DNA of 64,000 nt, taken from the NCBI GenBank assembly GCA_963761335.1, contig CAVXGR010000005.1:229684-293683 (forward strand), read 5' to 3'. The notes beneath the pieces are model-generated. The model was not told the DNA's origin and searched no databases. It saw only the letters and a list, made by a program, of their open reading frames with translations. The position numbers and the translations under genes were made by a program. Source of the stretch: an uncultured delta proteobacterium (GTDB lineage: Bacteria > Desulfobacterota > Binatia > HRBIN30 > BPIQ01). Below, one piece after another: positions 1 to 64,000 of this stretch. Within the stretch, counting starts at the first letter, position 1; the number at the start of each line of letters is the position of its first letter.

Positions 1-886
1 CTATACCCTTTATCAGTCACAGGCATCGACGCCGCCTCCGGGGCGGCTGTCGGAGACGCCGGCGGGCGACCCACCCGATCTGAACGCCTGCGATCTGCCG
101 CCCGCCGACGGCCTGGTTCTCCTGGCGGCGCACCTCGGCGAGGGGCTGATCCTGATGGACATGATCGATCCCTCGGTCGTCGATGAGAGCGATCCGCTGT
201 CGGTCGATCCGGCGCTCGACCCCTACAATCCCGGGAACGGCTATCGCCGTCCGCCCGAGTCGAGCCGCTACACGGCGGAGTTCGTGCAGCGCTACCGCGG
301 CGCGCAGCGCGCCCGCATCGAGCGCCTCGACGCCGCGGCGCGCGCGCACCTGAAACGCCGCGGCGAGGCGCGCGCCGCCATCGGCGATTCCGGCTTCGCG
401 GCGCGGCCATGGGCGGAGCAGGCGGGCGCTCTGCGCGGCGGGGTCGTCTGCCCCTACGTGGTCGTCTACCGCACGGAGGCCGATCTTCGCGCCCTCGACC
501 TCTCGCTCGACCCGTCGGAACGCGACGCCGGGACGCTCTTCTCGTACCGTCCCGATCTGACCAACTACATGGAGTTCGGCTTCGGCCGCGTCTCCACCCC
601 GCGCGCCTGGCTGAGCACGTGGTCGGCGATCTCGTCGCACGCCAGCGTGCCGCGCAACGGGCGCGCCATCAAGGTCCCGTCTCTGGTGGTCTCCTACACC
701 GGGGACAATGCCATCTTCCCCGGTGACGCGCGGGCGGCCTTCGAGGCGCTCGGCGCCGACGACAAGGAGCTGACCTTCGTCCCCGGCGACCACTACGGCT
801 TCGCCGTCGGCACCCAGGAGCGCCGCGGCGCTCCCCAGGCGCTGGCGCGCCTCTGCGAATGGCTGGGGAAACGCTTCCCCAATTGA
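1..886 (+). CDS. alpha/beta-hydrolase fold protein, 5'-truncated at the window edge (C-terminal part only)
   Basis: The frame is open from nt 2 with no upstream stop. The C-terminal region has an alpha/beta-hydrolase-like GDHYG motif. The stop lies 1 nt before the next gene. Confidence 0.45.
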   Translation, partial: YTLYQSQASTPPPGRLSETPAGDPPDLNACDLPPADGLVLLAAHLGEGLILMDMIDPSVVDESDPLSVDPALDPYNPGNGYRRPPESSRYTAEFVQRYRGAQRARIERLDAAARAHLKRRGEARAAIGDSGFAARPWAEQAGALRGGVVCPYVVVYRTEADLRALDLSLDPSERDAGTLFSYRPDLTNYMEFGFGRVSTPRAWLSTWSAISSHASVPRNGRAIKVPSLVVSYTGDNAIFPGDARAAFEALGADDKELTFVPGDHYGFAVGTQERRGAPQALARLCEWLGKRFPN

Positions 887-887
887 G

Positions 888-1760
888 ATGATCCGCATGA
901 CCAAAGCGCAACAGATCCGCAACCTCCTGCGCCAGGGGCGACCACTGGTCCTCGGCGGCGTCTACGACGGCATCAGCACGCGCATCGCCCACCGCCAGGG
1001 ATTCGAGGTGCTCTTCGTGGGTGGCTTCAGCGTCGCCGCGGCGCTGCTGGGCGAGCCCGACTTCGGCTACCTGACGCAGACGGAGATGGCCGAGACGGCG
1101 CGGCGCGTCTGCCGCCTCACCGACCGGCCGGTCCTGGTCGACGCCGACACCGGCTACGGCAATGCGCTCAACGTCATCCGCACCGTGGAGCTCTGGCAGA
1201 ACGCCGGCGCCGCCGGCATCTTCCTCGAGGATCAGGTCTGGCCCAAGCGCTGCGGCCACATGGCCGGCAAGCGGGTCGTCGAGCGCGGCGAATGGCTGGC
1301 GAAGCTGCGCGCCGCGCTCGAACGCCGCGGCGATACCGACCTGTTCGTGGTGGCGCGCACCGACGCGCGCGCTGCGATCAGCCTGGAGGAGGCGATCGAG
1401 CGCGGCAAGGCGGCCGCCGGGCTCGGCGTCGACGCGGTCTTCGTCGAGGCGCCGCAGTCGCTCGCCGAGCTGGAGACCATCGGACGAGAGATCCCCGGCG
1501 TGCGCGTCGCCAACATGGTCGAGCACGGACGAACGCCGTTGTTGACGCCAGAGGAGCTGCACCAGCTCGGCTTCGACCTGATCGTCACGCCGCTGGCACC
1601 GCTGATGGCAGCCGCACGGGCGCTGGCGCGCACCTACGCCACGCTGCGGCAGCAGGGCACCATGCGCGACGATCTCGACGGGCTGATGCCGTTCGACGAG
1701 TTCAATCAGCTCGTCGAGCTGCCTCGGCACTACGATCTCGACGAGCGCTACCGCGGCTGA
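888..1760 (+). CDS. isocitrate lyase/PEP mutase family enzyme (2-methylisocitrate lyase / carboxyvinyl-carboxyphosphonate phosphorylmutase-like)
   Basis: DADTGYGN and EDQVWPKRCGH (K-x-C-G-H) signatures of the ICL/PEPM superfamily. 290 aa. Confidence 0.75.
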   Translation: MIRMTKAQQIRNLLRQGRPLVLGGVYDGISTRIAHRQGFEVLFVGGFSVAAALLGEPDFGYLTQTEMAETARRVCRLTDRPVLVDADTGYGNALNVIRTVELWQNAGAAGIFLEDQVWPKRCGHMAGKRVVERGEWLAKLRAALERRGDTDLFVVARTDARAAISLEEAIERGKAAAGLGVDAVFVEAPQSLAELETIGREIPGVRVANMVEHGRTPLLTPEELHQLGFDLIVTPLAPLMAAARALARTYATLRQQGTMRDDLDGLMPFDEFNQLVELPRHYDLDERYRG

Positions 1761-1784
1761 GCGCGGCGTCGCCCCCGGCGCTTC

Positions 1785-2354
1785 TCAGTCCCAGGCGGGG
1801 TGGATGTCGACGCCGGCGTTGCCGAGAAAGCACGGCGTGGTGACGTAATCCGAGAACGTCCCGGTCTGCCCCGGGTCGAGATCGGACGGCTCCACCGAAA
1901 TTTCTCCGCTCAGACAAGTCGTCCCCTGGCCGGGGTCGGTGATGCTCACCATGACGCTCACGCGGTGGGCGATCTCACCGCCGACGTTCTTCACCACGCC
2001 GGTGACCTTGCGGGTCTGCTGGCCGTCCGGCTTGGCGTTGTGCTCGGTCACGATCACCCGAGCCGGGCGGGGCTCCTGCTCGAGGTCCTGGGCTGCGGCC
2101 CCCCCCGCGGGCGACGGGGTGCCGGCCGCCTCGCTCCCGGGGTTGGCTCCAGGCGTTTCGTCGCCGCCGGTGGACAGCACGGGGGCGTTCTCGCCGAGCG
2201 AGCGCTGCTCGACGTTCTGCACGCCCTGGGGCTTCTGATCGGCAAAGTGGACGACACCGTTCTTGTCCTTCCACGTGTAGATGTTCTGGGCCACTGCCGC
2301 GGTAGCAAGCGCGGCAGTGACGACTGCGACCAGCAGGGTGGCTCGACAGGTCAT
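1785..2354 (-). CDS. DUF4124-domain secreted protein
   Basis: Signal peptide followed by YTWKDKNGVVHFAD (DUF4124 Y-x-W-x-D-x-x-G-x-x-H-F-S/A-D). The start was taken at the internal Met that precedes the signal peptide. Confidence 0.5.
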   Translation of the reverse strand: MTCRATLLVAVVTAALATAAVAQNIYTWKDKNGVVHFADQKPQGVQNVEQRSLGENAPVLSTGGDETPGANPGSEAAGTPSPAGGAAAQDLEQEPRPARVIVTEHNAKPDGQQTRKVTGVVKNVGGEIAHRVSVMVSITDPGQGTTCLSGEISVEPSDLDPGQTGTFSDYVTTPCFLGNAGVDIHPAWD

Positions 2355-2602
2355 TCGGCGACGAACTCTATGGTTGCCGGATGGACAAGTCAACGGCGAT
2401 TGAGCGAACGACACTCGGGCGACTTCGCCGTGTGCCGGCAGACGCACGATTTCGCACATCAGCTCACTCATTACCCGGCCGGCCGCGATGCCGGCGTTGA
2501 GAGTGGGCTGGTACGGAGATTGCCAGAACCTGCTCCTGGCTCCGATATCCGTCGATCTAGGACGAGTCTAGAGCTTGAAGGAGCCCGGAGGAGAAAACGG
2601 TT

Positions 2603-3823
2603 ATGCAAAGAGTGCTGTTGACAGCTGTCCTCTGTACCGCGTGGCTGGCTGCACCCGGGGGTGCTACCGCGGCCACGCACACGCTCCGATCTGCGAATCT
2701 GCGCAGCGCGCCGGTGCTGTCTCCGGCGACCCTGGTGAGGACGGTGCCCGCTGGAGCGGAGGTGGAGGTGCGCGGCCAGCGGGTCGTCGGCTCGGCGCGC
2801 TGGCTTTTGGTCAGTGCCGGTGGCGAGAGCGGATGGATACGCGCCGATCTGATCGCCGACGAGGCAAGTGCGCCGGCAGATGCGCAGGCGTCTGCGCCGA
2901 TCGCCGCCGAGGTGGCGGCGCCGCCGCCGGCCGCGGCGCCGGTTGCCGCGGCAGCCGCAGAGGAGAGTGCCCCACAGCCTGAAACCGCTCCCGCGTTCCC
3001 GCGCCTCGGTGCATCGCTGGCGCCGGATCTCGGCGTGGCCGAGGCGGAGGCGGCGACCGTGGCGCGCGCGCCGATCCCGCCGGCCGGCGGCTTGCCGTGG
3101 CCGCTGCAGCTCCTCCACGACTCGCAGTTCCTGCTGGCGGCGGCGCTGGTCTCGCTGGTTCTGGTGCGCAGTGAGCGGCGCCTGGCGCAGCACTGGAGCA
3201 GCTGGCGCGAGCAAGCGGTTTCCGTGGTGCACTCCGAGCCGGTGGCCTCGCATGTCGACGAGGCGCTGCGCAACGAAGGCATCCGGCGCGAGTACGACCG
3301 GCTGCTCAGCGCTCTGTGCGCCATCGAGCGCCTGCTGGTGCCGAACGGCAGCAACCGATCGACCTTCTCGCAGCTCACCGAGATGGTGGCCAGCGCCAAC
3401 ATCGCCGACAGCGCCGAGCGGGTGGAGACGCTGGACGCGATTCGCCGGCGCATGCTCGAGGTGGGGATGCTGCCGGCGTTCGGCCGCGTCTTCGAGGGCC
3501 TCTCCGGCTACGCTTTCACGCCGCAGCTGTGCGACAAGCTGCAGGGATTCATGGCGGTGCCCGACGCCGAGATCGAGGAGCGCTTCGATCAGGTGCGCGA
3601 AGGAGCGCGGCTCTGCTTCGACGATCTCCGCCGCCATCTGGTCGCCGACATCCTGCAGGGAGGCGCCATCACCTTTCTCTTCAGCCGCCAGCTGGAGCTG
3701 CTCGACAACGCCCGCGCCGCAGCCCAGAGCGCCTCGGCCCGCGGCTGGAGCATGCGCGACGTCACCTCGCTGCGCCAGATGGTGGTAGCCCAGCTGTTCG
3801 AGGCGCCGAAGACAGACGCGTAA
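2603..3823 (+). CDS. membrane protein with N-terminal signal peptide and bacterial SH3-like domain, Ala/Pro-rich linker, one TM helix, cytoplasmic C-domain of unknown function
   Basis: GGAG-like RBS before the ATG. SH3b-like segment (RSAPVLSPATLVRTVPAGAEVEV..GESGWIRADLI). Hydrophobic helix WPLQLLHDSQFLLAAALVSLVLV. Confidence 0.45.
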   Translation: MQRVLLTAVLCTAWLAAPGGATAATHTLRSANLRSAPVLSPATLVRTVPAGAEVEVRGQRVVGSARWLLVSAGGESGWIRADLIADEASAPADAQASAPIAAEVAAPPPAAAPVAAAAAEESAPQPETAPAFPRLGASLAPDLGVAEAEAATVARAPIPPAGGLPWPLQLLHDSQFLLAAALVSLVLVRSERRLAQHWSSWREQAVSVVHSEPVASHVDEALRNEGIRREYDRLLSALCAIERLLVPNGSNRSTFSQLTEMVASANIADSAERVETLDAIRRRMLEVGMLPAFGRVFEGLSGYAFTPQLCDKLQGFMAVPDAEIEERFDQVREGARLCFDDLRRHLVADILQGGAITFLFSRQLELLDNARAAAQSASARGWSMRDVTSLRQMVVAQLFEAPKTDA

Positions 3824-3886
3824 GTCCGCCCGCCCAGGGGCGTTGGCAGCGGCGGTCGGCTGCGGTAGAAGTCGCGGGCGATTGCC

Positions 3887-6712
3887 ATGGGGAGTGTCGA
3901 GACGATTGCCCGCAGCGGGAGCGTGCACCTGCTGGTGGTGCCGCACACCCACTGGGATCGCGAGTGGTACCAGCCCTTCCAGGAGTTTCGCCGCCGCCTG
4001 GTGCGTCTCGTCGATCGCCTGCTGGACACCCTCGATGCCGATCCCGAGTTCTCGCACTTCCATCTCGATGGCCAGACGATCGTCCTCGAGGACTATCTGG
4101 AGATTCGCCCGGAGCGCGGCGCGCAGCTCCGCCGGCTGATCCGCTCCGGCCGTATCGCCGTCGGCCCGTGGTACGTGCTCCCCGACGAGTTCCTGGTCAG
4201 CGGCGAGTCGATCATCCGCAACCTGCGCATCGGCCAGCGCACCGCCGCCGCCTTTGGTGCCGACGCCGCGGTCGGCTATCTCCCGGATCAGTTCGGGCAC
4301 ATCGCTCAGATGCCGCAGATCCTCGCCGGCTTCGGGCTGTCGTCGGCGGTGGTCTGGCGCGGAGTCGGCGCCGACGTGCGGAGAACCGAGTTCGCCTGGC
4401 AGGCGCCGGACGGCACCGAGGCGTTCACCGTCTACATGCCTTCGGGGTACTCCCTGGGCCGCGCCCTGCCGCTCGAGCCGGCGGCGCTGCGGAAGCGGCT
4501 GGCCGCCCTGGTCGGCGAGATCGAGCCCTTCCGGCAGATTTCCTCGGTGCTGATCATGAACGGCACCGACCATCAGGAGGCGCAGGCCGGGCTGCCGGCG
4601 GCGCTGCGCGCCGCGCTCGCTCCCGTGGAGGGAGTCAGCGCCGAGATCGCTTCCCTGTCCGCGTACGTTGCCCGTGCCCGCCGCGAGGCGGGGGAATCGC
4701 CGGTGCGCCACGCCGGCGAGCTGCGCAGCCCGCTGCGCGCCCATCTTCTCCCGGGAGTCACCTCGGTGCGGGTGCGGCAGAAGCAACGCGACTTCGCCAA
4801 CCTCAGCCGCCTCGAACGCTACGCCGAGCCGCTGGCGACCTGGGCCGACGCCCTTGCCGGCCGCCGCGATCTGACGGCCTTCACCGAGCACGCCTGGAAG
4901 CTCTCGGTGCAGAACCATCCGCACGACTCCATCTGTGGCTGCTCCGTCGATCAGGTCCACCGCGACATGGAATTCCGCTTCGATCAGGTGGACCTGATCC
5001 TGCGTCAGGTACAGCGGCAGGCCTTCGCGGCCATCGCGGCGTGCGTCGATACCACCGCCGCCGCCGAGACGGCGCTGCTCGTCTACAATCCGAACCCGGC
5101 CGGCCGCGCTCTCCTCGACGTCGAGGTTCCTCTCGACCTCTCCGGCGGCGTTTCGCTGCACACTCTCGCCGGCGAGGGCATCGTTGCGCAGGTGGAGCAG
5201 GGATCGGGCGCGTTGCTGCTCGACGTCGAGCTGCCACCGGCGGCGCTGCGCGGCGAGATCGAGGGGCTGCAGTCGCGCGAGTTCCTGGGTTTCTTCCTGA
5301 ACGGCATTCGCTTCGATCGGGCCGATGGCCGGCTGAAGGTGCAGATCGTCGCTGACCTGGTGCCGCGCGGTAGCTTCGACGTCATGGCGGCGCGGGGGCG
5401 TTGGCTCGAGCTGCTCGACGATGCGTCGCTCGAGCTGGTCCACGTCCACGCCCGCACCGCCACCCCGGCGCGTCTGATCGCCGCCGCGCCGCTCAACGGA
5501 CACGGCCTGACCCTGCTCTCGCTGCGACACCATGCATCGGCCGAGACGCCTCCGAGTCCCTTCGCGGTCGGCGTGGGCTCGATCGAGAATCGCTGGTACC
5601 GCGTCGCCGTGGGCGACGACGGCTCGCTGTCCATCGCCGACAAGGAGCTGGGCCTCGAGCTCGGGCGCTGCAACTGGTTCATCGACGAGCCCGACCGCGG
5701 CGACGAGTACAACTTCGATCCGCCGGCGCCGGTGCGCTCGGTGAGCGCCCCGATCTCGTCGCCGTCGATCAGCGTGGAGAGCGGGCCGGCCGTGGCGCGC
5801 CTGTGCCTGCGGATGACCTATCGGATTCCCCGCCGTCTGGATGCCGACCGCGAAACGCCCTCGACGGAGATCGCCGAGGTGCCGATCCGCTCGACGGTAT
5901 CTCTGTATGCGGGCGTGAAGCGCATCGACTTCGTGACCGAGGTCGACAACGGCGCCGCCGACCATCGCCTGCGGGTGCACTTCGAGACGCCGCTGCAGGC
6001 GCCGGCGGTACGCGTCGAGCAGGCCTTCTGCACCGTCGAGCGCCCGCTCGAGCTGGAGGCGGGCGGGGAGATCGAGCAGCCGATCGGCACCACGCCGCAG
6101 AAGACGTTCTGCGCCATCGGCGACGGGCGACTGGGCGTGGCCCTCTTCAACCGCGGCATCCCGGAGATCGAGGCGCGCCGATCGAACGGCGGGACCGAGC
6201 TGGCCATGACCCTGGTGCGCGCCGTGGGCTGGCTGTCGCGCGGCGACCTGCGCCTGCGCAAGGGCCATGCGGGACCGGCGATGGAGACGCCGGAGGCGCA
6301 GTCGCCGGGGCCGCACCGCTTCGAGTACGCGCTCACCACCTTCGCGGGCGATTTCGAGGCGGCGAACATCGTCGCCGAGGCGCACCGCTTCGCGTATCCG
6401 CCGCAGGCAGTCGCCGCCGAGCGGCACGAGGGGCATCTGCCGGCGGACGCCGCCCTGATGCGCTGCGACAACCCCGCGGTGGTGATCTCGGCACTGGAGC
6501 CGGGCCGCTCCCCGGAGAGGTATCGCGTGCGCGTGTACAACTCCTCGGCGGCGTCGCAGTCGGTGTGCCTCGGCTTTCCCGGAGCCCGGCGGGTGCGCTC
6601 CGTGAACCTGGCCGGGCAGCCGGCGGCCAGCGGCCTGCGTTGCGGCGGCGATACGGCACGCGGCAGCCTGCGCCCCTTCCAGATCGCCACGCTGGAGATC
6701 ACCCGCGCATGA
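3887..6712 (+). CDS. glycoside hydrolase family 38 alpha-mannosidase (mannosylglycerate hydrolase-like)
   Basis: N-terminal GH38 catalytic signature LLVVPHTHWDREWYQPFQE and GPWYVLPDEFLVSGESIIRNL. 941 aa, the typical length. Confidence 0.8.
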   Translation: MGSVETIARSGSVHLLVVPHTHWDREWYQPFQEFRRRLVRLVDRLLDTLDADPEFSHFHLDGQTIVLEDYLEIRPERGAQLRRLIRSGRIAVGPWYVLPDEFLVSGESIIRNLRIGQRTAAAFGADAAVGYLPDQFGHIAQMPQILAGFGLSSAVVWRGVGADVRRTEFAWQAPDGTEAFTVYMPSGYSLGRALPLEPAALRKRLAALVGEIEPFRQISSVLIMNGTDHQEAQAGLPAALRAALAPVEGVSAEIASLSAYVARARREAGESPVRHAGELRSPLRAHLLPGVTSVRVRQKQRDFANLSRLERYAEPLATWADALAGRRDLTAFTEHAWKLSVQNHPHDSICGCSVDQVHRDMEFRFDQVDLILRQVQRQAFAAIAACVDTTAAAETALLVYNPNPAGRALLDVEVPLDLSGGVSLHTLAGEGIVAQVEQGSGALLLDVELPPAALRGEIEGLQSREFLGFFLNGIRFDRADGRLKVQIVADLVPRGSFDVMAARGRWLELLDDASLELVHVHARTATPARLIAAAPLNGHGLTLLSLRHHASAETPPSPFAVGVGSIENRWYRVAVGDDGSLSIADKELGLELGRCNWFIDEPDRGDEYNFDPPAPVRSVSAPISSPSISVESGPAVARLCLRMTYRIPRRLDADRETPSTEIAEVPIRSTVSLYAGVKRIDFVTEVDNGAADHRLRVHFETPLQAPAVRVEQAFCTVERPLELEAGGEIEQPIGTTPQKTFCAIGDGRLGVALFNRGIPEIEARRSNGGTELAMTLVRAVGWLSRGDLRLRKGHAGPAMETPEAQSPGPHRFEYALTTFAGDFEAANIVAEAHRFAYPPQAVAAERHEGHLPADAALMRCDNPAVVISALEPGRSPERYRVRVYNSSAASQSVCLGFPGARRVRSVNLAGQPAASGLRCGGDTARGSLRPFQIATLEITRA

Positions 6713-6746
6713 CGCACGGATTCCTTTGCCGCGGCGGTGCAACTCA

Positions 6747-8267
6747 ATGAGCGGCCCCCGGCTGGCCGATCTGCTCGCCGACGTCGAGGTTCTCGAGCGG
6801 CGCGGCTCCGTCGACATTCACATCGGCCACATTCGCTCCGATTCGCGGCTGGTCGAGCCGGGCGACCTCTTCGTCTGTCTGCCCGGCTACCGCACCGAGG
6901 GCGGCGAGAAGCGCGCCGATCGCCACCTGTTCGTCCCCGAAGCGCTGCGGCGCTGCGCCGCCGCCCTGGTGGTGGAGCGAGAGCCCGACACGAAGCTGCC
7001 GGCGCATCTGCCGGTGGTGCGGGTGCGCGACTGCTGGGCGGCGATCGCGGCGCTCTCGTGCGGGTTCTACGGCCAGCCCTCGCGACAGCTGCGGATGGTC
7101 GGTGTCACCGGCACCAGCGGCAAGACCTCGACCACCTACTTCATCGATTCGGTTCTGTCCGCAGCGGGCCTGCCCGCGGCGCGCCTGGGCACGATCGAGT
7201 ACAAGCTCGGCAGTGTGCGTCTGCCGGCGTCGCAGACGACACCCGAAGCTCCCGAGATGCAGCAGCTGCTGCGCCGCGCGCTCGACGAGGGCGCCGCCGC
7301 AGTGGTGATGGAGGTTTCGTCGCATGCGCTCGAGCTGCGGCGCGTGCAGGGCATCGCCTACGACGTCGCGGTATTCACCAATCTCAGCCAGGACCACCTG
7401 AACTTCCACCCCGACATGCACAGCTATCTGCGCGCCAAGGGGCGCCTCTTCGAGGAGCTCGGCAGCGGCGGCAAGGACGCCGTGGCGGTGGTGAACCGCG
7501 ACGATCCGGCGAGCGAGTACATCGAGAAGGTCAATCGCGGGCGGCTGCTGACTTACGGAATCAGCCCTCGGGCGGACGTGCGGGCGGAGGACGTCTCCAT
7601 CGGCCAGGGCGGCAGCCGTTTCCGGGCGCGCACCCCCGCCGGCGACGTCGACGTCTCGCTGGCGCATCTCGGCGAGTACAGCGTCCACAACGCGCTGGCG
7701 GCGGCGGCGACGGGAGTGGCACTGGGCCTGCCGCTGGACGAGATCGCCCGCGGCATCGACGCCGCTCCGCAGGTTCCCGGGCGTTTCGAGCTGATCGATT
7801 GCGGCCAGCGGTTTGCGGTGATCGTCGACTACGCCCACAAGCCCGACGCCTTGGAGCGCGTCATCCGCAGCGTGCGCGGCCTGCGGCCGCGGCGGGTGAT
7901 CACGGTTTTCGGCTGCGGCGGCGACCGCGACCGCGGCAAGCGTCCGATCATGGGCGCGATCGCGGCGCGCCTGAGCGACGTCGCCGTGGTGACCTCCGAC
8001 AACCCGCGCAGCGAGAGCCCGGAGGCGATCATCGAGGAGATCTGCGGCGGAATTCCGGCAGACTCCGCGGCCGAGGTGGTCGTCGAGCCGGACCGCGCTC
8101 GGGCCATCGACACCGCCATGCGCCTGGCGCGGGCGGAGGATGCGGTGATCATCGCTGGCAAGGGCCACGAGAACTACCAGCTGCTCGGCGACCGCCGCAT
8201 CCACTTCGACGACCGCGAGATGGCGCGCCAGGCGCTGGCGCGCCGCACCGACCCACCGAGCCACTGA
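6747..8267 (+). CDS. murE: UDP-N-acetylmuramoyl-L-alanyl-D-glutamate--2,6-diaminopimelate ligase
   Basis: Mur ligase P-loop GVTGTSGKTST and the DNPR motif, with full-length MurE architecture. Start chosen at MSGPRLADL; the alternative start is at 6726. Confidence 0.85.
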   Translation: MSGPRLADLLADVEVLERRGSVDIHIGHIRSDSRLVEPGDLFVCLPGYRTEGGEKRADRHLFVPEALRRCAAALVVEREPDTKLPAHLPVVRVRDCWAAIAALSCGFYGQPSRQLRMVGVTGTSGKTSTTYFIDSVLSAAGLPAARLGTIEYKLGSVRLPASQTTPEAPEMQQLLRRALDEGAAAVVMEVSSHALELRRVQGIAYDVAVFTNLSQDHLNFHPDMHSYLRAKGRLFEELGSGGKDAVAVVNRDDPASEYIEKVNRGRLLTYGISPRADVRAEDVSIGQGGSRFRARTPAGDVDVSLAHLGEYSVHNALAAAATGVALGLPLDEIARGIDAAPQVPGRFELIDCGQRFAVIVDYAHKPDALERVIRSVRGLRPRRVITVFGCGGDRDRGKRPIMGAIAARLSDVAVVTSDNPRSESPEAIIEEICGGIPADSAAEVVVEPDRARAIDTAMRLARAEDAVIIAGKGHENYQLLGDRRIHFDDREMARQALARRTDPPSH

Positions 8268-8330
8268 GCCACCGGGCCACTGTTTCCGCCCTCGCGAAAC
8301 TCCCCGGGGTGGGTTACGCTGAGGCGACGC

Positions 8331-9080
8331 ATGCGAAGGCTGATCGCCATCGTCTTTGTCCTGGTCACCGCGACTCCCGCTCTGGCAAGCCCGGTGGCCA
8401 CCGGTCGATTGGACTACACGCTGTCGTGGAACGGCATCCCCGCCGCCAACGCCACCGTGGATGTCTGGCGAACTCGCCACGACGGCAAGGAGGAGTACCG
8501 CGTCGAGGCCACGGCGCGCACCAACCGCATCGTCGATCTGTTGTGGAGCCTGCGCGCCTATGCCGGCTCGCGCTTCACCAACAGCGCGCCCACACCGCTG
8601 TGGTTTCGCTTCGACCGCTACGTGAACGACGAGCGCAGCGTCACCGAGATCGCCTTCGATTCCTCGTCGCCGCATGCCGTCGGCACCCTGGTCCGACCAC
8701 GGGGCTCGAAGGTGATGGACGTCGACGACCCGGGAGTGCTCGACCCGATCACGGCCATCTTCCATGCGCTCTCGCAACCGGTGAGCGTCGGCGATGACCT
8801 GCAGTACGAGCTGTTCACCGGGGAAGCCCTGTATCGCGTCAAGCTGCACATCGAGGACGAGGAGCTCCTGGACATTGCCGGCGCGACCCTGCCGACGTGG
8901 CGGGTGACGCCGCAGCTGTGGAAGATCGGCACAGGTGTCGACAAGCGCCTCCGCGACGCCACCATCTGGGTCTCGCAGGCGCCCGTGCGCACGGTGCTGC
9001 GCATTCGCAGCGACGTCTTCATCGGCGCCGTGTACTGCGACCTGCAACGTCTCCCGGCGGCTGCGCCGCCGTCGGGTTGA
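8331..9080 (+). CDS. DUF3108-like secreted protein
   Basis: Signal peptide MRRLIAIVFVLVTATPALA. About 250 aa with good GC3 codon bias. The family assignment is from memory only. Confidence 0.4.
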   Translation: MRRLIAIVFVLVTATPALASPVATGRLDYTLSWNGIPAANATVDVWRTRHDGKEEYRVEATARTNRIVDLLWSLRAYAGSRFTNSAPTPLWFRFDRYVNDERSVTEIAFDSSSPHAVGTLVRPRGSKVMDVDDPGVLDPITAIFHALSQPVSVGDDLQYELFTGEALYRVKLHIEDEELLDIAGATLPTWRVTPQLWKIGTGVDKRLRDATIWVSQAPVRTVLRIRSDVFIGAVYCDLQRLPAAAPPSG

Positions 9081-9085
9081 GAGGC

Positions 9086-9196
9086 CCTCTCAAAACCTGG
9101 GCAAGACGATTCCGCCGGCCCGCGGGCCGAGTCGAAGCGGCGTCTCGCCGCTTCGGAAAGCGCCGGGACGGCGCTTCTACTTTGGTGTTGAGACAG
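9086..9196. repeat. MITE-like repeat family A, roughly 110 bp, with CTGTCTCAA/TTGAGACAG-type terminal inverted repeats and the internal palindrome GAAGCGGCGTCTCGCCGCTTC
   Basis: Near-identical copy at 12643-12752. Partial copies at about 23125-23175 and 62090-62140. Confidence 0.7.
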
Positions 9197-9911
9197 CCTC
9201 TTGCGCGGGGGGGGACAGCGGATCCGCTCTGCGGACCTCGCCTTCCCTTCGCGGCTGTCATGTCCCGTCCCTCCCGCGGTGAAAATTGTACAGGGATGCG
9301 GCGACGGGGACCCCTGAGGACGCTTTTCTCTGGCAATACGATCGATATGCGGAGCAGAATGCCGATGGTTGGGCCGTTGCTATTGCGTGCAGAATGTATT
9401 GTCAGCGACTCTTCGTCGCCGTTGTGGTGTCGATGTTGGTTGGCGTCCTGCCGGTGCAGGCGCGACGCCTGAATGTATCGACGCAAATTGTCACTTCCGA
9501 TGCCGTCGGCGGCTATGACGCCGCGGCTCTTCCCTTCGATCCGATGACCTTCGAGAGCCCCCATTCGGGATGGGGCGAGCTCGGTAAGACCCGGTGGTGG
9601 GCCATCCTCGTCGCCCAGGTCGTGGTCCGCTTGGGGATCGTCGGCACGGAGTATTCCCCCCGGCTGGTCGAGCTCACCGAGGGACTCATGCACCACCCCG
9701 AGCTCGACTGGCAGATGCGCCTCGGTCGAGCGCAGAAGACCCGGCTGAACTTCCAGCTGAAGGCGGCCCATGGCGGCCCGAGGGCGGGGGTGTTGTTCAG
9801 ATGGTAGGGCGGCTCAGCATCTCAGTATCTCGGTGCCTCAGTGTCTCGGTACATTCGGTGGCCTCATTGAGCCACCGAGACACCGGGTTACCGAGCCACC
9901 GGGTCACCGGG

Positions 9912-10397
9912 TCACTGAGACACCGGTTGACCGGCTTGCAGATGCCGCAGCGTTTCGATCGCTTCGTCGATATGGACGTCGATGCCGAGCTCGCTCTGGA
10001 TGACGTGCTGGATGACGCCGTTCTTGTCGATGACGAAGGTGACGCGCTTGGTGGGCAGCCAGCCGCCGAGGCGCTGGACGCCGTAGGCGGTGGCGATGCG
10101 GCCGTCGCGATCGCTCACCAGCGGGTAGGGCAGCTGGTACTTCTCGGCGAAGGCCCCGTGTTTCTCCGCGGTATCGAGGCTCACGCCGATGATCTCGCCG
10201 TCGAGCGCGGCGATCTCGGCGCGGCGGTCGCGGAAGCTGCACGCCTCCTTGGTGCAGCCGGGGGTGAAGTCCTTCGGAAAGAAGTAGAGGATCACGTGGC
10301 GCCGGCCGCGGTAATCGCTCAGCTTGAGCTGGCGGCCGCCGGCGAGAGTTCCCGTGAAGTCGGGTGCGGCATCAGTCTTTGAGAGCATCTCTGGCAT
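9912..10397 (-). CDS. bcp: thiol peroxidase / peroxiredoxin Bcp (AhpC/TSA family)
   Basis: FFPKDFTPGCTKEAC peroxidatic-Cys motif. 161 aa. Confidence 0.85.
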   Translation of the reverse strand: MPEMLSKTDAAPDFTGTLAGGRQLKLSDYRGRRHVILYFFPKDFTPGCTKEACSFRDRRAEIAALDGEIIGVSLDTAEKHGAFAEKYQLPYPLVSDRDGRIATAYGVQRLGGWLPTKRVTFVIDKNGVIQHVIQSELGIDVHIDEAIETLRHLQAGQPVSQ

Positions 10398-11139
10398 CCA
10401 GCAGGCTCGAGAGTGAGGTCTTCAGATATCCCGAAGGGGGTGCGAACTCCGAATCTTCGATGTCGGCGCGCGACACGCGCACCACTTCCTGGCCGATGAC
10501 CGACTGGCCGAGATAGGCCTGCATGCGCATCGGAAAGCCGCGATCGTAGAGCTTGCGGTACTCCGGGTCGGCGCGCATGGCGGCGTACATGGCCCCGGTC
10601 TTTCCGGGAAGGGTGTTGGCCACCCTTGCCAGGTACTCGTTCAGGGCGCGCATGTCGAGGTCTGTCCCCAGGTTCAACCCCGGCGCAATCCAGATCTGCT
10701 GCAGGACGTCATCCCCGGAGAGGACCTCGTACTTGGTCGTCTTGTAGCTGCCGATGGTGTCGGTGATCTCCGTCGGCTTCACCTTGATCGGTTCGGTGGG
10801 CATGGTCGAGTGCGGCCGGTCCGGGAGCCTGCGCTTGTTCGGCTCGATGGCGGCGAGGTCGCGGAGATACTGGCCCGCGGTGCCGCTCCAGAAGAGGCTG
10901 CGCGCCGGAACCAGCAGCGTGTAGCGATCGTTCTTGTAATCGATGATGGCCACCGTCTTGCCGCTGGTCTGCCGCACCCGGTCCTTGGAAATGCGCAGGG
11001 TGGCGGTCGTCTCGTAGATCGTGTCCCCGTTCGGCCGCCGGTTGTAGCTCTTCTGCTCGATCTCCCAGCCGGCGCGGGCGGAAGCGGAGACCAGGAGAAA
11101 CGAGGAAAGGAGCAGGGCGATCGTGGCTGTGCGCGTCAT
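10372..11139 (-). CDS. secreted hypothetical protein
   Basis: Signal peptide MTRTATIALLLSSFLLVSASARA. Coding-like GC3. Overlaps bcp by 26 nt, so an operon is likely. Confidence 0.45.
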   Translation of the reverse strand: MTRTATIALLLSSFLLVSASARAGWEIEQKSYNRRPNGDTIYETTATLRISKDRVRQTSGKTVAIIDYKNDRYTLLVPARSLFWSGTAGQYLRDLAAIEPNKRRLPDRPHSTMPTEPIKVKPTEITDTIGSYKTTKYEVLSGDDVLQQIWIAPGLNLGTDLDMRALNEYLARVANTLPGKTGAMYAAMRADPEYRKLYDRGFPMRMQAYLGQSVIGQEVVRVSRADIEDSEFAPPSGYLKTSLSSLLDARDALKD

Positions 11140-11270
11140 GATCGCCGGAGTGTAAGAAGCTCATGGGGGCAAGTCAATTTATGGGAGCGCGGCCATCCGG
11201 GCCGCATCTCTTCGTTCGCCCCTCCTGCACGCCGCTTGATTCCCCCCGACCCGGGCGATAGCCAGGATCC

Positions 11271-12335
11271 ATGCAGGTCGGCGCAGCCGTCATCTTTCAG
11301 AACCTCGGACGCCCGCGGAGCGATCGCAGCGTCTATGCGGACGAGCTTCGCCTCGCGGATCTGATCGAGCCGCTCGGTTTCGACTCGCTTTGGAGCGTCG
11401 AGCACCATTTCACCGACTACACCATGGTGCCGGACGTCACCCAGCTTCTCGCCTACATGGCGGGGCGCACGCGGCGCGTGTCGCTCGGCACCATGGTGGT
11501 GGTCCTGCCGTGGCACGACCCAGTGCGTGTCGCCGAGGAGATCTCGATGCTCGACATCCTCGCCGACGGGCGCCTCATCCTCGGCATCGGCCGCGGCGCC
11601 GGGCGCGTCGAGTTCGAGGGGCTGCGCGTGCCTCAGTCCGAGTCGCGCGGCCGTTTCGTCGAGGCGGCGGAGCTGCTGCTCGGCGCCCTCGAGGAGGGGC
11701 GGACCGAGTTCTCCGGCACCCACTACCGCGTGCCGCCGCGCGACATCCGCCCGGCACCCTTCAAGTCCTTCCGCGGCCGCACCTACGGCGCCATGGTCAG
11801 CCCGGAGACGGCGGAGATCCTGGCGCGTCTCGGGGTAGGCATGCTGATCATCCCGCAGAAGGCGTGGGAGGACATTGCCGCCGATCTCGCCCACTATACC
11901 CGCGCCTGCGCCGAGCACGGGCGCCAGCCGCTGCCGCCGGTGGCGGCCTGCTGGGTGTACTGCGCCGCCAGCGAGCGCCGGGCCGAGGCGGGGGCGCGCC
12001 AATGGATCGGCAACTACTGGAAGTCGGCGCTGGCGCATTACGAGATCGGCGGCCAGCATTTCAAAGGGCTCAAAGGCTACGAGTACTACGGCAAGCTGAC
12101 GGAGATGATGGAGTCGGCCGGTCCCGGCGTGCACGATCTCATCACCGAAGCGTTCGTCGCCACGCAGGTGTGGGGCACGCCAGAGCAATGCCTGGAGAAG
12201 ATCTCCGACATCGCCGCCCGCGTCGCCAACGATCACTTCGTCGGCGTCTTCAGCTACGGCGGTATGCCCTACAACGCGGCGGAGAAGAGCATGCGGCTCT
12301 TCGCGTCCGAGGTTGTCCCGAAGCTGCGCGGGTGA
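11271..12335 (+). CDS. LLM-class (luciferase-like) flavin-dependent oxidoreductase
   Basis: Typical LLM N-terminus (AVIFQNLGRP..LGFDSLWSVEHHFTDY) and the overall TIM-barrel monooxygenase pattern. Confidence 0.8.
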   Translation: MQVGAAVIFQNLGRPRSDRSVYADELRLADLIEPLGFDSLWSVEHHFTDYTMVPDVTQLLAYMAGRTRRVSLGTMVVVLPWHDPVRVAEEISMLDILADGRLILGIGRGAGRVEFEGLRVPQSESRGRFVEAAELLLGALEEGRTEFSGTHYRVPPRDIRPAPFKSFRGRTYGAMVSPETAEILARLGVGMLIIPQKAWEDIAADLAHYTRACAEHGRQPLPPVAACWVYCAASERRAEAGARQWIGNYWKSALAHYEIGGQHFKGLKGYEYYGKLTEMMESAGPGVHDLITEAFVATQVWGTPEQCLEKISDIAARVANDHFVGVFSYGGMPYNAAEKSMRLFASEVVPKLRG

Positions 12336-12830
12336 AGTGGCTCGGTGGCTCGGTTATCGGGTTGTCGGGTTATCGAGTTTTGGTGATGGTAGCCGGTGGG
12401 TTTCAACCCGCGGCTGTGGCGTTTGGGCGCCTGCGCCCCTGACGGGGCGCGTGCAGAAGCCTGCCAATTTCCCCGGGTTTCACCCGGGGCTACACGCCTG
12501 CGCCCCCTTCGGGGGCGGCATCCGAATCGGCCTCGCCTGCGCCCCCTTCGGGGCGGCATCCGAATCGGCCTCGCCTGCGCCCCGGGGGCGGCATCCGAAG
12601 CGGCCGATGGGCGTCCAACCTCGTCGCCGGGGGTTGAACAGTCTGTCTCAAGACCTCGGCAAAACGATTCCGCAAGCCCGCGAACCAAGTAGAAGCGGCG
12701 TCTCGCCGCTTCGGAAAGCGCCGGGACGGCGCTTCTACCTCGGTTTGAGACAGCTTCTGAGACCCCCGGCTACCATCAACAGACCCGCCAACCCGCCAAC
12801 CCGATAACCGAGCCACCGAGCCACCGGCTT
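12336..12830. mobile_element. composite non-autonomous repeat element bounded by 28-bp perfect inverted repeats
   Basis: GTGGCTCGGTGGCTCGGTTATCGGGTT at 12336-12365 is the exact reverse complement of 12797-12826. The interior holds family-B palindromes (CCCCGGGTTTCACCCGGGG, GCGCCCCCTTCGGGGGCG x3) and one full family-A MITE (12643-12752). Confidence 0.6.
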
Positions 12831-14262
12831 ACTTTCCGAACCGCTGCAGCGACATCGGATCGAAGAGATTTTCGCGCAGCGGCACGCGGCGCTGGAAGGG
12901 CGCCTGCGCGTCGGGGCGCATGCCGCCGAGGGTAGCGCGGTCCTCCTTGAAGTTCTCGGCGCAGGCCCAGACCTGGGTGCTGGCGGGCAGCCATTCCTGA
13001 TCCGGCGGTGAGCCAGCGGGATGATTGATCCTCGCCATCGTCTGGTAGGTGTTGATCAGCTCGCCGTTCCAGCTGAACTTCCGGTTCCACGAGCCGTCCC
13101 AGGTCTCGGCGTCGATCCACAGCTCGATGCGGCCGAAGAGGTAGTACTTGTCCTTGGGAGTGGCCTCGATGATCCACATCGGCCGCTTCGCCAGGCCGGC
13201 GTCGATCGGTGCCCAGGGCAGACCGGTCCAGCCCTCCTGGCGGTAGCCGACGGTCGGCGGATTGCGGTCGGTGAGGATGATCCAGCCGCCGCCGGGAATC
13301 GGGTCGATCTTCACCGGGCCGTTCACCGACTCCGGATCGACGACGCGGAGCCCGTCCTTGTGGCCGATCACCTTCCAGGTGAAGTCCTCCGGCTTGCCGT
13401 CGAAGAAGAAGCCGTCGTCGCCGCTGAGGTCGGAGCCGAGATAGCCGTCGGAGCGGTTCGCCGGGCTCACGGCGCGAACGCGGCGGATGGCGGGCACGTA
13501 GGCCCAGACTGAGTCGCGCTTGTCGGGGTCGCGGTAGCGCCAGGTGAGCGAGGCCGTGCCCTCGAGGTCGGCGGGCTTGAGGGCGGCGCCGAGGAAGCGG
13601 CTCTGCAGGTTGAGCGGGTTCGGCTGGCGATACTTGGGGGTCTGGCCGTCGAAGAACTGAAACCAGCCGTCGGCGACGATTTCGCGGTCGACACCGGTGT
13701 GGTTGAGCATGGTGACCAGGGTGCGGTTGTAGGAGTCGCCGCCGTACCAGTACGCCAGGAACTGGTTCCAGGCGATCTTCACCCCGGCCTTGGGGTCGTG
13801 CTCGTCGATCTTCGGGAAGGGAATGCCGTAGTAGAAGTCCGGCTGCTTTCCGGTGGCGCGATCGATGATGGTGCCGCGGTCGTCGACGTCCAGGCGCGTG
13901 GCGTTCTGCTCGGTAGCGTCGAGGAACGACTTCTCCCAGGTACCGGTTCCCAAGGGGTAGTCGATGATCGGGTTGCGGTACTCTCCCTTGGCGTAGTGCG
14001 CCAAGATCTCGGGTGGCAGCAGATCCTTGGCGAGCTGCGCGTTCTCCTTGCCGAGGACGTCGCCCACCTTCAGCCCGGGTGCTACCTCCGCCCCCGCGGC
14101 CGCCGCCTGCGGCGCGGCTTGCGGCTTGGCGGCGGTCGACTGCGGCGTGGGTTTCGCCGCATCGGCGGCGAAGGCGGCGGGCAGCGGCAGCAGCAGCGCC
14201 AGAGCGATTGCGAGACAGCCGGCGTGGTCGCCGGCGTTGCGGATCAAGTATCGGATGCGCAT
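12829..14262 (-). CDS. DUF1329-family periplasmic/outer-membrane-associated protein (lipoprotein-sorting-like)
   Basis: 477 aa with a signal peptide. Size and composition fit the DUF1329 family, which is often linked to uptake of hydrophobic substrates. The assignment is from memory. Confidence 0.55.
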   Translation of the reverse strand: MRIRYLIRNAGDHAGCLAIALALLLPLPAAFAADAAKPTPQSTAAKPQAAPQAAAAGAEVAPGLKVGDVLGKENAQLAKDLLPPEILAHYAKGEYRNPIIDYPLGTGTWEKSFLDATEQNATRLDVDDRGTIIDRATGKQPDFYYGIPFPKIDEHDPKAGVKIAWNQFLAYWYGGDSYNRTLVTMLNHTGVDREIVADGWFQFFDGQTPKYRQPNPLNLQSRFLGAALKPADLEGTASLTWRYRDPDKRDSVWAYVPAIRRVRAVSPANRSDGYLGSDLSGDDGFFFDGKPEDFTWKVIGHKDGLRVVDPESVNGPVKIDPIPGGGWIILTDRNPPTVGYRQEGWTGLPWAPIDAGLAKRPMWIIEATPKDKYYLFGRIELWIDAETWDGSWNRKFSWNGELINTYQTMARINHPAGSPPDQEWLPASTQVWACAENFKEDRATLGGMRPDAQAPFQRRVPLRENLFDPMSLQRFGK

Positions 14263-14454
14263 CGATCCCCCTTTGGATGTGAGACCCTCGGATTCAACTG
14301 GACCCGGCCGCAGATTTCAACTGCGGCGCCACGGGACAGGCTACTTCTGCCCTTCGAGATCAGATGAGCGCGGCGGCAACAGCCGCAAAAGTTGCCTGTC
14401 CCCCACACCTTTCCTGCATTGTCCCCCGATCGCCTCCGTCTAGCATCGACCGTG

Positions 14455-14483
14455 TTGACAAACAAACGTTTGTTCCGTTAAAC
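14455..14483 (+). promoter_or_regulatory. promoter with a TTGACA -35 box immediately followed by the perfect palindrome AACAAACGTTTGTT (putative TetR operator)
   Basis: Palindrome at 14461-14474. TTGACA at 14455-14460. Possible -10 box TTAAAC 17 bp downstream. ATG of the DUF35 gene at 14492. The identical palindrome occurs at 52103-52116. Confidence 0.55.
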
Positions 14484-14491
14484 AACCCCGC

Positions 14492-14968
14492 ATGTCGACG
14501 CGCCCGCATCCGGTGAGCGACTCGGTGGAGCCGATGCACCAGGACATCGTCATGGAGTTTCCGTACACGCGCTCCACCGGCGAGACCGTCGGGCGCTTTC
14601 TCGCCGGTCTGAAGGAGCAGAAGAAGATCTGGGGGCGGCGTGTCGCCGGACAGGGCGTGGTCGTGCCGCCGATCGGCTACTCCGAGATCGACGCCTCTCC
14701 TGCCGGCGAATGGGTCGAGGTGAAGGACAGCGGCGAGGTCACCGCCGTCGCCGTGGTGGAGCAGCCGATCGAGCACCTGCATCCGTTCGCGCAGCGCTTT
14801 GCCTTCGTGCTCGTCCGCCTGGATGGCGCCGACACGGCGATGGCGCACGTGGTGAAGGACGATCTCGACAAGCTGCGGGTGGGAGCGCGCGTGCAGGCGG
14901 TGTGGGCGGCGGACGGGCAGCGCGGCGGCACCATTCGCGACATCGAGTGCTTCCGCGTCGTCGGCTGA
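14492..14968 (+). CDS. DUF35 OB-fold protein (thiolase/aldolase-associated)
   Basis: Size and OB-fold pattern match DUF35 proteins that partner SCP-x / Ltp2-type thiolase-like enzymes. First gene of the operon. Confidence 0.6.
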   Translation: MSTRPHPVSDSVEPMHQDIVMEFPYTRSTGETVGRFLAGLKEQKKIWGRRVAGQGVVVPPIGYSEIDASPAGEWVEVKDSGEVTAVAVVEQPIEHLHPFAQRFAFVLVRLDGADTAMAHVVKDDLDKLRVGARVQAVWAADGQRGGTIRDIECFRVVG

Positions 14969-15015
14969 GAACCGCAAAGGGCGCAGAGAGAGGCGCAAAG
15001 GACGCAAAGAAGAGC

Positions 15016-15516
15016 ATGAACGAGCCGCCCCGGGAGCCGATCACCTACATCAAGACGACGGTGCGGCTGCCGTACCACTACGTCGCCGGCGACTACAAGG
15101 CGCGATATCTGCGCGCCCTGAAGGACAAGGTGATCCTCGGCTCGAAGTGCTCGAAGACCGGCAAGGTCTTCGTGCCGCCGCTGGTGAACTCCCCCGAGAG
15201 CTTCGCGCCGGCGGACGAGTTCGTCGAGGTGCCGGACCGCGGTCTGATCACCACCTTCTGCGTGGTCAACATCCCGGTGATCGGCCGCAACCTCGAGCTG
15301 CCCTACGTCGTCGCCTCGGTCGCCCTCGACGGCGCGGCGCTCTCCATCTTCGCCCTGATCCAGGAGGCGAAGCCGGACGAGGTGCGCATGGGCATGCGCG
15401 TCGAAGCGGTGTGGAAGCCCGATGGCGAGCGCCAGGGCAGCCACGAGGACATCCTCTACTTCCGCCCCACCGGCGAGCCCGACGCACCCCTCGAATCCTT
15501 CATCCACCGCCTGTGA
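15016..15516 (+). CDS. DUF35 OB-fold protein with N-terminal rubredoxin-like zinc ribbon
   Basis: Zn-ribbon-like CSKTGKVFVPP segment followed by an OB-fold. A stop 5 nt upstream separates it from the preceding gene. Confidence 0.65.
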   Translation: MNEPPREPITYIKTTVRLPYHYVAGDYKARYLRALKDKVILGSKCSKTGKVFVPPLVNSPESFAPADEFVEVPDRGLITTFCVVNIPVIGRNLELPYVVASVALDGAALSIFALIQEAKPDEVRMGMRVEAVWKPDGERQGSHEDILYFRPTGEPDAPLESFIHRL

Positions 15517-15521
15517 GATCC

Positions 15522-16640
15522 ATGTCGCTGCGCAACGTCGCCGTCGTCGGCTTCGCCCAGGAACCCATCGTCGCCCGTGACCAGCACCGCACGGCGCAGG
15601 AGATGCTCTACCCGCAGGTGCGGCGGGCGCTCGCCGACTGCGGCGTGGCCCGCGACGACATCGACTACCAGGTGGCGGGCTCCGCCGACTACATCGACGG
15701 GCGGCCGTTCGGCTTCGTCGCCTCGCTCGACTACATGGGCTCCTGGCCGCCGCGGCAGGACCTCCATCTGGAGATGGACGCCGCCTTCGCCGCCTATTAC
15801 GCCTGGCTGCGCCTGCAGACCGGCGAATGCGACACCGCCATGGTGGTGGGCTACGGCAAGACCTCGGAGGGCGAGCCCGACGTGGTGCTGAACCTCCAGC
15901 TCGAGCCCTTCTACCAGGGCGCCATCGGCCTCGACCCGACCTCGACCGCAGCTCTGCAGGCGAGCGCCTACATGGCGCGCAGTGGCGCTACGGATCGCAC
16001 CTTCGCGGAGGTGGCGGCGCGCCGCCGCGCCGCCGGGGCCCGCAACCCCGACGCGCAGGTGCGCGAGCCCGCTTCCGCCGACGACCTGCAGCGCACTCCC
16101 TTTGCGGTGGCGCCGCTGCGCCGTGGATACATCCCTCCCGTCGGCGAGAGTGCCGTCTGTCTCATCCTCGCCGCCGAGGGCAAGGCGGAGCGCATGTGCA
16201 GCAAGCCCGCCTGGATTCACGGAGTCGACCAGCGCGCCGAGCTGCAGACCCTGGGGGCGCGCGACCTGTCGCGCAGCGCCGGCGCCCGGATGGCGACGGA
16301 GAAGGCGCTGGCGATGGCCGGCCTCGAGAGTGCCCGCCAGGTCGATGTGCTCGAGCTGATGGCGACCAACCCCGCCGAGGAGCTGATCCTGCGCGAGGCC
16401 ATGGGCGTTGCGGCGGAGGGAGGCGTGCCGGCGGTGAACCCCTCGGGCGGACCGCTCACCGGGAACCCGCTGATGATGACCGGTTTGATTCGCCTGGGCG
16501 AGGTCTTCCGCCAGCTGAGCGGCGCGGCCGCGGCGCACGCCGTGAGCGGCGCCGAGCGCGGCATCGCCCACGCGGTTGAGGGGCAGTGCCTGCAGCAGAA
16601 CGTCGTCTGGGTTCTCGGGCGAGAGCGGAGGTGGAAATGA
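15522..16640 (+). CDS. thiolase-superfamily protein (SCP-x/Ltp2-like, non-canonical, probable aldolase/lyase)
   Basis: Thiolase fold with an NPSGG motif. At the nucleophile position the sequence reads ..EMDAAFAA.. with no Cys, and the GHP motif is replaced by GNPLMMTG. Confidence 0.75.
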   Translation: MSLRNVAVVGFAQEPIVARDQHRTAQEMLYPQVRRALADCGVARDDIDYQVAGSADYIDGRPFGFVASLDYMGSWPPRQDLHLEMDAAFAAYYAWLRLQTGECDTAMVVGYGKTSEGEPDVVLNLQLEPFYQGAIGLDPTSTAALQASAYMARSGATDRTFAEVAARRRAAGARNPDAQVREPASADDLQRTPFAVAPLRRGYIPPVGESAVCLILAAEGKAERMCSKPAWIHGVDQRAELQTLGARDLSRSAGARMATEKALAMAGLESARQVDVLELMATNPAEELILREAMGVAAEGGVPAVNPSGGPLTGNPLMMTGLIRLGEVFRQLSGAAAAHAVSGAERGIAHAVEGQCLQQNVVWVLGRERRWK

Positions 16641-17788
16641 AGCGGCCGGTCGCCGTCGTCGGCGTCGGGCAGACGCATCACAGCTCGCGCCGGGTGGACG
16701 TCAACACCGCCGAGCTGGTGCGTGAAGCGATCGACCGCGCTCTCCTCGACGCCGGTCTCGAGCATCGCGATATCGACGCCATCATCATCGGCAAGGCTCC
16801 GGACATGCTCGAGGGCATCATGCAGCCCGAGCAGCTCCTCATCGGCGCCGTCGGCGGCCATCTCAAGCCCGTCCTGCGCGTGCACACCGCCGGCTCGGTC
16901 GGCGCCTCGACGGCCCTCGCCGGCGTCACCCACGTCACCTCGGGGCTGTTCGACCGCGTGCTGGTGGTCGCCTTCGAGAAGCAGTCGGAGGGCAACGTCA
17001 TGTGGGCGCTGTCGCCGAACATGCCGTTCACGGCGCCGCTGGTGGCCGGGGCGGGCGGCTTCTTCACGCCCTACATCCGCGCCTACATCCGACTGACGGG
17101 GGCGCCGCCGCACATCGGCCCGATGATCGCCGCCAATGCGCGCGCCAACGCCGGCCGCAACCAGTACGCGCACCTGCGCGAGCCGGTGACGGTCGAGGAC
17201 GTCATGCAGTCGCCGATGCTGTGGGACCCGATCCGCTACCTGGAGACCTGCCCGTCGTCGGACGGCGCCGTCGCCCTCGTGATCTCCAGCGAGGAGCAGG
17301 CGCGCAAGGGGCCGCGCAAGCCGGCCTGGGTGAAGTCGGGCGCCTCCTACGCCGAGGCCATGTGGGTGCCGGGCCGCGATCAGGTGAACCCCACGGCCGG
17401 ACGGGTGTGCTCCAAGGCGGTCTATGACGCCGCCGGCATCACCGACCCCTGGAACCAGATCGACGTCGCCGAGATCTACGTGCCGTTCTCGTGGTTCGAG
17501 GCGATGTGGCTCGAGAACCTCGGCTTCTGCGGCCACGGCGAGGGCTGGAAGATCGTCGACCGCGGCGAGCAGAAGTTCGGTGCGCACCTGCCGATCAATC
17601 CCTCCGGCGGCGTGCTGTGCACCAACCCCATCGGCGCCTCCGGCATGCTGCGCCTCGGCGAGGCGGCGCTGCAGGTGATGGGGCGCGCCGGCGAGCATCA
17701 GGTCGAGGGGGCGAAGGTCGCCCTCGGCCACGCCTATGGCGGCGGTGCGCAGTACTTCGCCATGTGGATCGTCGGCAGCGAGCAGTAG
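16637..17788 (+). CDS. thiolase-superfamily protein (SCP-x/Ltp2-like, non-canonical)
   Basis: ATGA start/stop overlap with the previous gene. NPSGG motif. The nucleophile Cys is absent (HTAGSVGAS) and the GHP motif reads TNPIGASG. Confidence 0.75.
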   Translation: MKRPVAVVGVGQTHHSSRRVDVNTAELVREAIDRALLDAGLEHRDIDAIIIGKAPDMLEGIMQPEQLLIGAVGGHLKPVLRVHTAGSVGASTALAGVTHVTSGLFDRVLVVAFEKQSEGNVMWALSPNMPFTAPLVAGAGGFFTPYIRAYIRLTGAPPHIGPMIAANARANAGRNQYAHLREPVTVEDVMQSPMLWDPIRYLETCPSSDGAVALVISSEEQARKGPRKPAWVKSGASYAEAMWVPGRDQVNPTAGRVCSKAVYDAAGITDPWNQIDVAEIYVPFSWFEAMWLENLGFCGHGEGWKIVDRGEQKFGAHLPINPSGGVLCTNPIGASGMLRLGEAALQVMGRAGEHQVEGAKVALGHAYGGGAQYFAMWIVGSEQ

Positions 17789-17871
17789 CTCAGTAGCCCA
17801 GTGGCTCGGTAGGTCTGAGTAACGGGCAACCAGTCGATCTCGGCGCCGCAATTCCTCTCAAGGAGCATTTC

Positions 17872-18684
17872 ATGTCTGAACCGGCCGTCCTCTATTCGAA
17901 GCAGGATCACGTCGCCACCGTCACCCTCAACCGCCCGCAGGTGCGCAATGCCCTCAATGCGGAGATGCTCTGCCGTCTGGCCGACGCCTGGCAGAACATC
18001 ATCGACGACGTCGAGGTGCGCGCCGCCATTCTCACCGGGGCGGGAGAGGACGCCTTCTGCGCCGGCGCCGATCTCGATCGCCTGGTGAGAATGATGCAGG
18101 GGCTGCGGCCACCGGAGGACGAGTTCGACCACCGCATCAAGAACGACGTCACCATCATCTACAAGGGTCTCCTGCGCAACATCGAGGTGCACAAGCCGAT
18201 GGTCGCCGCGGTGAAGGGCTTCTGCGTCGCCGGGGGCATGGAGATCCTGCAGTGCACCGACATCCGCGTCGCCGCCGACGATGCGCAGTTCGGCCTCGCC
18301 GAGGTGAAGTGGAGCCTCTTTCCGATGGGCGGCTCGACGGTGCGGCTGCCGCGACAGATCTCTTACTGTCAGGCGATGGAGATCCTGCTCACCGGCGAGC
18401 GCATCCCGGCGCAGGAGGCGTGGCGCATCGGCCTGATCAACAAGGTCGTGCCGGCGGGAAAGGTGCTGGAGGAGGCGCAGCGCTACGCGTCGCTGCTCGC
18501 CGAGAACGGACCGCTGGCGGTGCAGGCGGTAAAGCGCTCGGTGCTCGCCGGGCTGGGCGTGCCGACGGCGGCGGCGCTCGACAAGGAGTTCGAGATCGGC
18601 GTGCCGGTGTCGATGTCGGAAGACTCGCGGGAAGGGACGAAGGCCTTCAAGGAAAAGCGCAAGCCGGTCTTCAAAGGGAAGTAG
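17872..18684 (+). CDS. enoyl-CoA hydratase/isomerase (crotonase) family protein
   Basis: Crotonase-fold motifs AGADL and GFCVAGGMEIL. RBS AAGGAG lies 8 nt upstream of the start. Confidence 0.85.
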   Translation: MSEPAVLYSKQDHVATVTLNRPQVRNALNAEMLCRLADAWQNIIDDVEVRAAILTGAGEDAFCAGADLDRLVRMMQGLRPPEDEFDHRIKNDVTIIYKGLLRNIEVHKPMVAAVKGFCVAGGMEILQCTDIRVAADDAQFGLAEVKWSLFPMGGSTVRLPRQISYCQAMEILLTGERIPAQEAWRIGLINKVVPAGKVLEEAQRYASLLAENGPLAVQAVKRSVLAGLGVPTAAALDKEFEIGVPVSMSEDSREGTKAFKEKRKPVFKGK

Positions 18685-18714
18685 AGGCGGCGGCGAGGCT
18701 GGCAGAGAACCCCG

Positions 18715-18880
18715 CTGTTTTCCGTCGAGTTCTCCGTTCTCATTCTCGGTTCTCGTCCCGTCGTTTTCCATTGTTCTGCGAGCCGCGGCGAAACCGGTCA
18801 GCTGCGGGTTTCTCGGGGCTGTCAGAGCGAATGGAAAACGACGAGACGAGAACCGGGAATGAGAACGGGAATGGGGGAGA
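18715..18880. repeat. long imperfect inverted repeat (arms of about 45 bp) with an internal small hairpin, AT-enriched
   Basis: CCGTTCTCATTCTCGGTTCTCGTCCCGTCGTTTTCCATTG pairs with CAATGGAAAACGACGAGACGAGAACCGGGAATGAGAACGG. Lies between the crotonase and SGNH-hydrolase genes. Confidence 0.5.
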
Positions 18881-18949
18881 TCCTGCGGTTCCTTCGCCCA
18901 ACCGACCGGTGTCGCCGCTTTACCCGCCTGCGGTGATCTGCTGATCTGA

Positions 18950-19966
18950 ATGCCCATGTCCAGGCTTGCGGCGGTCCTCTTCGGACTCTTCCTCGGGCTG
19001 GCGCTGGCCGAGGTCGGCGATCGCCTGGTCACCAACGGGCAGCTGTCGCTGCCGCCGCAGTGGTGGGTGAATGACGCAGACCTGATCTTCCTGCACAACC
19101 CGGAGGTCTACCCCCAGACCTTCGTCTACGAGGGGCCGTCGCCGCTGCGCGCCGGCGAGGTGCGCATCGCCTGCCTGGGCGGCTCGACGACGGCGGGATA
19201 CAAGCTGCGCGGCGACCAGATGTGGCCGGCGGTCGCCGAGCGTGAGCTGCGCCAGAAGGGTGTCGACGCCCAGGTGCTCAACGCCGCCGTCGCCGGCTAC
19301 GGCAGTCGCCAGCTGCTGGTCCGCTACCGGCGGGATGTGGCACCGCTCTCGCCCTCATACGTGGTCATCTACGAGGGCTGGAACAAGACGGGTGCCCTGG
19401 TGGATCCGGCGGAGTTCGTTCCCTTCGGTATCGACCTGCCCGGCGAAGGCGTGGCGCGAGGCGCGCTGGTCGGGCTCGGCCGCCACGTTCTGTTGGTGCG
19501 CCACGCCATCGGCGCGGTGAACCGCATCGAAGAGCGCTTCAGCCGCGCCGACTGGAAGCCCGACCAGCATCACGACATCTGGGTCGCCGATATGCGCGCC
19601 CTGGTCCAGGAGATCATTGCCGACGGCCACACGCCGGTGTTCGTCATCTATCCGGCGCTCTACCACGCCGACATGACGCCGGAGGAGCTCGAGATCTACA
19701 AGCCGGAGATCGCCAACTGGAAGTACTACCGCCCCAAAATGCTCTGGGAGCTCGGGCGCAAGCACGACGCCATCCGCTCCCTGGCGGCGGAGAACCACTT
19801 CCCGGTGATCGACGTCGAGAAGCAGCTGAGCGGCTACCGCGGCGCGGCGCGCGCCCGCCTCTTCTTCGACGAGATGCACATGACCCGCGACGGCGAAGAG
19901 CTCGTCGGCAAGATCGTCGGCGACGGGCTGGCGGCGATGATCGAGGCGCGCCGGCGGGCCTCGTGA
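18950..19966 (+). CDS. SGNH/GDSL-type hydrolase family protein, secreted
   Basis: Signal peptide. CLGGSTTAGY (block I, Ser) and DEMHMT (D-x-x-H block V). Confidence 0.55.
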   Translation: MPMSRLAAVLFGLFLGLALAEVGDRLVTNGQLSLPPQWWVNDADLIFLHNPEVYPQTFVYEGPSPLRAGEVRIACLGGSTTAGYKLRGDQMWPAVAERELRQKGVDAQVLNAAVAGYGSRQLLVRYRRDVAPLSPSYVVIYEGWNKTGALVDPAEFVPFGIDLPGEGVARGALVGLGRHVLLVRHAIGAVNRIEERFSRADWKPDQHHDIWVADMRALVQEIIADGHTPVFVIYPALYHADMTPEELEIYKPEIANWKYYRPKMLWELGRKHDAIRSLAAENHFPVIDVEKQLSGYRGAARARLFFDEMHMTRDGEELVGKIVGDGLAAMIEARRRAS

Positions 19967-19970
19967 GCTC

Positions 19971-21326
19971 CTATCGACCCTCGAGCTGGCGCAGCTTCAG
20001 GTAGAGGAGCCCCATCACCAGGACGATCAGCGCCAGCGGAATCAGCAGGTTGCGGCGCCGGTTCCAGGCCTCCTGCAGAGTCGACTTGGCCGAGGCCTCG
20101 GTCTTCTCGGCCGTCTTGATCGCGGCATCGGCGGCCTTGACCACGACGTTGGGGTCGCCGAGGTGGGTGTCGGTGCGCACCTTGATCAGCGCCGGGCGTA
20201 CCTCCTCGTTCAGAGTGTACTGTTCGTCGCTGACCTCCATGCCCATCTGGCTCGCCTTGGTGAGCGTCGCCTCGGCATTGGTCACCACCGTCTGCAGCTG
20301 GTCGATCGCCTGGCGCATCTCCACGGCGCCCTTGTAGCCGTCGCTGCCGGGTTGGTGGCAGCGCCGGCACACGGCGCCTTCGTCGCCGCCGAGCATGAAA
20401 TCGCCGGTGTGGTGGATCTCGTGGTTGCTGTGGCAGGTGACGCACTGGGGCAAACCGAGGCGATCGAAGGCCGCCTTGTGCGGGCTCTTGAGGAAGTAGG
20501 TGGCGTTGTTGACGTGGCACTGGCCGCACACCTCGGCGATGGAGTTCACCCCCGGCGGGTAGGCGCCGTGGTTGCCGTGACAGTCGTTGCACGCCGGCGC
20601 CGAGAAGTCGCGCTGCACGAGGAGGGCCTCGGCGTGAACGCTCTTCTTCCACTTTTCCTCCTGATCGGTGGGGATCTTGTACTCCGCCATGTACTGCGGG
20701 TTGGAGTGGCAGTGACCGCAGGTGTCGGGAACGTTGGCCGGAAAGACCTTCGACTCGGCGCGGTCGGGAGGCAGGATGCCGTGCACGCCGTGGCAGCTCA
20801 CGCAGGTCGCCACCTTCTGGTCGCCGTTTTTCAAGCGCTGGCCGTGGACGCTCGTCCAGTACTGCGACAGCTGATCGGTCGGCAGCTTCGGGTCGAAGCG
20901 GCGCATGTAGGTCTCGTTCGCGTGACAGCGACCGCAGAACTCCGGGATCTGCTGGTGCTTGGGTGCGCCGCGAAAGCCCTTGGCCGGGTCCATGGCGCTG
21001 GGATCCATGACCGTCGGGTCGCCGCCGTGGCAGTCGGCGCAGGAGAGGCCCTTGTCGGCGTGGATGTCGTGCTCCATTCCCTTCACCGGGGCGCCCAGCT
21101 TGTCGGGTAGCACCTTGTGACACTCGATGCAGCTGTTCACCGCCGGCGTCGTTCCCGCCGCCTCGACCGCCGGCGCCGCCGTGGGTGTGGGCGTCGGCTG
21201 GGCCCGGGAGGTACGCGGCCCGAGGGCGACGATCACCGCGCAGCCGAGCGCAACGAGCAGGCAACGCGCCGAGACCGCGGCGAAGCCGTGCCGCGGCGCG
21301 CGCTCAGTAGGGCTTGAGATACGCAA
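19971..21326 (-). CDS. nine-haem c-type cytochrome, membrane-anchored (C-terminal TM helix)
   Basis: Nine CxxCH motifs (CIECH, CADCH, CGRCH, CVSCH, CGHCH, CNDCH, CGQCH, CVTCH, CRRCH). N-terminal signal peptide. C-terminal hydrophobic helix LLIPLALIVLVMGLLYL. Confidence 0.8.
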   Translation of the reverse strand: MRISSPTERAPRHGFAAVSARCLLVALGCAVIVALGPRTSRAQPTPTPTAAPAVEAAGTTPAVNSCIECHKVLPDKLGAPVKGMEHDIHADKGLSCADCHGGDPTVMDPSAMDPAKGFRGAPKHQQIPEFCGRCHANETYMRRFDPKLPTDQLSQYWTSVHGQRLKNGDQKVATCVSCHGVHGILPPDRAESKVFPANVPDTCGHCHSNPQYMAEYKIPTDQEEKWKKSVHAEALLVQRDFSAPACNDCHGNHGAYPPGVNSIAEVCGQCHVNNATYFLKSPHKAAFDRLGLPQCVTCHSNHEIHHTGDFMLGGDEGAVCRRCHQPGSDGYKGAVEMRQAIDQLQTVVTNAEATLTKASQMGMEVSDEQYTLNEEVRPALIKVRTDTHLGDPNVVVKAADAAIKTAEKTEASAKSTLQEAWNRRRNLLIPLALIVLVMGLLYLKLRQLEGR

Positions 21327-22413
21327 GCGACACCATGGTGATGATGAAGACGATGATCAGCACCCCGATCAGCGTGAACACCGGGCTCCGGCGGTCGCGC
21401 GCCGCGTTGCGATCGAGGAACGGGACCAGAAAGAGGAAGAGGCCGCCCAGGCCGAAGCCACAGATGCCGACGATGTCGCCGTCGATGCCGAGAATCTTGC
21501 CGGGCAGATATTTCAAGCTCTGGGACATGAACGTGAAGTACCACTCCGGGTGGATGCCGGCCGGCGCCGAGGCAAACGGGTCCGCCTTGGCGCCGAGCTC
21601 CCAGGGCAGGAAGGTGCAGAGCACGATCAGGACGCCGAGCACACCGAGCCAGAGGATGGCGTCGCGAAGCATGAACCCGGGGTAGAACGGCATCCCCTCG
21701 ACCTTCTTCCCCTTCGACGAGATCGACTCGCTCATCCCCTGGCGCTGGATGAAGAGGAGATGCAGCCCCAGAACGGCGGTGAAGGCGGCGGGCAGCATGG
21801 CGACGTGGATACCGAAGAACCGCGTCAGGGTGGCGCCGCTGACGCTCTCGCCGCCGCGCAGGAGGTCGGCGATGGCGGGACCCACGACCGGCACGAGACC
21901 GGCGATGTCGGTCCCGACTTTGGTGGCGAAGAACGCCAGCGTGTTCCAGGGCAGCAGGTAGCCGGAGAAGCCGAAGGTCATGGTCAGCAGCAGCAGCACC
22001 ATCCCGGTCATCCAGGTGAGCTCCCGCGGCGGGCGGTAGGCCTTCAGGAAGTAGACGCTGAACATGTGCACGAAGACGGTGAACACCATCAGGTTCGCCG
22101 ACCACGAGTGCAGCGAGCGGATCAGCCAGCCGAACGGAACCTGGGTGACGATGAACTGAACGCTCTCGTACGAGCTGTCGGCGCCGGGCTTGTAATAGAA
22201 GAGCAGCAGCAGGCCGGTGGCGACCTGAATGCCGAAGAGAAAGAGGGAGACGCCGCCGAAGTAGTACCAGGTGGAGCTGACGCGGCCTTCCATGGGGACG
22301 GTCTTGTGACGCAGGAACTCGATCGCCCCACTGATGCCGAGACGCTCGTCGAACCAGCGAGCGACCCCAGACCGAGACGGGCTAGGCGCGCCGGGAGACG
22401 ACGACATCCTCAC
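21304..22413 (-). CDS. cytochrome b subunit of a cytochrome bc-type complex
   Basis: Typical cytochrome b helices with haem-ligand His residues (WSANLMVFTVFVHMFSVYF ..) and PEWYF in the C-terminal part. Confidence 0.85.
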   Translation of the reverse strand: MRMSSSPGAPSPSRSGVARWFDERLGISGAIEFLRHKTVPMEGRVSSTWYYFGGVSLFLFGIQVATGLLLLFYYKPGADSSYESVQFIVTQVPFGWLIRSLHSWSANLMVFTVFVHMFSVYFLKAYRPPRELTWMTGMVLLLLTMTFGFSGYLLPWNTLAFFATKVGTDIAGLVPVVGPAIADLLRGGESVSGATLTRFFGIHVAMLPAAFTAVLGLHLLFIQRQGMSESISSKGKKVEGMPFYPGFMLRDAILWLGVLGVLIVLCTFLPWELGAKADPFASAPAGIHPEWYFTFMSQSLKYLPGKILGIDGDIVGICGFGLGGLFLFLVPFLDRNAARDRRSPVFTLIGVLIIVFIITMVSLAYLKPY

Positions 22414-22834
22414 CTCTCACGTTCACGTCGAACGACTCGAGGGGCGTCGGCGGTGGGCCGCCGACATTCTTCCCGGCGAGATTGTAGCGTCCGTTGTGGC
22501 ACGGGCACCAGATCAGCTCGAGGTCGCTGCGGAACTGCACCGTGCAACCGAGGTGCGTGCAGACGGCGGTGAAGGCCCGAAACTGCCCCGACGGCAGGCG
22601 GATGAGAATCCCGGGCTTCGAGCCGAAGCGGAAGATCAGCCCTGAGTTCGGCTTGACCTGATCGGCCTTCGCCGCCACGACACTGCTCGCCGAGGTCTCC
22701 TGAACCTTCGGCGTCGTGAGATAGCGGGTCACCGGGTAGAGCACGGCACCGAGAAAGGCGAGAAGGCCGCCGGACAGGAAGACGTCGAGCAGGCGGCGGC
22801 GGCTCACCTCGTTGTCTGCCGTGTCGGCGCCCAT
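22382..22834 (-). CDS. Rieske [2Fe-2S] iron-sulfur subunit
   Basis: Box I CTHLGC and box II CPCHNG. N-terminal TM anchor. Confidence 0.8.
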   Translation of the reverse strand: MGADTADNEVSRRRLLDVFLSGGLLAFLGAVLYPVTRYLTTPKVQETSASSVVAAKADQVKPNSGLIFRFGSKPGILIRLPSGQFRAFTAVCTHLGCTVQFRSDLELIWCPCHNGRYNLAGKNVGGPPPTPLESFDVNVRGEDVVVSRRA

Positions 22835-23039
22835 CCAGCTTTGTCTGCCAGCGAACAGCTGTTGCGTCAAGGTGGAAAGTCGCGGAATGTCCAGACTTGT
22901 CGCGACCACACAGGGCGTGCCCTGGGCAGAGCATTTGACTCGACTCGCCGCCTGCTCGATGGTTTGCTCCCATGGAAGACCGTCTGGAGCTTCGGCGAGC
23001 GACCGCTGCGGACCTCGAAACCTCTGGCTAGGTTCATGT

Positions 23040-23260
23040 GCCCCCCGGCGCTCCGTGATCGTAGCCGGGGGTTTCAACCCCCGGCGGGCGGGAACGATGT
23101 CCCTCCGCACCAAAGAAGCGGCGCGGCAGTGCACGAGGAAAGCGGCGAGACGCCGCTTCTACTTGGCTCACTTGCCGTTGGAAAGCATTCGCCGCCGCTC
23201 AGGCGGCGGCCAGTCGCCGAACGAGTCGCGATGGTCGCCGCGAGGTCCAGCGGCGCCGTA
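23040..23260. repeat. intergenic repeat patch: a CCGGGGGTTTCAACCCCCGG palindrome plus a partial family-A repeat
   Basis: Shares GAAGCGGCGAGACGCCGCTTCTAC with 9130-9185 and 12700-12755. Confidence 0.5.
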
Positions 23261-23309
23261 TGCATCGGTTCTTCCGGGGACGCCGCCGCTGTTGTATGGT
23301 CGCCGCACC

Positions 23310-24020
23310 ATGCGCATCTCGGGGCTCTTCGAGGACATCACCGCCCCCTACGGCGCCGTCCAGGCGTGGACCTACGATCGCATCATCGCGCCTGCGGTCA
23401 CGGAGCTTCTCGAAGGGAATCTCGGCGAGATCATCGACGAGATTCCCGAAGGCGCCCAGATGCTCGACGTCGGCTGCGGCGGCGGTCAGGCCCTCGAGCT
23501 GCTTGCCGGGCGGCGGCCCGACCTCCGCCTCCACGGCGTCGACCTGTCGCCGGGTCAGGTGGCGCGGGCGCGCGCTCGACTCCGCAATCGCGCCACCATC
23601 GTCGAGGGCAGTGCTCTCGCGCTCCCCTACGCCAGCGACCGCTTCGACTTCGTCTTCAGCGACGCCTCGATCAAACATTGGACCGATCCCGCCCGAGGGC
23701 TTCGCGAGTGCGTCCGCGTGCTCCGCCCCGGCGGCCACCTGGTCGTCACCGAAGCCGACCGCGGCTGCCGTCTCGAGGACGCCGCCGCCTTCGTCCGCAA
23801 GTGGTGGCTGCCGCGGGCCGTGTCGCCGCTCACTCTGGCGTTCTTCCGCACCTGGGTCGCCGGCCGGGCTTTCGATCTCGCCGAGCTCGAAGCTTTTGCC
23901 GCGGCGCTGCCGCTCGACGAGTGGCGGGTGTGGCGAATCGAGGGCACGCCCGGAATTGCGCTCGAGGGCGTCAAGCACCCGAAGCCGCAGTCGGGCAAAC
24001 GCCGGAAGAAAAGTGACTGA
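23310..24020 (+). CDS. class I SAM-dependent methyltransferase (small-molecule type)
   Basis: Motif I LDVGCGGGQALELL. Post-I acidic residue in HGVDLSP. Confidence 0.75.
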   Translation: MRISGLFEDITAPYGAVQAWTYDRIIAPAVTELLEGNLGEIIDEIPEGAQMLDVGCGGGQALELLAGRRPDLRLHGVDLSPGQVARARARLRNRATIVEGSALALPYASDRFDFVFSDASIKHWTDPARGLRECVRVLRPGGHLVVTEADRGCRLEDAAAFVRKWWLPRAVSPLTLAFFRTWVAGRAFDLAELEAFAAALPLDEWRVWRIEGTPGIALEGVKHPKPQSGKRRKKSD

Positions 24021-24432
24021 GAAACGATCGCCTCGAGGAGCGGCAAGCGAATCACCACCGGCAAGCAGTGAGGCAAGCAGGTAGGATTTGAGCGGGCGCC
24101 GGGCATCCAGCTAACCGCGGTAGGTACGCCCGGTGCGGCGATAGCTCGCGGCCGAGCGGATTCGGGCGGCCATCCGAGTGCCTCCGCCGCGAACTCGTCG
24201 CCGCTCAAGACGCGCAGCCCATAGGGCCGCAGCGAGGGGTTGATGAGTGCGCTTGATCTCCTGGTGCTCGCCGAACGGGCAGCAGCCAGTGGACCGCACC
24301 TCACCCGCGTGGCGGCGCGCCTGCCGCCGAAGCCGGCAATCTGGTTGCGCTCGGTGCTACGCGAGCACCTCTGTCGCGGTGGGAACCTTCGCGGAGGTGT
24401 GCTACAGCGCCTTCACGTGGGAGGTGGATGGG

Positions 24433-25452
24433 ATGGGAAAGGCGAGATGCGCTGTCTGCTCCACGGGTAAAGCCCGCCGTCTGTGTGATTTGAACGGCCA
24501 CTCTCGCATATGCGCGCCCTGTTGCGCCCGGATGCGAGGCCCTCAATGCGAGGGCTGCATCTACTGGGAGCAGGCGCGCAGCTATTCGCGGAGCCGCGAG
24601 CAGCGGCCGCCATTGGAGCTGATCATGATTCCGCGCGACGTGAGCGATCAGGTGGATGGCGCCATGGAGCTCGCGAGCCGCGCGCAGCTCGATGAGGCCG
24701 AGGGCATTGCGCTGCCGCTTCTGGAGGAATACGGCGATCTGGATGTTGTACAGCACGCGGTTGGTGTGATCCGCGCATTGCAGGGCCGCACCGACGAAGC
24801 CCTCGAGCATTTCGGCTGCGCCATCGCGATCTGTCCGGATTTCACCGAGGCGTGGTTCAACAAGGCGTGCGCGCATCGAGAGCGGCTCGAGATCGGGCCG
24901 ATGATCCGCTGCTTTCAGACGGTGGTCGAGATCGGCGATCCGGATGAGAGCCACGTTCGAGAGGCGGCCGAGGAGATTCGCCGCCTGGAAGAGGTGATCC
25001 GCGACAGCGACGGCCTGTCGCTCGACCGCTATTTGCACCTCATGGACGTCTTCAACGGGGCGTCTACCGAGATGGCGCGGGGGAAATGGGAGCGCGCCAT
25101 TGCGGGGTTTCAGAAGGTGCTCGCCGAGAACCCGCGCCACGTCCAGTCGCACGGCAACATTGGCCTCTGCTGCGCCTTTCTCGGTCGACGCCAGGAAGCG
25201 CTCGCATCTCTCGACGCGGCCCTCGCCCTCGAGCCCGGCTATGAGCTTGCACAGACCAAACGCGCCGCCGTTCTGAGGTTAGGTGGGGGCGAGGCGCTGC
25301 CGCCGCGTTTCCGCCAGTGTGACTACTACGTCGAGAAGCACAATCTGCCGCCGGCAAGCCCGGAGCTCCGAGCCGGAGCCAGCCGTTCTGCTGGTCGGCT
25401 GAGCCGAGCTCCAGCAGGACGGTCGCCCGGCCGGCCATCGGCGGGGCGGTAG
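24433..25452 (+). CDS. TPR-repeat protein with N-terminal Cys-rich zinc-finger-like module
   Basis: N-terminus CAVC-x8-C-x8-CAPCC-x7-CEGC. TPR-like helical repeats downstream. Confidence 0.45.
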   Translation: MGKARCAVCSTGKARRLCDLNGHSRICAPCCARMRGPQCEGCIYWEQARSYSRSREQRPPLELIMIPRDVSDQVDGAMELASRAQLDEAEGIALPLLEEYGDLDVVQHAVGVIRALQGRTDEALEHFGCAIAICPDFTEAWFNKACAHRERLEIGPMIRCFQTVVEIGDPDESHVREAAEEIRRLEEVIRDSDGLSLDRYLHLMDVFNGASTEMARGKWERAIAGFQKVLAENPRHVQSHGNIGLCCAFLGRRQEALASLDAALALEPGYELAQTKRAAVLRLGGGEALPPRFRQCDYYVEKHNLPPASPELRAGASRSAGRLSRAPAGRSPGRPSAGR

Positions 25453-25491
25453 CTGCGCGTCATGTCTCCATGAACCGCAGTTCCGCCAGGG

Positions 25492-26109
25492 CTATCGACG
25501 CTTGCGCCGAGATGGCGAGTGCGGGCGGGCGACGGCATCGATCTCCTGCCACAAGGAGTCGAGGTCGAGCACGAGCCCCGGACATCCGGGCACACGGGCG
25601 CGCCCTTCGCCCGCGGAGAGAGCGAGCACATAGCTTCGCGAAGCGGCGAGCTCGAAGATCTCCAGGCTGCGGAGCTGGGGATCGACGATCCAGTAGTAGC
25701 GGATGCGCGCCGACGCATAGTCGCGGAGCTTGTCGAGGCGGTCCCTGCGGGTGTCGCGCGGCCTCGGCGAGGTGACCTCGACGACCAGGTGCGGGGTCAC
25801 GCGAATGAGTGCATCGTCGAGATCGGGAAGGTGCCCTCGCAGGTAGACTGAAAGGTCCGGCTTGCGGCCCCGCCGCGGACCGACGGCGATCTTCGTCTCC
25901 GAGCCCGCCACCTGAGCGCCGCGGCGGCGCGCCCACCGGCGCAGCTCCGCGATCAGCCAGGCGACGACGATCTCGTGCAAGAAGCTCGGCATCTCCTCCT
26001 CCTTGAGGACGCCATCGACGAGCTCTCCCTCGATATCCTCGTCGAGCCGTGCCCACTCCGCGAGCGTGAGGGGCCTCTCCTGTGCGACATCCGCCGCGCT
26101 GCGCGACAT
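25492..26109 (-). CDS. Uma2-family (DUF820) putative endonuclease
   Basis: Matches the Uma2 / restriction-endonuclease-like fold pattern (..LVVEVTSP..YWIVDP..). Confidence 0.65.
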   Translation of the reverse strand: MSRSAADVAQERPLTLAEWARLDEDIEGELVDGVLKEEEMPSFLHEIVVAWLIAELRRWARRRGAQVAGSETKIAVGPRRGRKPDLSVYLRGHLPDLDDALIRVTPHLVVEVTSPRPRDTRRDRLDKLRDYASARIRYYWIVDPQLRSLEIFELAASRSYVLALSAGEGRARVPGCPGLVLDLDSLWQEIDAVARPHSPSRRKRR

Positions 26110-26262
26110 GCGGCGAACACTACCACGGTGAGCTCTCGGGATGAAGGACCGGGCACCGCGATCTCCATGGGCAAGCCCAGCCGCCACGTCTCGGGACGCA
26201 GCCGCACCCAGGAGCTACCTTGGCCATGCCGGGTTGTGCGGCCCGCCGCCGCACCGCCGATG

Positions 26263-26930
26263 TCAGGGACGTCGTTCGGCGACAACGATCTCGGAGGGCA
26301 CACCGTAGGGAGCCACGCGATTGACGTGCAGCACCTGCCATTGTGTCTCGTCCAGGAGCTGCCGCAGCTCCAGCGGCCGGCAACCGCCGACGAGGGATGG
26401 TCGTATGCGGTGGATCGTCGTCCAGACGGCAATCACGAAGCGGCTCGGCAGGCTCGTCCCGAACGTGAGGCTCGTCAGGCACAGCCGCCCGCCGGGTCGA
26501 GAATGCGGCGGGCGTCGGACAGGGTCGCGGCGATGTCTTCCTTCGACAGGAGGTCGAGGACGTAGGTCGAGAGGAAGCGGTCGCAGCTTCCATCGGCAGT
26601 GGGCAACGGCAGCGTGCCCGCGGCCTGGCGCACCTCGGCGCGCTCGCCGAAGCGCTGCAGGCGCCGTTGGGCCAGGCCGACCATGGTCGAGCTGACGTCC
26701 ACGCCGAGGTAGTGCGCCTGCGGCGGAAGATGACTCTGGAGAAGCATCTCGGCGACCCGTCCGGTGCCGCATCCGAGCTCGAACACGCTTCGCGCCTCTT
26801 CGAAAGCGGCATGGGCGATCAGATCGCGCAGCGCCGGCTCCTCGTAGAACGCCTGGCTGTCCTGCTTTGCCCCGAAACCGTCGTAGAAGGCGCGGGCTTC
26901 GTCGTGGCTGAGGGTTTTCAGTTCGTCCAT
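26263..26930 (-). pseudogene. class I SAM-dependent methyltransferase interrupted by an apparent +1 frameshift near 26480-26500
   Basis: The N-terminal part (ELGCGTGR motif I) terminates ..ILDPAGGCA*. The adjacent frame continues PGGRLCLTSLTFG.. to 26263, which fits the methyltransferase C-terminus. Confidence 0.45.
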
Positions 26931-26981
26931 CTGCAGGCCCTCCCGTCGAACGTGTGATTCCGATCGTATGCGCGCTCAGAT

Positions 26982-27941
26982 TCAAGCGGCGCTACGGGCT
27001 CCGTCGAGACAGCGATGCACCTCGACGGTGACGTGCGCCAGATCGCGGTGGCTCGCCAGGAGCTGCTTGTAGTGCGCCGGCTCACGCGGGTGCTGCGTGA
27101 CCACCGAGATGATTGCCGCCAGGTGCTGCGGGCCGACGCGCCACAGGTGCAGATCGGCCATCCGGTTGTCTGCATCCGCCTCGATTGCCTTCCTGATCGA
27201 CTCGTGGCGCTCCTCACCGGCCTCGGCATCGAGCAGCACGCGGCTGGTGTCGCGCAAGAGCCCCCAGGACCAACGAGCAATCACCACCGAGCCGATCAGA
27301 CCGGTCATCGAGTCCATCCATGTCCAGCCGAAGTACTTGCCCGCCGTCAGGGCGCCGATGGCCAGCACCGAGGTCAGCGCGTCCGCCAGCACGTGGAGGT
27401 AGGCACCGCGCAGGTTGTGATCGTGGTGGTGGTGATCTTCGCCGACAGTGGAGAGCGCGTGATCCTCGCGCAGCAGAACGGCACAGACGATGTTGACGAG
27501 AAGCCCGACCCAGGCGACCGCGATCGCCTCGTTGAAGCGGATCGGGGACGGGGTGGCGAGCCGCTCGACGCTCTCGCCGCAGACCAGGATGGCGACCACC
27601 GCCAGGCCGACGGCGCTGGCGAAGCCGCCGAGCGCCGCTACCTTTCCGGTGCCGAAGCTGTAGCGGGGATCGTCCGCGTGGCGCCTGGCGTAGGCATAGG
27701 CGAAGGCGGCGACGCCCAGGGCGGCGGCGTGCGTCGCCATGTGCCAGCCGTCCGCGAGGAGTGCCATCGAGCCAAACGCCAGGCCGGCGACGATCTCGAC
27801 CACCATCATGGTTGCGGTCAGGCCGATGACCCATCGGGTGCGCTGCTCGCCCCGCGTCTTGATGCCGGTTCCGAACGAATGGCGGTGCCGCCAGGGCTCC
27901 GTGGATTCGAGGTGCATGCTTTCCTTCCTTACTTTGCTCAT
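26982..27941 (-). CDS. cation diffusion facilitator (CDF) family metal transporter
   Basis: Six-TM CDF architecture, His-rich loop HHHHDH and a C-terminal cytoplasmic domain. Confidence 0.8.
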   Translation of the reverse strand: MSKVRKESMHLESTEPWRHRHSFGTGIKTRGEQRTRWVIGLTATMMVVEIVAGLAFGSMALLADGWHMATHAAALGVAAFAYAYARRHADDPRYSFGTGKVAALGGFASAVGLAVVAILVCGESVERLATPSPIRFNEAIAVAWVGLLVNIVCAVLLREDHALSTVGEDHHHHDHNLRGAYLHVLADALTSVLAIGALTAGKYFGWTWMDSMTGLIGSVVIARWSWGLLRDTSRVLLDAEAGEERHESIRKAIEADADNRMADLHLWRVGPQHLAAIISVVTQHPREPAHYKQLLASHRDLAHVTVEVHRCLDGARSAA

Positions 27942-27987
27942 ATCGCCCCGAGCCGCAGCCCTCAAGGTCGACACGGGGCACTTGCCG

Positions 27988-30900
27988 TCACGACGCCTGC
28001 GCCGTGCCGCGACCCTTCCACAGCGCGAAGATGGCCGGATAGACGGTCAGCTCCAGCAGGAACGAGGTCGCCAGCCCGCCGACCATGGGCGCGGCGATGC
28101 GGCGCATGACGTCGGCGCCGGTGCCGGTGCTCCACATCACCGGCAGAAGGCCGATGAAGGTGGTGAGCACGGTCATCAGCTTCGGGCGGATGCGCCGCGC
28201 GGCGCCCTCGACGATGGCCTCGCGCAGGTCCGCCGGAGATCGCATCCGGCCCTCCTCCCGGGCGCGCTCGTAGGCGAGCTTCAGGTAGAGCAACATGACC
28301 ACGCCGGTCTCGGCGTCCAGACCGGCGAGGGCGATGAGCCCCACCCAGACGGCGACGCTGGTGTTGTAGCCGAGCAGGTAGAGGAGCCACACGGCGCCGA
28401 TCAGAGAGAACGGCACCGCCGCCAGGACGATCGCCACCTCGGTCGCCGAGCCGGTGTTGAAGTAGAGCAGCAGGCAGATGAGGAAGAGCGTGACCGGCAC
28501 CACCACCTTGAGGCGCTCCTTGGCGCGCTCGAAGTACTGGAACTGACCGGCCCACTCGAGGCGCAGGCCCGCAGGCAGGCGCACCTGGCGGGCGACCACC
28601 TCCTTGGCCTGCGCGACGTACTCCGCGATCGCCCGGTCCCCGGTGTCGACGAAGACGTAGCCCACCAGGCGGCCGCCCTCGCTGCGGATCATCGGTGGTC
28701 CGGTGGCGAACTCGATGTCGGCCACCTGCCGCAGGGGCACCTGCGCGCCTCCCGGAGTCGCCACCAGCACGCGCTCGAGGGCCGTCGGGTCGTCGCGGAA
28801 ATCGCGAGCGTAGGCGACGCTCACCGGGTAGCGCTCGCGCCCCTCGACGGTCTCGGACACCTGCATGCCGCCGATTGCCGTCTGCACCACGTCGTTGACG
28901 TCGGCGACGCGCAGCCCGTAGCGCGCCGCCGCGGCGCGATCGACTTTCACGTCGAGATAGAAGCCGCCGGTGGAGCGGTCGGCGAAGGCGCTGCGCGTGC
29001 CGGGGATCGCCGCAACCGCCTGCTCGATGCGCACCGCGGTGTCCTCGATGGTCGCCAGATCGTCGCCGAAGATCTTGATGCCGAGTGGGCTGCGAATGCC
29101 GGTGGAGAGCATCTCGGTGCGCGTCTGGATCGGCATCCACCAGATGTTCGGCATGCCGGGATAGCGCAGCGCGCGATCCATCTCGGAGATCAGGTCGTCC
29201 CAGGTCATTCCTTGCCGCCACTGCTCCCGCGGCTTGAGCATTACCACCGTCTCGACCATGCCGATCGGCGCCGGATCGGTGGGTGAGCTGGCGCGCCCCA
29301 TCTTGCCGAAGACGCTCATCACCTCGGGGAACTGCTTGAGCTTGCGGTCCATCGACTGCAGCAGCACGCTGGCCTCGCTCATCGACATTCCCGGCGGAGC
29401 GGTCGGCATGTAGAGGATGGCGCCCTCGTTGAGCGGCGGCATGAACTCGCTCTGGATCTGCAACGCCGCCGGAACGGTCAGGGCCACGGCGATCACCGCC
29501 AGGGCGATGACCGAGCGACGGAAGCGCACCACGAAACGGACCACCGGCACGTAGAGGGCGATGAGAATGCGGTTGAGCGGGTTGGCCTCCTCGCCGCGGA
29601 TGCGGCCGCGCACGAAGATGGCCGCCAGCGCCGGGGTGAGCGTGATCGCCAGCAGCGCCGCGAAGCCCATGGAGTAGGTCTTGGTGAAGGCCAGCGGCCG
29701 AAACAGGCGGCCCTCGACCGCCTGCAGGGTGAACACCGGCAGAAAGGAGACGGTGATCACCAGGAGCGAGAAGAAGATGCTCGGGCCCACCTCCTGCATG
29801 GCCCCGATCAGCACCTGCAGTCGGTCGCCGGGACGGCCGACCTCCTCCCAGACCTCGAGCTTCTTGTGGATGTTCTCGATGATGATGATCGAGGCGTCGA
29901 CCATGGCGCCGATGGCCACGGCGATGCCCCCGAGCGACATGATGTTGATGGTCAGCCCCTGGTAGAACATGGGCACGAAGGAGAGCAGCACGGCCAGTGG
30001 CAGGGTGACGATCGGCACCAGAGCGCTGCGCGCGTGCAGCAGGAAGACGAAGATCACCAGGCTGACCACCAGCATCTCCTCGATGAGCGTGTGGCGCAGG
30101 GTGTCGATCGAGGCCTCGATCAGCCCCGAGCGATCGTAGGTGGTGACCACCTTCACGCCTGCCGGCAGCGTCTTCTGCAGCTGCGCCAGGCGCTCCTTCA
30201 CCGCGCCGATGACGCGCAGGGCGTTCTCCCCGTAGCGCATGACGACGATGCCCCCGACCACCTCGCCGCGGCCGTCGAGATCGGCGAGGCCGCGGCGCGG
30301 CGCCGGACCGAGCTTCACCTCGCCGACGTCGCGGATGTAGACCGGGGCGCCCGTGGTCCCGACCTTCAGCGGCACGAGCTCGAGATCCTGCTTCTTCTTC
30401 ACGTAGCCGCGACCGCGCACCATGAACTCGTGCTCGGAGAGCTCCAACACCTGGCCGCCGACCTCCTGGTTCGACTCGCGCACCGCCTGCACCACCTCGC
30501 GCAGGGGGATGCCGAGGGCCACCAGCTTGTTCGGGTCGAGAAGGATCTGGTACTCCTTGCCGAAGCCGCCGACCGAGGCGACCTCGGCGACTCCGGGCAC
30601 GCTCTCGATGGCGTAGCGCAGGTTCCAGTCCTGCAGGCTGCGCAGCTCCTGGAGGTCGAGCGTGCCGCTCTCGTCGACGAGCGCGTACTCGAACACCCAG
30701 CCGACACCCGTGGCATCGGGGCCGAGGACCGGCGTCACCCCCTGCGGCAGCGCATTGGAGACCTCGTCGAGATACTCGAGGACTCGAGAGCGCGCCCAGT
30801 AGATGTCGGTTCCGTCCTCGAAGATGGCGTAGACGAAGGACATGCCGAACATCGACTGGCCGCGCACGTACTTGATGCGCGGCGCCGCCAGGAGGCTTGC

Positions 30901-31110
30901 GGAGATTGGATAGGTGATCTGGTCCTCGACGATGTCGGGGCTCTGTCCGGGCCACTCGGTGAAGACGATCACCTGCACGTCCGACAGGTCCGGTATGGCG
31001 TCGAGCGGCGATTGGCGCATCGACCACGCCCCCCATGCCGCCAGGGCGGCGACGAAGAGCAGCGTGAGAAGAGGGTGCCGCGCGCAGGCGGCGATGACCC
31101 GGCCGATCAT
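27988..31110 (-). CDS. heavy-metal efflux RND pump, CusA/CzcA family
   Basis: 1040 aa. N-terminus MIGRVIAACARHPLLT with conserved HME-RND blocks throughout. The 279-aa upstream extension of the raw ORF is Arg-rich junk, so the start was taken at the internal Met. Confidence 0.9.
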   Translation of the reverse strand: MIGRVIAACARHPLLTLLFVAALAAWGAWSMRQSPLDAIPDLSDVQVIVFTEWPGQSPDIVEDQITYPISASLLAAPRIKYVRGQSMFGMSFVYAIFEDGTDIYWARSRVLEYLDEVSNALPQGVTPVLGPDATGVGWVFEYALVDESGTLDLQELRSLQDWNLRYAIESVPGVAEVASVGGFGKEYQILLDPNKLVALGIPLREVVQAVRESNQEVGGQVLELSEHEFMVRGRGYVKKKQDLELVPLKVGTTGAPVYIRDVGEVKLGPAPRRGLADLDGRGEVVGGIVVMRYGENALRVIGAVKERLAQLQKTLPAGVKVVTTYDRSGLIEASIDTLRHTLIEEMLVVSLVIFVFLLHARSALVPIVTLPLAVLLSFVPMFYQGLTINIMSLGGIAVAIGAMVDASIIIIENIHKKLEVWEEVGRPGDRLQVLIGAMQEVGPSIFFSLLVITVSFLPVFTLQAVEGRLFRPLAFTKTYSMGFAALLAITLTPALAAIFVRGRIRGEEANPLNRILIALYVPVVRFVVRFRRSVIALAVIAVALTVPAALQIQSEFMPPLNEGAILYMPTAPPGMSMSEASVLLQSMDRKLKQFPEVMSVFGKMGRASSPTDPAPIGMVETVVMLKPREQWRQGMTWDDLISEMDRALRYPGMPNIWWMPIQTRTEMLSTGIRSPLGIKIFGDDLATIEDTAVRIEQAVAAIPGTRSAFADRSTGGFYLDVKVDRAAAARYGLRVADVNDVVQTAIGGMQVSETVEGRERYPVSVAYARDFRDDPTALERVLVATPGGAQVPLRQVADIEFATGPPMIRSEGGRLVGYVFVDTGDRAIAEYVAQAKEVVARQVRLPAGLRLEWAGQFQYFERAKERLKVVVPVTLFLICLLLYFNTGSATEVAIVLAAVPFSLIGAVWLLYLLGYNTSVAVWVGLIALAGLDAETGVVMLLYLKLAYERAREEGRMRSPADLREAIVEGAARRIRPKLMTVLTTFIGLLPVMWSTGTGADVMRRIAAPMVGGLATSFLLELTVYPAIFALWKGRGTAQAS

Positions 31111-32720
31111 TGCCAGTGCTCCATCGCCAGCTTGAGCCGGCTCTCGGCGGCGATCAGGAAGTTCCCGGAGGTGACGATGACATCGCCCTCCTGCAGTCCC
31201 GCGGTGATCTCCACCAGATTTTCGGACTTCTGTCCGATCTCGACGCGCTGCGGCTTGAGGCGTCCCTGGCCGAGATCGAGGAAGACGAAGCGGCGCGCAC
31301 CGGCATAGAGGATCGCCTGCTCCGGGACGGTCAGGCGCTCGCCGAGGTCGCGCTGCAGCTCGACGTTGGCGTACATGTCCGGCTTCAGACGGCGGCCGGG
31401 GTTGTCGAGCTCGACGCGTACGCGGCCGGTGCGCGTCGTGTCGTCGAGGTAGGGATAGACGAAGGCGACGCGCCCGTGCAGGACCTCGCCGGGAACATAC
31501 GCCAGGGTGACCACCGCTTCGTCTCCGGGATGCACCAGGGCCAGCTCCGACTCGTAGACCTCGGCCTCCACCCAGACGCGATCCAGGCCGGCGATGCGGA
31601 ACAGCTTCATGCCCGGCTCGACGGCGGCGCCCTCGACGACGTTCTTCTCGACCACGGCGCCGGACACCGGAGAGAGGATGGGAACATACTCGAGCGGCTT
31701 GCCGGAGCGCGCGATCCGATCGATCTGCGCCTCGCCCAGATCCCACAGGCGCAGTCGCTGCCGCGCCGCGCCCACCAGGTAGTCGGCGCGATCGGGTGCC
31801 GAGGTCTTCGCCGCGGCGCGCCGGCTGGCCAGCGCCGTGAGGAGCTCCTGCTGGGTGGCGTAGAGATCCGGGCTGTAGAGGGTGAACAGCGGCTCGCCCT
31901 TGTGCACCTCCTGGCCCGGAGTGTCGGCGTAGAGAGTGCCGATCCACCCCTGATACTTGACGGAGACGTCGGCGAGGCGGGTCTGGTCGTAAACCACCTT
32001 GCCGACGGCGCGGATGGTGATCGTCAGCGGTCGCCGCTGCACCGGCGCCGTGGTGACGCCGATGGTCTGCCGGCGCTGCGCATCCACCATGATGACTCCG
32101 GTCTCCGCCTCGCTGCGCGTCACCGGCACCAGATCCATCGAGCAGATCGGGCAGGTGCCCGGCTTCTGGCTGCGCACCGACGGATGCATCGAGCAGGTGT
32201 AGTAGGCGATCTCGTCACCGCCCGCGGCGGCGTTCTTTCCGTCGTCTGCCGACCCCGTTCCGGTCGATCCGGCGGTCAGCCCGCGACGGCCGACGGTGAT
32301 GCCGTAGTTGGCCTCCGCGGAAGTGCCGCCGGCGGCGATTGCGACCTGCACCGTCCAGCTGCCCCCCATCGGGAAGTCCAGAGCGGCGATGTAGCGCCCG
32401 CCGCCGAGCGGCGTCACCGGACCCTTGCCGCGCATCTCCGACATGGCGCCCATGGCCGGCATCAGGTAGCCCACCTGGATCTGGGCGTTCTCGACTGGAG
32501 CGCCGAGGGCGTCGGTGAGGCGCAAGCGCAGGGCATTTCCCTTTTCCGCGGGCGGATCGGGGCGGATCTCGGCGGCGATGGTGAAGTCCCCCGCGCGAGT
32601 CTCCACGGTGTTGCCGGGGGGGCGGTCGCAGGAAAGTGGCGTCGCCACCAGGGTGAGCATCGACATGAAGCGCGCCAGCGTCGAAAGGCGCGTGAGCGCA
32701 ATTGACGTGAACATCTTCAT
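31107..32720 (-). CDS. efflux RND periplasmic adaptor (membrane-fusion protein), CusB-like, with N-terminal heavy-metal-binding domain
   Basis: YYTCSMHPSVRSQKPGTCPICSMDLVPV heavy-metal-binding motif. Adaptor beta-barrel and lipoyl regions. ATGA overlap with the pump gene. Confidence 0.85.
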   Translation of the reverse strand: MKMFTSIALTRLSTLARFMSMLTLVATPLSCDRPPGNTVETRAGDFTIAAEIRPDPPAEKGNALRLRLTDALGAPVENAQIQVGYLMPAMGAMSEMRGKGPVTPLGGGRYIAALDFPMGGSWTVQVAIAAGGTSAEANYGITVGRRGLTAGSTGTGSADDGKNAAAGGDEIAYYTCSMHPSVRSQKPGTCPICSMDLVPVTRSEAETGVIMVDAQRRQTIGVTTAPVQRRPLTITIRAVGKVVYDQTRLADVSVKYQGWIGTLYADTPGQEVHKGEPLFTLYSPDLYATQQELLTALASRRAAAKTSAPDRADYLVGAARQRLRLWDLGEAQIDRIARSGKPLEYVPILSPVSGAVVEKNVVEGAAVEPGMKLFRIAGLDRVWVEAEVYESELALVHPGDEAVVTLAYVPGEVLHGRVAFVYPYLDDTTRTGRVRVELDNPGRRLKPDMYANVELQRDLGERLTVPEQAILYAGARRFVFLDLGQGRLKPQRVEIGQKSENLVEITAGLQEGDVIVTSGNFLIAAESRLKLAMEHWQ

Positions 32721-34357
32721 CGCGGTTCTCCGTGGTCGGACTGCTGGTGGGTTTCCGCCGTTGTCGGAACGGCGGGGGCGAACGCCGTGCCGGGAAGGCC
32801 GCCGAGGAGGCGGGTGAGCTCGGCCAGACGCCGGTGGAAGTCGGCGAGCGCCTCTTCGTAGCTCAGCTGCACGGCGCGCTGGTTGCGCTCCGCGTCGATG
32901 AGGGCGAGGAAGCTGTTGCCGCCGCTCTCAAATCCGGCGCGCGCCGCCTGCACCTGATCGCGGGCGGCGGGCAGCAGGCGGCCGAGGTAGAGGTCGACGA
33001 TGTGGTGCATCTCCAGCAATCGCGCCGCCGTTTGCTCGACGTCGGAGCGGACGTCGTCAATGAGGCGCTGGCGCTCGCTCTCTGCCTGCTGCAGCTTGGC
33101 GCGCGCCTCGGCTTCGGCGGCGTCGAGACGCCCGCGCCAGATCGGCAGGTTGACAGAGGCGCCAATCATCCAGCGGTGCTCCTCGTCGTTCCACATCGAG
33201 TTGTATGAGCTGGTGAGGCCGAAATCCGGATAGCGCTCCAGCCCGGCCAGCTCCACGGCGGCGCGGCGGCCGCGGACATCGGCGGCGGCCATCGCCAGCT
33301 CCGGTCGCCGTTCGACGGCGAGATCGGCGAGGCGATCGACATCGGTGTGGGCCATCTGCAGCAGCGGGCTCTCGGTGGGCGGCGGCAGCATCTTTGGCGG
33401 CGGCGGCAGCGGCGCCGCATAAGATCGGTGCAGCAGCGTGTTGATGCGGGCGACGAGCACGTCGCGGTCGGTTGCCAGGGTCACCTTGCGGTGCTCCAGG
33501 TGCGCCAGCTCGACCTCGGCCGCCAGCGGCTCCTGCTGCGACAGACGTCCGGCGGCGTACTGGTCGGTGGCGGCGCGCTTGAGCGCGGCGAGCAGGCGGA
33601 CGTGCTCGTCGTTGATCTCGTCGGCGCGGTCGAGAAGGTAGTAATCGTAGAAGAGAAAGGTCGCCGCCAGAGCCGTCTCCAGGCGCAGCGAGTCGTACGC
33701 CTGCCGGCTCGATTCCGCCTCGGCGAGGGCCGCCTCGCCGCGCAGCCGCAGCTTTCCCGGCCAGGGGAGCTTCTGTGAGAGCTCGATCTGCTGGCCGTAG
33801 TCGACGCTGCTCGAGCCGATGCTCAGGGGCGCCAAGCCGTAGGCGAACATCGGATCGTCGAGCGCCGTGGCTTGCGGGTAGCGCGCTACGGTGGCGGTCC
33901 AGGCGCTGCGCAGCGCCGCCAGGCTCGGGTTGCGGCGCAGCACGGCGCGCCGCAGCTCGTCGACGTCGAGCACGGCTTCGCCCTGAAAGAGCGGCGCGTC
34001 ACTGAACGCGGCGCCCCGCCGCGTAGTGAGGAGGCGGGACGCCTCCTCTACAGTGGACGCGGCGTCCCGCCGCGTGGTGAGGAGGCGGGACGCCTCCTCT
34101 ACAGTAGACGCGGCGTCCCGCCGCGTGGTGAGGAGGCGGGACGCCTCCTCTACAGTGGACGCGGCGTCCCGCCGCGTGGTGGGGAGGTGGGACGCCTCCT
34201 CTACAGTGGACGCGGCGTCTCGCCGCGTGGTGGGGAGGCGGGACGCCTCCTCTACTTTGGGCCGCGGCCCGGAGCAGCCGGAACCACCGGCGGCGATGAT
34301 CAGCATCGAGCTCCAGAGCACGCGAGCGATAGGTCGTCGCATGTGCAGTACTCCCAC
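32717..34357 (-). CDS. TolC-family outer-membrane efflux lipoprotein (CusC/CzcC-like)
   Basis: Lipobox (AAGGSGCSG) and paired outer-membrane-factor repeats. ATGA overlap with the adaptor gene. Confidence 0.8.
   Translation of the reverse strand: MGVLHMRRPIARVLWSSMLIIAAGGSGCSGPRPKVEEASRLPTTRRDAASTVEEASHLPTTRRDAASTVEEASRLLTTRRDAASTVEEASRLLTTRRDAASTVEEASRLLTTRRGAAFSDAPLFQGEAVLDVDELRRAVLRRNPSLAALRSAWTATVARYPQATALDDPMFAYGLAPLSIGSSSVDYGQQIELSQKLPWPGKLRLRGEAALAEAESSRQAYDSLRLETALAATFLFYDYYLLDRADEINDEHVRLLAALKRAATDQYAAGRLSQQEPLAAEVELAHLEHRKVTLATDRDVLVARINTLLHRSYAAPLPPPPKMLPPPTESPLLQMAHTDVDRLADLAVERRPELAMAAADVRGRRAAVELAGLERYPDFGLTSSYNSMWNDEEHRWMIGASVNLPIWRGRLDAAEAEARAKLQQAESERQRLIDDVRSDVEQTAARLLEMHHIVDLYLGRLLPAARDQVQAARAGFESGGNSFLALIDAERNQRAVQLSYEEALADFHRRLAELTRLLGGLPGTAFAPAVPTTAETHQQSDHGEPR
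34015..34265. repeat. in-frame tandem repeat, 51 bp x about 5, encoding VEEASRL(P/L)TTRRDAAST in the N-terminal linker of the outer-membrane factor
   Basis: Each DNA unit carries two GC-rich hairpins (GAGGAGGCgggacGCCTCCTC; GGACGCgGCGTCC). Confidence 0.8.
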
Positions 34358-34478
34358 GGTCAGAGTTCATGAGAACGAGGGCACCCCACCACCGGGCGCG
34401 GAGATGCGGTATTCGCGCGCCGCGGCGGGCGCGAGCTGAACGGGACGAGGCCGTCCCGCCGTCACCGACCGAGGGTGA

Positions 34479-34892
34479 TCAGATCAGAAAGGAGCAGTTG
34501 CGAACGAAGAGAGGTAGGGGAGCGCCATGTGGAGGACCGCGCCAGGAAACGGCTTCCATCCGCGGCGCCGGGCTCGGGGCGTGAGTCACGGCGGTGGTGG
34601 CTGCCAGGACGGACGGAGGAGCGCCAGTGTCGGCGGCGACCGAGGAGACGGCTCCCGCCGGAGTGCGCTCGATTGTGCGCATCTGGCAGCAGCTCTTCGG
34701 CACCGCCGAGATCGAGGCACCCGAGGAGTTGCCGTTCTTCTGCGGGCAGCAGCAGGACAACCGCGCCTGTCCATCCACCGAGCAGATATAGAGGAGCATG
34801 CCCGAGAAGGCGGGCGAGGCGAGCAGCACCAGCGGCAGGATGAGCGCCGCGAGGGCTCCCTTGCTGCGGCTGGTGGTGCGGCGGATGAACAT
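34479..34892 (-). CDS. small secreted Cys-rich protein (SCCCPQK.., ..SCCQ motifs) directly upstream of the heavy-metal RND efflux operon
   Basis: Signal peptide and strong GC3 bias over about 80 codons. Homologous to the small ORF upstream of the second efflux operon (43491-43875). Confidence 0.4.
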   Translation of the reverse strand: MFIRRTTSRSKGALAALILPLVLLASPAFSGMLLYICSVDGQARLSCCCPQKNGNSSGASISAVPKSCCQMRTIERTPAGAVSSVAADTGAPPSVLAATTAVTHAPSPAPRMEAVSWRGPPHGAPLPLFVRNCSFLI

Positions 34893-34958
34893 GGACGCGA
34901 ATTCTAGGCCAGTTGCGCGGCTTTGCCAATCGCCGTCTGCGGATGGTGAGCGCGGCCC

Positions 34959-35498
34959 TCAGCCGGCGGCTCCTTGGTGGTGGTGCTCTTCTTCCTGCGT
35001 CGCGGCGCGCAGCTCGGACTTCTCCTGCGGGGTGAGGTGCGGCAGGTGGCGGACGAAGGCGACGATCTTCCAGATCTCCTCGTCGGTGTGCGTCGGCGCG
35101 AAGGCGGGCATGCCGGTCATGCGCACACCTTGCCGGATGGTCCAGAAGAGCTCGCCGTCGCTGATCTCCTCGGAGTCCTTCCACAGCTCCGGAGCGTCGG
35201 GATGGAGCCCCTTGGCCAGCTCGGCGGGCTCGACGTCGGGGGCGCCGTGGCAGACGACACAGTTCTCGCGATAGTGGTCGAGGCCGACGGCGATCGCCGC
35301 CGGATCGCCGTCGAAGCGGCTTTGTGCCTGCGGCGCGGCGTGCTCGATCCACGAATCGTAGGCGAGCTCGCCCACGAAGCTCTCGACCGGCCCGGGCTCG
35401 GGCTTCGCCGACATGTCGATGAAGCCGAGCCGAAGAGCCAACAGCGGCGTGCCGATGCAGACGATCACCCCGAAGACGAAACCGGCCCAAAAGCGCAT
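34959..35498 (-). CDS. membrane-anchored mono-haem c-type cytochrome
   Basis: N-terminal TM helix. Single CVVCHG haem site. The downstream Met in GVRMTGMPAF is the likely sixth ligand. Confidence 0.7.
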   Translation of the reverse strand: MRFWAGFVFGVIVCIGTPLLALRLGFIDMSAKPEPGPVESFVGELAYDSWIEHAAPQAQSRFDGDPAAIAVGLDHYRENCVVCHGAPDVEPAELAKGLHPDAPELWKDSEEISDGELFWTIRQGVRMTGMPAFAPTHTDEEIWKIVAFVRHLPHLTPQEKSELRAATQEEEHHHQGAAG

Positions 35499-35599
35499 GT
35501 GCGTTCTCCTTTCTCGCTTCGCCAATTCCAACTGGGGACGCCGAGGCGTCGAGCCGTCCCGTATTGGCCTGCAACCATTGTGGCTGAGACCGTGCGGGA

Positions 35600-36010
35600 C
35601 ACAAGTCAGCCGCTACTTCGAAAATCTGCTGGGTGAAGGTCTGGCGGAGCCCCGGCGCTTGGGGTGGAGATTATCGCCCCGGAGGGGCGCGGGCATGTAG
35701 CCCCGGGTGCCAACCCGGGGACCGCGTCCCGATTGCCCGGATCTGCGCCCCGGAGGGGCGCAGGCGTAGGGGCCGCGTGAATCACGTCGATGAGCTTTCC
35801 ACGCACCCAGCGGTGATCATCGGCGTACAGGCGCGACATCGACGAAATTTTGCCCGCGCCCCTGGCGGGGCGCCTATGACGGACCGTGCACTTTTCCCCG
35901 GGTTTCACCCGGGGCTACACGCCACTGCCCCTCCGGGGCGAACTTCGCCGAGGCCGGAACCCCCAAATCTCTTCCCGGGTCAGAACCCCGGCCTCATTTT
36001 CATCGTCTGC
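35600..36010. repeat. MITE-like repeat family B (roughly 400 bp, full-length copy)
   Basis: Related copies at 58409-58625 (5' part, above 90% identity) and 56040-56710 (reverse orientation with an internal duplication of about 205 bp). Imperfect terminal inverted repeats of about 70 bp starting GAAAAT and ending CGCCCCGGAGGGGCG. Fragments also lie inside 12420-12640. Confidence 0.7.
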
Positions 36011-36105
36011 TGGCGAGCCGCAAGGCAAGGCTCATGACGCACTGCTTCGAAAGTGTCGTGGGTGGGCCATCCGAGTGGCGTGGGGTCGTGGTCGCAAGCG
36101 CGGAG

Positions 36106-36579
36106 CTACCCGAGCGCGCCGGAAGCGAACTCCTCGGCGCTCAAGACCTGCACTCCGTAACGCAGCAGGGAGCCGAAGTGGCGCCGATTGTCCGTGACCA
36201 CGACGCTGGCGCCGTTCGCTCGTGCGGTCTGGGCGATGTGAAGATCGTACGCGCGTCCTCCGCTGATCCGATCGGCAACGGCATCGTCGAGCAGGCGCAA
36301 GCGCTCCGAGACAGGCAGGTCGTACACCTCGAACCGCTTGAGGATCTCCTCACGGAGCAGGCCGGCGGCATCCGCTGGGGATAGACGCAGCTCCGCAGGC
36401 AGGCGAGTCGAGACCGAGTAGAACTCCAGGCAGCAGTGCCACGCGGTGGCGGGCTTTCTCACTCGTCCTTCGGCAATGGCTGTCATCACGCTTTGGGAGT
36501 GCACGGCTGCCGGGCCGATGTCGATCAGGCCGGCCAGCAGGATCGTCGTATCGAAGAACACCGGCTTCACCACGGCCAT
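36106..36579 (-). CDS. vapC: PIN-domain ribonuclease toxin, VapC-like
   Basis: PIN acidic residues (VFFDTTIL.., ..VVTDNRRHF). About 157 aa. Confidence 0.7.
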   Translation of the reverse strand: MAVVKPVFFDTTILLAGLIDIGPAAVHSQSVMTAIAEGRVRKPATAWHCCLEFYSVSTRLPAELRLSPADAAGLLREEILKRFEVYDLPVSERLRLLDDAVADRISGGRAYDLHIAQTARANGASVVVTDNRRHFGSLLRYGVQVLSAEEFASGALG

Positions 36580-36824
36580 CGATCGCGCTCTTCTTCGACG
36601 AGCCGAGCGACATCGATCTTTGGCAGTGACCTCGCGTCTACCGAGGGCTTGGCGACGAGCCGCTTTCCGACCCGCGTGAGCTTCGGGCCTGGGGCCGTGC
36701 GGCTCAGCCGAATGCTGGAGTCCTCGAGCACGACCTCGATCTCGGTCCCCGGCACGAGCCCGGCCCGCCGCCGGAGATCCGCGGGAATCACCACTCTTCC
36801 TGCCCGATCAATGGTAGTTTTCAT
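36567..36824 (-). CDS. vapB: AbrB/MazE/SpoVT-type antitoxin, VapB-like
   Basis: 85 aa. Swapped-hairpin-like N-terminus RAGRVVIPADLRRRAG. Overlaps the vapC start by 13 nt. Confidence 0.65.
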   Translation of the reverse strand: MKTTIDRAGRVVIPADLRRRAGLVPGTEIEVVLEDSSIRLSRTAPGPKLTRVGKRLVAKPSVDARSLPKIDVARLVEEERDRWPW

Positions 36825-36851
36825 GCCATTTGTATGGCATGGACTATCCCG

Positions 36852-39800
36852 TCAGACAACCGGCTCCGCGGAAGCGGGAGCCGTCGGCGCGCCGTGCGGC
36901 AGGTGCCAACCGCGCCAGACGAAGTAGATGGCGGGGTAGACGACCAGCTCCATGACGAACGAGGTGACGACGCCGCCGACCATGGGAACGGCGATGCGCT
37001 TCATGACGTCGGCGCCGGTGCCGTGGCTCCAGAGAATCGGCAGCAGGCCGGCGAGAATGACGGAGACGGTCATCGCCTTCGGGCGTACGCGCTGCACGGC
37101 GCCGTGGTAGATCGCCTCGCGCAGGTCGCCGAGGGTGCGCAGCATGCCCTTGCTCTGCCACTCATCGTGGGCGACGTTGAGATAGAGCAGCATGACCACG
37201 CCGGTCTCGGCGTCGAGGCCGGCGAGGGCGATCATCCCCACCCACACCGCAATGCTCATGTTGTAGCCGAGGAACCAGATCAGCCAGACGGCGCCGACCA
37301 GGCTGAAGGGCACGGCGAGCAGGACGATGAAGGTCTCGAGCAGGCTCTGGGTGTTCAGATAGATGATCAGCACGATGATCAGCAGGGTGATCGGCAGGAT
37401 CACCAGCAGCCGCTGCTGGGCTCGCTGCATGTACTCGTACTGGCCGGACCAGGTGAGCGCGTAGCCGACCGGCAGAGTGATCTGGCCCTGGGCTTTCGCC
37501 TCGGCCACCGCCTTCTGGGCTCGCTCGACGTAGGTGCCGACGTCGATGCCGCGGATGTCGATGTAGATCCAGGTGTTCGGCCGGCTGTTCTCGCTCTTGA
37601 TGCCCGGAGCTCCCTTGGCGATCTCCATGTGGACGAGCTGCCCGAGGGGAATGTGCTGTCCCATGGGCGTCGGCACCAGGATGTTGTCGAGCTCCTCCAG
37701 GTTGGAGCGCAGCTCGCGCGGGTAGCGCAGGTTGATCGGATAGCGCTCCAGGCCCTCGACCGTGGTGGCCACGTTCATGCCCCCGATGGCGCTGGCGATG
37801 ACGTCCTGCACGTCGCCGAGGGTCAGACCGTAGCGGCCGATCTCCTCGCGGTCGATGGTGAAGTTGACGTAGTTGCCGCCGGCGACGCGCTCGGCGTAGG
37901 CGCTCAGGGTGTTCGGTACGCGCCGCATCACGGCTTCGACCTCCTCGCCGACGCGCTGCAGCGTCGGCAGGTCGGGGCCGGAGATCTTGATGCCCACCGG
38001 GGTCTTGATGCCGGTGGAAAGCATGTCGATGCGCGTCTTGATCGGCATCGTCCAGGCGTTGGTCACCCCGGGGAACTGGACCGCCGCATTGAGGGCGTCG
38101 ACCAGCTCGTCCGGCGTGCGGCGGCGGTGCGCGATCACCTGCCCGCCGGCGTCGGTGATGTCGACCGCCGGCCAGGTGTCCTCGTCGTTCAGCATCACCG
38201 TCGTCTCGATCATGCTCAGCGGCGCCGGGTCGGTGGCGGTGTCGGCGCGGCCGATCTTGCCGAAGACGTGATGCACCTCGGGGAAGCGCTTGATGATCCG
38301 GTCCGTCTGCTGCAACAGCTCGCGCGCCTTGGTGATGGAGATGCCCGGCAGGGTCGTTGGCATGTACAGGAAGTCGCCCTCGTAGAGAGGCGGCATGAAC
38401 TCCGACCCCAGCCGGCTGTAGGGCCACCAGGTGGCCGCTACGGTGAGCGCCGCGGCGCCGATGATGCCCCAGCACAGGGCGCGGTGGCGCAGGATGAACT
38501 CGATCACCGGATGGTACACGGCGATGAGCAGACGGTTCAGCGGATTGCGGTGCTCCGGCACGATGCGGCCGCGGACGAAGTAGCCCATGAGCACCGGGGC
38601 CAGGGTGATCGACAGGAAAGCGGCAGCGGCCATGGAGTACGTCTTGGTGAAGGCCAGCGGCTTGAAGAGGCGCCCCTCCTGCGCCTGCAGGGTGAACACC
38701 GGAACGAAGCTCACGGTGATCACCAGCAGGGAGTAGAAGAGCGTCGGGCCGACCTCGATGGAGGCGTCGCGGATGATCTCCCAGTGCGGCTTGCGGCCGG
38801 CGTCGCGCTCGACGTGCTTGTGGGCATTCTCGACCATGATGATGACCGCGTCGACCATCGCCCCGATGGCGATGGCGATGCCGCCGAGGCTCATGATGTT
38901 GGCGCCGATGCCCTGCGCGTACATGACGATGAAGGCCATCAGCACCGCCATTGGCAGGGTGACGATCGCCACCAAGGCGCTGCGAAAGTGGAAGAGGAAG
39001 AGGACGCAGACCACCGACACCGCCAGCGACTCCTCCAGCAGCTTCTCGCGCAGGGTGTGGATGGAGCGATCGATGAGCGAGGAGCGGTCGTAGGCGACGT
39101 GGATCTGCACGTCGGGCGGCAGGCCCGCCTTCAGCTCCGCCAGCTTCGCCTTGACGCGACTGATGACGTCGCGGGCGTTGGCGCCGTAGCGCACCACGAT
39201 GATGCCCCCGACCGTCTCCCCGGTGCCGTTCCACTCGGCGATGCCGCGCCGCATCTCCGGGCCGATGGACACCGTGCCGAGGTCGCGCAGCAGGATGGGT
39301 GTGCCGTCGGCGCGGGCGCCCACCGCCGCCTCCTCGAGCTCGCGCGGGTCGGTGATGTAGCCCTTGACGCGCAGGATGTACTCGGTCTCCGACATCTCCA
39401 TGACGCGGCCGCCGACCTCGCCATTGGATCGCTGAATCGCCTGCCGCACCTTGCCCAGCGGGATGTCATAGGCGCGCAGCTTCTCGGGATCGACGGTGAC
39501 CTGATACTGCTTGACGAAGCCGCCCACGCTGGCGACCTCGGAGACGCCCTCGGTCGCGGTGAGCTCGTACTTCAGGTACCAGTCCTGGATGCTGCGCAGC
39601 TGCTGGAGGTCGCGGCTGGGGCTGGTGAGGCTGTATATGAAGGCCCAGCCGACGCCGGTGGCATCGGGCCCGAGCGTCGGCGTCACCCCGCGCGGCAGCT
39701 GCCCCTGGAGCTGGCTCAGATACTCGAGCACCCGGCTGCGCGCCCAGTAGAGGTCGGTGCCGTCCTCGAAGATCACGTAGACGAAGGAGAAGTTGAAGAA

Positions 39801-40058
39801 GCTGTAGCCGCGCACCACCTTGGCGTAGGGCACCGACAGCATCTTGGTGGTGATCGGGTAGGTGATCTGGTCCTCGATGATGCGCGGTGCCTGGCCGGGA
39901 TACTCGGTGAAGACGATCACCTGGACATCGGACAGATCGGGGATGGCGTCGAGCGGCATGCGCGGGAGCACGTAGACGCCACCGAGGACGATGAACAGCG
40001 CCAGCAGGAGAACGATGAACTTGTTCTCCAGCGAGAAGCGGATGATGCGGGCGATCAT
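36852..40058 (-). CDS. heavy-metal efflux RND pump, CusA/CzcA family (second copy)
   Basis: 1068 aa. About 60% identity to the 27988-31110 protein by eye (MIARIIRFSLENKFIVLLL.. versus MIGRVIAACARHPLLTLLF..). Confidence 0.9.
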   Translation of the reverse strand: MIARIIRFSLENKFIVLLLALFIVLGGVYVLPRMPLDAIPDLSDVQVIVFTEYPGQAPRIIEDQITYPITTKMLSVPYAKVVRGYSFFNFSFVYVIFEDGTDLYWARSRVLEYLSQLQGQLPRGVTPTLGPDATGVGWAFIYSLTSPSRDLQQLRSIQDWYLKYELTATEGVSEVASVGGFVKQYQVTVDPEKLRAYDIPLGKVRQAIQRSNGEVGGRVMEMSETEYILRVKGYITDPRELEEAAVGARADGTPILLRDLGTVSIGPEMRRGIAEWNGTGETVGGIIVVRYGANARDVISRVKAKLAELKAGLPPDVQIHVAYDRSSLIDRSIHTLREKLLEESLAVSVVCVLFLFHFRSALVAIVTLPMAVLMAFIVMYAQGIGANIMSLGGIAIAIGAMVDAVIIMVENAHKHVERDAGRKPHWEIIRDASIEVGPTLFYSLLVITVSFVPVFTLQAQEGRLFKPLAFTKTYSMAAAAFLSITLAPVLMGYFVRGRIVPEHRNPLNRLLIAVYHPVIEFILRHRALCWGIIGAAALTVAATWWPYSRLGSEFMPPLYEGDFLYMPTTLPGISITKARELLQQTDRIIKRFPEVHHVFGKIGRADTATDPAPLSMIETTVMLNDEDTWPAVDITDAGGQVIAHRRRTPDELVDALNAAVQFPGVTNAWTMPIKTRIDMLSTGIKTPVGIKISGPDLPTLQRVGEEVEAVMRRVPNTLSAYAERVAGGNYVNFTIDREEIGRYGLTLGDVQDVIASAIGGMNVATTVEGLERYPINLRYPRELRSNLEELDNILVPTPMGQHIPLGQLVHMEIAKGAPGIKSENSRPNTWIYIDIRGIDVGTYVERAQKAVAEAKAQGQITLPVGYALTWSGQYEYMQRAQQRLLVILPITLLIIVLIIYLNTQSLLETFIVLLAVPFSLVGAVWLIWFLGYNMSIAVWVGMIALAGLDAETGVVMLLYLNVAHDEWQSKGMLRTLGDLREAIYHGAVQRVRPKAMTVSVILAGLLPILWSHGTGADVMKRIAVPMVGGVVTSFVMELVVYPAIYFVWRGWHLPHGAPTAPASAEPVV

Positions 40059-40063
40059 CGCGC

Positions 40064-41845
40064 CTACTCCCGGCCACCCGCCGCCGGCGTCTTCTCGACC
40101 TGCGACTCCGGCACCGGGATGAGCGACATGCCGCAGATCGGGCACTTGCCCGGCCCGGGGCGGTGCACGGACGAGTGCTCCGGCATCGGGCAGGTCCAGT
40201 AGGCGATCTTCGGCTTCTCGACGTGTCCGCCGCGCTTACGGACCGGCACCAGCTGCATGCCGCAGATCGGGCACCTGCCCGGCTTGTCGTAGAGAATGTC
40301 GGAGTGCTCCGGCATCGGGCACACGTAGAAGAGCTCCCCCTCGCCGGGCGGAGGCGCTGCGGCGCCGCTCTGGCGGGTGGCGTCCTTGATCGGCTGGGCG
40401 CCGCCGACGGTTCCGGGCTCCATGAACTTCACCGCGGCCTCCCGCAGGCGACTCTCGGAATCGAGGAGGAACTGCCCGGAGATCACCACCGTCTCGCCCG
40501 GCGAGAGGCCGGAGAGCACCTGCAGGTAATTGTTGTCGTCGCGCGCCCCGATCTTCAGCTCGCGGGGCTCGAAGTGGCCGGGGCGTGGCATGACGAAGGC
40601 GACGGCGCGCATGCCGGTGCGGATGACCGCCATGTCCGGAACCATGGTTGCCTCGGCGGCGACCTGGCTCACCAGCGACACGGTGGCATACATGCCGGGC
40701 TTCAGCTCGTATCCGGGATTGTGGAACTCCATGCGCACCGGCACAGTGCGCGTTTTGGCTTCGAGATACGGGTAGACGTAGGTAACGCGCCCGCGGAAGG
40801 TCCGGCCCGGCAGGTAGGTGAGCGTCATCAGAGCTTCCTGTCCGAGCTTCACGTAGGGGGCGTCGGACTCGTACACCTGGGCGATCACCCAGACGTTGGA
40901 GATGTCGGCGAGCTTGAAGACGTCGGTGCCGGCGGCGATCTTCTGTCCCTCGACGACGTTCTTCTGGGTGACGATGCCGGTGAAGGGCGCGCGGATGGAG
41001 AGCGTCTTCGTCACCTCGCCGCTCTTCTTCAGCTGCGCGATCTGCTCGGGGGAGATGTCGAAGAACTCCAGCCGCGTGCGCGCGTCGCGCACCAGCGCTT
41101 GCGAGTCGATGCGCGATCGGGGAATCAGTGGCAGGTCCGCCGTCTGCTCGTTGCGCAGCGCCGCGACGTATTCCTGCTGGGCCGAGAACAGCTCCGGCGA
41201 GTACAGGTCGAACAGCGGATCGCCCTTGTGCACCTGCTGGCCGGTCTGATCCACGTAGAGCTTCTCGATCCAGCCGCCCACCTTGGTGGCGACCGCCGCC
41301 AGCGTGGTCTCGTCATAGGCGACGTTGCCGAGGGTGCGGATGCTCTTGTTGAGTGGCGCGCGGATCACCTTGTCGACGCGCACGCCCATGTTCTGCTCGA
41401 TCACCGGGTCAATGCGGATGGTTCCGGCAGAGGCTTCGTCGGCGTACACGGGGACGAGGTCCATCCCCATCGAGTCCTTGCCCGGCTCGCTGTGGGTCTC
41501 CCCGGGAATCATCGACGATTTCCAGTAGAGGGTCTTGCGCTCCGGGGCTGCGGCTTCCGTCCGTTTGATCGGTGGTGACGCCGCCGGCTGGCTGAGACCC
41601 ATGGCGGCGGCGCGGTCCGCGGCCATGGGTTGCAGCTTCATGCCGCACTTCGGGCAGTCGCCGGGATGGTCCTGGACCACCTCCGGGTGCATGCCGCAGG
41701 TGTACCAGGTCCTGGCGCTCTGCGGCGCCGCGCTCGCGTCGACGACGCTCTCCTGGTGCTGCCGCTGCATCCACAGCCAGGCGCTGCCGGCGCCGGCGGC
41801 GAAGACGATACCGGTGAGGGCGATGAGGGAAATGGCGCGCTTCAT
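40064..41845 (-). CDS. efflux RND periplasmic adaptor, CusB-like, with three heavy-metal-binding-domain motifs
   Basis: N-terminal YTCGMHPEV..CPKCGMKL. Two C-terminal copies YVCPMPEHS..CPICGMQL and YWTCPMPEHS..CPICGMSL. Start taken at the internal Met MKRAISL. Confidence 0.85.
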   Translation of the reverse strand: MKRAISLIALTGIVFAAGAGSAWLWMQRQHQESVVDASAAPQSARTWYTCGMHPEVVQDHPGDCPKCGMKLQPMAADRAAAMGLSQPAASPPIKRTEAAAPERKTLYWKSSMIPGETHSEPGKDSMGMDLVPVYADEASAGTIRIDPVIEQNMGVRVDKVIRAPLNKSIRTLGNVAYDETTLAAVATKVGGWIEKLYVDQTGQQVHKGDPLFDLYSPELFSAQQEYVAALRNEQTADLPLIPRSRIDSQALVRDARTRLEFFDISPEQIAQLKKSGEVTKTLSIRAPFTGIVTQKNVVEGQKIAAGTDVFKLADISNVWVIAQVYESDAPYVKLGQEALMTLTYLPGRTFRGRVTYVYPYLEAKTRTVPVRMEFHNPGYELKPGMYATVSLVSQVAAEATMVPDMAVIRTGMRAVAFVMPRPGHFEPRELKIGARDDNNYLQVLSGLSPGETVVISGQFLLDSESRLREAAVKFMEPGTVGGAQPIKDATRQSGAAAPPPGEGELFYVCPMPEHSDILYDKPGRCPICGMQLVPVRKRGGHVEKPKIAYWTCPMPEHSSVHRPGPGKCPICGMSLIPVPESQVEKTPAAGGRE

Positions 41846-43305
41846 GATCTGTTGCTCCCATTCGTCGATTCGGTTGGGGCGGGGGCCGTCGCCGGCTCGA
41901 GGTCGGCGCGCCGCGGCACCTGCACGCCGATCAGCTGGCGCAGGTCGGCGAAGCGCTGCTCCAGCTCCGCCAGGGCGCGGTGGTAGGAGAGCGTGAGGTT
42001 GAGCCACTTGCGCCAGTTCTCGATCAGCGCTGTGAACTCGATGGCATTTGCCTGGTAAGCGGAGTTGGAGGCCTCGATCGCCTGCCAGGCGCGCGGCACG
42101 ATGAGATCGCGGAACAGAAGCGCCTGGCGGTACTGCGTGTCGATCTTTACCAGCGTGTCCTGGAGCTGGAGGAAGATCTGGTTGCGCAGCTCGTCGTACT
42201 CCTCGACCGAGGCGAGCGTCTGCGCGTTGCCCTCGAGGACGCGGGCCCGCAGTCGCTTCCACCAGATCGGCAGGTTCAGGCCCAGCGATAGATTCCAGGC
42301 GTCGTCGCCGGTGCGCACCGGGCTGATGCCCGAGCTGGAGATGGCCGTGTACGTCGTGCCCAGGGTCAGATCCGGATAGTAGTTGAGATGCGCCAGATCG
42401 ACGGCCTCGAGGTCGCGCCGGATCTGGGCCCGCAGTCGCTCCAGGCGCGGGTTCGAGGTGACGGCCCGGTCGATTGCCTGCGGCAGCTTCCACTCCACGG
42501 CGGCCAGCTCGAAGGGGCGGGGCGGGGGCAGCGGCGCGTCCACCGGTCGATTCATCAGGCTGTCGAGCTGCGCCTGGGCCGTGGTGCGTTGCTGCTCGAG
42601 GGTGATGAGGTCGTTGGCCAGCCCGTAGAGCTCGACCTCGGCGCGCAACACGTCCTGCTGCGTCGCCTGACCCGTGCGGTAGCGGGCGGCGGCGACCTCG
42701 CGGATCTGGCCGAGGAGCCTCTCACTCTCGCGGGTGATCTGGATGGAGACCTCGGCGAGGTAGTAGCTGTAGTAGGCCCTCTGCACCTGACCGACGGTCG
42801 AGACCCGCGCCTCGTCAATGCCGTCCAGAGCCATGCGCACCGCCTGCTCGGCGACGCGCCCGCGGGCCGCCAGCTTGCCGGGGAAGGGCAGCTTCTGCGA
42901 CACGCCCACGGAGCCGGCCATCATTCCGGCGGCGGTCTCGATCATGTCGCCGGTGGGCGGGATCAGGGTCAGCATCGGATCGTCGAGCGAGGTCATCTGC
43001 GGGACCTGGTATCCGAGAACCTGGGCCTGGCGGACGGCGCGGCGAATCGCGGGATTCTCGGCGAGGGCGACGCGGACGTAGTCGTCCAGCCCGGCGCCCG
43101 AAGGCAGGGGCTCGACAGGCGGAGGCGCCCCGGCGTGCAGGCTCTGCGCCGCCGTATCGACGACGGCCTGATCGTCTTCGACGGCCGGCTGCAGCGGCGC
43201 CGCTTCGGCGGCGACGCGTCGCTGCAGTTTGCCGTCTACCGCGGCGCAGCCGGTGACCGCCAGCAGCGCCAGCAGGGCGATGAAATGTATCGGTTGTGGC
43301 TTCAC
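41842..43305 (-). CDS. TolC-family outer-membrane efflux lipoprotein (CusC/CzcC-like, second copy)
   Basis: Lipobox LLAVTGCAA. Outer-membrane-factor repeats. 4-nt overlap with the adaptor gene. Confidence 0.8.
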   Translation of the reverse strand: MKPQPIHFIALLALLAVTGCAAVDGKLQRRVAAEAAPLQPAVEDDQAVVDTAAQSLHAGAPPPVEPLPSGAGLDDYVRVALAENPAIRRAVRQAQVLGYQVPQMTSLDDPMLTLIPPTGDMIETAAGMMAGSVGVSQKLPFPGKLAARGRVAEQAVRMALDGIDEARVSTVGQVQRAYYSYYLAEVSIQITRESERLLGQIREVAAARYRTGQATQQDVLRAEVELYGLANDLITLEQQRTTAQAQLDSLMNRPVDAPLPPPRPFELAAVEWKLPQAIDRAVTSNPRLERLRAQIRRDLEAVDLAHLNYYPDLTLGTTYTAISSSGISPVRTGDDAWNLSLGLNLPIWWKRLRARVLEGNAQTLASVEEYDELRNQIFLQLQDTLVKIDTQYRQALLFRDLIVPRAWQAIEASNSAYQANAIEFTALIENWRKWLNLTLSYHRALAELEQRFADLRQLIGVQVPRRADLEPATAPAPTESTNGSNRS

Positions 43306-43490
43306 GACTCCTCCAGCTCGGTTTCCTGCTTTGCACGTCTCCGACGTAGGGGCGGGTTTGCCCAGCCAGGCGATGTGCCAGCGTTGCCCCCCGCCGCCGC
43401 GAAAAGGCGCGGCGGAAAAGACGAGGCGCGCGCGAGCGACGGCTGCGAGTGCAGCCGTTCAGCGCGGTCCCGGCGAAGCGGCTGGAGGAA

Positions 43491-43875
43491 TCAGATCAGG
43501 AGTGTGGAAAGGGCGAGATAGCGGGGCGGGTCGTGGGAGGTGCGGGCGACTGGTGCCGGCAGTACGAACGGCGCAAATGGCGCGAGCCCGGTGGCGAGCG
43601 CCGGCGCCGGGTGCGCCGGCGGAGCGGCGATCGCGTTGCCGTTGCTGCTGGTGACGGTGCGCACGAAGCACTTTCCCGCCTGACAGCAGGCGTGCCCGGC
43701 CGGCATCGGCGCCCGCGCCGGCGCCTTCATCGGCATCCCCGCCTCGGGCGGCCATGGCGCAGCCCTGGTGGCTGGCGGGCCCATCGGCGCAGCGCAGCAG
43801 CCCGTAGGGCACCCAGGCCAGACTCAGGAGCAGAGCGGTCGCGGGGAAGAGATAGCTTCTGACGAGTCGGGCCAT
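43491..43875 (-). CDS. small CC-motif ORF upstream of the second efflux operon, apparently split between two frames (frameshift or error)
   Basis: The signal-peptide part (MARLVRSYLFPATALLLSLAWVPYGLL..C.DG) is in one frame. The HACCQAGKCF..SSNGNAIAAP.. part, which aligns with the 34479-34892 protein, is in the +1 frame. Confidence 0.3.
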
Positions 43876-44269
43876 GTCGCGGAACCGTTGGTGATGCAGG
43901 GAGTGTGCCACTTTTTTCGGCGTTCGTAAACCTGGCTCAGCCAGGCGAGCCTTATTGACAGTGACAGAGACGTGTCCGCAACATTTCCGAATGGCGCGCT
44001 TTTGAGACTCCATAAAGCAACCGGCGTCAGACGGCCTCGGGACAGATTCGCGACCAGCACTCGCCGAGGAACGCATCGCCCAAGGCGCTCATTCTGCGGC
44101 TTGGGCCTGCCGGCTGCGCACGATCCCTCGCACCTCTGATAGCGCACGCCATCCGTCAACGTCGAACGCCCTGCATGTCAGAAGGATGCTGCAGCAGATC
44201 GGCAGAGCCGACAACGCATAGGGCCCTGCCTCTTTCCTAACGGAAGGATTGTGGCTATATACCCCGGCC

Positions 44270-44620
44270 ATGCGCGTCCGCCTGGGCTTTTTCTTGCTAG
44301 CCTGTATGGGCTGGTGTCTCTGCGCGCCCATGGCGGCGATCGCCGCGCAGCCGCCGGGGACGCGGTCTGCAGCGATCGCTGCAGAGGGCGAGCCGCAGAA
44401 CATCGCCTGGGCCCCGCGTACCACCTTTCAGGATCTGGTTCGTTCTCCCGACGAGCATCCGCGCCGCATGGCGCGGGTCGTGGCGGAGCGGCGAACCGGG
44501 ACAGCCCCCGTGGAGCCGCATGGCGGTATCCGCGTCGCTGCCCTTCACCGGAGTTTCTATCCGGCGCGCCGCTGCGTGCAACGGCTGGTGCGCTCGGATG
44601 AAAACGACCCACCCGCCTGA
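44270..44620 (+). CDS. small secreted hypothetical protein
   Basis: Signal peptide MRVRLGFFLLACMGWCLCAPMAAIAA. Acceptable GC3 bias. No recognisable domain. Confidence 0.3.
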   Translation: MRVRLGFFLLACMGWCLCAPMAAIAAQPPGTRSAAIAAEGEPQNIAWAPRTTFQDLVRSPDEHPRRMARVVAERRTGTAPVEPHGGIRVAALHRSFYPARRCVQRLVRSDENDPPA

Positions 44621-44989
44621 TCTTCGGCGTTTCTCACCTCGAGGTAGGACAGAGGAAATGACGCACCAGACGTGTGCGCCGAGAGACGATGCGGCGCCTG
44701 CCCCGGCAGGGCTGCACCAACCGAGGTTCAGGAGAGTGACAGATGTCCACTCATGTGGGTGCGGATCATGGATGAACAGAAACCATCGCCGGAGCCGGGG
44801 CAGCCCGAGCCCAGCGGGTCTGTGCTTCTGGCGCGGACCCTGTTCTTCTTGATCATCTTGCCGGCCATCGTGATCTATCTCGTGAAGCTGTTCACGGGTT
44901 GAAGCGGCTTCGAGGCGGGCGCTCAGGCGCCCGCCCCGGGTCTTTGACGGATTCAGAGGCAAAATAAATCAATCGCAGAGGGATGGTTC

Positions 44990-47149
<2,160 letters not shown>

Positions 47150-47194
47150 GCGGCGGTGCGGGTCGCGAGCACCGCAGTGCCGCCGCCGAAGGTT

Positions 47195-47278
47195 GTTAGG
47201 TGGTTGCGTTGTTGGTTGTTGGTAAGAAGGGGGGACTGACCTAACAACCTAACAACGTAGCAGCCAACAACCCGCCCG
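47195..47278 (+). terminator. long hairpin built from GGTTGTTAGG / CCTAACAACC motifs downstream of hppA
   Basis: GGTTGTTAGGTGGTTGCGTTGTTGGTTGTTGG .. loop .. CCTAACAACCTAACAACG..CCAACAACC. There is no U-tract, so an intrinsic-terminator role is uncertain. Shares the motif of the 54225-54460 array. Confidence 0.35.
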
Positions 47279-47490
47279 CAGCAAATGGGAATCCCGTTGG
47301 GCAAAGCCACCCGTTCTTGGTGTTCTCGTGGCTCTGCGCCGCGGCGCCGCCTCCTTCGCGCCTCGCCATTGCCGACCGCGGCTTGCCGGAAGCTCAGGAG
47401 TCGGGTAGCGATTTCATTACTTTGCGGCTGAACCCGATCACCCTGATCCTGTCCTTCTCACGTCCGAGAGAAGGGGCGCGTAGCCGATGC

Positions 47491-48900
47491 GTGGTGTCGT
47501 GTGCGGCTCTCTTGTTGGTCGCTGCAACCGTTGCCGCGGCGGCGCCGGTGCGTTGGATCGCCGTCGGCGGCGGCGCGGATCCGCGCTCCACGCAGGTTTC
47601 CCTGGAGCAGGATGTGGCTCTGGCGAAAGAGACGCTGGGGCCGGGCGGAAAGCTCTTCTTCGCCGGCGGAGAGGACGCCTACGCGGTGCAGGTGTTGAAC
47701 CAGACGCCACACGGCGACGCGCTGCTGCGCGAGCTGGGTGATCTGTTCGAGCCCCGCGACGGCCGCGACGCGCACTACCGCCGCCCCGCCGTGCACACCG
47801 ACGGACCGGCGACGGACACCGAGCTCTTCGATGCCCTGTCGGCGGCGCTGCAGGACGGCGCCGCGCCGCTCCTCGTCTATGTTGCCACGCACGGCGACGT
47901 GGGCGAGAGCCCCAGCGAGAACTCGATCCACCTGTGGGGCGACGAGGCGGTGACCGTCGGCGACCTCGCCGAGTTTCTCGCCCGGCACCGCAGCCGGCGT
48001 CCGCTGCGTTTCGTGGTCACTTCCTGCTATTCCGGCGGCTTTGCCGAGCTCGCCTTCGCCGGCGCCTCGCCCGAGAACGGCGCGGCCCCGGGGATCCGCT
48101 GCGGCCTGTTCTCCACGGAGTGGGATCGGCAGGCGAGCGGCTGTGACCCGAATCCCGATCGCGGCACGCAGCAGGGGTACGGCATCCACTTTTGGCACGC
48201 CCTGCGCGGCGAGGATCGCGATGGTCAGCCATTGCCGCCGTCGGTGCTCGACCTCGACGGCGACGGCAAGATCTCGTTGCTCGAGGCGCACACGCGGGCG
48301 CGCATCGCCTCGACCTCGATCGACATCCCGACGACGACCTCGGAGCGCTGGCTGCGCGAAGCGGTGCCCGCCGGAGGCGCCATCGAGACCATCGCCGCGG
48401 CGGCGCCGATGTCGTTTCCCGAGGAAGATGCGGTCATCGCCACGCTCGGGAGCCAGCTCTCGCTGCCCAACGAGGTCACCGCCCGGCGGCGCTTCGACCA
48501 CCTTTCGGACGAGCTGCGGCAGGCCAACGACGCCGAGGCGCGCGCCGAGGACGACGAGGCGGATGCCTATGCCGACCTGCGCATCTCGCTGCTCGGCCGT
48601 TGGCCGGTGCTCGACGATCCCTGGCATCCGGACTTCGCGAGCACGATTCGCGACCATCGCGCCGCCATCGACGCGGCGCTGCACCAGGGCACGCGCCCCG
48701 CCGTCTATCACAGTGCCCTCGACCGCCTGTCACGCGCCGGCGATGTGGCCGAGCGCGTGCTGCTCGAGTACGCCCGTGTGGCGCGCCTGGTGCGCGCCTA
48801 TGAGACGCGTGCCCTCGCCAACCGCCTGCGGGCCCAGGGCGGCCCCGCATGGGAAACCTACCGCCGCCTCCTCGAGTGCGAGCGCGGAACCCCGAGGTAG
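47491..48900 (+). CDS. secreted caspase-like (clan CD, C13/legumain-like) cysteine peptidase with an EF-hand Ca-binding motif
   Basis: His/Cys dyad context (VYVATHGD and FVVTSCYSGGF). Canonical 12-residue EF-hand loop DLDGDGKISLLE. Start uncertain: GTG at 47491, or the upstream TTG/ATG at 47317. Confidence 0.5.
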   Translation: MVSCAALLLVAATVAAAAPVRWIAVGGGADPRSTQVSLEQDVALAKETLGPGGKLFFAGGEDAYAVQVLNQTPHGDALLRELGDLFEPRDGRDAHYRRPAVHTDGPATDTELFDALSAALQDGAAPLLVYVATHGDVGESPSENSIHLWGDEAVTVGDLAEFLARHRSRRPLRFVVTSCYSGGFAELAFAGASPENGAAPGIRCGLFSTEWDRQASGCDPNPDRGTQQGYGIHFWHALRGEDRDGQPLPPSVLDLDGDGKISLLEAHTRARIASTSIDIPTTTSERWLREAVPAGGAIETIAAAAPMSFPEEDAVIATLGSQLSLPNEVTARRRFDHLSDELRQANDAEARAEDDEADAYADLRISLLGRWPVLDDPWHPDFASTIRDHRAAIDAALHQGTRPAVYHSALDRLSRAGDVAERVLLEYARVARLVRAYETRALANRLRAQGGPAWETYRRLLECERGTPR

Positions 48901-48970
48901 AAGGGGGAGCGCGACCAGCTCGGCCGCCCTGGGAGCGCGGCCGTCCCGGCCGCAAGAGCCCTCTCAGCGG

Positions 48971-49891
48971 CTATTTCACTGCCAGAGGGTTGAGGGGTGA
49001 GCCGACGCCGCCGGTCACCTTGAGGGGCGGCGCGCTGAAGAGAAACTCGTAGACGCCGTCGGCGGCGCAGTCGGCGGCGAGATCGCCGAGGTCGAACATC
49101 TCGCCCAGCGTCAGACCCATGTCGCGGATGCACAGCAGGTGGAGCGGCAGCGGCGTGCTGGCGTCCTCGAAGGGAATCACCTCGACGGCGTTGGTGTCGC
49201 TCGCCACGGCCGCCACCTCGCGGGCGTGCAGCCACTCGGCGCAGGCGACCCCGAGACCGGGCATCTGGCGCATGTAGCCGACGCGGTCTCCATCCTTCTT
49301 GAAGACGTCGAGGTGGCCGGTGCGAATGAGCAGGACGTCGCCGGACTCGGCGCGGACGCCGGCGGCGCGCTCGGCGGTCTCGAGATCACCGGGACCGATG
49401 ACGCGGCCGGGCGGCAGTCGATCGACGCCGGCGGCGCGGGCGAGGTCGAGGAGCACGCCGCGGGAGACGATGCCGGCGCCCACCTTGTCGATGCCGTTGC
49501 GGGCCGCCCCGGCGGGCGTGATCGTCGAGGCGGGATAGCCGTTGTAGAGCTGTCCGCCGTAGTGGACGTGCGCCAGGCTGTCCCACTGGGTGGCGCACTG
49601 CAGCGGCATGACGACGACGTCGTCGGAGTAGCGGAAGCCCTCCGGGTCGGGACCGATCTGTCCGGCCACGGCGCTCATCAGGTGCAGTGGGTTGACGCGC
49701 CCGCCCTGGCCGATCTGGGGCCCCTCGGCGCCGAAGTTGAGACCGAGGCTGAAGACGTCGCCGCGCTTCACGCGGGCGGCGCCGCGCCGCACCACCTCCG
49801 GGGTGATGAAGTTGAGAGTGCCGCGCTCGTCGTCCGCGCCCCAGCGCCCCCAGTTCGAGACCCTCTTCGCGAGAGCGCGTACCTTCTCCAT
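48971..49891 (-). CDS. putative cyclase family protein (kynurenine-formamidase-like fold)
   Basis: 306 aa. Pattern ..HVHYGGQLYNGY.. and ..DLLIRTGH.. is typical of the putative-cyclase family. Last gene of the tetR-P450-fdx operon. Confidence 0.6.
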   Translation of the reverse strand: MEKVRALAKRVSNWGRWGADDERGTLNFITPEVVRRGAARVKRGDVFSLGLNFGAEGPQIGQGGRVNPLHLMSAVAGQIGPDPEGFRYSDDVVVMPLQCATQWDSLAHVHYGGQLYNGYPASTITPAGAARNGIDKVGAGIVSRGVLLDLARAAGVDRLPPGRVIGPGDLETAERAAGVRAESGDVLLIRTGHLDVFKKDGDRVGYMRQMPGLGVACAEWLHAREVAAVASDTNAVEVIPFEDASTPLPLHLLCIRDMGLTLGEMFDLGDLAADCAADGVYEFLFSAPPLKVTGGVGSPLNPLAVK

Positions 49892-49907
49892 GGTTGCCGG
49901 CGCCGCC

Positions 49908-50102
49908 TCAGTCTTCGACGATCGAGAGCGCCTGGCGCGGGCAGAGCCGCACCGCTTCCTCCACCTTGCTGCGCAGAGACTCGGGCGGTCGCTCCTGCTT
50001 GAGATGGGCCTTGTCGTCGTCCTCGACGACGAAGACCTCGGGCGCCGCCTTCTGGCACTTCGCGTTTCCCTCACACAGATCGTAATCGACCACGACTCTC
50101 AT
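49908..50102 (-). CDS. small [3Fe-4S]/[4Fe-4S] ferredoxin, P450 redox partner type
   Basis: 64 aa. C-x5-C ... CP cluster ligands (DLCEGNAKC .. LCPRQA). Immediately downstream of the P450. Confidence 0.75.
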   Translation of the reverse strand: MRVVVDYDLCEGNAKCQKAAPEVFVVEDDDKAHLKQERPPESLRSKVEEAVRLCPRQALSIVED

Positions 50103-50156
50103 AGAAGCCCTCTCTCGAATGGAAGTGGCCTAAATTTGCGCGTGCGGAGCCCGGCG

Positions 50157-51368
50157 TCAACCCGCCGCCGGCGTGAAGCGCACCGGCATCCGCTTGATTC
50201 CGGCGATGAAGTTGGAGCGCAGGCGCGCCACCGGCCCGGCCAGCTCGATGTCGGGGAGACGGCGCAGCAGCTCCGCGAACATGAGGCGGATCTCCAGGCG
50301 CGCCAGATTGGAGCCGAGGCAGAAGTGCTCGCCGATGCCGAAGGCGAGGTGGTTGTTGGGCGTGCGGCCGACGTCGAAGTGGTCGGGTGCCGCGAAGACG
50401 TCCTCGTCGCGGTTGGCGGAGATGTAGTAGATCACCACCTTGTCGCCCTCGCGGATCCGGTGGCCGCGCAGCTCGGTGTCGCGGGTCGCGGTGCGGCGGA
50501 AGTGGGTCACCGGGGAAACCCAGCGCAGCATTTCCTCGACGGTGGTGTCGATGAGCGACGGATCGGCGAGCAGGCGGGCGCGCTGCTCGGGGTGCTCGAT
50601 GAGCGCCAGCATACCGCCGGAGATGAGGTTGCGGGTGGTTTCGTTGCCGGCCACGGCGAGCAGCAGGAAGAAGAGGTCGAACTCGAGCTCGCTGAGCTGC
50701 TGGCCGTCCACCTCGCCGTTCATCAGCACGCTCACCAGGTCGTCGCCGGGGTGCTGGCGCCGCTCGATGGCGAGCTGGTTGGCGTAGACGTACATCTCGG
50801 TGGCGGCGATCTTGCCGTCCTCCAACGAGGTCTGGAACTCCGGGTCGTCGAAGCCGATCAGCCGATTGCTCCACTCGAACAGCTTGTGCCGATCCTCCAG
50901 CGGGATTCCCATCATCTCGGCGATGACCTGCAGCGGCAGCTCGCAGGCGATGTCGGCGACGAAGTCGCACTCGCCGCGCGCCGCCACCTTGTCGACGATG
51001 AGGCGCGCCTGCTCGCGAATGCGGGGCTCGAGGCGGCTGATCATGCGCGGCGTGAAGCCGCGGCTCACCAGCGAGCGCAGCTTGGTGTGCTTCGGCGGGT
51101 CCTGATTGAGCATCATCAGCTGCATCTGTTGCAGGTCCTCCTCCGCCGGCTCGAAGAGGAAGGTCGCCCGGCGCTCGGAGGAGAAGGTGCGGGGATCGCG
51201 AGACACGGTGATGACGTCGGCGTGCTTGGTGACCGCCCAGAAGCCGGGTCCCTGCGGGTCGGGATGCCAGAACACCGGCGCCTCGGCGCGCAGGCGCGCG
51301 AAGGCGGCGTGCGGCACGCCCTTCTCCCAGAGGTCCTGGCTGTAGAGATCGATGTCGGACAGGCTCAT
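50157..51368 (-). CDS. cytochrome P450 monooxygenase
   Basis: Haem-thiolate loop FGIGEHFCLG. EEMLRW (ExxR). I-helix AGNETT. Confidence 0.9.
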   Translation of the reverse strand: MSLSDIDLYSQDLWEKGVPHAAFARLRAEAPVFWHPDPQGPGFWAVTKHADVITVSRDPRTFSSERRATFLFEPAEEDLQQMQLMMLNQDPPKHTKLRSLVSRGFTPRMISRLEPRIREQARLIVDKVAARGECDFVADIACELPLQVIAEMMGIPLEDRHKLFEWSNRLIGFDDPEFQTSLEDGKIAATEMYVYANQLAIERRQHPGDDLVSVLMNGEVDGQQLSELEFDLFFLLLAVAGNETTRNLISGGMLALIEHPEQRARLLADPSLIDTTVEEMLRWVSPVTHFRRTATRDTELRGHRIREGDKVVIYYISANRDEDVFAAPDHFDVGRTPNNHLAFGIGEHFCLGSNLARLEIRLMFAELLRRLPDIELAGPVARLRSNFIAGIKRMPVRFTPAAG

Positions 51369-51410
51369 GGTCGGATCTCCCGCAGTGCGGCCCGCGGCGT
51401 TGCCGCCGGC

Positions 51411-52088
51411 TCAGCGCCTGCGCACGGCGCGCGGCCGCGCTCGGCCGGCGCCGAGAAGCTCCGCCACGGCGGTCTTGAGGAAGCGGCGTTGCCGTTGCAG
51501 CGCTGCGGGATCGAGGGGATCGCCCTGCATCACCGTCTGCAGGAGCTTGGCGTTGGCGAAGTAGCCGAAGATCAGCAGGTAGAGGCCGGCGGCGAGGTGC
51601 GGCAGCTCCTCCGCCGTCCACGGCCCGCCGCTGCTGGCCAGCACCTGCACGCCTTCGGCGTAGACGGGCCGCAGGAGCCGGGTGATGGTGCTGCGCAGGT
51701 AGCGGCTGTCGTCGAGCGCGGCGCGCTGGATCAGCCGCGGCAGCTGCGGATGCTCGACCAGGTAATCGAACATGCGGTCGAGGAAGTGATCGACGACGCC
51801 CGCCTCGACGGCGGCGCCGCTCCCCTTCTCGGCATCGACGCGGGCGCTCTCCGCCACCAGCTCGAGAACCGGATCGAGGCCGCGCGCTAGCGCCGCCTCG
51901 TAGAGCGCCCGCTTGTTGCGGAAATGGTTGTAGAGGCTGGCCTGGTTCTTCAGCCCCGCCTCGGCGGCGATGCCGCGCACCGAGACCCCGGCGAAGCCGC
52001 TCTCCGCGAAGCGCCGCTCCGCGGCGTCGAGGATCAGATCCCGCGTCGACCGCGCCTCGGCCTTGCGCGCCGCGCCGCTGCCAGCCAT
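51411..52088 (-). CDS. TetR/AcrR-family transcriptional regulator
   Basis: N-terminal HTH (GFAGVSVRGIAAEAGLKNQASLYNHFRNKRALY). First gene of the P450 operon. Confidence 0.85.
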   Translation of the reverse strand: MAGSGAARKAEARSTRDLILDAAERRFAESGFAGVSVRGIAAEAGLKNQASLYNHFRNKRALYEAALARGLDPVLELVAESARVDAEKGSGAAVEAGVVDHFLDRMFDYLVEHPQLPRLIQRAALDDSRYLRSTITRLLRPVYAEGVQVLASSGGPWTAEELPHLAAGLYLLIFGYFANAKLLQTVMQGDPLDPAALQRQRRFLKTAVAELLGAGRARPRAVRRR

Positions 52089-52096
52089 GCGCCCTG

Positions 52097-52122
52097 TTAC
52101 AAAACAAACGTTTGTTCGTCAA
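52097..52122 (-). promoter_or_regulatory. tetR promoter/operator: TTGACG -35 box immediately followed by the perfect palindrome AACAAACGTTTGTT
   Basis: Palindrome at 52103-52116, 15 nt upstream of the tetR ATG (52088). Same sequence and architecture as 14455-14474. Confidence 0.55.
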
Positions 52123-52125
52123 GCC

Positions 52126-52322
52126 GCCAAGGCGAACCGCAGAGGCGCCGAGGGTGCAGAGAAAGGACACCGCCACGATCCGTTACCGGCGTCCCTTCGC
52201 CTGGGGCGTTGCCCCAGGCTGTTGAATTGCGCCCATTCGGGGCTGGAGTGGTCCGAATCTCCCTCGGCGTCCTTGGCGAGCTTCTCCTCTGCGCCCTCGG
52301 CGCCTTGGCGGTTCGCCTTGGC
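52126..52322. repeat. 36-bp imperfect inverted repeat (33/36 matching) flanking a structured segment of about 125 bp in the tetR-dxs intergenic region
   Basis: GCCAAGGCGAACCGCAGAGGCGCCGAGGGTGCAGAG versus CTCTGCGCCCTCGGCGCCTTGGCGGTTCGCCTTGGC. Internal hairpin CCTGGGGcgttgCCCCAGG. Confidence 0.5.
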
Positions 52323-52411
52323 GGCTCTTTGCACCGGTTCTGCACGATCTCTCTGCTGGAATTCCTCGCCGCGGCTCTGCAGTCGTCAAACTCGTATGCT
52401 CTTCTGGGGGC

Positions 52412-54241
52412 ATGAAAGATCAGCTCTCCGCCGCGACCCGTCTGGCTCCGGATGTCTCGCCGCCGCTGCCGGCTCTCGAATATCTGCGGGGGCCGGAGGA
52501 CGTCAGGCGGCTGTCGCCGGCGCAGCTGCAGAGGCTCGCCGAGGAGATGCGCGAGTTTCTCATCGACGCGGTCACCCGCATCGGCGGGCACCTCGGGGCC
52601 GGGCTCGGCGTCGTCGAGCTGACCATCGCGCTGTTCGCCGAGCTCGATCTGAACGATGGCGACAAGCTGGTGTGGGACGTCGGCCACCAGTGCTATCCGC
52701 ACAAGCTGCTCACCGGGCGGGCTCGCGGTTTCGAGTCGCTGCGCCGCCGCGGCGGCATGTCGGGCTTTCCGGATCCGCGCGAGTCGAGCTGGGACACGGT
52801 GAAGACCGGGCACGGGGGCACCAGCATCTCCACCGCCGCCGGCTTCGCCCTCGCCTGGAAGCACGCCGGAGCAGACCCGGAACGGCGCGCCGTGGCGGTG
52901 ATCGGCGACGGCGCCCTGCAGGAAGGCAGCGCCTACGAGGCGCTGCATCACGCCGGCAGCATTGCCGACCTGCCGCTGATCGTCGTCCTCAACGACAACG
53001 GCATGTCGATCAGCCCCAGCGCCGGGGCTCTTCCCGGCCTTCTCGATCGGCAGGGCCGCTCGGGCGGCGACAACTTCTTCGAGCAGCTCGGCTTCCGCTA
53101 CTGCGGTCCGTTCGACGGTCACGACATCGAGGCCGTGCGCCGGGCGCTGCGCACCGCCCGCTGCGAGCCGGGGCCGGTGGTGCTGCACCTGCTGACTCGC
53201 AAGGGACGCGGCTACCGCGACGGCGAGCCCGAGCACACCTGCTATCACGCCGTCTCCGCCGCGGGCGGTGGCGCTGTCGAGTATCCGCAGCAGGGCGGGC
53301 CGAGCTTCACTGCGGCGTTTGCCGACGCCGCCATCGCCATGGCGGAGGAGGATCCGCGCCTGGTGGTGGTCACCGCGGCGATGCTCGAAGGGACCGGGCT
53401 GGTGAAGTTCCAGCGGCGCTTCCCGGATCGCTGCCACGACGTCGGCATGGCGGAGCAGCACGCCGTGGCGCTGGCGGCCGGCTTGGCGCTCGCCGGCCGG
53501 CGGCCGATCTGCGCCATCTACTCGACCTTCCTGCAGCGCGCCTACGACCAGGTGTTCCAGGAGGTGGCGCTGCAGCGCGCCCGGGTTCTCTTCTGTCTCG
53601 ACCGCGGCGGCCTGGTGGGCTCCGACGGCGCCACTCACAACGGCGTCTTCGACGTCGGCTATCTCCGCTGCCTGCCGAACCTGGCGCTGATGGCGCCGCG
53701 CGACATCGGCGAGCTGGCGCAGATGATGCGCCTCGCCTGGGAATGGGATGGACCGGTGGCCATCCGTTTCCCGCGCGGCAGCGGCGCGCGGCCGGAGTGG
53801 CAGCTGCCGCATGCGCCGCTCACCTTCGGCCGCGCCGAGCGCGTCGCCCCGGGGGAGGACGGGTGCATCCTCGCCTACGGGGCGATGACCTATGCGGCCC
53901 TGGAAGTACGGCGGCGCCTGCTCGCCGAGAGCGGCGTGCGGCTGGCCGTGGTCAACGCGCGCTTCGCCAAGCCTCTCGACGAGGACCTGATCGCCGAGGA
54001 GCTACAGCGGCAGCCGGTGGTCTTCACCCTCGAGGATCACGCCCTCAGCTGCGGCTTCGGCGCCGCCGTCGCCGAGCTGGCGCACACCCGCCTGTCGGGG
54101 CAGATGGACAGCGGCCGCCTCTGCCTCCTCGGTATTCCCGATCGCTTCTTCGACCACGCCGAGCGCGCCGAGCAGCTCGAGGAGGCCGAGCTTGGTGTCG
54201 ATCAGATCAAGGGGCGGGTTGTTAGGTTGTTAGGTTGTTAG
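52412..54241 (+). CDS. dxs: 1-deoxy-D-xylulose-5-phosphate synthase
   Basis: TPP-binding GDGALQEGSAYEAL plus transketolase-like pyrimidine and C-terminal domains. The last 8 codons and the stop are encoded by the octamer repeat array. Confidence 0.9.
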   Translation: MKDQLSAATRLAPDVSPPLPALEYLRGPEDVRRLSPAQLQRLAEEMREFLIDAVTRIGGHLGAGLGVVELTIALFAELDLNDGDKLVWDVGHQCYPHKLLTGRARGFESLRRRGGMSGFPDPRESSWDTVKTGHGGTSISTAAGFALAWKHAGADPERRAVAVIGDGALQEGSAYEALHHAGSIADLPLIVVLNDNGMSISPSAGALPGLLDRQGRSGGDNFFEQLGFRYCGPFDGHDIEAVRRALRTARCEPGPVVLHLLTRKGRGYRDGEPEHTCYHAVSAAGGGAVEYPQQGGPSFTAAFADAAIAMAEEDPRLVVVTAAMLEGTGLVKFQRRFPDRCHDVGMAEQHAVALAAGLALAGRRPICAIYSTFLQRAYDQVFQEVALQRARVLFCLDRGGLVGSDGATHNGVFDVGYLRCLPNLALMAPRDIGELAQMMRLAWEWDGPVAIRFPRGSGARPEWQLPHAPLTFGRAERVAPGEDGCILAYGAMTYAALEVRRRLLAESGVRLAVVNARFAKPLDEDLIAEELQRQPVVFTLEDHALSCGFGAAVAELAHTRLSGQMDSGRLCLLGIPDRFFDHAERAEQLEEAELGVDQIKGRVVRLLGC

Positions 54242-54460
54242 GTTGTTAGGTTGTTAGGTTGTTAGGTTGTTAGGTTGTTAGGTTGTTAGGTTGTTAGGTT
54301 GTTAGGTTGTTAGGTTGTTAGGTTGTTAGGTTGTTAGGTTGTTAGGTTGTTAGGTTGTTAGGTTGTTAGGTTGTTAGGTTGTTAGGTTGTCAGCTCAGTC
54401 GTTGAAGAGGGTTCATCCGTACCTAACAACCAACAACTCAACAACTTAACAACCTGCCCT
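54225..54460. repeat. tandem array of about 22 copies of the octamer GGTTGTTA, followed after a spacer by about 4 inverted copies (TAACAACC-like)
   Basis: Read directly from the sequence. The dxs stop codon TAG lies in the third unit. The 3' inverted copies can pair with the array to form a hairpin. Confidence 0.9.
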
Positions 54461-54510
54461 CAAGAACAATCAGGCTTGACTGTTTGTTTGTGATTCGCTA
54501 GCTTCACCGG

Positions 54511-55146
54511 ATGCCGATCGCAGCAGCGGTGAGGGCGCGGCGCACCCAGGCGGAGCGCAGCGCGGCAATGCAGGCGCGCCTGCTCGACGCGGCGCTCGAC
54601 TGTCTGGTCGAGCACGGCTACGCCGGCACCACCACCACCCTGGTCGCCGAGCGCGCCGGGGTATCCCGCGGCGCCCAGCTGCACCACTACCCGACGCGCG
54701 CCGCGCTGGTCTCCGCCGCCATCGAGCACCTCTTTGCCCGGATGACCGAGGAGTACGTCGACGGCTTCGCCCGCCTCGCCCCGGGCGCCGACCGCCTGCG
54801 CGCCGCCGTCGACATGCTCTGGTCGATGTACGCCAGGCCGCCCTACGCCGCCGTCCTCGACCTCTACATCGCGGCGCGCACCGACGCCGAGCTGCGCGCC
54901 CATCTGAAGCCGATCGCCGAACGCCATCAGGAGAACGTCTTCCGCCTGGCGCGCCGCTACTTTCCCGAGGCGGCGCGCCACAATCCCGATTTCGACGTCA
55001 CCCTGGAGCTGGTTCTCGACGCCATGCAGGGCATGGCGGTGTCGCGCTTCGTGCACGGGCGCGCCGCCGCCGGGGCTCGACGCCTGGAGGCCGTGCAGCA
55101 GATCGCCGCCCGCGCCCTGCGTTTCCGTGTTCCCGGGAGGAAGTGA
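54511..55146 (+). CDS. TetR/AcrR-family transcriptional regulator
   Basis: N-terminal HTH (GYAGTTTTLVAERAGVSRGAQLHHYPTRAAL). The promoter has TTGACT followed by GTTTGTTTG. Confidence 0.85.
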   Translation: MPIAAAVRARRTQAERSAAMQARLLDAALDCLVEHGYAGTTTTLVAERAGVSRGAQLHHYPTRAALVSAAIEHLFARMTEEYVDGFARLAPGADRLRAAVDMLWSMYARPPYAAVLDLYIAARTDAELRAHLKPIAERHQENVFRLARRYFPEAARHNPDFDVTLELVLDAMQGMAVSRFVHGRAAAGARRLEAVQQIAARALRFRVPGRK

Positions 55147-55150
55147 AGCG

Positions 55151-56014
55151 ATGCCCGACCTGACCATCTATGCCATCCCGGCGTTCTTCGCCCTGATGAT
55201 CGCCGAGGGAGTGCTCGCCGGCGCCACCGCCATGCGCGGCTACGAGTCCCGCGACACCGCCGCCAGCCTCGCCATGGGCGTCGGCAACGTGCTCATCGAC
55301 CTGCTGATGAAGGGCGTTCACCTGGCGTTGCTCTTCTGGGTGGCGCAGCACGCCGTGCTTCACCTCGGGCACGCGTGGTGGTCGTGGGTGCTGCTGCTGG
55401 TCGCCGGCGACCTGGTCTACTACTGGTTTCACCGCCTGCACCACGAGGTGCGCTTTCTGTGGGCGGCGCACGTGAATCATCACTCCAGCCAGCGCTACAA
55501 CCTGTCGACGGCGCTGCGGCAGTCGTGGACCACGCCCTTCACCATCATGCTCTTCTGGTGGCCGCTCGCCCTCATCGGCTTCGACCCGCTGATGATCATG
55601 GCGGCCATCGCCATCAACACCGTCTACCAGTTCTGGATCCACACCGAGGCCATCGGCCGGCTGGGCGTGCTCGAATGGGTGCTCAACACCCCGTCGCATC
55701 ACCGCGTCCACCACGGCGCCAACGTCGAGTACCTGGACCGCAACTACGGCGGCATGTTCATCGTCTGGGACTTTCTCTTCGCCAGCTTCGAGCCGGAGCG
55801 GGCCCGGGTGCGCTACGGGCTCACCAAGAACATCGACACCTTCAACCCGGTGAAGATCGCTTTCCACGAGTGGATCGCCATGCTCGGCGACGCCTGGCGC
55901 GCCGATTCCTGGCGCGACCGCATGGCGCATCTGCTCCAGCCCCCCGGCTGGAGCCCCGACGGCTCAACGCTCACCGCCCGCGAAATGCAGGCCGCCCCTA
56001 CCGCTGCCGGGTGA
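55151..56014 (+). CDS. sterol desaturase / fatty-acid hydroxylase superfamily membrane protein
   Basis: Three His boxes: HRLHHE, HVNHHS and HHRVHHG. Start lies 4 nt after the TetR stop. Confidence 0.8.
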   Translation: MPDLTIYAIPAFFALMIAEGVLAGATAMRGYESRDTAASLAMGVGNVLIDLLMKGVHLALLFWVAQHAVLHLGHAWWSWVLLLVAGDLVYYWFHRLHHEVRFLWAAHVNHHSSQRYNLSTALRQSWTTPFTIMLFWWPLALIGFDPLMIMAAIAINTVYQFWIHTEAIGRLGVLEWVLNTPSHHRVHHGANVEYLDRNYGGMFIVWDFLFASFEPERARVRYGLTKNIDTFNPVKIAFHEWIAMLGDAWRADSWRDRMAHLLQPPGWSPDGSTLTAREMQAAPTAAG

Positions 56015-56039
56015 AAGGGGACAGTGCGTCATGAGCCTG

Positions 56040-56710
56040 CGGCTCACCAGCAGACGATGAAGATGAGGCTGGGGATCTGCCCCGTAGAGAGATTTGGCGG
56101 TTCTCGCCTGGGCGAAGTTCGCCCCGGAGGGGCGGTGGCGTGTAGCCCCGGATGAAACCCGGGGAAAAATGCGCGCTCCGTCATAGGCGCCCCGCCAGGG
56201 GGCGCGGGCAGATTTTCGTCGATGTCGCGCCTGTACGCCGATGATCACCGCTGGGTGCGTGGGAAGCTCATCAACGTGATTCACGCGGCCCCTACGCCTG
56301 CGCCCCTCCGGGGCGCTGATCTGGGCAATCGGAACGCGGTCCCCGGGTTGGCACCCGGGGAAAAATGCGCGCTCCGTCATAGGCGCCCCGCCAGGGGCGC
56401 GGGCAGATTTTCGTCGATGTCGCGCCTGTACGCCGATGATCACCGCTGGGTGCGTGGGAAGCTCATCAACGTGATTCACGCGGCCCCTACGCCTGCGCCC
56501 CTCCGGGGCGCTGATCTGGGCAATCGGAACGCGGTCCCCGGGTTGGCACCCGGGGCTACATGCCCGCGCCCCTCCGGGGCGATAATCTCCACCCCAAGCG
56601 CCGGGGCTCCGAGAGACCCTCCGGGGCGATAAGCCTCCACCCCAGCGCCGGGACTCCGCCAGACCTTCACCCAATAGATTTTCGAAGCAGGCTACTTTTG
56701 CGGCTCGAGG
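56040..56710. repeat. family-B MITE-like element in reverse orientation with an internal tandem duplication of about 205 bp
   Basis: 56150-56350 and 56355-56560 are near-identical. The ends match the reverse complement of the 35600-36010 ends. Confidence 0.7.
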
Positions 56711-56760
56711 TCGGGTGAGAGCAACAATCTCGCGTGCAAAAGTTGCCTGTCCCCAGCCCC

Positions 56761-58188
56761 TCAGCCCCAGATGGGCGGGCGGCGGTCGCGCCAGGGGCGG
56801 GCCTCTTCGAGCTGCGCCGCCAGGCGGAAGAGCGTCGCCTCGTCGCCGAAGCGGCCGGTGAACATGAGGCCGACGGGAAGGCCGTCGGCGGTCCAGTGCA
56901 ACGGCAGCGAGATCGCCGGCTGGCCGGTGGCGTTCTGCATCGGCGTGAAGGGCACGTACTCCATCACCGGGGCCATCGCCTTCATCGGGTCCTTCTCCTG
57001 GATGTCGATCGTGCCGAGGCGAATCGGCGGCGATGCCAGCGTCGGCGTCAGCCAGCAGTCATAGGTCTGGTGGAAGCGCGCGATCTGGCGCGAGGCCATC
57101 TGCAGCATCGCCATCGAAAGATGATACTGGCTCGCGGGCACCTGCTTCCCCTGCTGATAGAGGGCCCAGGTGAGCCCCTCGAAGTCCCCTTCGCTCGGCG
57201 TGCGGCCGTTCATGAGACCGAAGCCCTCGATCATCGCGGCGTGAGCCGAGAGGAAGACGGAGAGGAAGGCGCCGCTGAGCATGCCGACGTCGACCGGCGG
57301 AGACGACTCCTCGAGCGTGTGTCCCAGCTCCTCGAGCAGCTTGGCGGTCGACTCCACGGCGGCGACGCACTCCGGGTGCAGGGCCGCGCCACTCGGTGAT
57401 CGCGTCGCGAAGGCGATGCGCAGGCGGCCGGGCGGCGTTCCGGTCTCCTCGAGGAACGGCCGCTTCACCGGCGGCGCCCAGTACGGATCGCCGGGCTCGG
57501 GGCCGTGGGTGCAGTCGAGGGCGGCGGCGCTGTCGCGAACCGTGCGGCTGACGACACCCTCGACGACAATGCCGCCGGCGAAGTCGCCGATGTCCGGCCC
57601 CATCGGGTTGCGGGCCCGCGTCGGCTTGAGACCGACGAGACCGCAGCACGATGCCGGAATGCGAATCGAGCCGCCGCCGTCATTGGCGTGCGCCAGCGGG
57701 ACGATCCCCGCAGCCACGGCGGCGGCGGAGCCGCCACTGGATCCGCCGGTCGAGTGATCGGGGTTCCACGGATTGCGTGCCGGCCCGTAGAGCGCCGACT
57801 CGGTGGTCGGCAGGATGCCGCATTCGGGCGCGTTGGTCTTGCCCAGCGGAATTAGGCCCGCCGCCTTGAAGCGCACCACCAGCGTATCGTCGCGGTGCGC
57901 CGGCACTCCCACCATGAAGCGGCAGGCCGACGCCGTCGGCACGCCCTCGAGGTTGCCGAGGATGTCCTTGAGGAGAAACGGCACACCGCCGAAGGCGCCG
58001 TTCGCCGGTTGCGCCGCGGCGCTGCGGGCGCGGTCGTAGATCTTGTAGACGACCGCGTTCAGCTGCGGGTTGTGTCGCTCGATGCGCGCAATCGCCTCAT
58101 CGACGAGCTCGGCAGGAGTGACCTCGCCGCGGCGCACGAGATCCGCGAGGCCGAGGCCGTCATGGGCGGCATATTCGGAAAAGGACAT
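56761..58188 (-). CDS. amidase (amidase-signature family)
   Basis: [14 protein letters not shown] amidase-signature motif and Ser-cisSer-Lys context. 475 aa from MSFSEY. Confidence 0.85.
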
Positions 58189-58408
58189 GCGCGCACGATT
58201 AGCGCCGCGGCCGCCGCGGTTCAATGGCGGAGGAGAGCCGAGGGGGACTGGCTCCTCTTCGGCTCGAGTGGCGCACTTCGAACGGCGTGTCGCTCGCCGC
58301 CGAAGAGGTGCCTGTCCCCCACCGCCGCGCGCCGCTGGGGACAGGCAACTCTTGCCGTCGGAGGGCGGCAGTTTTCCCGTTTGGTGGTGGCCGGCAAAGT
58401 AGCCTGCT

Positions 58409-58625
58409 TCGAAAATCTGTTGGGTGAAGGTCTGGCGGAGTCCCGGCGCTGGGTGGAGGCTTATCGCCCCGGAGGGGCGTAGGCATGTAGCCCCGGGTGT
58501 CAACCCGGGGACTGCGGTTCCGATTGGCCCAGATCAGCGCGCCGGAGGGGCGCAGGAGTAGAGGCCGCGTGAATCACGTCGATGAGCTTCCCACGCACCC
58601 AGCGGTGATCATCGGCGTACAGGCG
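58409..58625. repeat. family-B MITE-like element, 5' portion
   Basis: Above 90% identical to 35621-35855. Confidence 0.7.
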
Positions 58626-58626
58626 A

Positions 58627-59580
58627 TCATTGCGCACCTCCACCGGGGATCGCCCGGATCGCGAGCGGCGAGCGGACGCGCACGTCCGTCTCGACCAGGG
58701 GTTGGCCAAATCCGCGGGTGTAGCGGCTCTGGGCTTCGGGGCGCGACAGGTTGCGCACCAGCCGCAGCGGCTGCGGGTCGTCGTAGCGCCGGGCGCTGTA
58801 GCACTGCTCGATGTCGCCGATCATCAGGGCGACGACCTCGATCATCGCCACCAGGCCGACGCCGCTGCCGCCCGCCACGTCCGTCTGCACCACCGTGACC
58901 ACGCGCTTGTTCTTGGACAGCGGCGTCACCAGGTCGACCAGCGCCCCGGGATTGCAGGCGTGATAGAGGCCGGGAATCTCATAGAAGTCGACGACCTCGC
59001 CGGCGACCGGGGTGTGGTTGTAGTGGTACTGATCCGGCGTCAGGCGGAGAACGGAGAAGGCGCCGGTGCCGAATGCCTCCAGCCACCGCGGCTTGTTGGC
59101 CCCGAGCAGCTCGCGGAGATCGAAGAACTTGTCCTTGAGAAAGAGCGGATTGCCCGCTTCGAGCGAGCCGACCACGGCGCGCGCGTCCGCGGGGGAGACC
59201 ACCGCAGCTGTGGGCGCGCGCATCGGCCGGCACTCCCAGTAGCGGATCTTGCGCTCGAAGATCTTGCGGGGGGTATCGAAGCTCTCGGTCGGATCGAGAC
59301 AGTCGTCGAGGTCGACGCCGCAGGAGCGCAGAAAGCGCCGGTGCCCGATCAGCCGGGGGGCGAGCGGCAGGTCGAAGTTGACGAAGGCGAGCATCTTCGA
59401 GGTCCAGGCGCTGCTCAGCGCCCGGTAGAGAGGCCCGCTCTGCTCGCGTGCCCGGGAATAGAGGAAGTTCAGGATCCAGTCGCCGAGAAGCGTCTCGGTG
59501 ACCACCCGTCCATCGCCGCGGCGCACGTACTGGTGGATCGTCGGCGCCGCCGGGCGCGGCTCATTTTCGACTCGGTACAC
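58627..59580 (-). CDS. phosphatidylserine decarboxylase family protein
   Basis: LTPDQYHYNHTPV matches the phosphatidylserine-decarboxylase D-x-Y-H-x-x-H motif. A Gly-Ser site (AGGSGVG) is a possible pyruvoyl-forming cleavage site. Confidence 0.55.
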   Translation of the reverse strand: MYRVENEPRPAAPTIHQYVRRGDGRVVTETLLGDWILNFLYSRAREQSGPLYRALSSAWTSKMLAFVNFDLPLAPRLIGHRRFLRSCGVDLDDCLDPTESFDTPRKIFERKIRYWECRPMRAPTAAVVSPADARAVVGSLEAGNPLFLKDKFFDLRELLGANKPRWLEAFGTGAFSVLRLTPDQYHYNHTPVAGEVVDFYEIPGLYHACNPGALVDLVTPLSKNKRVVTVVQTDVAGGSGVGLVAMIEVVALMIGDIEQCYSARRYDDPQPLRLVRNLSRPEAQSRYTRGFGQPLVETDVRVRSPLAIRAIPGGGAQ

Positions 59581-59793
59581 TCGCGTGTCTGCGCATCGTG
59601 CCCCGTATGATAGCCGCGTAGTGTTATCGGATGTTTACGGGAATCTAAATTTCCGGTTACGAATGCGAGAGCGGCCCGCCTGACCGTGCACCCCTAGGAG
59701 GGCGCCCGAGCGGCCCGTCCGGGGAGCGGGTGGCTGGCCGCGGCCCCGGCGTCCTCCTTGCGCCTCGCCAACGGCCGGTGAATCATCGGCCCG

Positions 59794-61071
59794 ATGAGCA
59801 GCGAGACGGCCCCGCCCGCGGCGCCCCCGCGGCGCCTGCGCCTGCCGCGGCTGGCTCTTCCCTTCGACGCGCGCTTGCTCGCCGTCGTCTGCCTGGTCGG
59901 AATTCTCGCGGGGTTGCTGGCGTCGCTGTACTTCTTCGCACTGGACGCCATGCTCCGCCTTTCTACTCGCCTGGGCTCCGCTGTTCCGGTGTGGGCGCTG
60001 ATGCCGGCGGCGGGCGTCCTCGTCGGCCTGGGATGGCTGCTCGGCGAGCCGGGCGAAACGGACGCCGTGGTCGACAACATTCACGTTGCCAACGGCCGCA
60101 TCGACACCAGGGCCAACCTGCCGCTGGTTCCCGTCTCGCTGCTGTCGATCGCCGCCGGCGGCAGCGCCGGTCCCGAGGCGCCGATGGTGTATCTCACCGG
60201 CAGCGTCGGCACCTGGCTGCATCGCTGGCTGAAGCTGCCGGAGAGCTGGGTGCGCACCCTCACGCTCACCGGCATGGGCGTCGGCTTTGCGACTCTCTTC
60301 GGCGCCCCGATCGGTGCGGCGCTCTTCGCCCTGGAGATCCCGCACAAGCGCGGCATGGAGTACTACGAGGCGACCATCCCCTCGATGATCGGCTGCCTGG
60401 TGGGCTACGCGGTCTATGCGCACGTCACTCACCACGGCCTCGGCCCGGCGTGGCACTTCCCAGCCTACCGCCTGTCGGATCCCTTCGATCTCCTGCGGGC
60501 GGCGGGCGTAGGGCTGGTCGCGGCGCTGGCGGCGTTTCCGTATGTCTGGATGATTCGCGGCGCCAAGCGCGCCGGCGAGCGCCTGCGCCTTCCCATGTTC
60601 GTCAAGGCGGCGGCGGGGGGTGCCGTTCTCGGGCTCTTCGCCTGGGGTCTTCCGGCGACGCGTTTCTGGGGAGAGTCGCAGCTGCAGACGTTCCTGCTGG
60701 ACGCCTCTCCCGGAATTGCCCTTCTCCTCGTCCTCGCCGCCGCGAAGATGGTGACCGTATCGGTGACCCTGGCGTCGGGTTGGCGTGGCGGCATCATCAT
60801 TCCGTGCTTCTTCATCGGCGCGGCCGTCGGCAAGGCGGTGGCTCTTGCAGTTCCCGGGCTCGATCCCACCCTGGCGATGCTGGCAGGGATGGCGGGAGTG
60901 AACGTCTCGGTGATGAAGGTGCCGCTGGCCACCGTCCTCGTGGTTGCCGGCATGAGCGGCATCGCCTCCCTGCCGGTGATCGGCGCTGCCAGCTTCACAG
61001 CCTTCGCCGTCGGCGGCGGCATCGAGTTTCTGGAATCGAAGCGCAGCCGGGCCGAGATCGATCTTCCGTAA
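59794..61071 (+). CDS. ClC-family anion channel/transporter without CBS domains
   Basis: ClC motifs GSAGPEAP (GxEGP-like) and FGAPIGAALFALE (GxFxP-like). About 10-12 TM helices. 425 aa with no C-terminal CBS pair. Confidence 0.75.
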   Translation: MSSETAPPAAPPRRLRLPRLALPFDARLLAVVCLVGILAGLLASLYFFALDAMLRLSTRLGSAVPVWALMPAAGVLVGLGWLLGEPGETDAVVDNIHVANGRIDTRANLPLVPVSLLSIAAGGSAGPEAPMVYLTGSVGTWLHRWLKLPESWVRTLTLTGMGVGFATLFGAPIGAALFALEIPHKRGMEYYEATIPSMIGCLVGYAVYAHVTHHGLGPAWHFPAYRLSDPFDLLRAAGVGLVAALAAFPYVWMIRGAKRAGERLRLPMFVKAAAGGAVLGLFAWGLPATRFWGESQLQTFLLDASPGIALLLVLAAAKMVTVSVTLASGWRGGIIIPCFFIGAAVGKAVALAVPGLDPTLAMLAGMAGVNVSVMKVPLATVLVVAGMSGIASLPVIGAASFTAFAVGGGIEFLESKRSRAEIDLP

Positions 61072-61079
61072 CCCCGGCT

Positions 61080-62057
61080 TCACCCTCCCCGGACGATTCC
61101 GGCGGCGGCGCGCAGCAGCTCCTCGGCGCCTTCGGCCAGCTCGCGCACGATCTCGGCCGCCGGCTGGATGCGCTCGACGCGGCCGACCGTCTGGCCGGCG
61201 TAGAGGGCCATGGCCTCGATGGTGCCGGTGGTGCCGCGGATCGGCGCCGGCACGGCGCGGGGCGGCAGTGGAAAGACGACGTCGCCGAGAGGAAGCTCGG
61301 CGACGATGTCGCCCTCGAAGGCGCGCGCCGCCTCGATGCTCGAGCGCAGAACTCGATGGGGCGCATTCGGCCACATGACCGAGAAGGTCTCGGTGAGCTC
61401 GGTGTCGCCGGCGCCGGCGCCGAGCAGGGCGTCGACGTAGCCGGGATGGATGTTGCATTCCGGCGTGGCGAGAAAGCGGGTGCCGACGCGTGCCGCCGCG
61501 GCTCCGGCGGCGAGCACCGCCGCCATGGCACGGGCGCTGCCGATGCCGCCGCCGGCGATCACCGGCACCTCGACGGCGTCGAGCACATCGGCGAGCAGCG
61601 GCAGCACGCCGATGCGGCCGCGAACGTGGCCGCCCGCCTCGACGCCCTGGGCGACGACGAGGTCGCATCCGGCGCGAGCCGCAGCGACCGCCTCCTCGAC
61701 CGAGCCGACCTGCCAGGCGGCGAGAGCCCCACCGGCGTGGACGAGATCGACGAGCGACGGGTCGGGGTCGGCGTAGAAGAACTCGACCAGGCGGCAGCGC
61801 GATGCCGCCGCCTCGACCGCATCTCTCTCCAGGAACGGCATGAGGAAGTTCACCCCGAAGGCGCCGGCGGTGCGGCTGGCGGCGTCCTCGAGCATCTGCG
61901 CCATTCTGATCGCCGGCACCCGGGCGCCGCCGATCATCCCCAGGGCCCCGGCCTCGGCAACCGCGACCGCGAGATCGGCGGTGGCCACGCCACCCATTCC
62001 GGCCTGCTGCAGCGGCACGCCGCAGCCGATCCTTTCCGTGAAGCTCGTTGTCAGCAC
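61080..62057 (-). CDS. nitronate monooxygenase (NMO / 2-nitropropane dioxygenase-like, FMN-dependent)
   Basis: NMO TIM-barrel pattern (GMGGVATADLAVAVAEAGALGMIG .. GGHVRG .. IAGGGI). Confidence 0.8.
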   Translation of the reverse strand: MLTTSFTERIGCGVPLQQAGMGGVATADLAVAVAEAGALGMIGGARVPAIRMAQMLEDAASRTAGAFGVNFLMPFLERDAVEAAASRCRLVEFFYADPDPSLVDLVHAGGALAAWQVGSVEEAVAAARAGCDLVVAQGVEAGGHVRGRIGVLPLLADVLDAVEVPVIAGGGIGSARAMAAVLAAGAAAARVGTRFLATPECNIHPGYVDALLGAGAGDTELTETFSVMWPNAPHRVLRSSIEAARAFEGDIVAELPLGDVVFPLPPRAVPAPIRGTTGTIEAMALYAGQTVGRVERIQPAAEIVRELAEGAEELLRAAAGIVRGG

Positions 62058-62237
62058 TGTTCCCCCTCTCTCGCCGGAAGATTACTCAGACGCCACGCGG
62101 CTGCAAGGTAGAAGCGGCGTCTCGCCGCTTCCGTGGGGGCAGGGACGTTTCGCTGTGACCGCTTCGCCGCAGGTTCGTTCAAGCGCGACGATGAATGGCG
62201 CAGGTCAGGTGCCCCCTTTCATGTCGGAAGAAAAGCT

Positions 62238-62591
62238 TCAGAACAGATCCAGGAATTCCGCCAGTGCGCGCCGCATCTCGTCGCGCAGCCCTTCGGGGAT
62301 GGGGCCGAGGTCCCGACGGAACAGGTCGTTGTCCCAAGCCAGGATCTGGTCGACGAGCACGTCGCTGTCTCGCGTCAGTCCACAGACGCCGGCGGGTATG
62401 CGCACGCGCAGCGGAAATGCGTCGCCTACGACCTTGGTCGTGAGCGGCAGCACCACGGTGCTCGGTAGCCCCGCCTCGGCGAACTCCGTCGGCTGGATCG
62501 CCAGGCAGGGGCGCTGCTTGCCCGGCTTCGTCCCCACGCGGGGATCGAGCGCGACAACGTAGATGTGCCAGCGCTGCGGAACTGGTGTCAT
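62238..62591 (-). CDS. mazF: MazF/PemK-family endoribonuclease toxin
   Basis: 117 aa. Motif ..WHIYVVALDPRVGTKPGKQRPCLAIQP.. typical of the MazF/PemK family. Confidence 0.7.
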   Translation of the reverse strand: MTPVPQRWHIYVVALDPRVGTKPGKQRPCLAIQPTEFAEAGLPSTVVLPLTTKVVGDAFPLRVRIPAGVCGLTRDSDVLVDQILAWDNDLFRRDLGPIPEGLRDEMRRALAEFLDLF

Positions 62592-62830
62592 CACTCCAGC
62601 CGGCGCAAGCGGCTGTGGGCGCGGAAGTCTCGAAGCGCCGCACGACTTTCGCCGGCAACCAGGCCCACGGCCCTGCGCCATCTCGCCACTCGGTCGGCGC
62701 GCTCGGCATCGCGCTCGAGCAAATCGAGCGCCGAGCGCACGACGTCGATTTTCGTTCGCGCTCCCAACCGCCTCTTCAGCGTCTCGATCCGCTCGGCATC
62801 GGCGTCCTGCAGCATGAGAGGTCTCCCCAT
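62591..62830 (-). CDS. cognate antitoxin (small DNA-binding protein)
   Basis: 79 aa. Overlaps the toxin start by 1 nt. No other support. Confidence 0.45.
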   Translation of the reverse strand: MGRPLMLQDADAERIETLKRRLGARTKIDVVRSALDLLERDAERADRVARWRRAVGLVAGESRAALRDFRAHSRLRRLE

Positions 62831-62977
62831 CGGTATCTACACCTCGATTGATATACGGATATATCAACAGCTATATTCGACGGACGCCAGTCGCGCAACC
62901 GAGTAGCGTCCTGCGTTGCCGAATGCGCGCCGTGACATCGATGATCGGTTGGCCTTTGCGGCGCCAGCGCCATCCGT

Positions 62978-64000
62978 TCAGTGCAGCAGCGCAACGGTGC
63001 CCTCACGGACCCAGCTGGACGAGATACTCCAGCGCTTCAGGGGCGGCCGGCCGATCTCCTCGTCGCTCAGCGGGCGCGGCGCACTGACCAGGTAGTACGA
63101 GTAGGGGCCGCACGGCGGACCGGCGTCGTACCAGAGGAAGTTGATCTCTGCGAGGTTGCGGGCCAACCAACCACTGCCCTCGAAGCGGCGCAGCAGCCAG
63201 CCGGCCTCGCGCCGACAGCTGAAGGCTTCCATCAGCTGTCGCTGCGAATAGAACGCCATGGTCCCGATCTCGCCCTGGAGCTTGATCCTCTCGCCGGGGC
63301 CGAGGTGATCGCGCAGCCAGAGGGCGATCTCTTCGTACTGGTCGCGCGTTGCCCAGTTGGTGTGGATCGGCGCCTCGGTGGGAGGAAAGCTGTCGGCCCG
63401 CAGGAAGAATACACACACACCAACGACGGCGAGCAGCGGAACCACGCAGAGCGCCGCTCGCGCCACCGGAGCTCGCGCACGGGAGTATGCCGCCGCCAGT
63501 CCGAAGCTGCCCATCAGGGCGCCGCTGGCGGCCAGGGGCGCGAAGTACCAGTGGTATGGCCCGACCTCCATCAGCGCGTAGGCGGCGTAGTACGCTGCCG
63601 CAAACCACGCCAGCACCCGCAGGATACGCGCCCCCTCTCGGTTTCGATTGAGCACGGCAAGGGGAACGAACGGCACGAGGGCAAATGAAGACAGAGTCTG
63701 CAACGGGTAGCGCCTCAGGTACAGGCCGAGACCGGAGGCGAAACCGTACCTGCCCCAGGGATTGGCGACCTTGAGAAAGAAGGTGTCGGGCAGCGCCGAG
63801 CCCAGATACACCCACGAGAACACGTACCAGGGCAGCAGGCAGAGGAGATAGACGGCGGTGAACCGCGCCCGCAGCCGCCATCGACCCGAGGCTTCAAGCG
63901 CTCGTCGGCCCTGGGCGGCCTTCGTACCGTCCCCGGCCGGGTCGATGAAGAACACCATTACGGCGAAGAGCACCGCGCCATCCGGACGCGCCAGGGTCAG
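62978..64000 (-). CDS. polytopic membrane protein (possible glycosyltransferase-like), N-terminus outside the window
   Basis: Many hydrophobic helices and good GC3 bias. The frame is open to the window end. Confidence 0.4.
   Translation of the reverse strand: MTLARPDGAVLFAVMVFFIDPAGDGTKAAQGRRALEASGRWRLRARFTAVYLLCLLPWYVFSWVYLGSALPDTFFLKVANPWGRYGFASGLGLYLRRYPLQTLSSFALVPFVPLAVLNRNREGARILRVLAWFAAAYYAAYALMEVGPYHWYFAPLAASGALMGSFGLAAAYSRARAPVARAALCVVPLLAVVGVCVFFLRADSFPPTEAPIHTNWATRDQYEEIALWLRDHLGPGERIKLQGEIGTMAFYSQRQLMEAFSCRREAGWLLRRFEGSGWLARNLAEINFLWYDAGPPCGPYSYYLVSAPRPLSDEEIGRPPLKRWSISSSWVREGTVALLH

Follow-up and report, generated by a model that had tools for sequence, protein, structure and literature searches.

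A hairpin with an over-expanded tandem-repeat arm overlaps the stop codon of dxs in an uncultured Binatia bacterium

INTRODUCTION

REP, BIME, and REPIN elements are abundant extragenic palindromes of enterobacteria and pseudomonads that are found at gene 3′ ends and between cistrons and that form lineage-specific families. The REP unit is a palindrome of 20 to 40 nt with a 5′ GTAG and is mobilized by a RAYT transposase, while REP elements are themselves targets of IS110-family elements. In Escherichia coli, they stabilize the upstream mRNA, for instance, at malE-malF.

A different class of intergenic hairpins, in which the arms are made of short tandem repeats, has hitherto been noted only in passing, in Xanthomonas and Geobacter. 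In Xanthomonas campestris and X. axonopodis, arrays of the heptamer GGGAATC are mostly intergenic and lie nearest to, or overlap, the stop codon of the upstream open reading frame (ORF), with 70 to 75 convergent array pairs able to form a stem-loop (Rehm et al. 2015, PLoS One 10:e0144275, PMC4692102). The longest perfect array comprises 14 units, 83% of the positions are common to both species with differing lengths, and the arrays, described in this one genus, were read as G-quadruplex forming (PMC4692102). In Geobacter metallireducens, 24 opposite-strand pairs were annotated among the “Class 1-3 predicted global regulator binding sites,” with four tandem octanucleotides GTTGCTYN per site and a variable distance between sites, the other classes being TCTCCGTS(Y) and the heptamer MTYCTGA (Aklujkar et al. 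2009, BMC Microbiol 9:109, PMC2700814). Many of these sites are located 3′ of genes or between cistrons (e.g., nifD-nifK), about half of the pairs contain an inserted copy of ISGme8 (IS110 family) or ISGme9 (IS481 family), and they were read, without experiment, as IHF/HU sites (PMC2700814). As cited in PMC4692102, tandem heptamers known as STRR are also dispersed in the intergenic DNA of heterocystous cyanobacteria, and polymerase slippage was proposed as the cause of the excess of 7-nt simple sequence repeats in bacteria.

Here, we describe an element of this kind at the 3′ end of dxs in a 64,000-nt stretch of DNA (referred to as the window) from an uncultured member of the Binatia, and we examine how it compares with similar elements in other genomes.

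RESULTS

Anatomy and folding of the dxs hairpin

The dxs hairpin is an inverted pair of tandem repeats, of the kind with 7- to 9-nt units, in which the 5′ arm is over-expanded. The locus comprises the following features.

52412..54241, + strand: dxs (1-deoxy-D-xylulose-5-phosphate synthase), 609 aa, identified through the Pfam DXP_synthase_N/Transketolase domains listed for the identical database copy P0001
54217..54392, + strand: 5′ arm, made of 21.8 perfect GGTTGTTA units and a single variant, GGTTGTCA (Tandem Repeats Finder)
54218..54241, + strand: tail VVRLLGC with its TAG stop (in unit 3), encoded by the array with codons that are all of rare types in this 68% G+C genome
54393..54421, + strand: unique spacer forming the loop, about 30 nt
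54422..54459, + strand: 3′ arm, consisting of four degenerate inverted units and CCTGCCC
54511..55146, + strand: TetR-family gene, co-directional, starting 51 nt past the hairpin

Tandem Repeats Finder reported the array at 54217-54390 with a period of 8, 21.8 copies, 100% matches, and a score of 348, and the variant 23rd unit extends it to 54392. The 16-mer GGTTGTTAGGTTGTTA, with at most 3 mismatches, had 25 matches in the window against 0.04 expected. The 3′ arm at 54422-54459 reads CCTAACAACC AACAACTC AACAACTT AACAACCT GCCC; when the two arms were aligned, 35 of 40 positions matched, and the flanks of the hairpin also pair (GGGCGGG at 54212-54218 with CCTGCCC). The arms are thus asymmetric, with 22 perfect units on the 5′ side and 4 degenerate units on the 3′ side, and the 22-unit array, a figure given as assembled, tops all others that we found (maximum elsewhere, 13 perfect units). 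The predicted RNA fold of 54200-54470 reached −84 kcal/mol (z = −6.9) and that of the last five array units with the 3′ arm −53 kcal/mol (z = −7.3), with stable folds in several registers. The original prediction that inverted units located 3′ of a spacer can pair with the array was borne out.

No intrinsic terminator site was detected in 54000-54700, the dxs hairpin being devoid of a U-tract, and a promoter scan of the array and its immediate surroundings was likewise negative. An Rfam scan of 54100-54600 returned nothing above the gathering threshold, the only sub-threshold hits being microRNA-precursor hairpin models. The 30-nt stretch across the array/loop junction (54389-54418) had 0 exact matches in JGI metagenomes, and the repeat string GGTTGTTA was absent from the papers that were searched.

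The array encodes the C terminus of Dxs

The dxs ORF ends in ...LGVDQIKGRVVRLLGC (...GRVVRLLGC), with its TAG at 54239-54241 inside array unit 3. The array encodes the final 7 codons and the stop codon, as had been proposed for an array of about 22 octamers. An alternative long ORF ending at 54225 was discarded as the wrong frame (GC3 of 0.54 versus 0.86 for the dxs frame). The Dxs core that is conserved with solved structures stops at ...GVDQ, and the array encodes only the variable tail, the length of which equals that of homologue P0030. Because 8 and 3 are coprime, a TAG is met in every frame within three units, and the same rule applies to TAA on the opposite strand. Consequently, the Dxs product is identical at any copy number of at least 3, in agreement with the earlier claim that the array could extend Dxs by no more than about 8 residues whatever its copy number. 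Since the product is invariant, array expansion is not selected against, and growth by a unit not divisible by 3 is harmless. Taken alone, the dxs array is a harmless overgrown repeat.

Further assemblies of the locus were sought through the identical Dxs protein, but none was on record, its protein cluster having one member; the nearest other Dxs in the searched collections shared at most 67% identity. In the nearest Dxs relatives, a canonical terminator (GC-rich hairpin plus T-run) occupies exactly the position of the dxs hairpin. Across 54 kb from Dxs relatives, there were no arrays of period 7 or 8 and only 2 of period 9. The window, for which an empty-site comparison at dxs was sought, had no close relation to any compared locus.

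Other repeat elements in the window

The window contains six or more additional elements built like the one at dxs, each of them at the 3′ end of a gene. Repeat features mapped outside the dxs locus are listed below.

47191..47272, + strand: second GGTTGTTA-family hairpin, 41 nt past the hppA stop codon (−42.9 kcal/mol, z = −4.0)
12337..12824, unstranded: inverted octamer arms (GGTGGCTC x2, GGTTATCG/GGTTGTCG x3), 42 nt each and 90% complementary
9808..9935, unstranded: hairpin with degenerate GGTNNNNN octamer arms
17783..17812, + strand: solitary octamer array (C)AGTAGCT
8246..8280, + strand: solitary array of CCACCGAG, which is the GGTGGCTC type in reverse complement
18734..18868, + strand: hairpin whose arms carry GTTCTCN heptamer repeats (−105 kcal/mol, z = −14.5)

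The hppA hairpin carries the same motif as the dxs array, and a related octamer builds the inverted arms at 12337-12378 and 12783-12824, both as originally predicted. The latter arms directly adjoin two convergent genes at their stop codons, and 404 nt of other repeats lie between the arms. The right arm of the hairpin at 9808..9935 overlaps the 3′ end of an AhpC/TSA gene (− strand), and the hairpin at 18734..18868 sits between two co-directional genes. As for the solitary arrays, the TAG of a thiolase-like ORF (17786-17788) falls inside a unit of the array at 17783..17812, and the TGA of a Mur-ligase ORF (8265-8267) falls inside the array at 8246..8280. Units of the array at 17783 contain GTAG. 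Canonical terminators showed no excess in the window, and a search for transposase or RAYT genes found none among the 20 window ORFs scanned, which included all ORFs flanking an element.

A stop-codon-anchored class present in several phyla

The GGTTGTTA hairpin was found at 25 loci in at least 7 assemblies, distributed over several phyla (hosts were Chthonomonadaceae, Acidobacteriota, Binatia, and other metagenome-assembled genomes [MAGs]), always with the G-rich arm first and normally with 3 to 6 units per arm. It is therefore not species specific, as had been suggested, and the architecture recurs with other units in Xanthomonas and Geobacter. An ORF stop codon (ORFs of at least 80 codons) lay −8 to +11 nt from an arm edge in 32 of the 36 inverted array pairs, against 11% of the random placements that served as a control, in line with the proposal that these repeats form a class of their own located where genes end. 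At loci L028, L041, L073, L095, and L096, the element runs from the stop codon of one cistron (5′ edge) to the start codon of the next (3′ edge), so the stem would bring stop and start together.

The abundance of the class reaches 67 arrays of period 7 to 9 in 128 kb in one Chthonomonadaceae MAG. In one Chthonomonadaceae genome, class hairpins reach a density of about one per 5 kb and are present at all junctions of one operon, and a dozen or more unit families can coexist in a single genome. Loops are unrelated from copy to copy of a family; an irregular heptamer unit is common to the copies of one family, AGGGAAC copies share the start of the loop, and many Chthonomonadaceae copies begin with GTAGG. 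No target-site duplication was seen at the elements, and no divergent-promoter context was found among 16 Chthonomonadaceae loci. Two possible properties of the units were discarded, i.e., that the 5′ arms are arrays of Shine-Dalgarno-like motifs (GGAG/AGGA is present in some units and absent from GAGATAC and GTAGACG) and that every unit contains a stop codon (GAGATAC and AGGTGTC have none, and the TGA of Geobacter class 3 reads outward).

Long arrays were encountered elsewhere, such as a one-sided 20-unit array at locus L013, also after a stop codon, and arrays of 13 perfect units (about 20 units in all) that were identical in assemblies of two independent metagenomes. Variant units were homogenized within a single arm at loci L062, L009, and L020, and two Veillonella genomes had 4 and 5 units, respectively, at one locus. 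Along with the imbalance of 22 perfect to 4 degenerate units at dxs and the copy number differences between orthologous hairpins described below, this homogenization and the Veillonella difference lend indirect support to the earlier suggestion that the element is prone to slippage.

Pairing is kept while the unit changes at orthologous sites

In the SBP-permease-ATPase operon of four Chthonomonadaceae genomes, the hairpin retains its slot from stop codon to start codon, yet its unit differs by genome (TAGGTTGT, TAGGGAT, TAGGCAT, and others), and orthologous hairpins also differ in copy number. The arms are 88 to 100% complementary within a genome and 56 to 84% complementary across genomes where the unit family differs. 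Positions are kept between genomes at about 80 to 85% nucleotide identity despite the change of unit. Given that the unit changes yet the arms stay complementary, pairing rather than sequence is conserved in this operon. A test for RNA-level selection based on the asymmetry of G·U wobbles gave 18 on the transcribed strand versus 16 on the other, with 34 transversions, and revealed no asymmetry. In the GGTTGTTA family, the complementarity of partner and non-partner arms did not differ significantly (0.636 versus 0.619; 1359/10000 permutations). As partner arms match no better than non-partners, arm complementarity could stem from the making of the copies rather than from selection. More distant relatives of the operon (L098 and L099) have no such hairpins in two of three slots, which indicates that the hairpins are dispensable in those slots.

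DISCUSSION

On balance, we lean toward the dxs element being a REP-like 3′-end hairpin with a slippage-expanded arm that acts as a 3′-end structure of the dxs mRNA. Such an element would be an intergenic palindrome of the class that sits directly after stop codons, here intruding into the unconserved C-terminal tail of dxs. Starting from an ordinary copy of 3 to 6 units per arm, presumably derived by spread between sites, the 5′ arm would have grown to 22 identical units by replication slippage, and the 3′ arm would have remained short and decayed. In the dxs transcript, the 3′ arm could pair with any of about 18 array registers to give a stem of about 35 to 40 bp, which may block 3′ exonucleases or terminate transcription independently of a U-tract. 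The hairpin might in this way stand in for the canonical terminator found after dxs in relatives, and a terminator role is plausible. Against this reading count the missing U-tract and the negative terminator scan, the G·U wobble test that showed no asymmetry, partner arms that match no better than non-partner arms in the GGTTGTTA family, the empty operon slots of L098 and L099, and a copy number above that of any other array found.

The strongest competitor, which we nonetheless judge less probable, is that the element is selfish or purely mutational and has no cellular role, being either a MITE- or REP-like palindrome or a by-product of fold-back copying and slippage. It would spread in certain lineages and survive only where harmless, directly after stop codons, the dxs copy being an insertion that clipped the gene tail. 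The patchy, bloom-like distribution (the 67 arrays in 128 kb of one Chthonomonadaceae MAG versus none of period 7 or 8 in Dxs relatives) fits this picture, as do the operon slots of more distant relatives that hold no tandem-unit hairpins, the irregular heptamer unit and the AGGGAAC loop start shared by family copies, and partner arms that match no better than non-partner arms. Associations with mobile elements fit as well: at L031, the terminal repeats of a DDE transposase gene (32 nt) consist of inverted tandem 9-mers, a related short pair lies in L040, and about half of the Geobacter octamer pairs carry IS110- or IS481-family elements. However, the loops are unrelated between family copies, target-site duplications were not seen, no transposase was present among the 20 window ORFs scanned, many unit families occupy one genome, and positions are kept at about 80 to 85% nucleotide identity while units change. 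Same-family arrays also flank ordinary genes, and a search for transposases between distant same-family arrays gave no general link, with one case (L031, the DDE transposase) against four that flank purD, a glycosidase gene, secA, and a permease gene. It is unlikely that the hairpin is real and its 22 units an assembly artifact, produced by arbitrary resolution of a perfect period-8 repeat beyond the read or k-mer length. A stretch of 174 bp at 100% identity does exceed a 150-nt read and is 3 to 7 times the usual arm length, and three arrays in the genome scan terminate at contig ends, from which we conclude that such arrays break assemblies; the dxs array, however, is internal to a 473-kb contig with unique sequence on both sides, arrays of 13 perfect units assembled identically in two independent metagenomes, and L013 carries a one-sided array of 20 units.

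We consider it very unlikely that the arrays are double-stranded DNA sites, arranged in inverted sets, for a global regulator or nucleoid protein, along the lines of the IHF/HU binding suggested for the Geobacter octamer pairs (Aklujkar et al. 2009). Arms do follow the family consensus whatever the partner, and some changes between arms are uncompensated, but units differ at orthologous slots of close genomes with the arms still complementary, and a dozen or more unit families are present side by side in one genome. Moreover, the arrays are located at gene 3′ ends overlapping coding sequence rather than at promoters, and none of the 16 Chthonomonadaceae loci had a divergent-promoter context. 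A phase-variable contingency locus, in which copy number would alter Dxs or switch the downstream TetR gene, is scarcely credible. In its favor, the array is a long perfect repeat at a gene border with a unit length that is not a multiple of 3. However, the stop codon lies in unit 3 and phase variation of Dxs was rejected because its product is unchanged by copy number from 3 units upward; the TetR gene starts 51 nt beyond the hairpin, with no promoter-like site in or beside the array.

Besides the favored reading of a slippage-expanded, REP-like 3′-end hairpin, a more far-reaching proposal, which we regard as rather unlikely, is that stop-codon-anchored palindromes with tandem arms of 7- to 9-nt units constitute a distinct cross-phylum element with its own generating mechanism and a translation-linked role. 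Candidate generators would be a dedicated enzyme or a fold-back process that copies an array after slippage. Provided that the two arms still paired, the sequence of the unit could change freely. Within operons, such an element might tune the relative expression of genes, or it might link translation termination with re-initiation.

What is new here is that the class spans several phyla, that it begins at stop codons far above chance, and that position and arm pairing are kept between related genomes while the repeat unit is replaced. If these hairpins shape mRNA ends or couple the translation of neighboring genes, they would represent a major unannotated layer of gene organization in little-studied phyla. 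Should they instead be selfish, they would amount to a novel type of REP-like element. In practical terms, such arrays break short-read assemblies, and gene callers may be misled on C termini and stop codons.

Comparison with known systems

Like an intrinsic (Rho-independent) terminator, the dxs hairpin is a stem-loop directly past a stop codon. It differs in having a stem of about 35 to 40 bp rather than 5 to 15 bp, a loop of about 30 nt, and no U-tract, and assignment to this category (short GC-rich stem, loop of 3 to 8 nt, U-tract) was rejected. Integron attC sites (5′ RYYYAAC, 3′ GTTRRRY) were also set aside; GTTAGGT and ACCTAAC fit the motifs but in the opposite order, and the neighbors are housekeeping genes with no cassette array. 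A MITE would account for the inverted ends but not for the unrelated loops between copies, and no target-site duplication was seen.

The likeness to REP elements is one of placement, as the junction of the binding-protein and permease genes, which holds a REP at malE-malF, is also occupied by a hairpin in the Chthonomonadaceae operon. Unlike in REP, where each repeat is an imperfect palindrome of 20 to 40 nt, each arm here is a direct tandem array that is not self-complementary, and pairing occurs only arm against arm. The dxs repeats are accordingly not such palindromes, and the dxs copy starts with GGGCGGGTTGTTAGG instead of GT(A/G)G. The STRR heptamers differ in that, in the account given in PMC4692102, they are mostly solitary arrays with few inverted pairs in Nostoc.

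The Geobacter and Xanthomonas arrays are of the same kind. The dxs array shares the features of an inverted-pair class, i.e., at least 3 copies of a 7- to 9-nt unit, a convergent complementary array nearby, and overlap with a stop codon; a position shared between related genomes with variation in length or sequence was seen for the class in Chthonomonadaceae. The Geobacter octamer GTTGCTYN resembles GTTGTTAG, although neither expansion nor coding overlap was reported there. As with the Xanthomonas GGGAATC arrays, the dxs array is tandem, has a unit length not divisible by 3, lies at the upstream stop codon, and has a convergent partner. The Xanthomonas unit is 7 nt long and G3-rich, whereas GGTTGTTA is 8 nt long with GG runs only, and a G-quadruplex reading was rejected at dxs because a quadruplex would need a minimum of four G runs, each 3 nt or longer. 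What sets the dxs case apart from the Xanthomonas arrays is its extreme one-sided expansion and the fact that it encodes the tail of an essential enzyme.

The dxs array and the end of the protein

A single tandem array of period 8 was detected by Tandem Repeats Finder at positions 54217-54390 (21.8 copies, 100% matches, score 348), and a variant unit, GGTTGTCA, lengthens it to 54392. The two-unit 16-mer, allowing at most three mismatches, has 25 matches in the window, compared to 0.04 expected from shuffles. Two long ORFs run into the array, of which ORF 52412..54241 is the frame with coding-type composition (GC3 of 0.86); Dxs Pfam domains are present on the database protein identical to its product (P0001). 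This reading frame terminates with ...LGVDQIKGRVVRLLGC, its TAG (54239-54241) being part of the third unit. The array is followed by two features:

Unique spacer, between the dxs array and the inverted units
54422-54459, inverted units CCTAACAACC AACAACTC AACAACTT AACAACCT GCCC, 3′ of the unique spacer

The inverted segment is complementary to five array units and the preceding GGGCGGG, with 35 of 40 aligned positions matching. RNA folding gave -84 kcal/mol for the whole region (z = -6.9 relative to shuffles) and -53 kcal/mol for the last five units with the 3′ arm (z = -7.3). Because the array is perfect, this short 3′ arm is able to pair in about 18 registers.

The residues that the array is able to contribute are GC, LLGC, or VVRLLGC, depending on the frame, and the Dxs protein is unaffected by array copy number. 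The stretch conserved with solved Dxs structures has ...GVDQ as its last residues, and the array encodes only the variable tail VVRLLGC, whose length and R-V-x-x-L-L pattern are the same as in a relative's tail, through either coincidence or selection. The original prediction had described about 22 octamers supplying the C terminus of dxs and, in unit 3, its TAG, inverted units able to pair with them across a spacer, and a protein extension bounded at any copy number; the feature is real and was described correctly.

No Dxs more than 67% identical to that of the window was present in the protein collection, and the dxs 3′ end was compared with the closest fetchable relatives (66 to 67% identity, 54 kb of loci). 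In these relatives, dxs ends in ...GLDADAITARVLALLRR, and a canonical GC-rich hairpin flanked by A and T runs comes after it; these loci contained no period-7 or period-8 arrays. Canonical terminators in the window showed no excess over shuffles.

Similar elements and other repeats in the window

The same architecture was found elsewhere in the window:

47191-47272, hppA hairpin, unit identical to that of the dxs array
12337-12378 / 12783-12824, octamer arms GGTGGCTC and GGTTATCG/GGTTGTCG, 90% complementary
9808-9935, hairpin with degenerate GGTNNNNN arms, the right arm overlapping the end of an AhpC/TSA gene
17783-17812, solitary array including the stop codon of a thiolase-like ORF
8246-8280, solitary array including the stop codon of a Mur-ligase ORF
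18734-18868, hairpin with arms containing heptamers

The hppA hairpin and the inverted repeats at 12336 had been proposed as relatives of the dxs array and were both recovered, the latter adjoining two convergent genes at their stop codons. As also proposed, every further element lies at a gene 3′ end, with housekeeping genes as neighbors. The 20 window ORFs scanned included no transposase.

The 404-nt interior of the 12337-12824 element carries a GC-rich 38-bp unit repeated three times (12495-12605), each unit a small hairpin, and nested inverted repeats at 12623-12773. Two MITE-like copies with 46-nt inverted ends (TCGCCCCGGAGGGGCG...GTAGCCCCGG...) lie at 35674-35941 and 56119-56582, the second with an internal 195-bp tandem duplication (56157-56555, 99%), and a fragment at 12468-12488 bears the TTTCCCCGGG motif. 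A 51-bp unit with strong internal inverted repeats is present in 4.9 copies (34006-34255, 95% matches) at the upstream end of ORF 32717..34357 (-). Immediately 5′ of dxs, in the divergent region, lies a 40-nt inverted repeat (52122-52161 / 52287-52326, 93% complementary, 125-nt loop) with a direct repeat, CCTTGGCGG, inside its arms. Finally, an Rfam Acido-Lenti-1 RNA (58465-58510, minus strand; 40 bits versus a gathering score of 37) overlaps the 5′ end or start region of an amidase-family ORF at about 56761-58503 (-); this RNA is a hint, and the sole taxonomic one in the window, that the DNA comes from Acidobacteriota or a neighboring group.

GGTTGTTA arrays and hairpins in other genomes

An exact scan for three units across 596 Gb, with one genome per species and the source genome of the window not among these representatives, returned 85 stretches in about 50 assemblies, where we calculate that about 0.004 chance matches would be expected. 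Approximately two-thirds were solitary arrays (in Bacteroidota, Veillonella, Vibrio, and others), which behave as ordinary simple repeats; in two Veillonella genomes with 97% identical flanks, one locus has four versus five units. The remaining 25 loci are hairpins of the form (GGTTGTTA)n - loop - (TAACAACC)n, with the G-rich arm first in all. Their hosts are a Chthonomonadaceae metagenome-assembled genome (MAG), in which all 16 loci are hairpins, two Thermoanaerobaculia, another Acidobacteriota MAG, a Binatia MAG, an unclassified high-G+C MAG, and a Peribacteria MAG. The repeat had been suggested to be species specific, which does not hold given this distribution over several phyla. The GGTTGTTA string was not mentioned in the literature searched.

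Arms of the outside hairpins have three to six units. The longest perfect run in the genome scan was 7, and a metagenome scan for at least eight units returned only four contigs, with a maximum of 13 perfect units (about 20 in all); the 22 units of the window are therefore more than either scan contained. In three short-read assemblies, GGTTGTTA arrays reach contig ends (loci L057, 1-87; L052, 2114-2155; L017, 3687-3794), so such arrays break assemblies and lengths there are uncertain. The long metagenome arrays, for their part, were assembled identically in two independent samples. We consider it improbable that 22 is not the true copy number. The only viral match (L086, about 230-560, IMG/VR contig IMGVR_UViG_3300027863_000019) sits among dozens of period-8 units that follow the pattern CGTTAGNN (GTTAGATC, GTTAGAAC, GTTAGGTT), a stretch that resembles a field of iterons or binding sites and not a hairpin.

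Inverted pairs are anchored at stop codons

In 128 kb of the Chthonomonadaceae MAG, Tandem Repeats Finder identified 26 period-7, 34 period-8, and 7 period-9 arrays, other periods being almost absent. Units are diverse (AGTAGGG, GAGATAC, GTAGACG, AGGTGTC, AAGGATG, and GGTGTTC among them), and the majority of arrays form inverted pairs with unrelated loops. About 260 kb surveyed yielded 37 inverted pairs. Leaving aside a spurious one, 32 of the other 36 have an ORF of 80 codons or more whose stop falls between -8 and +11 nt from an outer arm edge, compared to 11% of random pseudo-pairs placed in the same loci, and the G-rich arm comes first in 33 of the 36. The dxs array is thus a member of a dispersed class of stop-codon-anchored inverted tandem-repeat pairs. 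The arm of many GGTTGTTA copies opens with an in-frame TAG that serves as the stop codon (…GAG TAG GTTGTTAGG), and in several operons (L028, L041, L073, L015) the next ATG lies 0 to 5 nt beyond the second arm. No clear case of a divergent-promoter context was found among the 16 Chthonomonadaceae loci.

Besides the dxs pair, another is strongly one-sided: in the MAG 'cluster3_bin.132' (L013, 2396-2595), a partner array of only 2.8 units faces about 20 units of CCGTGCGC (77% matches), the first of which lies 1 nt past a TAA stop. Inverted arrays of one family also flank whole housekeeping genes, namely, purD, a glycoside hydrolase gene, and secA, in a CPR bacterium, a Bacteroidaceae MAG, and a Planctomycetaceae MAG (L001, 3921-5820; L039, 2024-4517; L081, 2335-4766); the 5′ and 3′ untranslated ends of such mRNAs would therefore be complementary.

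Some copying between sites is likely, since family copies have irregularities in common, such as a heptamer unit beside the loop, and AGGGAAC hairpins share the loop start AAATACC. In a Chthonomonadaceae MAG (L031, 4198-5787, CAWFQB010000014.1), a DDE transposase gene (Pfam DDE_Tnp_1, DDE_5) has 32-nt terminal inverted repeats made of three tandem 9-mers (ACAGGATTA) and beginning with ATAG, and a short related 9-mer pair lies directly 3′ of a stop codon in L040 (7105-7231). A reading of the class as MITEs is disfavored by the unrelated loops, the lack of visible target duplication, and the same-family arrays that also bracket ordinary genes.

Pairing persists while unit sequences change

Within the GGTTGTTA family, G·U mismatches between arms were not in excess on the transcribed strand (18, compared to 16 on the other strand, in addition to 34 transversions), and complementarity was no higher between true partner arms than between arms of different loci (0.636 versus 0.619). 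Variant units are often homogenized within one arm, for instance, GTTGTCA ×3 facing GTTGTTA ×3 in L062 and GTTCTTA facing GTTGTTA in L009 and L020, a pattern that fits turnover by slippage.

We then compared an operon encoding a sugar-binding protein, a permease, and an ATPase in four Chthonomonadaceae genomes (permease DNA 79 to 85% identical). Each of its three intergenic slots holds a tandem-unit hairpin extending from the stop codon to just before the next start codon. Depending on the genome, the units are AGGGAAC, TGATGAG, or AAGGGAA between the binding protein and permease genes; TAGGTTGT, TAGGGAT, or TAGGCAT between the permease and ATPase genes; and AGGGAAC, AGGGAAC, or AGGGTTC 3′ of the ATPase gene. 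Arms are 88 to 100% complementary within each genome, compared to 56 to 84% across genomes with different unit families. At these orthologous slots, conservation therefore extends to position, period class, and pairing but not to sequence, which rules out sequence-specific protein sites as a general explanation. In one of the four genomes (L097, 8067-8841), a 770-nt insertion with two small ORFs, a candidate toxin-antitoxin pair judging from size and position, replaces the permease-ATPase hairpin, leaving TAGGATTCAGG at the stop codon. Two more distant relatives of the operon (70 to 74% identity) are without tandem-unit hairpins; in one of them, the first slot has a simple GC-rich stem-loop and the second is just 30 nt long. 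The class thus represents a dispensable, lineage-specific bloom.

Origin and role of the dxs array

We slightly favor a reading in which one arm was lengthened by replication slippage, the expansion being tolerated since the unit length, 8, has no common factor with 3 and the unit contains TAG (TAA on the other strand), and in which the stem would form in the dxs transcript and define or protect its 3′ end in place of the relatives' terminator. Its main competitor, in which the class has no cellular role and is selfish or a by-product of mutation, agrees with all other observations but does not fit the conserved slots. We regard this competitor as a serious but distinctly less probable alternative. 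The conserved slots, with their changed units, also argue against simple one-off insertion. The interpretation as a species-specific terminator or slippage-prone element was partly right: the species restriction fell, and slippage and a 3′-end role remain in the reading that we prefer. The wider pattern, in which the class spans several phyla, is anchored at stop codons, and preserves pairing as its units turn over, is of more interest than the dxs array.

Relation to known systems

Geobacter metallireducens carries 24 pairs of sites that lie on opposite strands and consist of four tandem GTTGCTYN octanucleotides each, along with two further classes; IHF/HU binding was guessed, and an IS110- or IS481-family element interrupts roughly half of the octamer pairs (Aklujkar et al. 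2009, PMC2700814). In Xanthomonas, GGGAATC heptamer arrays of up to 14 perfect units are mainly intergenic, nearest to or overlapping the upstream stop codon, and form 70 to 75 convergent pairs; 83% of array positions are common to two species and lengths differ, and heptameric repeats are in known excess in bacteria, which was put down to slippage (Rehm et al. 2015, PMC4692102). This kind of element has already been noted in two genera and never explained. The window element belongs to it, its own peculiarity being the one-sided expansion together with the coding overlap.
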